A stretch of 34,371 nucleotides of DNA from IMG/VR virus record IMGVR_UViG_3300045988_078968; one strand, 5' to 3'. This document shows, one piece after another, positions 1 to 34,371 of the stretch. The notes under the pieces are model-generated. The model saw only the letters and a program-made list of their open reading frames with translations, did no database searches and was not told where the DNA came from. This stretch comes from a virus. The position numbers and the translations under genes were made by a program. Numbering within the stretch: the stretch's first letter is position 1; every line of letters begins with the position of its first letter.

Positions 1-77
1 TATGAAGCTTTCTACCAGAAGACCATTGAGCCAATCATTGTGCAGCTATCCCAGGAGTTCACCCGGGTGCTTTTCAG
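1..77. repeat. Terminal overlap identical to 34295-34371 (circular assembly overlap)
   Basis: Read directly: bases 1-77 equal the last 77 bases. The repeat lies inside the portal reading frame and keeps it in frame. Confidence 0.9.
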
Positions 78-354
78 CGAGACGGAAAGCGAGAGCTATG
101 GCCATAAAATTCAGTTCTTTGCAAAAGAACTAATTTTTATGTCAACTGAGCAAAAAATCAACATGATCAACCTGCTGGCCCCAACCGGTGCCATGTTCGA
201 GAACGAGAAGCGGGCGGCCTTTGGTATGCACCCGCTGCCGGAGCTGGCGGGCAAGCGGTATCAGTCCCTGAACTGGATTGATGCAAACAAGGCCGGAGAA
301 TACCAGACCGGCAAGGAAAACCAGGACAATGGAGGTACTGGGAATGAAGAATAA
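1..354 (+). CDS. Portal protein, C-terminal part (continues from 33398-34371 across the circular junction)
   Basis: The frame is open from base 1 to TAA at 352-354 and is in frame with the ORF starting at 33398 once the 77-bp overlap is collapsed. The joined product is about 416 aa. Confidence 0.85.
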   Translation, partial: YEAFYQKTIEPIIVQLSQEFTRVLFSETESESYGHKIQFFAKELIFMSTEQKINMINLLAPTGAMFENEKRAAFGMHPLPELAGKRYQSLNWIDANKAGEYQTGKENQDNGGTGNEE

Positions 355-979
355 CGAGCTGCAGCGGCGGTCCTACGCTTTCGAGGTACGGGCCGACAAG
401 GACGACCAGGGCGGTAACATTATCACCGGGCGGCCAATCGTCTATGACAAAATGACAGACCTGGGCTGGTTCGATGAAATCATCGAACGGGGCGCCCTGG
501 ACAAGACCAACCTGCAGGACGTGCGTTTCCTTGTGAACCACGACACCAGCAAGATTCCCCTTGCCAGAAGCCGGAAGAACAACAAAAACAGCACCATGCA
601 GCTGACCGTGGACAATGACGGCATGGCTATCCGGGTGACCCTGGACACTGAAAACAACGCCGACGCCCGCAGCCTTTACTCCGCTGTGCAGCGGGGAGAC
701 ATCAGCGGCATGTCCTTTATGTTCAGCATTGACGACGAAGAGTGGGAAAACCTTGAAAGCGACCATCCCACCCGACACATTAGGAAAATCGGCACGGTGG
801 TGGAAGTCTCCGCCGTGACGTTCCCCGCCTATGAGCAGACCGAAATCAGCACACGATGCAAGGAGACGCTGGACAGCGCCCGGCAGGCGGTGGACACCGC
901 CCGGCAGCAGCGTGGCGAGGTGGACACCTCCAAGCTGGAACTGGAAAAGCTCAAGGCGAAATATCTTTACAACCTTTGA
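344..979 (+). CDS. HK97-family prohead maturation protease
   Basis: GGAGG at 331-335 precedes ATG 344. The sequence (RSYAFEVRA...GRPIVYD...FLVNHD) and the position between portal and capsid are typical of S78/U35 prohead proteases. Confidence 0.85.
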   Translation: MKNNELQRRSYAFEVRADKDDQGGNIITGRPIVYDKMTDLGWFDEIIERGALDKTNLQDVRFLVNHDTSKIPLARSRKNNKNSTMQLTVDNDGMAIRVTLDTENNADARSLYSAVQRGDISGMSFMFSIDDEEWENLESDHPTRHIRKIGTVVEVSAVTFPAYEQTEISTRCKETLDSARQAVDTARQQRGEVDTSKLELEKLKAKYLYNL

Positions 980-1003
980 CATTACCCGAAAGGAGAAAAC
1001 ACC

Positions 1004-2290
1004 ATGAGAGATTTTCTGAACAGACTGATTTCCTCCAAGGAGAAGCGTGCTGCTGAGCTGCGCAAGCTGATCAAGGAGGCCAGCACCGCCGACGAGGTGA
1101 GAAGCTTGGGCGATACCCTGCAGGCCGTCCTGGACGAGCTGAACGACGCCAAGAAGCAACTGGAAGACCTGCCCGACGATAACGGCGAGGGCGGCGATAA
1201 CGGCGACGGCGGCGAGGGCCGCAGCGCCAACCCCATCGACCAGGGCCGCAGCGCCAACCCTGTGAGCCACCTGGGCGAGTTCCGCCAGAGAGCCCAGTAT
1301 GGCCAGCCCAACGGCCAGAGCGCAGACGCCACCGATTCTGTGGAGTACCGGCAGGCGTTTATGGACTATGTTATGAGGGGCACCCCCATTCCCACGGAGC
1401 TGCGTGCCACTACTCTGACCACCGACGTTCCGGCCGTGATCCCCACCACCCTGATCAACCGGATCATGGAGCGCATGGACGAGGTTGGCACCATCCTGAG
1501 CCTGGTTACCCGCACCAGCTACCCTGCAGGGGTGGAAGTGCCTGCCAACGTGACCAAGCCCACTGCAACCTGGACCGGCAAAACCGACAGCGGCAGCGGC
1601 GAGGGCAAGGGCAGCACCGCCCAGAAGGTTACCAGCGCAAAGATCACCTTTGCATACTTCAAGCTGCGCTGTGAGGTTTCCATTTCCATGGAAGTCTCCA
1701 CCATGGCCCTGTCCGCATTTGAGGACCGGCTGACTGCCAACATTGCCAATGCCATGGTGAGCGCCATTGAAACGGCCATCATCAACGGCACCGGCACCGG
1801 CGAGCCCAAGGGCATCCTGGCGGAGACCCCCAACGCAGGCCAGACCATCGAAGTGGCGAAAGCTGGGGCTCTGGACTATGCCACACTGTGCAAGGCCGAG
1901 GCTGCTGTCCCTGCCAAGTACGAGAAGGATGCCAAGTGGCTGATGTCCAAGAAAACCTTTATGTCCTTTGTCGGCATCACGGACGCAAATGGCCAGCCTA
2001 TTGCCCGTATGAACTACGGTATCAGCGGCAAGCCTGAGCGCTTCCTGCTGGGCCGTGAGGTGGTCATCACCGAGGATATTGCCAACTATGCGGCGACCGT
2101 TACCGCAGACACCAAGTTTGCGGCCATCTTCTCCCTGCCCGACTACGTTCTGAATACCATCTATGACCTGGGTATCAAGCGTAAAGAAGACTGGGACACC
2201 GAAGACCAGCGCACCAAGGCGGTCATGTCCGTGGACGGTAAGGTGGTTGACAAGGGCAGCCTGGTGGTCCTTGTCAAGAAATCTGCCTGA
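1004..2290 (+). CDS. Major capsid protein, HK97 fold, with N-terminal coiled-coil delta/scaffold domain
   Basis: 428 aa directly after the protease. It has a charged helical N-terminus followed by a capsid-like body, and GAAAGGAG precedes the ATG. Confidence 0.9.
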   Translation: MRDFLNRLISSKEKRAAELRKLIKEASTADEVRSLGDTLQAVLDELNDAKKQLEDLPDDNGEGGDNGDGGEGRSANPIDQGRSANPVSHLGEFRQRAQYGQPNGQSADATDSVEYRQAFMDYVMRGTPIPTELRATTLTTDVPAVIPTTLINRIMERMDEVGTILSLVTRTSYPAGVEVPANVTKPTATWTGKTDSGSGEGKGSTAQKVTSAKITFAYFKLRCEVSISMEVSTMALSAFEDRLTANIANAMVSAIETAIINGTGTGEPKGILAETPNAGQTIEVAKAGALDYATLCKAEAAVPAKYEKDAKWLMSKKTFMSFVGITDANGQPIARMNYGISGKPERFLLGREVVITEDIANYAATVTADTKFAAIFSLPDYVLNTIYDLGIKRKEDWDTEDQRTKAVMSVDGKVVDKGSLVVLVKKSA

Positions 2291-2314
2291 TAAGGAGAAA
2301 GGACGGCGGCAAGC

Positions 2315-2980
2315 ATGGCAATGACTAAGGCGCAGCTGCTGGATGAAGTAAAGGCCACCCTGAACATCACGGGTGACTACTCCGACGGCAGCCTGAACAA
2401 CTATATCAACGAGGTAAAGGCGTTCCTGTCTGACATTGACGTGCCTGCCTCCATCTTGAATTCCGAGGCCGTTGTGGGCATCGTCTCCCTGGGGGTGGAT
2501 TCCCTCCGGGAGACCGGCGGCCTGTCCGAGTATTTCAAGCAGCGGGCTATCCAGCTGCGGCTGAAACCTGCGGACACCCCGGAACCCCCGGAGCCGACGC
2601 CCACCAAAATGGTCCGTCTCTGCGGCATCACGGAAAATGCTTCCTATGCCTATGACCAGCCATTTGTCGAGCCGGAAGAAAACGGCATTTTCCAGTATGG
2701 GGACCGCTATTTCATCAAATTCAGCCAGATGCTGATATCGAAAACCCGGGACATTCCTGCAAATTCCCAGATTCAGGTGGCAAAAATCGACGACGAGACG
2801 TATTACCCCGTCACTGACCTGCTGATGACAGGATATTGTACCATCGGAAACGAGATTCTTTCTGCCCTGTTCCGGCTGTGGCCAGGTGGAATGATATCCG
2901 TATTGACACCGGCCATTATTCCGCAGGGCAAAGATTTCATCCCGGATATTTCCGCAGAGTATAGCGGGGTGAGAGCATGA
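2315..2980 (+). CDS. Head-tail connector (gp6-like) with an extra C-terminal domain of unknown function
   Basis: The first ~90 aa (KAQLLDEVKATLNITGDYSD...YINEVKAFL) resemble phage gp6-like connectors. About 120 further residues follow a Pro-rich linker. Confidence 0.6.
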   Translation: MAMTKAQLLDEVKATLNITGDYSDGSLNNYINEVKAFLSDIDVPASILNSEAVVGIVSLGVDSLRETGGLSEYFKQRAIQLRLKPADTPEPPEPTPTKMVRLCGITENASYAYDQPFVEPEENGIFQYGDRYFIKFSQMLISKTRDIPANSQIQVAKIDDETYYPVTDLLMTGYCTIGNEILSALFRLWPGGMISVLTPAIIPQGKDFIPDISAEYSGVRA

Positions 2981-3330
2981 GCCGGTATAAACCATCCAAA
3001 AAGTTTGATGTGCCCATGCTGCTCTATGTGGTCACCGGCACCGAGACAAAAATGGGCGTCCCCGTCAAAACCTACGACACGGAGGGCCGCCTGTTCTGGG
3101 GCAGTTTTGCCAGCTACGGCGGCACAGAGACCCAGGTCAATGGTCTGCTGAGTGTCCAGGACACGGCCACGGTAGAAACCTATTTCCGCCCGGATTTTGC
3201 TTCCTCTGCCCGGGTGGCCCTGGCGAATGAACCTAAAAAGCTCTATGAAATCGTGGGAGAGCCCGAAAACATAGAGCAGCGGAATCATTACTGTAAATTT
3301 AAGGTGACCAGGGTCAAGGGTGGTGTCTGA
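2977..3330 (+). CDS. Head closure / head-tail adaptor protein
   Basis: 117 aa with an ATGA overlap with the upstream gene. Size and synteny match the HK97/SPP1 gp16-type head-tail joining protein. Confidence 0.7.
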   Translation: MSRYKPSKKFDVPMLLYVVTGTETKMGVPVKTYDTEGRLFWGSFASYGGTETQVNGLLSVQDTATVETYFRPDFASSARVALANEPKKLYEIVGEPENIEQRNHYCKFKVTRVKGGV

Positions 3331-3332
3331 TC

Positions 3333-3770
3333 ATGGCCAGGCGAAAAAACGGCTTTGACATCACTGCCCTGGAAAAGTACGCAGACCAGCTGCAGGAAGC
3401 CGGGGGCATGGCTGCCGTCAAGCGAGCGGTGCAGGGCGGTATGCTTGCCACAAAGAAGCAGGTAAACGCAGAAGTAACCACCGCCATGCAGTCCGGCAAC
3501 CTGCCTGCCGGGGGTAAATACTCCACCGGCGACACCATGGGACACCTGAATGAGGAAATGACCGTGGACTGGGAGGGAAATATGGCCCGGCTGAAATTGG
3601 GCTTTAACATGGAGGGCGGCGGTATCACCAGCATTTTTCTGATGTACGGCACCCCCCGCCATGCCCCCGCCTCCGGTCTCCGGGAAGCGCTGAAAGAGCA
3701 CCCGAAGAAGATTTCCCGGAAGAAGATGCAGGAGGCCTGCGTGAAAATCCTTGAAAGGCTGGGAAAGTAA
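3333..3770 (+). CDS. HK97 gp10-family tail component
   Basis: 145 aa with an MARRKNGFD N-terminus, at the conserved position between the head closure and tail completion genes. Confidence 0.6.
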   Translation: MARRKNGFDITALEKYADQLQEAGGMAAVKRAVQGGMLATKKQVNAEVTTAMQSGNLPAGGKYSTGDTMGHLNEEMTVDWEGNMARLKLGFNMEGGGITSIFLMYGTPRHAPASGLREALKEHPKKISRKKMQEACVKILERLGK

Positions 3771-4115
3771 ATGCCTATTGAATCCGCAATCGAAACCCTT
3801 GAAACCATCTGCCCCAATGTCATACGGCAGGGCAGCATGGCACCCACCGAAGCATACCCGGACCGGTTTATCACCTACTGGGTGGCGGATTCGGCGGACC
3901 AAAACCATTATGACAACGCCGCAGCCGCTACGGTGTGGGAAATGGATGTCAATTATTATTCCATTGACCCACTGGAAACATACAGCGCTTTGGCCAAAGC
4001 CAAGGATTCCCTGCAGGCATCCGGCTGGATCATCAGCGGCAAGGGCCACGACGTGGCCAGCGACGTAACAACCCACCAGGGCCGTGGTTTTACGGCTTTG
4101 TATCTGGAAACCTGA
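3771..4115 (+). CDS. Tail completion / tail terminator-like protein
   Basis: 114 aa, start abutting the previous stop (TAA ATG), immediately upstream of the major tail gene. Called by synteny. Confidence 0.45.
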   Translation: MPIESAIETLETICPNVIRQGSMAPTEAYPDRFITYWVADSADQNHYDNAAAATVWEMDVNYYSIDPLETYSALAKAKDSLQASGWIISGKGHDVASDVTTHQGRGFTALYLET

Positions 4116-4132
4116 GAAAGGAGCTTATAAAC

Positions 4133-4738
4133 ATGGGAGAAAAGAAAATTGTTGACTGGCGTGGTGTCCGTGGCCTGGTGGCTGCCAAGCTGCTGACCGA
4201 TACCTCCGAGGGTGTCACCTACGACACCCCGTTCCCTGTGGCTGGCATCTCCACCCTGAGCAAGACCACGGAGACTTCCAGCGCCACGAAATACTATGAC
4301 AACGAGCCTGCTATTGCCATCAACTCCGTAGGCGGCAACGAGGTGAGCATTGACGCCTCTGCCATCCCGGAGGATGTGCAGGCGAAGCTGCTGGGCGAAT
4401 TCTACGACGAGACCACCGGCATGTATGTCGAAGGAAACCCTGAAATGCCTTATTTTGCCATCGGCTACATTACCAAGAAGACGGACGGCAGCGAGGTCTT
4501 TGTCTGGCGGCTGAAAGGAAAATTCAGCTACCCGGAATCCGAGCACAACACCGAGGACGACGGCACGGACAGCAATGGCAGCACCCTGGTCTACAACGGT
4601 ATTTCCACGCTGCACAGCTTCACCAAGAACGGCGGCCCCGCCAAGGCCGTCAACGTGCTGGCTGAGAAATACAGCAAGGGCGAAGCGAAGTTCTTTGAAA
4701 CTGTCCAGACGCCCGACACTGTCGGCGCAGCAGGATAA
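4133..4738 (+). CDS. Major tail protein (phi13-like family)
   Basis: 201 aa preceded by AAAGGAG. The sequence resembles siphovirus phi13-family major tail proteins, and the gene sits upstream of the chaperone pair. Confidence 0.8.
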   Translation: MGEKKIVDWRGVRGLVAAKLLTDTSEGVTYDTPFPVAGISTLSKTTETSSATKYYDNEPAIAINSVGGNEVSIDASAIPEDVQAKLLGEFYDETTGMYVEGNPEMPYFAIGYITKKTDGSEVFVWRLKGKFSYPESEHNTEDDGTDSNGSTLVYNGISTLHSFTKNGGPAKAVNVLAEKYSKGEAKFFETVQTPDTVGAAG

Positions 4739-4743
4739 GCAAA

Positions 4744-4772
4744 GGCACCGGCTGGGCCATCTGGCCGGTGCC
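4744..4772 (+). terminator. GC-rich stem-loop after the major tail gene (attenuator-like, no U tract)
   Basis: ggcaccggc (4744-4752) is perfectly complementary to gccggtgcc (4764-4772). Confidence 0.35.
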
Positions 4773-4793
4773 AAACCATAGGAGGGATACCCC

Positions 4794-5153
4794 ATGAAAC
4801 TGAAGATTTACACAGACGAGAGCTTTTCCACCGTCCGAGAAGTGCGGGAAGTGCCCCGCATGAAAGTGCCCTACCGCACGGCTGAGGCGGTCCTGGGCCT
4901 GTTTGTCGATATGGACCTGAATCATATGGACACCAACAAGGTCCTGGCCGTCGTGCTGAAAAACACCCAGCATATTACCGCCGTCGTCCGGGCCACGTTC
5001 GGCCTGCCCGAGGAGGACCTGCCCTTTATCGACCTGATGGAGCTGAGCGACCTTGCCCGGGAAATTATCACCTACGTCATGGGCAAAATCGCTGAGTTGG
5101 GAGCCGGAGACGATGCCCCAAACGCCCAGGCGCAGGCGCAGGCACAGGCCTGA
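4794..5153 (+). CDS. Tail assembly chaperone, G-like short product
   Basis: 119 aa ORF between the major tail and tape measure genes, preceded by AGGAGG. Confidence 0.8.
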   Translation: MKLKIYTDESFSTVREVREVPRMKVPYRTAEAVLGLFVDMDLNHMDTNKVLAVVLKNTQHITAVVRATFGLPEEDLPFIDLMELSDLAREIITYVMGKIAELGAGDDAPNAQAQAQAQA

Positions 5154-5383
5154 CGCTTGCGCAAAACTGGCACGACATCAAGCTGGCACTGTGCACAGCC
5201 TACCCAGGACTTGACCCCATCCGCCTGCTGGACTATCCCCTGACCGACGTTCTGGACCTGATGCAGCAGCACCTGGATCATGTGCAACGCTCACGGAAGC
5301 AGGCTGCGGGCTCCCGCAGCCACAGACCCGTGAAGGACAGCGGGGAAGTAATTTACAGGCAGGCCGGGGATGACTGGTTTTAA
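4794..5383 (+). CDS. Tail assembly chaperone G-T fusion made by -1 programmed frameshift at 5117-5123
   Basis: The -1 frame is open from 5096 to TAA at 5381-5383. It encodes ...LTLAQNWHDIKLAL...AGDDWF and ends just before the tape measure start. Confidence 0.7.
5117..5123 (+). promoter_or_regulatory. Slippery heptamer C CCA AAC (X XXY YYZ) for the -1 frameshift
   Basis: In the zero frame the codons read gcC CCA AAC. A possible stem, caggc (5127-5131) with gcctg (5148-5152), starts 4 nt downstream. Confidence 0.65.
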
Positions 5384-5400
5384 CGAGGAGGTGAGGACGC

Positions 5401-8295
5401 ATGGCAACGGAAGAAGTAACCACAAAATTAAATATTGACATAACACAGTTCAAAAAGGCTTTGTCTGATGCAAACCGCTATATCCGTATGGCTGGCAGCG
5501 AATTCGACGAAGCTTCCGCCGGAATGGACAAGTGGAGCGATAGCACCGACGGCCTGAAAGCCAAAATCCAGCAGCTGAACAAGGTGCAGGATGCCCAGCA
5601 GGTCATTGTGGATGCCCTGCAGCAGGAATATGACAAAGTGGCCGCTGAACAAGGGGAGAGCTCCAAGGCTGCCCAGGAAATGGCCATCAAGCTGAATAAG
5701 GCAAAGGCCGCCCTGACCAAAACAGGGGCAGAACTGCAGCACTATCAGCAAAAACTAGATGACGCTGAAAAGGGCACCGAGGACACGGACAATGCTACTG
5801 GAAAAATGTCCAAGGAATTGGACAAGGCTTCCTCTGCCGCAAAGGACACGGGAAAAGCCACCGGACAAATGTCTACTGCTTTCGACAAGGCTGGAAAGGC
5901 TGCCGGTACCCTGGTTAAAAACCTGGCGAAAATCGCCGGGAAAACGGTGGTGGCCGGTATCAAAGGCATTGCCGCTGCCTCCGGCGCTCTGGTGACGGCT
6001 TTCCTGGCCAGCGGCGAGGCATCTAAGGAGTACATGGTCAACATGGGCAAGCTGGACACGGCTTTCACCCAGAACGGCCACAGCGCCGAAAATGCGCAAA
6101 AAGCATACACCGACCTTGTGGGAATTCTGGGCGAAACCGACCAATCCGTGGAAGCTGCCAACCATCTGGCCAAACTAACTGACAACGAGCAGGACCTGGC
6201 AAAATGGACCGGTGACATTCTGCCCGGCGTTTTCGCTACCTTTGGTGACAGCTTGCCCATTGAGGGCCTGACTGAGGCGGCCAATGAGACCGCCAAGGTT
6301 GGCCAGGTAACTGGCCCGCTGGCCGACGCCCTGAACTGGGCAGGCGTATCTGAGGACGCTTTCAACGATTCCCTGGCCGCCTGTAGCACGGAGCAGGAGC
6401 GGCAGGCTCTGATTACCGAGACCTTGGTGGGGCTCTACGGCGACGCTGCGGCGGCCTACAAAGAAACCAATGCCGAAGTGATTCGGTCCAACCAGGCAAA
6501 TGACGCATGGATGAAGTCCATGGCGGGTGTGGGGCAGGCGGCTCTGCCGATTACCTCCACCCTGAAACTCATGGGGGCGGCCATTCTGGACGACCTGCTG
6601 CCCAATATTCAGTTGCTTGGCACGTCTTTCAACGATGCCCTGAACGGCTCCAAAACGGCGGCCACAGAAATGGGCAACGCCGTGGGTAGCATTCTGCAGC
6701 AGCTGGGCCAGAAAATCGTGGCGGCCATTCCCACCATCCTGACCGTGGGCGGCTCCATCGTCGCCAGCCTGGTGCAGGGCATCATCACCGCCGCCCCTGA
6801 CATCGGTAACGGAGTAACCCAGATCATTCAGTACCTGATCCAGGCGGCCCCGCAAATGCTGGTTGCCGGGGCATCCCTGGTGCAGTCTCTGGTTGGTGCC
6901 TTTGCTTCAAGTCTGCCGCAGCTGCTGGCTGCGGGTGGCCAGATGATTTCCCAGCTCCTGGACGGCATTGTTTCCGCCGTTCCCAATGTGCTGCAGGGGG
7001 CCGTTTCCGCCGCCGGTGCATTCGTGCAGGGGCTACAGACCAACCTGCCCATTATCCTGGCAAAAGGTGCAGAGCTGATTGGCAAACTGGGCGAGGGCAT
7101 CCGCACGGCGCTGCCGGGCCTGATTTCCCAGGCTCTGGATGTCATCATGAATTTTGCAACAACTCTGTATGACAATGCGCCGACGCTGATCAATACAGGC
7201 TTTGACCTGCTGAGCAACCTGGTGCAGGGCATCCTGGATGCTATTCCTACCCTGCTGGCCAAGGCCCCGGAGATCATCAGCAAGTTTGCCAATATCATCA
7301 ATGACAATTTCCCGACCATCCTGCAGAAGGGCGTGGAATTGATATGGCAGATCATCAAAGGCTTGATTTCCGCTATCCCTACCCTGATCCAGAATATCCC
7401 GAAAATCATTTCGGCCATTGTGGACGTGTGGAGCGCCTTTAACTGGGTAAATCTGGGGAAAAACGCCATTAAGATGCTGAAAAACGGCATCACTGCCATG
7501 ACCGGCGCAGTGAAGACAGCCGGAAAGAATGTCCTGAACTCTCTGACCACGGCGCTGCAATCTCTGCCTGGGAAGCTGCTGGAATTGGGCAAGGGCGCAA
7601 TCGGCCAGATGCGTAACGGTATTACTTCCATGGTGGGAGCGGTCCGGTCTGCGGGTGGAAATGTCTTGACGGCAATCGTCAATGCCATTACAACCCTGCC
7701 CGCAAAGTTGCTTGCGCTGGCCAAGAAAGCCGTTGGAAATATCGGTTCTGGAATAAGCAGCGGAATCGGATTGCTGCGGTCAAAAGCCACTGAAATCATA
7801 AGCACCATTACCAATACCCTGGCATCCCTGCCGTCCAAAATGATGGAAATCGGTAAAAATGCAATCAAGGGCATTATTGACGGCATTGGCTCCATGGTAG
7901 GCGCACTTTATGACAGTATCAAGAATGCGCTGAGCGGCCTGGTTGATAAGGCAAAGCAGGCGCTTGGAATCAATAGCCCATCCAAAGTCCTACGGGAACA
8001 GGTTGGCCGTTGGATTCCCGCCGGTGTGGCTGCTGGCATTGACAAATACAGCAATGTGGCGGACAAGGCAATGGTTGACATGGCTAAGGGAGCCGTTGGC
8101 GCTGCCAATGCCGTCCTGTCTGACAGTAGCATAGACTTTCCTCCCGGCCCAGCAGGAACCGGCGGAGCAGCAGGCACTGGCAGCCGTGGAGGCGTTACCT
8201 ATGTGTATAACCAGACCATTAACAGCCCCAAGGCCCTGAGCCGGAAAGAGATTTACCGTGATACCAAGGATGCCCTGCGGTTTGCAACGGCGTAA
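5401..8295 (+). CDS. Tape measure protein
   Basis: 964 aa, Ala/Gly/Leu-rich and helical, preceded by GAGGAGGTGAGG. It sits after the chaperone pair and has four 44-aa tandem repeats near the C-terminus. Confidence 0.9.
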   Translation: MATEEVTTKLNIDITQFKKALSDANRYIRMAGSEFDEASAGMDKWSDSTDGLKAKIQQLNKVQDAQQVIVDALQQEYDKVAAEQGESSKAAQEMAIKLNKAKAALTKTGAELQHYQQKLDDAEKGTEDTDNATGKMSKELDKASSAAKDTGKATGQMSTAFDKAGKAAGTLVKNLAKIAGKTVVAGIKGIAAASGALVTAFLASGEASKEYMVNMGKLDTAFTQNGHSAENAQKAYTDLVGILGETDQSVEAANHLAKLTDNEQDLAKWTGDILPGVFATFGDSLPIEGLTEAANETAKVGQVTGPLADALNWAGVSEDAFNDSLAACSTEQERQALITETLVGLYGDAAAAYKETNAEVIRSNQANDAWMKSMAGVGQAALPITSTLKLMGAAILDDLLPNIQLLGTSFNDALNGSKTAATEMGNAVGSILQQLGQKIVAAIPTILTVGGSIVASLVQGIITAAPDIGNGVTQIIQYLIQAAPQMLVAGASLVQSLVGAFASSLPQLLAAGGQMISQLLDGIVSAVPNVLQGAVSAAGAFVQGLQTNLPIILAKGAELIGKLGEGIRTALPGLISQALDVIMNFATTLYDNAPTLINTGFDLLSNLVQGILDAIPTLLAKAPEIISKFANIINDNFPTILQKGVELIWQIIKGLISAIPTLIQNIPKIISAIVDVWSAFNWVNLGKNAIKMLKNGITAMTGAVKTAGKNVLNSLTTALQSLPGKLLELGKGAIGQMRNGITSMVGAVRSAGGNVLTAIVNAITTLPAKLLALAKKAVGNIGSGISSGIGLLRSKATEIISTITNTLASLPSKMMEIGKNAIKGIIDGIGSMVGALYDSIKNALSGLVDKAKQALGINSPSKVLREQVGRWIPAGVAAGIDKYSNVADKAMVDMAKGAVGAANAVLSDSSIDFPPGPAGTGGAAGTGSRGGVTYVYNQTINSPKALSRKEIYRDTKDALRFATA

Positions 8296-8307
8296 GGAGG
8301 CAGGCAT

Positions 8308-9150
8308 ATGACCCCAATCATCAAGATTGAAAACGCCAGGGGCGAGGTTCTGAACTTGAGCACAGATACCAGATACCTGCCTATCCTGACAGGCACCGGC
8401 CCCCCTGATGCGACCATCAACCGGGCCAAGGCATCCACCGCTGACGGCACCCAGTACAATTCCGCAACTGTGAACGAGCGGGACCTGGGCCTGACGGTGT
8501 ATCTGCTGGGTGATATTGCCCAGGCCCGGCTGAACCTGTACCGGTGGCTGGGCACAAAGCAGCCGATCACAATCTACTACCAGGCGGACGGCCTGGACGT
8601 GTACACAGAGGGCTACATTGAAAAGGTAGCGGTTGACCCATGGAGCAGCAACCAGTTTGTGGCGGCGACCATCATCTGCCCGCATCCATTCTGGCGGGAA
8701 ATGTCGGACACCTACACCAACGCCAGCAATGTGGTGTCCCTGTTTGAACTGCCGTTCTGGACGGATGACACCGGCATAGAGCTGTCCACATTTTCCACCG
8801 ATAGCTCCACAATTATCAACAACATGGGGACCGTGGAGGCGGGCGTCACCTTTGTTCTGACGGCGACCACCCGCAGCTTTCAGCCGAAAATCTATAATCT
8901 GACCTCTGGCCAGTTTATGGGTTTTTTGGTGGATATGCTGCCGGGCGACCAGCTGGAAATCTGCACCTGCACCGGCCAGAAGCACGTGACCCATATCCGG
9001 GACGGTGTACGGACGAATTACATTAACACCATGATGGAGGGCAGCGCCTGGCTGCAAATGGCCATCGGTGCAAATGAGTTTTCCTACACCGTGGACGATG
9101 GAGATTGCACGCTGGGCATCTACTACACCAACGAATATATAGGAGTGTAA
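8308..9150 (+). CDS. Distal tail protein (Dit, siphovirus tail family)
   Basis: 280 aa directly after the tape measure, preceded by AAGGAGG. The N-terminus is typical of Dit proteins. Confidence 0.75.
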   Translation: MTPIIKIENARGEVLNLSTDTRYLPILTGTGPPDATINRAKASTADGTQYNSATVNERDLGLTVYLLGDIAQARLNLYRWLGTKQPITIYYQADGLDVYTEGYIEKVAVDPWSSNQFVAATIICPHPFWREMSDTYTNASNVVSLFELPFWTDDTGIELSTFSTDSSTIINNMGTVEAGVTFVLTATTRSFQPKIYNLTSGQFMGFLVDMLPGDQLEICTCTGQKHVTHIRDGVRTNYINTMMEGSAWLQMAIGANEFSYTVDDGDCTLGIYYTNEYIGV

Positions 9151-9154
9151 GCCT

Positions 9155-10195
9155 ATGGACCTATGGATTTATTCAGAGGATTTCACAGCCCTGGGCATCG
9201 TGGACACGGCCACCAGCATTATATGGGCCAACCGCTTCCGGCAATGCGGAGACTTTGAGATTTATATTTCCGCCTCCGCTGCCATGCTGGACCTGCTGAA
9301 AGAGGACCGGCTGGTTATTCGACCGGACGACGAAATGGTGGGAATCATTGAACAGGTGAAGACCGGCACGGATACAGAGGACGGTGATTATATCATTGCC
9401 TCTGGCCGCTGTGCCAGAAGCCTGTTTGACCGCCGGATCATCTGGGACCAGACAGAAATCAATGGCACCGTGGAAAACGGCCTGCGAACGCTGATCACAG
9501 ACGCCTTTATTTCCCCGGCTATTGCCGCCAGGAAGTATGACCGCCTGACTCTGGCGGAGGCCCACGGATTTACGGAAACTATGCAGACCCAATACACGGG
9601 GGACAACGTGCTGGAAGCCGTGGAAAACCTCTGTGCTGCGAATAACTACGGTTTTAAGGTCATCCGGCAAGGTACCAAGTTTGTGGCGGATTTCTACAAG
9701 GGTACAGACCGGACCGCAGGGCAGGCGGTAAACCCCCGGGTGATATTCTCCGAGGCCTACCAGAATTTGCAGTCTACCGAGTACACGCTGAATAAAAAGG
9801 ATTACAAATCCGTGGCCCTGGTGGCGGGCGAGGGCGAGGGCGCAGCCCGCCGCCGGACCGTCGTGGGCCGCAGCGTGGACCAGAGCGGCCTGCACCGGCG
9901 GGAAATGTTCGTGGATGCCCGGGATATATCCAGCAACGAGGGTGAGATCACCGACGATGACTATATTGCCCAGCTGGCAGAGCGAGGCACCCAGTACCTG
10001 AGCGAGGCCCCAATTGTCAAGAGCATGGAGGGCAGCATTGAACCGAACATGATGTACAAGTACAAAGAGGATTATTTCCTGGGCGACCTGGTAACCGTCA
10101 TCAATAAGCACGGAATTCAGGCGGACACCCAGGTGCTGGAAATCGTGGAAACATGGGATTCTGACGGCTACACCGTCACCCCGACATTCGGCTAG
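9155..10195 (+). CDS. Tail tip protein, Gp37-like (Tal position)
   Basis: 346 aa after Dit. The N-terminus MDLWIYSEDFTALGIVD...WANRFRQCGDFEIY resembles the siphovirus Gp37-like family. Confidence 0.55.
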   Translation: MDLWIYSEDFTALGIVDTATSIIWANRFRQCGDFEIYISASAAMLDLLKEDRLVIRPDDEMVGIIEQVKTGTDTEDGDYIIASGRCARSLFDRRIIWDQTEINGTVENGLRTLITDAFISPAIAARKYDRLTLAEAHGFTETMQTQYTGDNVLEAVENLCAANNYGFKVIRQGTKFVADFYKGTDRTAGQAVNPRVIFSEAYQNLQSTEYTLNKKDYKSVALVAGEGEGAARRRTVVGRSVDQSGLHRREMFVDARDISSNEGEITDDDYIAQLAERGTQYLSEAPIVKSMEGSIEPNMMYKYKEDYFLGDLVTVINKHGIQADTQVLEIVETWDSDGYTVTPTFG

Positions 10196-10210
10196 AAAGG
10201 AGGATAAAAC

Positions 10211-11182
10211 GTGGCTATTTCATATGGATTCTACAACTCCGTGGACGGCGACCGGAAATATACAGCTGCCCAGATAGGCGACTACCTGCAGGGATTGGTA
10301 TCCAGCGGTGTATATGCTGATGATGCCAGCAGCCTGCAGGTACTGGCAGCCGGTGGAATGCAGCTGACCGTGAAGCCGGGCCGGGCTATGCTGAACTACA
10401 AATTTTTGTATAACGACAGCCCCCTGACGCTGACCCTGGATTCCGGTGGCGCACAGGACCGGGTGGATGCGGTCATTGCATACATGGACCTGACGGAGCG
10501 GGCCTGTGGGATCACCATCAAAAAGGGCACCCAGGGAGCTGACCCAAAAGCCCCGGCGCTGGTACGCAACGCCACCAGGAAAGAATACATGATCGCATCC
10601 GTGCTGGTGCGCCGCCTGGCCACCCAAATCACCCAGGTAAATATCACCGACACCAGAGGGGACCAGACTGTATGCGGCTGGGTCACCAGCCTGATTGACC
10701 AGGTGCCCACTGGCACGCTGCTGCTGCAGTATCAGCAGGCTTGCGCCGCTGAGCTGGCCGCCATGGAGGCCTATATGGCCCAGCAGCAGGCGGAATGGGA
10801 TGCGTGGTTCTCTACCCTGACCGAGCAGCTGACCATTAACGGCTTTATTCAGGAGTACACCAACGCCGTGACCCTGACAGCGGCGGCTAGCACCATTCCC
10901 GTCAGCATTGCCGACTATGTGCCCCAGGAGGATATCCTGTGGGTCAACGTCGGGGGCATTGTCTGGCAGAAATCCGGCTATACCGTCACCGGAACCGGAG
11001 ACAGCGCCACCGTAACGCTGAACCAGCAGCTCAAGGCGGGCGACGTTGTGGAGTTCAGGGTGCATAAATTCCGGGTAGGCTCTGCGAATCTGGTTGGCGG
11101 TGCGAAGCTGCTGGCCGTTGATGACAAGGGCACTGTCCTGACCGATGGAATTAACGCTATCTATACCATTATCGACACGTGA
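10211..11182 (+). CDS. Tail fibre / baseplate structural protein
   Basis: GTG start 8 nt after AAAGGAGG. The N-terminus YGFYNSVDGDRKYTAAQIGDY is a pattern recurrent in Firmicutes phage fibre proteins. Confidence 0.55.
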   Translation: MAISYGFYNSVDGDRKYTAAQIGDYLQGLVSSGVYADDASSLQVLAAGGMQLTVKPGRAMLNYKFLYNDSPLTLTLDSGGAQDRVDAVIAYMDLTERACGITIKKGTQGADPKAPALVRNATRKEYMIASVLVRRLATQITQVNITDTRGDQTVCGWVTSLIDQVPTGTLLLQYQQACAAELAAMEAYMAQQQAEWDAWFSTLTEQLTINGFIQEYTNAVTLTAAASTIPVSIADYVPQEDILWVNVGGIVWQKSGYTVTGTGDSATVTLNQQLKAGDVVEFRVHKFRVGSANLVGGAKLLAVDDKGTVLTDGINAIYTIIDT

Positions 11183-11195
11183 AAAGGATGATTTT

Positions 11196-11675
11196 ATGGA
11201 TTTTGTAAATGGAAAAGACCTTGCACTGTGCGGCGGGCTGAATACCTCCTGCACCGTGCTGATCCTGCACGACGGTGTATTCCAGCAGATGCAGATGCAG
11301 GACGTCCTGAATTATCTGGCCGGTGCACAGGTAACCACAGACACGACACTGCGCCAGGAGGGCATGGCAGCCGATTCCGCTGCTGTCCGGGAATATGTGG
11401 ATGGGAAATGGACGCCTGTCACGGTCTCCCTGACCGTTGCGGGATGGTCCAACAACCAGCAGACCGTCACAGTGGCAAACGTGACAGCGGATTCTGCGGC
11501 TACGTCCGTCATTGTGGCCCCTGACCCTGCGGCTGACAATTACGCCGCCTACAACAATAGCGGGGTGCGCTGCACGGCCCAGGGCGCTGGTACATTGACA
11601 TTTTCCTGTGACAGTGTGCCCAGCACTGCGCTGACCGTGAACGTGCTTGTAAGGAGGGGCAGCTATGATCTTTAA
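11196..11675 (+). CDS. Tail fibre-associated structural protein
   Basis: ATG 11196 follows the upstream stop, whereas the longer ORF from 11145 would overlap it. It has a TDTTLRQEGMAADSAAV motif and a beta-rich C-terminus. Confidence 0.5.
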   Translation: MDFVNGKDLALCGGLNTSCTVLILHDGVFQQMQMQDVLNYLAGAQVTTDTTLRQEGMAADSAAVREYVDGKWTPVTVSLTVAGWSNNQQTVTVANVTADSAATSVIVAPDPAADNYAAYNNSGVRCTAQGAGTLTFSCDSVPSTALTVNVLVRRGSYDL

Positions 11676-12417
11676 CTTTTCGGGCGGCGGTGGCGGAGCT
11701 GGTCTGAATGTCGTCACTGGGCTTTCTGCCCCTGTGAATCCGAAGGAGAATACCGTATGGGTAGCATCCGACAAGGCCGGGAAGAAGTACGTGTTTTCGG
11801 AGACTGCACCGCAAAGCCCTGAAGACGGACTTATTTGGCTTGTATCCACGGCGGCGGGAATCATGGCATCGTGTAGGGTGTACGCTGATAGCACATGGGC
11901 CAGAGTGGATGCGAGCTTTTACACGGGCGGAGCTTGGAGGCAGTTTTCCTGGGCCAAACGATATCTCATCCAGGGCGGTGTGCCACAGGTAAGCTTTGTG
12001 GCAAACGGGGCACCGTACAAAAGTGGCATGCAATACAACACAGCCAAGGCCCCGACCATCGATGGGACGATTGACGGATATTATCAAATGTCGCTGTCGG
12101 CGCAGAACGCTAACGTTGCTGGACTGGTAGTTACGGATAAGCGAGTGTCGTTATCCGATTTTTCGACGCTGTCGTGCATCGCAAAACATGATGGCCTGGG
12201 GTATAAGGATATGGTTATGCTCAATACAAAAAAGCCGGAGTATACCATGGATGCAGCACTGGAAACGACATCCCCTACAAACGCTGAATCACAGATAGAT
12301 ATTCCCTTGGCCGATTACGGCGCAAATGCGGCGTTCATCGGGTTTGCAATCGCAATCGGTGCAGGGAATAACGAGTGGTTTGTGAATGTGTATGTTAAAG
12401 ATTTGTGGCTGGAATAG
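11665..12417 (+). CDS. Tail fibre / receptor-binding candidate, ending at TAG 12415-12417
   Basis: 250 aa overlapping the upstream gene by 11 nt (ATG 11665, upstream stop TAA 11673-11675), with a Gly-rich N-terminus. The region is visibly more A/T-rich than its neighbours. Confidence 0.55.
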   Translation: MIFNFSGGGGGAGLNVVTGLSAPVNPKENTVWVASDKAGKKYVFSETAPQSPEDGLIWLVSTAAGIMASCRVYADSTWARVDASFYTGGAWRQFSWAKRYLIQGGVPQVSFVANGAPYKSGMQYNTAKAPTIDGTIDGYYQMSLSAQNANVAGLVVTDKRVSLSDFSTLSCIAKHDGLGYKDMVMLNTKKPEYTMDAALETTSPTNAESQIDIPLADYGANAAFIGFAIAIGAGNNEWFVNVYVKDLWLE

Positions 12418-12672
12418 AAGGCAGCAGACGGTATTACGGCTGTTGAAACTGATTTTTTTGATGGCAAGTGCGCCGCCTATATCGAGGGATACCGTTTTGT
12501 TCCCGAAGGCTCTACTTGGGTGCGGGAGGACGGAACGGTATTTTCCGGTGAAATGGTCACCCCGTGGAAGCCATGGGAGGAGCTGGACGCCGTGCAGAGG
12601 GAATATGAGCGGGAGCAATACAACGATTTGATTACAAGATTATCGGAGGTATATGAAGATGCTGCGACCTAA
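12418..12672 (+). other. 84-codon coding-like frame with no start codon, in frame with and directly after TAG 12415-12417
   Basis: The translation KAADGITAVETDFFDGKCAAYIEGYRFVPEGSTWVREDGTVFSGEMVTPWKPWEELDAVQREYEREQYNDLITRLSEVYEDAAT looks protein-like. There is no in-frame ATG, GTG or TTG before codon 35. Confidence 0.4.
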
Positions 12673-13003
12673 TGAAATCGTTGAGAAAGCCAAGGCAGAC
12701 CGGACAACCTGCAGGATTGTAGCCGCTGCCGGGATCACCGTCAAACCGGAGCCGGAAGTACCGCCCAACCGGCCCGGGTATACCTGGATTCCCTACCAGG
12801 CGAAAGCCCGGGGGCCGATAACATGGGTAGAAAGCGAGTACGACGCAACCATGCCAGGCACCACGGAAAACCCCATTCCTTACAAGCTGGGGCTGGAAGT
12901 GTACTCCAATTATTTTTATGTGCTGGACGGCGTGAAAAAGGTATGGACCGGCGACCAGGGCCCCGCCCCAGAGTGGGAGGACGACCGTTTCACTGAAATC
13001 TAA
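12659..13003 (+). CDS. Hypothetical protein between the fibre and lysis modules
   Basis: GGAGG at 12645-12649 is 9 nt from ATG 12659; the alternative ATG 12653 is only 3 nt from it. The product is Pro/Trp-rich. Confidence 0.55.
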   Translation: MLRPNEIVEKAKADRTTCRIVAAAGITVKPEPEVPPNRPGYTWIPYQAKARGPITWVESEYDATMPGTTENPIPYKLGLEVYSNYFYVLDGVKKVWTGDQGPAPEWEDDRFTEI

Positions 13004-13025
13004 CTACAGGACGGAGCTGAGCATT

Positions 13026-13850
13026 ATGGCAGTTAAAACGTATCAAAAAGCGAATCGCATTCAGCTGACGGAACATTTTAACTCCCGGGAATTCCGCTGC
13101 GGCTTGGGCAGGCCCAGCAATTGCACCACAACCCTGATTGACAGCGACCTGGTGGCGGGCCTGGAAAAGATACATAAGCGCTGCCGGGAACTCCGGGGCG
13201 GGAATGTGACCATCACCATCACCAGCGGCTACCGCTGCCCGGAATATAACCGGAGCGTGGGCGGGGCCGTCGGCTCCTACCACAGCCGTGGCATGGCTGC
13301 GGACATCGTGGTGGGGGGATTCAAGCCCCGAGAGATTGCAGGCATTGCCGAAAGCCTGGGCTTTAAGGGTATCGGCCTGTATGAGACAGACAAGGACGGT
13401 CATTTTGTCCATGTGGACACCCGGACCTATAAATCTTTCTGGTACGGCCAGGCCCAGGCCCCACGCTCCACCTTTGGCGGAATCTCTGCCGTTTCACCTG
13501 CAAGTCCAGGCACGTCTACCACGACCGGCAGCGGCTACACCCTGCGCCAGTTTATCAAGGATGTGCAGCAGGTCTGTGGGGCCGCCGTGGACGGCGTGGC
13601 AGGCCCTGACACTTTGGCCCATACCGTCACCATATCCGCAAGCAAAAACATTTCCCATCCCGTCGTCCTGGCCGTCCAGAAACGGCTTGCCGCCTTGGGC
13701 TATTCCCAGGTAGGCACCACCGACGGCGTGGCGGGCAGCAAGTTCACCGCCGCCCTGAAAGCTTTCCAGGCGAAAGCCGGATGCAGGTACCAGGACGGGG
13801 AAGCCACCAAGGGGGCAGAGACCTGGCGCAAGCTGCTGGGTATGTCCTAG
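13026..13850 (+). CDS. Endolysin: peptidase M15-like domain plus C-terminal peptidoglycan-binding repeats
   Basis: The N-terminal half has Zn-peptidase-like motifs (SGYRCPEYN...SYHSRGMAADI...HVD). The C-terminal half resembles PG_binding_1 (VDGVAGPDT... and TDGVAGSKF...). Confidence 0.8.
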   Translation: MAVKTYQKANRIQLTEHFNSREFRCGLGRPSNCTTTLIDSDLVAGLEKIHKRCRELRGGNVTITITSGYRCPEYNRSVGGAVGSYHSRGMAADIVVGGFKPREIAGIAESLGFKGIGLYETDKDGHFVHVDTRTYKSFWYGQAQAPRSTFGGISAVSPASPGTSTTTGSGYTLRQFIKDVQQVCGAAVDGVAGPDTLAHTVTISASKNISHPVVLAVQKRLAALGYSQVGTTDGVAGSKFTAALKAFQAKAGCRYQDGEATKGAETWRKLLGMS

Positions 13851-13868
13851 GGAAAGGGGGTGGTAGAA

Positions 13869-14210
13869 ATGGAGAGCGTCACCCTCCCGGCAATCTGGGC
13901 CGTCATAGCTTGGATCGCTGCGGCCATTGTCCTGCTGGCTAACGCCGCCGACAAAATCGCCGCAGTCATCAAGAACGCCAAGGCACCCAACGCCCAGCAG
14001 AATGACCGGCTGGATGCTTTGGAGGAGGAAATGAAGCAGGTTCAGCAATACCTGGCCAACGACAAAAAGCACTTGGATTCCCTGGACGATGGGAACCGGA
14101 TCACCCAGCGGGCCCTGCTGGCCCTGCTGTCTCACGGTCTGGATGGAAACAGCATTGAACAGATGGAGGCCGCCAAGGCCGCCCTGGAAGAACACCTGAT
14201 CAACCGATAA
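13869..14210 (+). CDS. XhlA-like membrane and coiled-coil lysis accessory protein
   Basis: It has an N-terminal TM helix (LPAIWAVIAWIAAAIVLLA) followed by a coiled coil, and lies between the endolysin and holin. GTG 13860 is an alternative start. Confidence 0.5.
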   Translation: MESVTLPAIWAVIAWIAAAIVLLANAADKIAAVIKNAKAPNAQQNDRLDALEEEMKQVQQYLANDKKHLDSLDDGNRITQRALLALLSHGLDGNSIEQMEAAKAALEEHLINR

Positions 14211-14226
14211 CGGAAAGGAGCAAACC

Positions 14227-14616
14227 ATGGAAATCATCAAGACTATTATCAACACTTACGGCACCGAGATTCTGGGTGCCCTGCTCACCGCTCTGGCCGG
14301 TGTGCTTGGCATGGCCCTGAAACGTCTGGCCACCCAGTACGTCAACACCGAAACCAAGCAGGCCATTGCCCGCACCGTCGTGCAGGGCGTGGAGCAGGTC
14401 TATAAGGACCTGCACGGCCAGGAGAAGCTGGACAAGGCCATGGAGGCAGCAGCGGCCATGCTGAAAGAAAACGGCATTACGGTCACAGACTTGGAGCTGC
14501 GTATGCTGTTGGAATCCGCTCTGGCAGAATTTAACCGTGTATTTGATTCCACCAAGCTGACCCAGAAAGCCCAGCAGGAACGCCTGGACGCCCTGGACAA
14601 AGCCGCCGCAGAATAA
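14227..14616 (+). CDS. Holin, LL-H-like family
   Basis: 129 aa with an N-terminal TM helix (ILGALLTALAGVLGMAL) and a helical tail, preceded by GAAAGGAG, in the lysis module. Confidence 0.6.
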   Translation: MEIIKTIINTYGTEILGALLTALAGVLGMALKRLATQYVNTETKQAIARTVVQGVEQVYKDLHGQEKLDKAMEAAAAMLKENGITVTDLELRMLLESALAEFNRVFDSTKLTQKAQQERLDALDKAAAE

Positions 14617-14631
14617 CCCAATACATAGCAA

Positions 14632-14670
14632 GCCCCGGCCCTCTACACGGAGAGCCGGGGCGTTTCTTTT
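14632..14670 (+). terminator. Rho-independent terminator ending the late operon
   Basis: gccccggc (14632-14639) pairs with gccggggc (14654-14661) and is followed by gtttctttt. Confidence 0.75.
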
Positions 14671-14701
14671 GAAAAAAGTTGGAAAATTCTGAAAATAGTT
14701 C

Positions 14702-14730
14702 TTGACAATATGCCATATATGGCATATAAT
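14702..14730 (+). promoter_or_regulatory. Perfect consensus sigma-A/sigma-70 promoter with a palindromic operator in the spacer
   Basis: TTGACA (14702-14707), a 17-nt spacer, then TATAAT (14725-14730). The spacer contains the perfect 14-bp palindrome tgccatatatggca (14711-14724). Confidence 0.8.
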
Positions 14731-14735
14731 AAGGA

Positions 14736-14932
14736 TGTCAGGAGGGGGAACGGAAGGAGCCCCGAAAGTGAAGATAGAAATCAAAATCACCGTAACAATA
14801 ACCCCAACAAAAGAGAAAAGCCCCGCACCTAAGAAACCCCAGGCACAGAGCAATTCCCAAAAAACCAATATCATAATACACAACAACTAAACAAAAGTCA
14901 AGCCCCCCTCCTGACAAACTTTCGGGGCTCCT
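14736..14932 (+). ncRNA. Structured leader or ncRNA candidate: two long-range perfect complementarities around an A/C-rich core
   Basis: 14736-14748 is the reverse complement of 14904-14916 (13 bp), and 14755-14769 of 14918-14932 (15 bp). The order is crossing (A, B, A', B'). Confidence 0.4.
14768..14890 (+). CDS. Possible 40-aa peptide (VKIEIKITVTITPTKEKSPAPKKPQAQSNSQKTNIIIHNN); may be non-coding
   Basis: AAGGAG 8 nt upstream of GTG 14768. However, third codon positions are A-rich, unlike the rest of the genome. Confidence 0.2.
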   Translation: MKIEIKITVTITPTKEKSPAPKKPQAQSNSQKTNIIIHNN

Positions 14933-14953
14933 GCATAAAGAAAGGAAATCACT

Positions 14954-15310
14954 ATGGCAAGTCTAAGACAAGCAGCGCAGAACGTACTGGGCGCTGCACG
15001 AGATGGTATCCTCTGGTTCGCCGTCTGGAAAGATGGCCGTGGATGGTGCAGCAGTGAATTTTATGGAATCGACTACGACGAACGCACAAGCACCGCAAAA
15101 ATTGGGGACCAGGAAGACCTGGACGAACTGAAAGAAATCCTGTCCACAGACCCCAATGCAATTATGGTAAACAGCTATTATCACAATCTGGGAGCCTTTG
15201 ACGGATACCCACTCACACGGGATGATCTGGCCACTTTTATCCGTTGGCAGTATGAGCTTCAAAGCGCCAACCTGAAAGACTTTTTAGAAAAATCTGTGCT
15301 AGTTGCATAA
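14954..15310 (+). CDS. Hypothetical acidic protein (moron-like, between the lysis and integration modules)
   Basis: 118 aa ORF preceded by AAAGGA. No family was recognised. Confidence 0.6.
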   Translation: MASLRQAAQNVLGAARDGILWFAVWKDGRGWCSSEFYGIDYDERTSTAKIGDQEDLDELKEILSTDPNAIMVNSYYHNLGAFDGYPLTRDDLATFIRWQYELQSANLKDFLEKSVLVA

Positions 15311-15327
15311 TCATCAGCATCTGATGA
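15311..15327. promoter_or_regulatory. 17-bp palindrome TCATCAGCATCTGATGA (copy 1 of 2)
   Basis: Inverted 7-bp arms directly upstream of the small HTH gene. It matches 29046-29062 at 16 of 17 positions. Confidence 0.6.
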
Positions 15328-15381
15328 ACCACAGATCGCAGGCCCGAATATGGACACATTGCACAAAAAGGAGAAATGAAC

Positions 15382-15564
15382 ATGGGAGACAAATTGAAAG
15401 CCGCCCGGCAGGCGGCAGGCATGACCCAGGGACAGCTTGCCGCCGCCATTGGCTGCACCCAGCGGGATATAAGCAGGTGGGAATCCTGCAAAGTGGAGCC
15501 CGGCGTGCTGACTGTCAAGAAGATGGCCCAGGCATTGGGCTGTAGCATGGACGACCTTGTATAG
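15382..15564 (+). CDS. Small XRE-family HTH protein (60 aa)
   Basis: AAGGAG 8 nt upstream of ATG 15382. The HTH signature is MTQGQLAAAIGCTQRDISRWE. Confidence 0.8.
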   Translation: MGDKLKAARQAAGMTQGQLAAAIGCTQRDISRWESCKVEPGVLTVKKMAQALGCSMDDLV

Positions 15565-15599
15565 ACCATTTTCGTGACCTCACGAAAATGATGCAGACG

Positions 15600-15634
15600 A
15601 AAGAGGGGCACCCAGCCGGGTGCCCCTCTTTTTG
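15600..15634 (+). terminator. Rho-independent terminator
   Basis: 13-bp perfect stem, aagaggggcaccc (15601-15613) with gggtgcccctctt (15618-15630), followed by a T run. It is preceded by a second palindrome at 15567-15590. Confidence 0.85.
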
Positions 15635-15638
15635 CGCC

Positions 15639-15667
15639 TTGACGCTGCTGCATCCAGGCGCTATAAT
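15639..15667 (+). promoter_or_regulatory. Near-consensus promoter facing attP and the 3' end of the integrase gene
   Basis: TTGACG (15639-15644), a 17-nt spacer, then TATAAT (15662-15667). No credible + strand ORF lies downstream. Confidence 0.6.
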
Positions 15668-15699
15668 GACCGCAAAAGCAGGCCCTGTAACGGCTCTTG

Positions 15700-15755
15700 G
15701 CATATGTACATGATGGGTAGGTGTGTGAACCTACATACCCATGGTGTACATATGC
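15700..15755. other. Candidate attP: 56-bp imperfect dyad next to the serine integrase gene
   Basis: 21 of 28 positions are complementary across the centre near 15727/15728. The outer 11 bp are perfect (gcatatgtaca/tgtacatatgc). Confidence 0.45.
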
Positions 15756-15767
15756 GGCATGAGAAAA

Positions 15768-17309
15768 TCAAAGCCGCATGAATACAGCCAGATCAAAGTC
15801 TACACCGTTCCGCTGCCGGTTTGTTGGGTCACTTTCCTGGGCGGAATAGTCGATATGATCAATCACCATTTTCAGCGCTTTGTTTTGTGCTTCCAGGGTG
15901 GCGGTATCATCCCGCAGCAAACGGATGGCGTGGCGTAATGCTGCCACACGCTCTGCGTAGTCAACGGACTGCGGCAGGGCGCTTTTTGTTTTATAGATAG
16001 CTGCCTGGCATTCGTCCATCTTTTCCCGGAGTGCCTTGTTTCGCCGCTCAAAGACTTCCTGTGGGTAGTTCGGATTTGTTTCCAGCAGGTCATACTGCCG
16101 TTCCTCCTGGGCACGGTAGTCCTCCATCTGCTTTTCCAGCTTGGCAAGGAGCCGCTGCTGAATCTTCCGGGCGTCACCGTCGCCGTTCTTGATTCTGGCC
16201 AGCAGCTGGGGCAGGTGCTCTTTCTCCAGGATCACCAGCAGGCTTTCCACAATGTCCTCCCGCTTGGCTGACTTATAGCAGCGTGGCCTGGTGCGGCACT
16301 CTATCCGGTCTGCGGCGTGTTTGTACGGGTGGTGTATCATTCGGTTCCCGCACTTTTTGCAGACCAGCAGGCCCGCCAGCGGGTTCACAAGCTCTTTGCT
16401 AGGGTCTATCCTTGGGTTACGTGCCACAAGGGCCTGAGCGGCTTTCCATTCATCCCGGGAGATGATGCCGGTATGTTTACCCTCCGCAATGATTATATCC
16501 TTTTCTGGCTGCGCCAGCGTCTTTGTGACTATCCTTCCGTTTTCAAGCACCTGGGTTTCCTTCTTCTGGTTAAAAGCCACATACCCGGCATAATGTGGAT
16601 TGCGCAGCATGACCCGGATGGTGTCCTTTTTCCACTTGTCAATCCGTGCAGGCTTGACGCCCATTTCATTCAGGCGGTCCGCAATGCGCAGCGGCGTGAG
16701 CTGCTCCTGCGTGTACCATTTGAACACAAGGCGCACAGCAGCCGCCTCTGCCTCATTTATTTCAAGGGTGTGGTCTTTCCCTATCTTCACTTTATTATAG
16801 CCGTAGGGCGGCGTATTGCCGATGTAGCAGCCTCGTTTCACAGCGGCCACACGGCCACGGAAAAGAATCTCTTTGGTGTACTCCAAGAAGTCGTTGCCCC
16901 GGAGCAGCTCATCCTTGAAAAATTTCCGCTCCATTTTGTTTTCCAGGTCATACACCATGTAAGGCGTGGCAACCAATGACCGGCTGAACCGGAAGCTGTC
17001 TATAATCCGGGAGCAATCGGCCAGGTCTCCACGGCTGAGCCGGGAGGGCTCCATGCAGACCACACCGGCCACAGCAGGGTCCTCTATGCGGGCCAGCACG
17101 GCCTTGATTTCGTGGCGGGCGTCAATGGATTCACCGGAGACGATTTCCCGGTAGATGTTTTTCTCCGGTATCTGGCTGCCGATTTCCCGCTGGCACCATT
17201 CCTGCAGGATGTTTTCGTGCTTGGCAAGGACCTGCTCCACCGTTTCGTTGGGATCATCCTGCCTTGACTTTCTCAAATACATTAACCATGTTCCGCTTCT
17301 CTCTATCAT
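15768..17309 (-). CDS. int: Large serine recombinase (integrase)
   Basis: Resolvase-type N-terminus (YLRKSRQDD), recombinase domain, Cys4 zinc ribbon (CKKCGN...CRTRPRC) and coiled-coil tail. AAGGGGGA precedes ATG 17309; GTG 17351 is an alternative start. Confidence 0.9.
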   Translation of the reverse strand: MIERSGTWLMYLRKSRQDDPNETVEQVLAKHENILQEWCQREIGSQIPEKNIYREIVSGESIDARHEIKAVLARIEDPAVAGVVCMEPSRLSRGDLADCSRIIDSFRFSRSLVATPYMVYDLENKMERKFFKDELLRGNDFLEYTKEILFRGRVAAVKRGCYIGNTPPYGYNKVKIGKDHTLEINEAEAAAVRLVFKWYTQEQLTPLRIADRLNEMGVKPARIDKWKKDTIRVMLRNPHYAGYVAFNQKKETQVLENGRIVTKTLAQPEKDIIIAEGKHTGIISRDEWKAAQALVARNPRIDPSKELVNPLAGLLVCKKCGNRMIHHPYKHAADRIECRTRPRCYKSAKREDIVESLLVILEKEHLPQLLARIKNGDGDARKIQQRLLAKLEKQMEDYRAQEERQYDLLETNPNYPQEVFERRNKALREKMDECQAAIYKTKSALPQSVDYAERVAALRHAIRLLRDDTATLEAQNKALKMVIDHIDYSAQESDPTNRQRNGVDFDLAVFMRL

Positions 17310-17358
17310 TCCATCTTCCCCCTTGGCTGTGGTTTTCCACAGCTTTTTCACACTCTGT

Positions 17359-17835
17359 TTATCTGCTTATATTTATAAATCCTACATTGTCGTTCAACTC
17401 ATCCACGATAAAGGCCGCCAGGAGCACGGCCAGCAGGACGCAGACGATCACAGCCAAAAAGGCAATGATCTGCTTTTTCCACTTCATCAGGGATTCCTGC
17501 TTTGCAATCCTGGTCCGCAGCTCCTCCATCAGATGGGTGTCTGCCTCTGCCTGCCCGGCTTGTGGCGGGCTGCATGACATTTCCCCGCTGTTCCCCACCA
17601 GGGCGCACAGGATGGGCGACAGGGTGGAATAATTCACGTCCCGCCGGGAGCCGCAGAAAAAGGCGTCAACCGTGCCCTTTGGGATGCCGGACCGTTCGGC
17701 CACGTCCGCATTGGTCAGGCTCTGGAAGTCTTTCCGGGCCCGCAGGAAGTCCCGGATTTCGGCCATGTTCATGATATACAGGTTCGGGTGGCATTCTTTC
17801 CCCAATTTCTCACATTCGATACACTTTTCAAACAT
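17359..17835 (-). CDS. Membrane-anchored Cys-rich HTH protein, upstream of and closely coupled to int
   Basis: GGGGAGG precedes ATG 17835. The protein has N-terminal CIECEKLGKEC, an HTH-like segment (LTNADVAERSGIPKGTVDAF) and a C-terminal TM helix (IIAFLAVIVCVLLAVLLAAFIV). Confidence 0.6.
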   Translation of the reverse strand: MFEKCIECEKLGKECHPNLYIMNMAEIRDFLRARKDFQSLTNADVAERSGIPKGTVDAFFCGSRRDVNYSTLSPILCALVGNSGEMSCSPPQAGQAEADTHLMEELRTRIAKQESLMKWKKQIIAFLAVIVCVLLAVLLAAFIVDELNDNVGFINISR

Positions 17836-17934
17836 ATTAACCTCCCCGATTTCCAACGCAAGCAGGATATTTGCATATCGCAAGCGGGCGCTTGCATTCC
17901 TAGTATTGCAACTATTCCGATTGAAATGTAGAAT

Positions 17935-18696
17935 TTAGTCAGATACCGGTAATTCAGTAACGGACAGATGCACAAACAAATTTGTTTTTCCAGGCTCCAA
18001 AGAGTAGAACGTTTCTCCACTGATAGCATCCTCTTCTTTTTCCAGAAGCTTGTACGGGCCGCCGCCAATCTGGCAGGTGATTCCCGCAATGCGCTTCTCC
18101 TGAATACATTTCAGCAGGTGGGTGCAGGAACCGGATTTGATATAACCAACGTGTTTCCCGTCGGCCATGACCTTGATAGCGTTCTGGTCATAGGCGTTGT
18201 CCGGTTCTGGAACCAGTTCAATCTTGGGCATGAGAAAATCGTATTTCCAGATTTTTTCTGTATCGTATAGCATGAAAACGCCGTCAATCAACTGCTTTTT
18301 GCTGAGACTATATTCTGGGTTTTCCTGTGCAAAGCTCATAATGTTCTGCTCGTAATGCGTGACACCCGCAACCTTGTAAGTTTTCACTGTTCCGACAGGC
18401 ACCGCTGTGGCGGGCTGCTCCTCTGCCTGTGCAGGTTCTCCGGCTGCTTCTGGCTGCTGATCCTGTGGCGCTGCTGCTTTTTCCTTTGGATTTGCCAGGG
18501 CACAGGCCAGTCCGAAAGCGATAGAAAGCACTACTGCCAGAATCGCCGCAATGTCAGAAACAATACCGTCCTTTTTCAGCACCCCAAACACAGCATAAAC
18601 AATGGCGAAGAAGATGAACGCAAGCCCAGCACCCAAAACGAAAGCAATAATCCCCACCAAGGCCTTTTTGACGGTTTCACGCATTTTCGCAAACAT
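17935..18696 (-). CDS. Membrane-anchored HIRAN-domain protein
   Basis: Two N-terminal TM helices and a Pro/Glu/Ala linker, then a HIRAN-like core (VAGVTHY...LVPEPDNAYDQNAIKVMADGKHVGYI). The start lies 14 nt after the repressor stop. Confidence 0.7.
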   Translation of the reverse strand: MFAKMRETVKKALVGIIAFVLGAGLAFIFFAIVYAVFGVLKKDGIVSDIAAILAVVLSIAFGLACALANPKEKAAAPQDQQPEAAGEPAQAEEQPATAVPVGTVKTYKVAGVTHYEQNIMSFAQENPEYSLSKKQLIDGVFMLYDTEKIWKYDFLMPKIELVPEPDNAYDQNAIKVMADGKHVGYIKSGSCTHLLKCIQEKRIAGITCQIGGGPYKLLEKEEDAISGETFYSLEPGKTNLFVHLSVTELPVSD

Positions 18697-18710
18697 ACAA
18701 AACTCCTATC

Positions 18711-19073
18711 TTACAATTCACGCCGATGCAGCAGCCACTTGGCAAAGCCGATAATTTCGGCGTTCTCCGCATCGGTAAATTCTACATGACCAAGCTCCCG
18801 GTGCCACTCCTGCATATGCCGGAGCTGCATTCCCTCTGAGGCCACCATGGAGACCACCGTGGATTCTTCCCACTTGTCCAGCCCAATCAGATGGGCGGGG
18901 GATGTGTCCAGGGCAGCGGCCAGCGGCTCCAGCATGTCGGCACTGAGCTTTGTAATGCTGCCGGATTCATACCGGTACACCGTGGAGCGGTCTTTTCCTA
19001 TTTTGTTCGCCAGGGTATCCGCTGACATTTTCAGCTCCACCCGGCGCTGCTTGATCCTCTTTCCAATGTCCAT
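18711..19073 (-). CDS. XRE-family HTH repressor-like protein (no peptidase domain)
   Basis: GGAAGGGGTG precedes ATG 19073. The HTH is MSADTLANKIGKDRSTVYRYE. Confidence 0.8.
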   Translation of the reverse strand: MDIGKRIKQRRVELKMSADTLANKIGKDRSTVYRYESGSITKLSADMLEPLAAALDTSPAHLIGLDKWEESTVVSMVASEGMQLRHMQEWHRELGHVEFTDAENAEIIGFAKWLLHRREL

Positions 19074-19244
19074 CTTTTCACCCCTTCCGTATACACCAGT
19101 CCGGGATATGTCGCAGGAATGCGACAAAAACCATACTGGAAAATGTTTCCAGTTTACAGAAAATTTCCCCTGGTGTTAAAATTCCCAATGTACAAGACGT
19201 ACAACGCAATTGTTCACCTTGCGCAATAGAAAGGAGTACCAAAA

Positions 19245-19394
19245 ATGACAGCCATGCAAGAACTATTATCCTACATATCCGCAATGACACCGGAGCAGGT
19301 GGAGAAGGTTATTTCTCATCTTCCACAATTGATTTCAGCACTCGAAGCGCAAGGGCAGCCTGTTCCTCCGATAGAGATTGAGCAAACGCCATAA
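19245..19394 (+). CDS. Possible 49-aa ORF overlapping the 3' end of the 19309-19656 repressor gene in antisense
   Basis: AAAGGAG 8 nt upstream of ATG 19245. The translation is MTAMQELLSYISAMTPEQVEKVISHLPQLISALEAQGQPVPPIEIEQTP. It may be a shadow of the opposite strand. Confidence 0.25.
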   Translation: MTAMQELLSYISAMTPEQVEKVISHLPQLISALEAQGQPVPPIEIEQTP

Positions 19395-19656
19395 GCGCCC
19401 GCTTATTTGCTGTAAGCCCATCGTTTTCGGTGGGCTCTTTTTCTTCCTCTATAAGGTCCGATTTCAAAATCCCGAAGTAGTCGGCCATGATTTCAATTCG
19501 ATCAATTCGAGGATATTTGCGGCCATTTACCCATTCCGAAACCGTCGAATACGGAAACCCCCATATATCGGCAAGCTCCCGCCTGTCTTTTCCACTTTTT
19601 TCGATGTACTTCTTTAGATTCTTTGACAGTATTTCTTTGTTCCCAAGTGAGCTCAT
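19309..19656 (-). CDS. XRE-family HTH repressor (CI-like position at the divergent switch)
   Basis: GGAGGTGAT precedes ATG 19656. The HTH is RRELADIWGFPYSTVSEWVNG, and the gene is divergent from the early operon. Confidence 0.8.
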   Translation of the reverse strand: MSSLGNKEILSKNLKKYIEKSGKDRRELADIWGFPYSTVSEWVNGRKYPRIDRIEIMADYFGILKSDLIEEEKEPTENDGLTANKRALMAFAQSLSEEQAALALRVLKSIVEDEK

Positions 19657-19684
19657 TGGTATCACCTCCATTTCATTCCTTTTT

Positions 19685-19713
19685 ATATTACACCCATAGT
19701 GTAAAAAAATCAA
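19685..19713 (-). promoter_or_regulatory. Leftward promoter for the CI-like gene
   Basis: On the - strand: TTGATT (19708-19713), a 17-nt spacer, then TAATAT (19685-19690). Confidence 0.55.
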
Positions 19714-19729
19714 TAATAAAATAAAAAAA

Positions 19730-19746
19730 TTACGCTTTAGGGGTTG
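19730..19746. promoter_or_regulatory. Degenerate operator copy overlapping the -35 of the rightward promoter
   Basis: ttacgcttta followed by a diverged right half-site. Confidence 0.35.
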
Positions 19747-19772
19747 ACAACTACAAAAAGTTATTGTAATAT
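19744..19772 (+). promoter_or_regulatory. Rightward early promoter
   Basis: TTGACA (19744-19749), a 17-nt spacer, then TAATAT (19767-19772). An operator follows immediately. Confidence 0.6.
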
Positions 19773-19776
19773 AATG

Positions 19777-19793
19777 TTACGCCGAAAGCGTAA
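19777..19793. promoter_or_regulatory. Operator palindrome TTACGC-N5-GCGTAA
   Basis: ttacgccgaaagcgtaa, directly downstream of the -10 element. Confidence 0.6.
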
Positions 19794-19848
19794 TAGACGG
19801 ACGGAAAACAGTTAATTTTATAGCACGCTTTAATTTTTTTAATCACAA

Positions 19849-19865
19849 TAACGCTTTAAGCGTAA
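19849..19865. promoter_or_regulatory. Operator palindrome TAACGC-N5-GCGTAA
   Basis: taacgctttaagcgtaa. A half-site, cacgcttta, lies at 19824-19832. Confidence 0.55.
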
Positions 19866-19892
19866 ATAGCCGACAGGCAGGAGGAAATAGAA

Positions 19893-20201
19893 ATGAAATA
19901 CGTTCTTTACATCGATTACAGAGCATCCTACAAGCCCATGTATAGCGAATATCGCCCCATGAACGCAAAGAACATGACTGAAGCGGTTATCGAGGCGGAC
20001 GCAGCCCATGACCCCGAAACAATGTATCTTATCCGAATCATGGAGAAGGACGGAAAGGCCGAGAAACTAGGAGGCGGCATTAAGGCCCAGGCTTACACGG
20101 CAATTATGGAAAAACGGTCGACAAAATGGGCCGCGGAAGGGCGAGACCACAGCGTTAAGCACTTCATCGCTAAGTTCGCCGATTGGTTCGAAATCGCATA
20201 A
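19893..20201 (+). CDS. Hypothetical protein, first gene of the early rightward operon
   Basis: 102 aa preceded by AGGAGG. No HTH was recognised. The region is A/T-rich. Confidence 0.6.
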   Translation: MKYVLYIDYRASYKPMYSEYRPMNAKNMTEAVIEADAAHDPETMYLIRIMEKDGKAEKLGGGIKAQAYTAIMEKRSTKWAAEGRDHSVKHFIAKFADWFEIA

Positions 20202-20245
20202 ACCCCGGGCGGGGCAACCCGCCCGACACAAGAAAGGAGAAAAGC

Positions 20246-20395
20246 ATGTTTATTCTGCGGAATATCTTTGGCATGATCAAAGTCTTTGACAATCTAGATA
20301 TTGCGCTTGAAGCGTACGAAAATGAATGCGATTTTTGCGAGTATTGCGGACTGTACAACGCAGTCACGGGAGAAACAATAGCAGAATCGTTTTAA
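20246..20395 (+). CDS. Hypothetical small protein (49 aa)
   Basis: AAAGGAG precedes ATG 20246. Confidence 0.45.
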   Translation: MFILRNIFGMIKVFDNLDIALEAYENECDFCEYCGLYNAVTGETIAESF

Positions 20396-20583
20396 TTGCC
20401 GAAGGGTGGCGGCAAAACCGCCCTGTGTAATGCAGCCGGGGAAGTACCCCGCCGGTCCGAAGCCCGGAGAAATGCAGACGGCACCCGGAAATATAGACAT
20501 CCCGGAAAACCCGGAAACGGGCAAACCCAAGACCGTGAAAGTCGGTGCCGGGTATCATGACTCATAGAAAGGAGGTACAACGC

Positions 20584-20775
20584 ATGAGAATTACGCTCAA
20601 AGCGGCAAGAATTAACAAGGGCTACACCCAGGAATATGTCGCTAAGAAGATTGACGTTACCAAGAAAACGCTTGGAAGCTGGGAAAGTGGGAAGACGATG
20701 CCGAAAGCAGACAAAATCATTCAGCTGTGCAACCTCTACGGGGCAAGCTATGACGACATTGCGTGGCGGGCCTAA
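20584..20775 (+). CDS. Cro-like XRE HTH protein (63 aa)
   Basis: AAAGGAGG precedes ATG 20584. The HTH is YTQEYVAKKIDVTKKTLGSWE. Confidence 0.8.
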   Translation: MRITLKAARINKGYTQEYVAKKIDVTKKTLGSWESGKTMPKADKIIQLCNLYGASYDDIAWRA

Positions 20776-20791
20776 ATTTTTTTGAATTTTA

Positions 20792-20808
20792 TTACGCTTT
20801 AAGCGTAA
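20792..20808. promoter_or_regulatory. Operator palindrome TTACGCTTTAAGCGTAA (distal copy)
   Basis: Same motif as 19777 and 19849, located between the cro-like gene and the next ORF. Confidence 0.55.
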
Positions 20809-20819
20809 AGGAGGGCACC

Positions 20820-21065
20820 ATGGAAGAAAATGAAACATGGGAGGGCTGGACCGTCTCCACGGAATATCCGGGATACCGCTACCATGACGTCCAGGACAAC
20901 AAGGGCCGGACCCATCGGGTCTACCGCCCAATCTTCACAAGCCCGGAGCAGGAGGCCGCCGTGCATGAGCAGGTCAAGCGAGAACTCACCGCCCTGATGA
21001 CCGACTTCTACCGCAAATATGGCCGCCTGCCAGGCGAACCGGCAAACCCCGCCGTGGCGGGCTGA
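20820..21065 (+). CDS. Hypothetical protein (81 aa)
   Basis: AAAGGAGGG precedes ATG 20820. Confidence 0.55.
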   Translation: MEENETWEGWTVSTEYPGYRYHDVQDNKGRTHRVYRPIFTSPEQEAAVHEQVKRELTALMTDFYRKYGRLPGEPANPAVAG

Positions 21066-21085
21066 ATAAACGAAAGGAGCTAACT

Positions 21086-21817
21086 ATGAACATTGATTTT
21101 AACGAAATTGTCCAGCAGAAGCTGGCACAGATGGAGGCCGAGGGCGTTATCCAGAAGAAGATTGAGGACGCCCTGGAAAAGTCCATCATGGACGCTATTG
21201 ATTCCCAGCTGGGCAGCTACTCTTTCAAGAATGCCCTGGGCAAGCAAATGGAGGACGGAATTTCCCAGGTGGCCAAGGACTGCGGTCTGAGTGCCTATAA
21301 CGGTTTTGTTGCCGAAAAGGTAAAGGCCATTCTTTCCGGCATCGTATCTGACGACCTGAGCAAGAAGATTGAAACCGCCGTGAGCGGCGTCCTGGTGCAG
21401 CGGTACGAGGGCATTAAGCTGTCTGACGTCTTCAAACGCTACCGGGAGCACGTCATGGACAGCACGGACGATTCCGAGAAGGAAGACCGGCAGGAGTTCA
21501 CCATGGAGCTGGAAATCAACGAGAGTTACACCGGCAGCTTTACATACTACACTTGCAAGTTCTGCCCAGAGCCTGAATATGACGCAGACGATTATGATGC
21601 CGTCGAAGTCCGTTTCTCCCAATACAGAAATGAGCAGACCACTTCCATCAGCAGCCTGACCATTGGCGGCCTGGATATGTCCAAGACCTTGAAATTCCGC
21701 TGTCTGGACCCGTTCGACCAGTTCCTTGTAAATCTGTTCCTGAACAAGACCGAGATCATCTTGGACGCTGACGCTGCCGAAGACGCTGCCGAAGACAACG
21801 CCTACATCGACTATTAA
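21086..21817 (+). CDS. Hypothetical protein (243 aa), acidic C-terminus
   Basis: AAAGGAG precedes ATG 21086. No family was recognised. Confidence 0.6.
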   Translation: MNIDFNEIVQQKLAQMEAEGVIQKKIEDALEKSIMDAIDSQLGSYSFKNALGKQMEDGISQVAKDCGLSAYNGFVAEKVKAILSGIVSDDLSKKIETAVSGVLVQRYEGIKLSDVFKRYREHVMDSTDDSEKEDRQEFTMELEINESYTGSFTYYTCKFCPEPEYDADDYDAVEVRFSQYRNEQTTSISSLTIGGLDMSKTLKFRCLDPFDQFLVNLFLNKTEIILDADAAEDAAEDNAYIDY

Positions 21818-21827
21818 GGAGGTCACT

Positions 21828-21911
21828 ATGAACATGACCGTTATTGCAACCACCGCAATCATCTGCGCCACTCTGGTACTTCTGTGCTGGATGGGAGGCG
21901 GTAAGAAATGA
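21828..21911 (+). CDS. 27-aa hydrophobic peptide
   Basis: AAGGAGG 6 nt upstream of the start. Sequence MNMTVIATTAIICATLVLLCWMGGGKK; its stop overlaps the next start (ATGA). Confidence 0.4.
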   Translation: MNMTVIATTAIICATLVLLCWMGGGKK

Positions 21912-22072
21912 GAGGGATTGACGCCAAGGCCCTGATCCAGCTGAAAGCCACCCGGCACCGGCTGACGGCGCAGCAGTACCGGACCCTGCGGGGCCAGGTG
22001 CTGGCCGGGGAACCGGATGCAGCCATGAAGGGGCTGCGGAAACTTTTGACGATGGAGGGAGAAAGAAAATGA
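21908..22072 (+). CDS. Hypothetical small protein (54 aa)
   Basis: ATGA overlaps at both ends indicate translational coupling. Confidence 0.45.
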   Translation: MRGIDAKALIQLKATRHRLTAQQYRTLRGQVLAGEPDAAMKGLRKLLTMEGERK

Positions 22073-22482
22073 CAGACAAACAAATTATTCACAGCCTGCG
22101 CTGCTGCAATAGCCCAGATATCAGCTCATGCAATGAAGAATGCGATTTTTACAGCGAGGAGAAATGCACTGGCAAATTGCTCACAGCGGCCACCTACCGC
22201 CTGGACGAGCTTTCCAGAGCCGTGGAACAAAAAGGCAATGTTTCACAGGAAACCGCAAATTCCCAGGAGGAAACGCCGGAAACCGGGGTGCAATTGGAGC
22301 CGGAGCGGGCAACCGAGTATATTTCCATCAGTGTGGCGGAATACCACTGCCTGACCAAAGCGGCCACCATGCTGGAGGTCATCCTTGCCGCCGACGAGTA
22401 CGACGCCGAGAAGGTGGTGCGGTCCTGCCGGTCCGTCATAGAGGATATGCACCGGATTGCGGAAGGACGTGAGGACCAATGA
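22069..22482 (+). CDS. Hypothetical Cys-rich protein (137 aa)
   Basis: ORF with coupled start and stop; N-terminus CCNSPDISSCNEECDF. Confidence 0.55.
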   Translation: MTDKQIIHSLRCCNSPDISSCNEECDFYSEEKCTGKLLTAATYRLDELSRAVEQKGNVSQETANSQEETPETGVQLEPERATEYISISVAEYHCLTKAATMLEVILAADEYDAEKVVRSCRSVIEDMHRIAEGREDQ

Positions 22483-22913
22483 CCCTGCAAACCTACGCCG
22501 TCAATATCCTGGGCACAAAGTCCAAGTATCAGCTGCATATCCCCGGCAGGCTGCCCGGCCTGAATGAGTACACCAACAAATGCCGGACAGACCCCCGGGC
22601 CGGTGCCCGGATGAAGCGGGACGCCCAGGAGGGCGTCATGTGGCAGATCATAGACCAGATGCGCCAGTGCCATTTTGAAAAACCTGTTTTCCTTCTGTTC
22701 ACCTTCTACGAGAAGGACCGGCGACGGGACAAGGACAACGTTTCCAGCTTTGCCCGGAAGGTAATCCAGGACGCCCTGGCGGAATGCGGATGCCTCCAGG
22801 ACGACGGCTGGGACTATGTGACCGGCTACATGGATACCTTCCTTGTGGACGAGAAGTGCCCCCACATTGAGGTGGCATTTATCGAGCAGGAGGTGGCACA
22901 ATGCAAGCCATGA
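22479..22913 (+). CDS. rusA: RusA-like Holliday junction resolvase
   Basis: RRRDKDNVSSFARKVIQDALAECGCLQDDGW matches the RusA catalytic D-x-D-N...D...DD pattern. Confidence 0.6.
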   Translation: MTLQTYAVNILGTKSKYQLHIPGRLPGLNEYTNKCRTDPRAGARMKRDAQEGVMWQIIDQMRQCHFEKPVFLLFTFYEKDRRRDKDNVSSFARKVIQDALAECGCLQDDGWDYVTGYMDTFLVDEKCPHIEVAFIEQEVAQCKP

Positions 22914-23239
22914 CCCGCAAAGAGCTGGCCCAGATCAAGGGCACCGTGCGGCAGGTGCTGACGGAATGCCCCGTCACCCGGGCCGACGACAACGCCCTGT
23001 ATTATCACGTCTGCAAGCGCCACGCCCAGCGCATCGGCGTGGACCTGCACGCCGTCCACTTCTCCACCGTCTTCCTGGGCAACCCGCTGCGGTTCCCCAA
23101 GTATGAAAGCGTGGTAAGGCTGCGCCGCCTGACCCAGCGCCAGGAGCCGGAGCTGCTGGCCCCAGGCACCGCCGCCAACCGCCGCCGGAAAGAGGCCGAC
23201 ATGGTGGAGCTGGCCCGGAAAGGAGGGCTGCCGCAATGA
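22901..23239 (+). CDS. Hypothetical protein (112 aa)
   Basis: GGAGG 7 nt upstream of ATG 22901. Confidence 0.5.
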   Translation: MQAMTRKELAQIKGTVRQVLTECPVTRADDNALYYHVCKRHAQRIGVDLHAVHFSTVFLGNPLRFPKYESVVRLRRLTQRQEPELLAPGTAANRRRKEADMVELARKGGLPQ

Positions 23240-24033
23240 TCAATCCGAACACCTATTACACCGTCCAGGCCTGGATGGTCAACGACCTTGGCCTGAAAGG
23301 AAACGAGCTGGCCCTGTATGCCATTATCTACGGCTTTTCCCAGGATGGGCGCAGCGAGTTCGTGGGCAGTATCTCCTACATACAGGAATGGCTGGGATGC
23401 AGCAGGAATACAGCAATTAAGACAATGGCCGGGCTGGTTGAAAAGGGCCTGGTCAAGAAGAAAATAGCGGCCAACGGAATCGACTGCAATGCATATAAGG
23501 CTCTTCCGAATTTCCCAGATGGTAGTGCAAAATCTGCACCAGGGTTAGTGCAAAATCTGACAGAGGGTAGTGCAAATTCTGCACTGGGGGTAGTGCAAAA
23601 TTTGACAGGAGGTAGTGCAAATTCTGCACCCAATAATAATATTTATAATAATACTAATAATTATACAGATAAAGAGAGTATAGGCGGCGCTGCTGCGCCT
23701 GCCTCCCCTCCCCAAAAAGGGAAAGCAGAAAAAAGTGAACCTGTCAAGCACCGGCACGGAGAGTACAAGAACGTGCTTTTGACCGACGAGGAGCTGGACA
23801 AGCTGAAAGAGCTTTTCCCTACTGACCTGCAAGAGCGCATCGAGCGGCTGAGCGAATACATAGCCAGCACCGGCAAGAAGTACAAAAGCCACTATGCCAC
23901 CATCCGGGCCTGGGCCAACCGGGACAGCAAACCCGCTGCCAGCCCCCAACCCCGTGGCGGGTATACCGGTCCCATAGGTCCTAACGGCGTCCACCTGGAC
24001 CCCACCAAGAACGACCTGGACGGGCTATTCTGA
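23236..24033 (+). CDS. Replication initiator / replisome organizer (N-terminal wHTH, DnaD-like C-terminus)
   Basis: N-terminus NELALYAIIYGFSQDG...SRNTAIKTMAGLVEKGLV and C-terminus KYKSHYATIRAWANRD. The iteron array lies in the linker. Confidence 0.7.
   Translation: MINPNTYYTVQAWMVNDLGLKGNELALYAIIYGFSQDGRSEFVGSISYIQEWLGCSRNTAIKTMAGLVEKGLVKKKIAANGIDCNAYKALPNFPDGSAKSAPGLVQNLTEGSANSALGVVQNLTGGSANSAPNNNIYNNTNNYTDKESIGGAAAPASPPQKGKAEKSEPVKHRHGEYKNVLLTDEELDKLKELFPTDLQERIERLSEYIASTGKKYKSHYATIRAWANRDSKPAASPQPRGGYTGPIGPNGVHLDPTKNDLDGLF
23521..23629. repeat. Five iterons (GGTAGTGCAAAWTCTG-like) at 22-23 bp spacing; candidate replication origin
   Basis: Copies start at 23521, 23544, 23566, 23589 and 23611, all within the initiator gene. 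Confidence 0.75.
23631..23670. other. A/T-rich tract next to the iterons (candidate DNA unwinding element)
   Basis: aataataatatttataataatactaataattatacagat, in an otherwise GC-rich gene. Confidence 0.5.
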
Positions 24034-24083
24034 GCGTTTCCTGTGAAACACTCGAAAAATTGTGAAACAGGAGTGATACCGAA

Positions 24084-25019
24084 ATGAGCGACAAGGAAAA
24101 TCAGGAGCTGCGGGACCTGCAGCGCAGGCTTCAGAAGCAGCACGGCATCCAGCAGCCGGAGCCGGAAATGCCCCGCCTGGGGGAAATCCTGATCGACATG
24201 GTGGCGGCCAACGCCGCCGCCAAGGCGGAGACCGAAACCGAATACCTGGCCGACGACGGCCTGCTGCACTGCAAGGTCTGCGGCGGCAAGCGGCAAACCA
24301 TCATCACCCCGCCCTTTGAGGGTGCCCTGCCCCGGACGGTTCGCTGCTGGTGCCAGTGCCCCACAGAGTACGACCGGCTGAAAGAGCAGGAAAAGCAGGT
24401 CCAGATTGAGCAGCGCCGGTCCGTCTGCTTCCGGGGCACCGAGGAGCTGACCCGCTGCACCTTTGACCAGGACGACGGTACCGGCCACCCGGAGCTGATC
24501 GCCGCAGCCAAGCGGTACGTGGAGCAATTCCCGGACCGTACCAAGGACGGCATGGGTCTGCTGTTCTATGGCCCGGTGGGCACCGGCAAGACCTTCCTGG
24601 CCGGGTGCATTGCAAATGCCGTCATTGCCCGGGGCTACAAGGTCAAGCTGGCCAACTTCTCCACCCTGGCGGACGAGATATGGAGCGCCCCGGACAAGGC
24701 GGCCTATATTGCCGACCTGGCCAGCTATCCGCTGCTGATCCTGGACGACCTGGGGGCGGAGCGGAAAACCGAATACATGATGGAAATGGTCTACAAGGTC
24801 ATAAATGCCCGCTATGTGGCGGGCTTGCCGGTGATCGTCACCACAAACCTGACCCCGGACGAGCTGACCAAGGCCGCCGACGTGACCGCCGCCCGGACCT
24901 ATGACCGACTGATTGAAAAATGCCTGCCCGTGAAGGTAGACGGCAAGAGCCGCCGCCGTGCCGCCGCTGCCGACACCTGGGGGGCCATGAGACGACAACT
25001 GGGATTGGAGGGAGCCTGA
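24084..25019 (+). CDS. DnaC/IstB-like AAA+ helicase loader
   Basis: Walker A GPVGTGKT and Walker B LLILDDLG, with an N-terminal Cys cluster. It lies directly after the initiator gene. Confidence 0.8.
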   Translation: MSDKENQELRDLQRRLQKQHGIQQPEPEMPRLGEILIDMVAANAAAKAETETEYLADDGLLHCKVCGGKRQTIITPPFEGALPRTVRCWCQCPTEYDRLKEQEKQVQIEQRRSVCFRGTEELTRCTFDQDDGTGHPELIAAAKRYVEQFPDRTKDGMGLLFYGPVGTGKTFLAGCIANAVIARGYKVKLANFSTLADEIWSAPDKAAYIADLASYPLLILDDLGAERKTEYMMEMVYKVINARYVAGLPVIVTTNLTPDELTKAADVTAARTYDRLIEKCLPVKVDGKSRRRAAAADTWGAMRRQLGLEGA

Positions 25020-25020
25020 T

Positions 25021-25410
25021 ATGGATGAAAAAGAAATCCGGGGCATTATCGACGCCAGCGTGAACGCTGCCGTGGAGAAGCTCCAGGCTCTGGGTATGCT
25101 GCGGGACAATAGCATGACCGCCTACGAAAAGACGGAAAAGCTCCTGCGGAAGTACCCGGACCTGAAAGCCGCCGGTACACCCTACGCCAACCGGGTGGCG
25201 GCGGAAATCGACCGCTGCCTGGACGACGCAGCCAGCGACCCCTATGTGGACGTTATTCGGCTGTACTATTTCCAGGGCTTGAAAAATTCGGCCTGCGCCC
25301 GGGCCATGAACTGCGGAGAACGTACCTGCCGCCGCTACCGTGTGGCCCTGGTACAGCAGTTCTCCGCCCGCCTGGCATCGGATGAGTTCATCCGTGAGCT
25401 GCTGCTGTAG
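25021..25410 (+). CDS. Sigma-70 region 4-like / ArpU-RinA-like transcription regulator
   Basis: 129 aa. The C-terminal segment DVIRLYYFQGLKNSACARAMNCGERTCRRYR resembles sigma region 4 HTH proteins of phages. Confidence 0.45.
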   Translation: MDEKEIRGIIDASVNAAVEKLQALGMLRDNSMTAYEKTEKLLRKYPDLKAAGTPYANRVAAEIDRCLDDAASDPYVDVIRLYYFQGLKNSACARAMNCGERTCRRYRVALVQQFSARLASDEFIRELLL

Positions 25411-25420
25411 GAGGAGGGCC

Positions 25421-25765
25421 ATGAAAGCGTGGAAAGTTCGGGACCCAAATGAATGGTGTGCGACAATTGTCTTTGCTGAGACTGCTGGAAAGGCCAGAGC
25501 CCTTGCAATGCACACGGAGACCTGCGAGGACCTGAATTTTACAGACATTCAGGTTCTCCGTGAGAAAGCGGCGGATAAGTATTACACTCCGGGGAAGCTG
25601 GAAATGGACTGGTACAATGCTGCGGACCGTGTGGCCATGGTAAAGGATTTAGGTTTTTCCTGCGACCCTTATGCGTTGACGGACTATGTTTTTTGTGACC
25701 AGTGCCCTGCAAAAGAATGGTGCGGGGAATATCAGAATCATGTGTCCGAGGAGGTGCCGCTATGA
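25421..25765 (+). CDS. Hypothetical protein (114 aa)
   Basis: AGGAGGAGGG precedes ATG 25421. Confidence 0.55.
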   Translation: MKAWKVRDPNEWCATIVFAETAGKARALAMHTETCEDLNFTDIQVLREKAADKYYTPGKLEMDWYNAADRVAMVKDLGFSCDPYALTDYVFCDQCPAKEWCGEYQNHVSEEVPL

Positions 25766-26052
25766 TTTACCTACAGGCCCAAATGGAGGGAATGCAGGAA
25801 GAAGCACCGGAAACTGAACCGAAAAAGCCGGAACCCTTTGGGGGCGGGATTCCATTCCCCGGAAAGAACGTGAGCGCCGGACAGGCGGTGGGAATCGTGA
25901 AATGGCGAATGGACGACCCGACAGTGCCCATCTGGGCAAAGGTCAGGGCCATTGAAAAAGTAGCTGGCTTTCCAACGCTGAACGGGATCACCAAGGACGA
26001 GCTGCAGAAATGCCTGCAATGGCTATTCCATTATTTTGATTTTGACATTTAG
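25762..26052 (+). CDS. Hypothetical protein (96 aa)
   Basis: ATGA overlap with the upstream stop. Confidence 0.5.
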   Translation: MIYLQAQMEGMQEEAPETEPKKPEPFGGGIPFPGKNVSAGQAVGIVKWRMDDPTVPIWAKVRAIEKVAGFPTLNGITKDELQKCLQWLFHYFDFDI

Positions 26053-26061
26053 GAGGTACGC

Positions 26062-26328
26062 ATGGAAATCAATGTTTGCGGAGAATATCGGCCCTGCCTG
26101 GTGGCGGGCAGGAAAGCACTTTTCCACCGGTGGGCTGACCGGGCAGAGCTGAGAGGGCCCTCTGCTTTGGGAACCCCTGGCGGGCAGCTGTGCCTGCTTT
26201 TAGGCGTTGTGGAGTATGAGGACGGCCAAGTGTCCGAAGTGTACCCCGACAAAATCCGCTTCCTGGACAACAAGCTGGCGGGATACGATTTCACGGAAAA
26301 GGAGGGGGCCGGGAATGCGGCTGATTGA
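26062..26328 (+). CDS. Hypothetical protein (88 aa)
   Basis: AGGAGG precedes ATG 26062. Confidence 0.5.
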   Translation: MEINVCGEYRPCLVAGRKALFHRWADRAELRGPSALGTPGGQLCLLLGVVEYEDGQVSEVYPDKIRFLDNKLAGYDFTEKEGAGNAAD

Positions 26329-26680
26329 TGCGGATGATTTTAGGAGCTGGCTGGTGAAGGCCGGGCGGTTCTTGAAATGTCAGGACGATAAAAGAACCGC
26401 TGCCCATGCCATTGGGAAAATCATTGAGCACTTGGACAAAATGCCTACCAAAGAGGCGGAGCCGGTGGTACATGCCTACTGGGAGAAATCCGAATACAGG
26501 GGTTTTGTTCGCTGTTCTGCCTGCAAAGATGCCTACATAGACGAGGACTGGTTGACCTCCGGGAAATGGAGCGGCTGCCCGAACTGCCGGGCAGAGATGG
26601 ACCTGGCACCACCGGAAGGAGGCCAGCACGATGCGGGCGACCCAATCCCCCAGGAAAAGAGGTGGCTTGAAACGAGATGA
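26315..26680 (+). CDS. Hypothetical protein with C-terminal zinc ribbon (121 aa)
   Basis: ATG 26315 after GGAGGGGG. Cys pairs are CSAC...CPNC. Confidence 0.5.
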   Translation: MRLIDADDFRSWLVKAGRFLKCQDDKRTAAHAIGKIIEHLDKMPTKEAEPVVHAYWEKSEYRGFVRCSACKDAYIDEDWLTSGKWSGCPNCRAEMDLAPPEGGQHDAGDPIPQEKRWLETR

Positions 26681-26826
26681 AAAAAGCCATTTTAATTCTT
26701 GCACTGGTGCTGCTTGGTGTGGCGGTCCTTGCTCTGGGTTGTGTCTACCGGCTGCACCTGATCCGGCTGGTCATGCGCACCAACCTGCCCGGGTGGCTGA
26801 AAATGTTCCTGTATGGGTGGTACTGA
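26677..26826 (+). CDS. 49-aa membrane peptide
   Basis: ATGA overlap with the upstream stop. Sequence MKKAILILALVLLGVAVLALGCVY... Confidence 0.4.
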   Translation: MKKAILILALVLLGVAVLALGCVYRLHLIRLVMRTNLPGWLKMFLYGWY

Positions 26827-27050
26827 TGGAGACCAAAATGGACCGGCTCCATGAGGAGCTGCGGGAAGTCCGGCAGGACCTGGCCGACGCCGTGGACGAC
26901 GTGGAACGCCTGCTGTGGCTTTCCGGCCTCTGCCAATACTGCGCCAAGGGCAAAGGCAAAGGAAACAGAAGACTTGACAACCCCTGCAAAATATGCGAAC
27001 CCCAGTGGCGGGGACCGAAGAAAAGGAGGAAACCTCTATGGAACGATTGA
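26826..27050 (+). CDS. Hypothetical protein (74 aa), basic tail
   Basis: The start overlaps the previous stop (TGATG). It has a coiled-coil N-terminus and CQYC...CKIC. Confidence 0.45.
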   Translation: METKMDRLHEELREVRQDLADAVDDVERLLWLSGLCQYCAKGKGKGNRRLDNPCKICEPQWRGPKKRRKPLWND

Positions 27051-27232
27051 CCGAACGCACCCAGAGCGCCGTGCTCTACATGGGCAGGCACACGAAGCTG
27101 CCCGGCATCGACTGCGCCGGAACCATGAAGGTGGCGGCGGTCCGGGAGTGCATGGAGCGCCTGGCCGCCTACGAGGACACGGGCCTGACCCCGGAAGAAA
27201 TCAACCAGCGCCTGCAGCAGGCAAGCGCTTGA
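27038..27232 (+). CDS. Hypothetical protein (64 aa)
   Basis: AAAGGAGG precedes ATG 27038. Confidence 0.5.
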   Translation: MERLTERTQSAVLYMGRHTKLPGIDCAGTMKVAAVRECMERLAAYEDTGLTPEEINQRLQQASA

Positions 27233-27250
27233 ATACAGGAGGAGATCACC

Positions 27251-27565
27251 ATGGAATTCATCAAGCACATTCTGCGCAAAATTCACGCCAAGAAAACCGG
27301 CATCTGCTGCGGCACCTGTGCCCACCAGGATATGCTGGGCTGCTGCGACCGCTCCAAAGAGGAATATATGGCCTGCTGGCACAGCGTCACCCGGCCCGGC
27401 TGGAAAGCAAAAAAGGCAGCGGGGGACCTGACCCGGGAGGAACAGCACGAACTTGAAAAAATCGTTTCCGCCCTGTGCGAGGCCGAAGAGACCGCCAGAG
27501 ACGGCGGCCTGCTGGGCAGCGACTTTGACGACAAGCCCACCAGCGGGCTGATTGAGGAGGATTGA
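27251..27565 (+). CDS. Hypothetical Cys-rich protein (104 aa)
   Basis: AGGAGG precedes ATG 27251. Confidence 0.5.
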   Translation: MEFIKHILRKIHAKKTGICCGTCAHQDMLGCCDRSKEEYMACWHSVTRPGWKAKKAAGDLTREEQHELEKIVSALCEAEETARDGGLLGSDFDDKPTSGLIEED

Positions 27566-27568
27566 GCC

Positions 27569-27700
27569 ATGGACATTCTGATTTTTGCGCTTTGTATGCT
27601 GGCTGTCACAGGCCCCGCCGTTTTCCTTCTGGTCCGCTATATTCAGGCCCTGGACGCCAAGTGGCAGGAACTGACGGACGACGCTGAGAGCGAGAAATAG
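27569..27700 (+). CDS. 43-aa membrane peptide
   Basis: GAGGAGG 8 nt upstream of the start. Sequence MDILIFALCMLAVTGPAVFLLV... Confidence 0.4.
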   Translation: MDILIFALCMLAVTGPAVFLLVRYIQALDAKWQELTDDAESEK

Positions 27701-27709
27701 GAGGCTGCT

Positions 27710-27940
27710 ATGAAAGTAAATGTCTATCTGAGAACAACCGCCATGCCATACATTGGGAAACCGCTGAATTCCCCGGTAGGCCTGGCTTTCCTCCTGGGGG
27801 AGACGGAACAAGAAATCGACTATGACGAGCTTGTGGCGGCCCTGAACCTGAACGCCTTGGCCGATTCCCTGAAAGTACCCCGTGGGAGCCTGACCATAAT
27901 CACACCGGAAGAATACGCCGCCGAATATGGGGAGGACTGA
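27710..27940 (+). CDS. Hypothetical protein (76 aa)
   Basis: AGGAGG precedes ATG 27710. Confidence 0.5.
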   Translation: MKVNVYLRTTAMPYIGKPLNSPVGLAFLLGETEQEIDYDELVAALNLNALADSLKVPRGSLTIITPEEYAAEYGED

Positions 27941-27943
27941 GCT

Positions 27944-28156
27944 ATGCCGAAAGCCAAGCAGGAGAAAGAGGTTCCCAATGTGTGCGTGTGTGGAAAGCTG
28001 CCTATAACCGTGAAATGCCGGAATGGCTTTATGCTGGCCTGCCCGGACACGAAGCGCTGCACGGTTCGCTCCCGGTGGATGCGGCCCGAGCAGGCAGCCA
28101 TACACGACTGGAACGCCGCCGTGCTGGCGGCAAGGCGTGAAAGGAAATCGTCATGA
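27944..28156 (+). CDS. Lar-like restriction alleviation protein candidate
   Basis: 70 aa with Cys pairs (CVCG...C...C) and C-terminal AAIHDWNAAV, resembling the Lar family pattern (eAi..WN). Confidence 0.4.
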   Translation: MPKAKQEKEVPNVCVCGKLPITVKCRNGFMLACPDTKRCTVRSRWMRPEQAAIHDWNAAVLAARRERKSS

Positions 28157-28320
28157 GCAATTGCCGAAAATACGGGCAAAAGAAGCCCTACATACCCAAC
28201 AAGCGCAGAGACCTGCGGTATATCAAGACCAAGACCCGGAACCGGGAGCGGGCTATGCCCAACCTGGTGGCGGTCCAAGAAAAGGAGGCGGCAGCCAATG
28301 GCCAGAGACCCGAGAAATGA
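28153..28320 (+). CDS. Hypothetical basic protein (55 aa)
   Basis: ATGA overlap with the upstream stop; Arg/Lys-rich. Confidence 0.4.
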   Translation: MSNCRKYGQKKPYIPNKRRDLRYIKTKTRNRERAMPNLVAVQEKEAAANGQRPEK

Positions 28321-28543
28321 GGCCGCCTGCAATGTGCTGGCCGTGGCCATCAGCAGAATCAAGCGCCGGGGCGGCGTTACCCTCCGGGATGCAAAGCCCC
28401 TGATTGCCGCCTATGCTTCCCTGCTGCAAGAACCGGAGCCATGCCCGGATGACTGCATCCACGCCAAGCTCCAGAATTACCGCAAATGCAATTCCTGCGC
28501 CCGGCATTACCGGAAAGCGCCGGACAACTACGAAATGGGGTGA
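28298..28543 (+). CDS. Hypothetical protein (81 aa)
   Basis: ORF preceded by AAGGAGG (28281-28287); it overlaps the previous ORF by 23 nt. Confidence 0.45.
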   Translation: MARDPRNEAACNVLAVAISRIKRRGGVTLRDAKPLIAAYASLLQEPEPCPDDCIHAKLQNYRKCNSCARHYRKAPDNYEMG

Positions 28544-28547
28544 AGGT

Positions 28548-28973
28548 ATGGACAAGCTGACCATGGATGCAATTGCCGCCCAAAAGGCAGGCATGAGCTA
28601 CGGGAAATATAAGGCCGCCCATCCGGGCACCTACCTGACCAGCGTGGAGGTAGAGCCGCCGAAGCCTCCAAAACCGGAGCCCGTGCGCCGGTCCTGCGCC
28701 CGCTGCGGGAAAATGTTTGAAGTCGATGCCCATAAGCGGCAGCGGTACTGCTCCATAGAATGCGCCGATGCCACCGCCAAAGAGCGAGATGCAGAGCTGC
28801 ACCGCAAACAGCGGGAAGCAACCAGGGAGAGAACCAAGAGGGTATGCCCCATCTGCGGGAAGGAATTCACCCCGAGCAGGCTGCACCGGACGCTGTGCAG
28901 CCAGGAATGCGCAAAAGAAAGCTCACGCCGTTCCTCCGCCAGGGCACAGTTAAAATTCAAGAACAGCCTATAA
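28548..28973 (+). CDS. Hypothetical protein with two zinc-ribbon-like repeats (141 aa)
   Basis: The repeated pattern C-x2-C...YCS-x-EC occurs as CARCGK...YCSIEC and CPICGK...LCSQEC. Confidence 0.5.
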   Translation: MDKLTMDAIAAQKAGMSYGKYKAAHPGTYLTSVEVEPPKPPKPEPVRRSCARCGKMFEVDAHKRQRYCSIECADATAKERDAELHRKQREATRERTKRVCPICGKEFTPSRLHRTLCSQECAKESSRRSSARAQLKFKNSL

Positions 28974-28979
28974 CACCCG

Positions 28980-29018
28980 ACAGGCCGGACGCCATGAGCG
29001 CCCGGCCTGTTTATTTTA
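28980..29018 (+). terminator. Rho-independent terminator ending the early operon
   Basis: acaggccgg (28980-28988) pairs with ccggcctgt (29002-29010) and is followed by ttattttat. Confidence 0.7.
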
Positions 29019-29045
29019 TACAATCCCCTTGCTGGGATCCTGCTT

Positions 29046-29062
29046 TCATCAGCAGCTGATGA
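29046..29062. promoter_or_regulatory. 17-bp palindrome TCATCAGCAGCTGATGA (copy 2 of 2)
   Basis: Matches 15311-15327 at 16 of 17 positions. It lies between the early terminator and the methyltransferase gene. Confidence 0.6.
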
Positions 29063-29150
29063 TTGCGCAGCTTGTACATATTGGCCAGTATAGTGGCGGG
29101 ACGGCACGGGCCTGGGCATGGTGCAATAGAGGCAGAGAGGGGGAAAGCCT

Positions 29151-29894
29151 ATGGAACTATTACAAGGGGACTGCATGGAGCTGCTGCCAGAAATCCCGGA
29201 GAAATCCGTGGATATGGTGCTTTGTGACCTACCCTATGGCACCACGGACTGCAAATGGGACCATGTTCTGCCTATGGAAACCTTGTGGCGGGAGTACCGC
29301 CGCATTCTCAAGCCCAACGGGGCGGCGGCGCTTTTCGCTGCCCAGCCATTCACAACGGCCTTGATTGGCAGCAATCGGAAGGAATTCCGATACTGCTGGT
29401 ATTGGAAAAAGAACTATAAGACCGGCGCACCCTTTGCCCGGGTGCAGCCTATGCGCTGCATTGAGGATATTTGCGTATTCTACCGGAAAAAGCCGACCTA
29501 CAACCCGCAGGGGCTGGTGAAGCTGGATAAGCCAATATACAAAGCGCCCGATCCAACCAGCATTTACCAGATGCGAGGCAATGGCAGCATTCAGCTGTAC
29601 ACGAACTACCCGCACCACCTGCTGGAATTTGACGGCGTGGCAATGGGGCCGAACCGAAAGCATCCGACACAGAAGCCCGTGCCCCTGCTGGAATACCTGG
29701 TTAAGACGTACACCAACCCAGGGGACACCGTTCTGGACAACTGCATGGGTAGCGGCAGCACCGGCGTGGCCTGCATCCGCACAGGCCGCCGCTTTATCGG
29801 CATGGAGAAAGACCCACAATTTTTCCAGGTGGCACAGAAACGCCTGAAAGAGGAATCCGACAAGGACAACCTTGTGGCGGGCCAAACTGAATAG
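29151..29894 (+). CDS. Orphan DNA methyltransferase (N6-adenine/N4-cytosine type, beta-class motif order)
   Basis: Motif IV-like CDLPYG near the N-terminus and motif I-like VLDNCMGSGSTG near the C-terminus. No nuclease gene is adjacent. Confidence 0.85.
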   Translation: MELLQGDCMELLPEIPEKSVDMVLCDLPYGTTDCKWDHVLPMETLWREYRRILKPNGAAALFAAQPFTTALIGSNRKEFRYCWYWKKNYKTGAPFARVQPMRCIEDICVFYRKKPTYNPQGLVKLDKPIYKAPDPTSIYQMRGNGSIQLYTNYPHHLLEFDGVAMGPNRKHPTQKPVPLLEYLVKTYTNPGDTVLDNCMGSGSTGVACIRTGRRFIGMEKDPQFFQVAQKRLKEESDKDNLVAGQTE

Positions 29895-30026
29895 CCTAGG
29901 GCGCCACAGCTTGCCCGCTGTGGCACTAAATATTGGCCGGGTATGTGTCTTCCCGGCAACATGAAACGGCGATAAATTAAAGGCACAAAGGCCAAACACG
30001 ACCAAACAAAAAGGAGGTGGCACACA

Positions 30027-30494
30027 ATGGCACGACCTGGACAGGCTGACGTATACGAAACCAACGTGGAGCCGCACCTTGCCGACATCAGCGAATGGTA
30101 CCAAACCATGACGCTGCAGCAGATAGCCCAGAAGCTTGGCATCAACAAGTCTACCCTCTGCCGGTACCGCAATCAGCACCCAGAGCTTGACAAGGCTCTG
30201 ACCGTTGGCCGCACGAAGCTGGTGGAGGAGCTGCGTTCCGCACTCAAAAGGCGGGCGCTTGGCTATGACTGGATAGAGGTCAAGCAGGAAAAGGCGATTG
30301 ACGAGGACACCGGCCTGCTGGTGGTAGTCAAAGAAACATCCACCACCAAGCACGTTCCGCCAGACCTGGGCAGCGCCCACGTACTGCTCAAGAACCTGGA
30401 CCCGAACTGGCACGACGCCGATATGATTACCATCAAGCAGCGCAACCAGGAGCTGAAAATCAAGCAGCAAAAAGCGGATTCCGCTGAATGGTAG
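30027..30494 (+). CDS. HTH protein resembling small terminase subunits (or a late regulator)
   Basis: AAAGGAGG precedes ATG 30027. It has the HTH MTLQQIAQKLGINKSTLCRY and a C-terminal PPDLGSAHVLLKNLDPNWHD pattern seen in some Firmicutes phage TerS proteins. Confidence 0.4.
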   Translation: MARPGQADVYETNVEPHLADISEWYQTMTLQQIAQKLGINKSTLCRYRNQHPELDKALTVGRTKLVEELRSALKRRALGYDWIEVKQEKAIDEDTGLLVVVKETSTTKHVPPDLGSAHVLLKNLDPNWHDADMITIKQRNQELKIKQQKADSAEW

Positions 30495-31235
30495 GTGCTG
30501 CCTATGCTGAGTGATTTCTACAAGTCCAAGGAATGGACGGATTTCCGGGCGCTGCTGATGCTGCAGCGTGTGAACGAGCGGGGCGAGATCATCTGTGCCC
30601 ATTGCGGCAGGCCCATCGTCAAGCGGTATGACTGCATCGGCCATCACCTGGTGGAGCTGACCGAGACCAATTACCGGGATGTGACCATATCCCTGAACCC
30701 GGACAACGTTGTGCTGGTGCATCACCGCTGCCACAACGAGATACACGAAAAGACCGGCTACAAAACCAAGAAGGTGTTTGTAGTCTGGGGCGCTCCACTA
30801 TCAGGGAAAAGCACATACGTTTCCGGGGTGGCCAAGTACGGCGACCTGATTGTGGACATAGACAACCTGTGGCAGGCGGTGAGCGGGCGGCCCAGATATG
30901 AGAAGCCCAACCGCATTAAGCAGAATGTCTTTGCTCTCCACAACCAACTGCTGACCCAGGTTGCCCAGCGCACTGGCTTCTGGCATTGTGCCTATATCAT
31001 CGGCGGCTATGCGCTTCCATCTGAGCGGGAGCAACTGGCCAGACGGCTGGGGGCTGAGTGCATATACATTGACAGCACAAGGGATGAGTGCATGGCCAGG
31101 CTTGCCATGTGCAACGACGGCAGGAAGAAAGCGGAGTGGGAAAAATATATTTCCGATTGGTGGGAAACCCACGAAAGATTCTCACCCGGGTGCCCCCCCG
31201 GCCCCGCTCAAAATTCGGCGGCGGGTGGACTGTAA
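30495..31235 (+). CDS. HNH endonuclease fused to a P-loop kinase-like domain
   Basis: The N-terminus has CAHCG...HH...HHRCHNEIH (HNH). The C-terminal half has Walker A GAPLSGKST and a layout resembling polynucleotide kinase-type NTPases. The start is GTG 30495 or ATG 30504. Confidence 0.7.
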   Translation: MLPMLSDFYKSKEWTDFRALLMLQRVNERGEIICAHCGRPIVKRYDCIGHHLVELTETNYRDVTISLNPDNVVLVHHRCHNEIHEKTGYKTKKVFVVWGAPLSGKSTYVSGVAKYGDLIVDIDNLWQAVSGRPRYEKPNRIKQNVFALHNQLLTQVAQRTGFWHCAYIIGGYALPSEREQLARRLGAECIYIDSTRDECMARLAMCNDGRKKAEWEKYISDWWETHERFSPGCPPGPAQNSAAGGL

Positions 31236-31330
31236 GGTAGGGCCTCTTTTCGTGCGAAAATCGAAAAATGAGATTTTCAAAAAAGCTCCCGGGGCCAAAA
31301 ATCAGCAAAAGCGAGGAAAGGCGGCGAAAA

Positions 31331-31651
31331 ATGGATAGATACGACGAACTTATGGCGGCGGTCTGCCAGGACGACGCCGACCGGGTGACCTATGGCCCCC
31401 TGGTGCAAAAGGCGGTGCTCCTGGAGCAGCGCATGGAGTACCTGGAAACCCTGCCCCACATTGTGGTGCATCCCAAGGACCCCACGAAGCAGCGGACCAC
31501 TCCGGCCCATAAGCAATACAAGGAGCTGCTGCAGCAGTATGCAAACGTTATCCGCATTCTGGGCCGGGTGACTGTGGAGGATGATAGCACGGCAGAAAGC
31601 CCGCTGCGCACCTGGGCGAAAGCGAGGGCGGCCAGAAATGCTGATCACTGA
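31331..31651 (+). CDS. terS: Terminase small subunit (P27-like, mainly by position)
   Basis: 106 aa immediately upstream of and overlapping TerL, after the HNH gene as in HK97-like cos phages. Confidence 0.5.
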   Translation: MDRYDELMAAVCQDDADRVTYGPLVQKAVLLEQRMEYLETLPHIVVHPKDPTKQRTTPAHKQYKELLQQYANVIRILGRVTVEDDSTAESPLRTWAKARAARNADH

Positions 31652-33395
31652 GCGGACCATCTGGACGCCTGACAACTGTTTCCTGCTGGAATACAAGGCC
31701 CGCTGTGAAAGCGGCGAATTTATCATAGGCCAAGAGCTTTGGCAGGAACTTTGCAACCTGGATGCCGAGCTGCAGGACGACCGTTTTGCCTACAACAGGG
31801 ACGCCGCCCTCCTGCGCATGGATTTCATGGAGCACTGCGTCCGGCTGACAAAATCGCCGTACTACAACAAGCCCATGGTGCTGATGCTCTGGCAAAAGGC
31901 ATTCATTGAGGCGGCCTATTCCTTCAAAATGGCCGAAGAGAGCCGGGACCGTGGTTTCTGGATTGACCGTTTCCAGGACATTCTCATGCTGATTGCCCGG
32001 AAGAACACCAAAACGGAAACCTGTTCCGGCATCGGCCTGGCGGAATTCTTCACCGGGGCCGACGGCAGCGACCTGGTGACGGCCTCCAATGATGACCGGC
32101 AGAGCGCCCTGGCCTATGACGCCATCGACACCATGCGCAAGCTGGTGGACCCCCGGGACCTGGACAGCCGCCGAACGCAGACCAACCTGCTGAACCTGGC
32201 CAACAATACGAAAATCTTTAAGCTGTCCATGACCTCCCGCAACCGGGAAGGTTTTAACATCGACTGGGCCATTATTGACGAGTGCCACGAGATGAAAGAC
32301 AACGCCCTGGCGGCTGCCATTGAGCAGTCCCAGTCCACCAAGGACAACCCGAAGCTTTTCAAGATCACCACCGAGGGCTTTGTGGAGGACGGTTACCTGG
32401 ACAAGGAGCTTGCCAAGTTCCGGGCCGTGCTGAACGGCGAGGACACCGGCCCGGCGGCCATCCGTATGCTGCCATGGCTCTACACCATGGACAGTGAGCA
32501 GGAGGTATGGCTGGGGAACCGGGAAAACCGCCTCTGGGAGAAAGCCAATCCCACCCTGCCCTATGGCATCAAGAAATACAGCCGTTTGGAACAGGTGGTG
32601 GACAAGGCCCGCAAGGACACCGGCGACAAGCGCTTTGCAATGGCCAAGGATTTCAATATCCACCAGGCAGGCGTCGCCCAATGGCTGGAAGTCGACGATT
32701 ACCAATACCCGGCAACCTACGACCTGGAAGAATTCCGAGGCGCCATTTGTCTGGGAGCCGTGGACCTTGCAGAAACCACCGACCTATGCGTGGCGAAAAT
32801 CCTGCTCATGCGGCCAGACGACCCTGTGAAATACATTCATACCCGCTATTTTGTGCCGGAAAGCAAGCTGCTGCCGGATGCCGACGACCACGAGGCCGGT
32901 GCCAAATATGCGGAATGGGTACAGCATGATCTAATCACCGTCACACCCGGCAACGACAACGACCTGGCAGCCGTGGCCGACTGGTTTATGAGCCTTTATG
33001 ACGATTATGGCATCAAGCTCTGGAAATGCGGCTTTGATAACCGTTTTTCCAAGGACTGGCTGCGCCGGATGCGGGACTATGGCTGGACTACCGACGGCGA
33101 CGAGCAGACCCGGGCCGTGGTCATGATCATACAGAGTGCCGAAAGCCTGAATAACGCCATCTGTCTGACAGAGGCTGACCTGCGGCACCAGCTGATTAAC
33201 TACAACGAGAACCCCGTGGACACCTGGTGCTGGGGAAATGCGGCTTTGAAACTGGATACATACGGCAAGCGCCTGATTGTAAAGCAGCAGGCAAAGGCCA
33301 AAATCGACGGAGCGGTTTGTACGGCTATCCTGAATGAGATGTACCGCAGAAACCGCACTGAATTTGCACAAATCATCAAAAGCGAAAGGAGCTAG
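31638..33395 (+). CDS. terL: Terminase large subunit
   Basis: 585 aa (604 aa from the alternative ATG 31581), directly upstream of the portal gene. Size and sequence are typical of Terminase_1-type TerL. Confidence 0.85.
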   Translation: MLITERTIWTPDNCFLLEYKARCESGEFIIGQELWQELCNLDAELQDDRFAYNRDAALLRMDFMEHCVRLTKSPYYNKPMVLMLWQKAFIEAAYSFKMAEESRDRGFWIDRFQDILMLIARKNTKTETCSGIGLAEFFTGADGSDLVTASNDDRQSALAYDAIDTMRKLVDPRDLDSRRTQTNLLNLANNTKIFKLSMTSRNREGFNIDWAIIDECHEMKDNALAAAIEQSQSTKDNPKLFKITTEGFVEDGYLDKELAKFRAVLNGEDTGPAAIRMLPWLYTMDSEQEVWLGNRENRLWEKANPTLPYGIKKYSRLEQVVDKARKDTGDKRFAMAKDFNIHQAGVAQWLEVDDYQYPATYDLEEFRGAICLGAVDLAETTDLCVAKILLMRPDDPVKYIHTRYFVPESKLLPDADDHEAGAKYAEWVQHDLITVTPGNDNDLAAVADWFMSLYDDYGIKLWKCGFDNRFSKDWLRRMRDYGWTTDGDEQTRAVVMIIQSAESLNNAICLTEADLRHQLINYNENPVDTWCWGNAALKLDTYGKRLIVKQQAKAKIDGAVCTAILNEMYRRNRTEFAQIIKSERS

Positions 33396-33397
33396 AC

Positions 33398-34371
33398 ATG
33401 GGCTGGCTGAAAAACATCAAGGACGCCGTGGCCGTGCTGAAAAGCGGCCTGTCCTATGCCGACGTAGTAAACGGCAGGACGCCGATATATTCCAGCTTTG
33501 GGCGGGATATTTACGCCAGCGACGTGGTAACCCAGGCTATGGCCTGTGTAACTGACGAAATCCGCAAGCTGGCCCCGGCCCACGTCATCCAGCAGGGTAT
33601 GGACATCATCCCCGTGGGTGCCGGAGACGTGCGGCAGCGACTGCTGAATCGCCCGAACAACTACATGACCACCGGCGACTTTCTGGGCAGAATCATGTAC
33701 AAGTATTTTTCCGCCTGCAATGCCTGGGTGGTGCCCACCTACAGGCTGGACAGCATAGGGCGGAAAATCTACACGGGTATGTACCCAATCGACCCGGCGC
33801 AGGTCACATTTTTGGAGGATGCACGGGGCGAGCTTTTTGTCAAGCTGGAATTTACCGGCCAGCCTGAGCCGTGGACACTGCCCTATTCTGACATTATCCA
33901 CCTGCGCCGGAACTATGGCGCAGACGAATACATGGGCGGCGGCCCTGGCGGCCAGCCTGATGACCGGGCGCTGCTGCAAACCCTGGAAATCAACTACCAG
34001 ATGCTGCAGGGCATCAGCCGGACCATGAAAAGCTCCCAGAACATCACCGGCGTGGTGAAATATGGCTCTATCATCGGCAGAGACCAGACAAAGCAGGCCA
34101 TGAGCGAGTGGGAGGAAAAGCTGAACAACAATAAAAGCGGCATCGTTGTCATGGATATGCAGAGCCAATACATTCCGGTCACCCGTGACGTGAAAATGGT
34201 GGACGCTGCTACCCTGAAATTCATTGACGAGAAAATCTTACGAAACTTTGGTGTGTCCTTGCCAATCCTGACCGGCGACTACACCAAAGCGCAGTATGAA
34301 GCTTTCTACCAGAAGACCATTGAGCCAATCATTGTGCAGCTATCCCAGGAGTTCACCCGGGTGCTTTTCAG
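33398..34371 (+). CDS. Portal protein, N-terminal part (runs off the window end and continues at 1-354)
   Basis: AAAGGAG precedes ATG 33398 and the frame stays open to the window end. It is absent from the ORF track because there is no in-window stop. The sequence resembles HK97-family portals. Confidence 0.85.
   Translation, partial: MGWLKNIKDAVAVLKSGLSYADVVNGRTPIYSSFGRDIYASDVVTQAMACVTDEIRKLAPAHVIQQGMDIIPVGAGDVRQRLLNRPNNYMTTGDFLGRIMYKYFSACNAWVVPTYRLDSIGRKIYTGMYPIDPAQVTFLEDARGELFVKLEFTGQPEPWTLPYSDIIHLRRNYGADEYMGGGPGGQPDDRALLQTLEINYQMLQGISRTMKSSQNITGVVKYGSIIGRDQTKQAMSEWEEKLNNNKSGIVVMDMQSQYIPVTRDVKMVDAATLKFIDEKILRNFGVSLPILTGDYTKAQYEAFYQKTIEPIIVQLSQEFTRVLF
34295..34371. repeat. Terminal overlap identical to 1-77
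   Basis: Direct comparison of the two window ends. Confidence 0.9.

Follow-up and report, generated by a model that had tools for sequence, protein, structure and literature searches.

The window analysed here, the whole 34,371-nt stretch of DNA of IMG/VR virus record IMGVR_UViG_3300045988_078968, looks like the complete genome of a temperate siphovirus. Its genes include those for a capsid protein, an M15 endolysin, TerL, a DnaC-like loader and a DNA methylase, and a 964-aa open reading frame with no Pfam match occupies the tape-measure position. The lysogeny block reads leftwards on the minus strand, in the order CI-like XRE gene, a 235-bp AT-rich spacer, a second XRE gene (XRE120), a gene for a membrane-tethered HIRAN protein (TM-HIRAN), a gene for an HTH protein with a C-terminal TM segment (HTH-TM) and a serine recombinase. 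The features of this block, including the parts of the TM-HIRAN protein, are as follows.

19309–19656, minus strand: CI-like XRE repressor (115 aa), head of the leftward lysogeny block (Pfam HTH_3, phrog_2967)
19135–19179, minus strand: promoter-like site and palindrome from a consensus scan (−35 TTAACA at 19179–19174, −10 TAAACT at 19156–19151)
18711–19073, minus strand: XRE-family HTH gene XRE120 (120 aa), first gene of a two-gene insert (Pfam HTH_3, E 2e-12)
17935–18696, minus strand: coding sequence, including the stop codon, of the membrane-tethered, ThaL-like HIRAN protein (from the ORF list, the sequence, Pfam and homologues)
18493–18663, minus strand: N-terminal membrane hairpin, with hydrophobic cores at about aa 12–36 and aa 49–68 and a short loop between them
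18391–18492, minus strand: disordered, acidic Pro/Gln/Ala/Glu-rich tether (aa 69–102; pLDDT 40–47 over residues 71–97)
17953–18390, minus strand: extended HIRAN domain (aa 103–248), comprising the HIRAN core, a helical insert (112–138) and a long C-terminal beta-hairpin (203–248)
17359–17835, minus strand: HTH protein with a C-terminal TM segment (158 aa), a context gene outside the insert (weak HTH matches only)
15768–17351, minus strand: large serine recombinase (integrase) that closes the lysogeny block (Pfam Resolvase, Recombinase and Zn_ribbon_recom)

The CI-like gene diverges from a cro-like gene in relatives of this phage. XRE120 also gave RstR-, DicA- and CapH-like matches, all of them under their respective cut-offs. 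Within the spacer a perfect 8+8 palindrome, ACTGGAAA-N3-TTTCCAGT (19135–19153), overlaps the promoter-like site (19179–19151). It occurs once in the window, and a related prophage, L004, keeps both stems with a changed loop. From its sequence, the segment 19135–19179 could combine a promoter with an operator for autoregulation, or else act as a weak terminator.

The product of 17935–18696 is a protein of 253 aa that begins at an ATG, with TAGGAG located 7–8 nt 5′ of the start. The AF2 model contains helices at residues 2–36 and 45–67, and both N-terminal helices have Kyte-Doolittle peaks of 2.6–2.7. The N-terminus, MFAKMRETVKK, contains four lysines or arginines for a net charge of +3 and is predicted to lie inside. 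The tether is free to vary in length and sequence between family members, while residues 103–248 are modelled with pLDDT above 90. A search with the Pfam HIRAN profile, which had been set beforehand as a check, gave a PF08797 match above the gathering cut-off (28.7 bits against 24.7, E 1.2e-6), and this match covers residues 158–198, the core only. The sequence-only reading of this stretch had described two TM helices, a low-complexity linker and a HIRAN core, tightly coupled to the XRE gene at 18711–19073. The anatomy is borne out by Pfam, AF2 and hydropathy, and there are 14 nt between the stop codon of the XRE gene and the ATG of the TM-HIRAN gene. Pfam, Foldseek and AF2 are in agreement and that observation is therefore confirmed in every particular. 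A holin identity for the hairpin was also considered and dropped, as the holin matches are sub-threshold (14.2 bits against a cut-off of 28.4) and the gene lies in the lysogeny block and not in a lysis cassette; the endolysin gene is at 13026–13850, away from TM-HIRAN.

The closest structural relative of the C-terminal domain is the HIRAN domain of HLTF. When the model was compared with the PDB by Foldseek, the top 12 matches were all crystal structures of HLTF HIRAN, in DNA-bound form as well, with 4s0n, 4xzg and 6kcs among them; the bacterial HIRAN protein lp_0118 (3k2y) followed. These matches have probabilities of 0.99–1.00, with a TM-score of about 0.48, normalised to the target, for the HLTF HIRAN match. 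A search of PDB sequences with the family profile returned HLTF HIRAN as the sole match (E 7e-5). HMMER aligned residues 159–206 to the HLTF segment VALQRDPNNPYDKNAIKV...VGHLKK, and the two domains line up over a core motif, EP(D/N)N-x-YD-x-NAIKV...VG(Y/H)(I/L)K. We take the correspondence in HLTF numbering to be N90, N91, Y93 and D94 to D166, N167, Y169 and D170, H110 to Y185, and K112 to K187. The pocket positions N91, D94, Y93 and Y72 of HLTF thus align to N167, D170, Y169 and Y115, and of these HLTF residues N91 and D94 are those of the 3′-OH pocket. Of 56 lineages, 55 retain N167 and D170 and 54 retain Y185, with K175 also near-invariant. The equivalent of the base-stacking Y93 varies, being tyrosine in 22 of 52 and otherwise histidine, glutamine, glutamate or asparagine. 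Conservation of the pocket in the alignment is consistent with retained 3′-end binding, although it falls short of proof.

The fold, the core motif and the asparagine and aspartate of the 3′-OH pocket are therefore common to the phage domain and HLTF HIRAN (4s0n, 4xzf, 5bnh, 6kcs). They differ in setting: in HLTF the domain is soluble and belongs to a eukaryotic enzyme of the SNF2 type that remodels forks, while this bacterial or phage domain stands alone and is tethered to the membrane. It also differs from HLTF HIRAN in having a helical insert of 25 aa and the long C-terminal hairpin. The idea that E164, H182, C191 and H193, which were invariant in a first alignment, form a catalytic or metal site was dropped as a feature of the family because C191 is present in 39 and H193 in 32 of 56 lineages. 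These two residues are invariant in the Clostridia clade and missing from the pneumococcal proteins.

The family to which this protein belongs is large. Word-indexed searching found 86 homologues with identities down to 33%, all from metagenomes or MAGs, and 83 of these carry a precomputed PF08797 match. An exhaustive search with residues 101–253 gave 1087 clusters at 50% identity with E<=1e-3, of which 635 had E<=1e-10 and 72 had E<=1e-30; with 635 protein clusters at E<=1e-10, the C-terminal domain of 145 aa is conserved far beyond chance. The majority of the family is found in gut Clostridia (Oscillospiraceae and Lachnospiraceae). Named hosts are Bacillota, namely Oscillospiraceae, Faecousia, Faecalibacterium, Lachnospiraceae and Soehngenia, together with Streptococcus prophages, and the nearest relatives in named genomes come from Oscillospiraceae and Faecousia MAGs at 39–50% identity.

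The N-terminal part is highly variable across the family and may be a two-TM hairpin, a TM2 domain, DUF4236, zinc ribbons or no anchor at all. Most N-terminally anchored members have two close TM helices separated by a short loop, with K/R-rich stretches on both sides. In 6 lineages, including the pneumococcal ones, the HIRAN domain comes first, there is no signal peptide and the hairpin is at the C-terminus. A K/R-flanked N-terminal hairpin and a C-terminal hairpin without a signal peptide both place the HIRAN domain on the same side of the membrane, and it would therefore be cytoplasmic in both arrangements. For the 253-aa protein itself we predict that the domain faces the cytoplasm on its flexible tether, and this topology stays a prediction because the charge bias of the protein is modest. 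A cytoplasm-facing HIRAN domain fits recognition of DNA ends. Membrane placement is not obligatory, however, since 17 of 54 lineages are without a membrane anchor. These TM-less relatives occupy the same slot in the lysogeny module, and together with the interchangeable anchor this suggests that the HIRAN domain is the working part of the protein and the membrane segment a tether.

To compare genomic contexts we collected 111 family loci from annotated phages, IMG/VR, GTDB genomes and the contigs on which individual homologues are encoded (ENA, JGI, Logan and NCBI assemblies), which fall into 54 lineages at about 70% identity. An integrase gene on the same strand lies within 2.5 kb downstream of the HIRAN gene in 38 of the 54 lineages (10 serine and 28 tyrosine integrases), while in 5 a serine recombinase is on the same strand but upstream, in 4 of these within 0.9 kb; the flanks of 4 lineages were too short to judge. 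A same-strand HTH gene lies upstream in 37 lineages, at a distance of no more than 150 bp in 20. For several lineages this gene encodes a full HTH and Peptidase_S24 CI repressor, and only 12 nt separate its end from the HIRAN gene. A HIRAN gene placed directly behind the CI repressor in this way should ride the repressor transcript in the lysogen. In lineages other than that of the window the gene thus follows an S24-type CI or an ImmR/ImmA pair, or has no adjacent HTH gene, and one family member is found at the opposite end of its prophage, beside the endolysin. Distant generic HIRAN loci that the same scans picked up served as a control: an integrase was found within 2.5 kb at 2 of 50 of these, compared with 89 of the 111 family loci. 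The sequence-only reading had proposed a neighbourhood survey and named the lack of a conserved association with prophage immunity regions, if coupled with the lack of a protection or exclusion phenotype, as grounds for giving up its idea. An association with prophage immunity and integration regions exists, and the HTH plus TM-HIRAN arrangement does recur in lysogeny modules, but an XRE gene is not the universal partner.

In the window, the XRE120 and TM-HIRAN genes together form an insert. Four sister phages (L167–L170) have the order cro, diverging from the CI-like gene, then HTH-TM and serine recombinase, and contain nothing that matches XRE120 and TM-HIRAN; the HTH half of their CI-like gene is 91–93% identical to that of the window. 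The HTH-TM gene stops 8 nt short of the integrase ORF and has the same position in these sister phages. The phages with the closest integrases (60–72% identity) likewise do not carry the pair. As the sister phages are without it, the pair is therefore an insert, which supports the suggestion made from sequence alone that the HTH and TM-HIRAN genes are an inserted cassette.

The window was also compared with L004, an integrated prophage whose integrase gene adjoins host peptidase M32 and pheS/pheT genes. XRE120, HTH-TM and the integrase are 94–96% identical between the two (XRE120 95%, integrase 96%), while TM-HIRAN is 72% identical. In a sliding comparison, identity is 90–99% over 19407–18508, which covers XRE120 and the TM hairpin, falls to 64–80% over 18507–17921, which covers the linker and the HIRAN domain, and is back at 90–99% leftwards from 17920. 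The HIRAN-domain segment has a dS of 1.58, against 0.12–0.33 in the flanks, and a dN/dS of 0.16, a ratio that indicates purifying selection. Given the sharp break in identity and these dS and dN/dS values, a different functional allele of the HIRAN domain has therefore been recombined onto a conserved anchor. At another locus, L007, there are tandem paralogues. Allele exchange and tandem paralogues fit what is seen of conflict genes, but the exchange could also be neutral mosaicism, and a generic binder of 3′ ends has no obvious need for swapping.

The nearest named counterpart of this gene is the pneumococcal thaL class. The sequence-only reading had not recognised the gene as part of a described defence system, which holds insofar as PADLOC matches no system, but the gene class already had a name: thaL was named by Kwun et al., who mention it once, by name only, and it is carried by prophage phiRMV8. 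In the same work szaL and spaL, alternative genes at the same pneumococcal slot, are reported to alter prophage activation by competence and cell density. Like the 253-aa protein, the pneumococcal thaL class combines one or more TM segments, a low-complexity linker, a HIRAN domain and a lysogeny slot beside the integrase. The likeness rests on homology through the TM-HIRAN proteins of IPP29 and Javan340, and the phiRMV8 gene itself is likened by description only. Proteins of the pneumococcal prophage IPP29 type are homologous to the 253-aa protein, as tblastn finds 36.6% identity along 119 aa (E 3e-11) and the family HMM matches at E 2e-19. They differ in several respects. The HIRAN domain of the pneumococcal proteins is N-terminal and the hairpin C-terminal, while the 253-aa protein has the inverse order; their hosts are Bacilli, against Clostridia for the 253-aa protein; and the IPP proteins accompany ImmR/ImmA and a tyrosine integrase, while the 253-aa protein accompanies short XRE repressors and a serine integrase.

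A second point of comparison comes from the membrane superinfection-exclusion proteins of lysogeny modules, which include the Sie2009-type proteins of lactococcal P335 phages, Ltp and SieA of P22. In Lactococcus phage Tuc2009, orf2 lies between cI and int, and we take its product to be Sie2009, a membrane protein shown by experiment to act in superinfection exclusion. The Sie2009 type resembles TM-HIRAN in being a small membrane-anchored protein whose gene, accessory and variable, shares the repressor's strand and lies between it and the integrase, but there is no relationship of sequence or fold between them. The possibility that Tuc2009 orf2 is a hidden HIRAN protein was dropped, as it has an N-terminal TM segment and a tRNA_anti-like OB fold (Pfam E 3.5e-11) and no HIRAN domain. 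In the general view, known Sie domains work on the outer face of the membrane or within it, unlike the TM-HIRAN domain, which is predicted to be cytoplasmic.

Database searches did not place TM-HIRAN in a described system. The PADLOC search matched no system beyond the HIRAN core of PDC-M03B, part of the PADLOC candidate PDC-M03, which consists of a HipA-like kinase and a HIRAN protein, “HipI”. That match is weak (E 5e-6, residues 158–203 only), the matched protein shows no sign of a membrane anchor, and the likeness is one of a shared domain only. PDC-M03 does not apply here because there is no adjacent HipA kinase gene, the neighbours being the XRE, HTH-TM and serine recombinase genes. An NCBIfam search of TM-HIRAN gave nothing meaningful, the PHROGs matched (4654, 6600, 8043 and 4721) are all of “unknown function”, and the only matches from a fold search of BFVD were viral HIRAN or DUF4236 proteins, all uncharacterised. 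A literature search on HIRAN together with superinfection exclusion, transmembrane phage defence or thaL found no functional study and, among the papers covered, none that connects HIRAN with exclusion.

It is very probable that the 253-aa protein is a ThaL-like, membrane-tethered HIRAN protein belonging to the lysogeny module of a temperate phage. As to its function, we tentatively favour exclusion or defence in which the protein captures the 3′ ends of DNA at the inner membrane face as that DNA comes in, a possible reading that draws on analogy. The gene would be a ThaL-type accessory gene (“moron”) carried by a temperate phage whose host is among the gut Clostridia. Gene and XRE regulator were probably acquired jointly, the two forming an insert that separates the CI-like repressor from the integrase, and we infer from its position in the lysogeny block that the gene is expressed in the lysogen. 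The helical hairpin would insert in the cytoplasmic membrane with both ends inside, and the flexible tether of about 35 residues would hold the HIRAN domain close beneath it. If the domain behaves as it does in HLTF, it would bind free 3′-OH ends of DNA. Linear DNA may then be caught on entry, whether the genome of a superinfecting phage or possibly transforming single-stranded DNA, and the integrated prophage would be spared because it has no free ends. The outcome for the lysogen would be superinfection exclusion or defence.

The slot of Tuc2009 orf2/Sie2009 offers a precedent, by analogy, for exclusion. Against exclusion stand the roles of szaL and spaL, which at the same slot modulate the activation of their own prophage, the restriction of the PADLOC match to the HIRAN core of PDC-M03B, the variability of the Y93 equivalent and the modest positive-inside signal. 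A broader form of the proposal is that the ThaL family is a widespread single-gene prophage barrier of a new mechanistic type, one that would seize the leading 3′ end of any linear DNA entering the cell and so guard the prophage both against rival phages and against curing by recombination. This we regard as doubtful.

The effects of szaL and spaL on prophage activation by competence and cell density (Kwun et al.) speak for a first alternative, that TM-HIRAN is not directed at foreign DNA and tunes the lysis–lysogeny decision of its own prophage (induction, excision or burst timing) by sensing DNA ends or a membrane-linked cue. The ends sensed could be those of damaged DNA, stalled forks or imported single-stranded DNA, and eukaryotic HIRAN does act in the replication-stress response (PMC11706625). 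The gene also sits in a regulatory block beside repressors and integrases. It is, however, dispensable, as close relatives with the same types of repressor and integrase are without it. Moreover, the family is associated with three unrelated types of switch (short XRE, S24 CI and ImmR/ImmA) and with both integrase classes, which is the pattern expected of cargo, and the member beside the endolysin at the far end of its prophage is likewise difficult to accommodate. We therefore consider a role in the prophage's own switch unlikely, though it deserves serious consideration.

A sensor joined to a TM effector is a common layout in defence, and TM-HIRAN could on these grounds be a single-protein abortive infection system, in which the HIRAN domain would sense phage DNA ends or replication intermediates, the hairpin would oligomerise and the membrane would be permeabilised, killing the cell. 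Its position in the lysogeny block predicts the necessary expression during lysogeny, and the hairpin has weak holin-like matches (Phage_holin_3_6, E 0.048; holin PHROGs, E 0.05–0.06). These matches are under every threshold, however, and the anchor is interchangeable, being an N- or C-terminal hairpin, a TM2 domain, or DUF4236 or a zinc ribbon before the TM segment, and is missing altogether in 17 of the 54 lineages. An anchor that can be exchanged or lost in the same slot points to a tether and not to an effector, and cell killing by the hairpin is accordingly quite improbable.

The cytoplasmic location predicted for the domain, next to the membrane, would also suit a role against curing, in which HIRAN captures the 3′ end of single-stranded DNA as it leaves the uptake channel and so lowers the rate at which the prophage is deleted by homologous recombination. 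In pneumococcus, transforming DNA enters the cell 3′-end first. One study describes pneumococcal prophages, which carry thaL, as being in an arms race with transformation, but it also reports that transformation removed the thaL carrier phiRMV8 with an efficiency close to that of transferring a point mutation (PMC12637031). Most members of the family, furthermore, are found in gut Clostridia, in which natural transformation is not established. Protection from curing as the principal function is thus very improbable, and a shade more so than abortive infection. Finally, XRE120 and TM-HIRAN can hardly be a toxin–antitoxin-like addiction pair, in which a partner toxic to the membrane would be repressed or neutralised by the HTH protein, with the prophage stabilised as a result: they do form a two-gene unit with a 14-nt gap and a palindrome over the promoter-like site, and XRE120 weakly matches MqsA, PezA, HipB and HigA, but these matches are all far under the cut-offs, the partnership is not conserved (other lineages have CI-S24, ImmA or no adjacent HTH gene) and the HIRAN protein has no toxin–antitoxin match in PADLOC or NCBIfam.

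TM-HIRAN is thus exchangeable prophage cargo and a candidate for the blocking of incoming DNA by capture of its ends, not a demonstrated system. The family is often met in prophages of Clostridia that abound in the human gut (such as Faecalibacterium, Faecousia and Lachnospiraceae), among which competition between phages is poorly understood. The family is easy to test, as it is a matter of a single gene with homologues in genetically tractable pneumococcal lysogens. Should its role prove to be regulatory, a stand-alone HIRAN domain of bacteria would have a function assigned to it for the first time. If the capture of incoming ends is correct, TM-HIRAN would be the first exclusion or defence factor to read a universal chemical feature of entering DNA, the free 3′-OH, at the membrane, whereas known factors recognise sequence, modification or a phage protein.

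Compared with the related integrated prophage L004, the linker and HIRAN-domain segment of the membrane-anchored HIRAN protein (window 18507-17921) is only 64-80% identical with a dS of 1.58, while the remaining lysogeny module is 90-99% identical with a dS of 0.12-0.33. The segment has therefore undergone a domain-level allele swap in which the TM anchor is conserved. The CI-like gene shows a swap of its HTH half (about 19408-19845) as well, where the nucleotide identity to L004 is ~51-54%.

Within the exchanged HIRAN domain, C191 and H193 (about 18126-18118) make up a Cys-x-His motif where the helix following the VGYIK strand begins. The motif is invariant in the Clostridia clade (52/52 sequences); across the family C191 is retained in 39 of 56 lineages and H193 in 32 of 56, and the pneumococcal ThaL-like proteins do not have the motif. 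The Cys-x-His is a clade-specific feature.

Four further features of the window, and a palindrome, are as follows:

within 14954-15564, in the stretch from the endolysin to the integrase end: LPD15-domain protein (Pfam E 5e-22)
within 14954-15564, in the stretch from the endolysin to the integrase end: 62-aa ORF, putative HTH, with HTH-like sequence
17359-17835, (-): 158-aa protein; CxxC...C motif at the N-terminus, weak XRE-like HTH, TM helix at the C-terminus
19135-19153, upstream of XRE120, the HTH gene of the pair: perfect 8+8 palindrome, ACTGGAAA-ATG-TTTCCAGT
29151-29894, among late-early genes: orphan N6/N4 DNA methyltransferase

The palindrome and the -10 of a promoter-like site overlap, and a T-run follows the palindrome; in L004 the loop is altered and the stems are retained. 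The palindrome may serve as an operator or as a weak terminator. A search for a family match to the 158-aa protein found none. Its gene lies directly upstream of the serine integrase, and the sister phages L167-L170, which do not carry the HIRAN pair, have a 30-32% identical counterpart at the same position. The 158-aa protein may be a membrane-anchored regulator linked to this type of integrase.

In two comparison loci the slot between repressor and integrase acts as a cargo hotspot. At L007 (6001-7419) two HIRAN paralogues in tandem precede the serine integrase, and at L015 (5101-5641) the gene for a BrnT toxin, together with a small partner ORF, separates the HIRAN gene from a tyrosine integrase. 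The 14954-15564 region of the window is likely another cargo region. Lacrimispora saccharolytica An817 (L020) departs from the integrase-adjacent rule: its TM-less family member (5914-6429) lies at the opposite prophage end, adjoining the endolysin and bordering the host dprA and topA genes. Another TM-less member, P0070, found on at least 24 contigs, sits outside any lysogeny module, just upstream of HNH and terminase genes (L009/L010, 6001-6747), in a phage whose other products include VapE and SNF2 proteins.

The equivalent slot of Lactococcus phage Tuc2009 (L177) holds one further gene:

1339-1860, between cI2009 and int: orf2

Its product has an N-terminal hydrophobic segment followed by a match to the Pfam tRNA_anti-like family, an OB fold (E 3.5e-11). 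orf2 is the Sie2009 gene, so a known Sie protein, like the membrane-anchored HIRAN protein, combines a membrane anchor with a nucleic-acid-binding-type fold.
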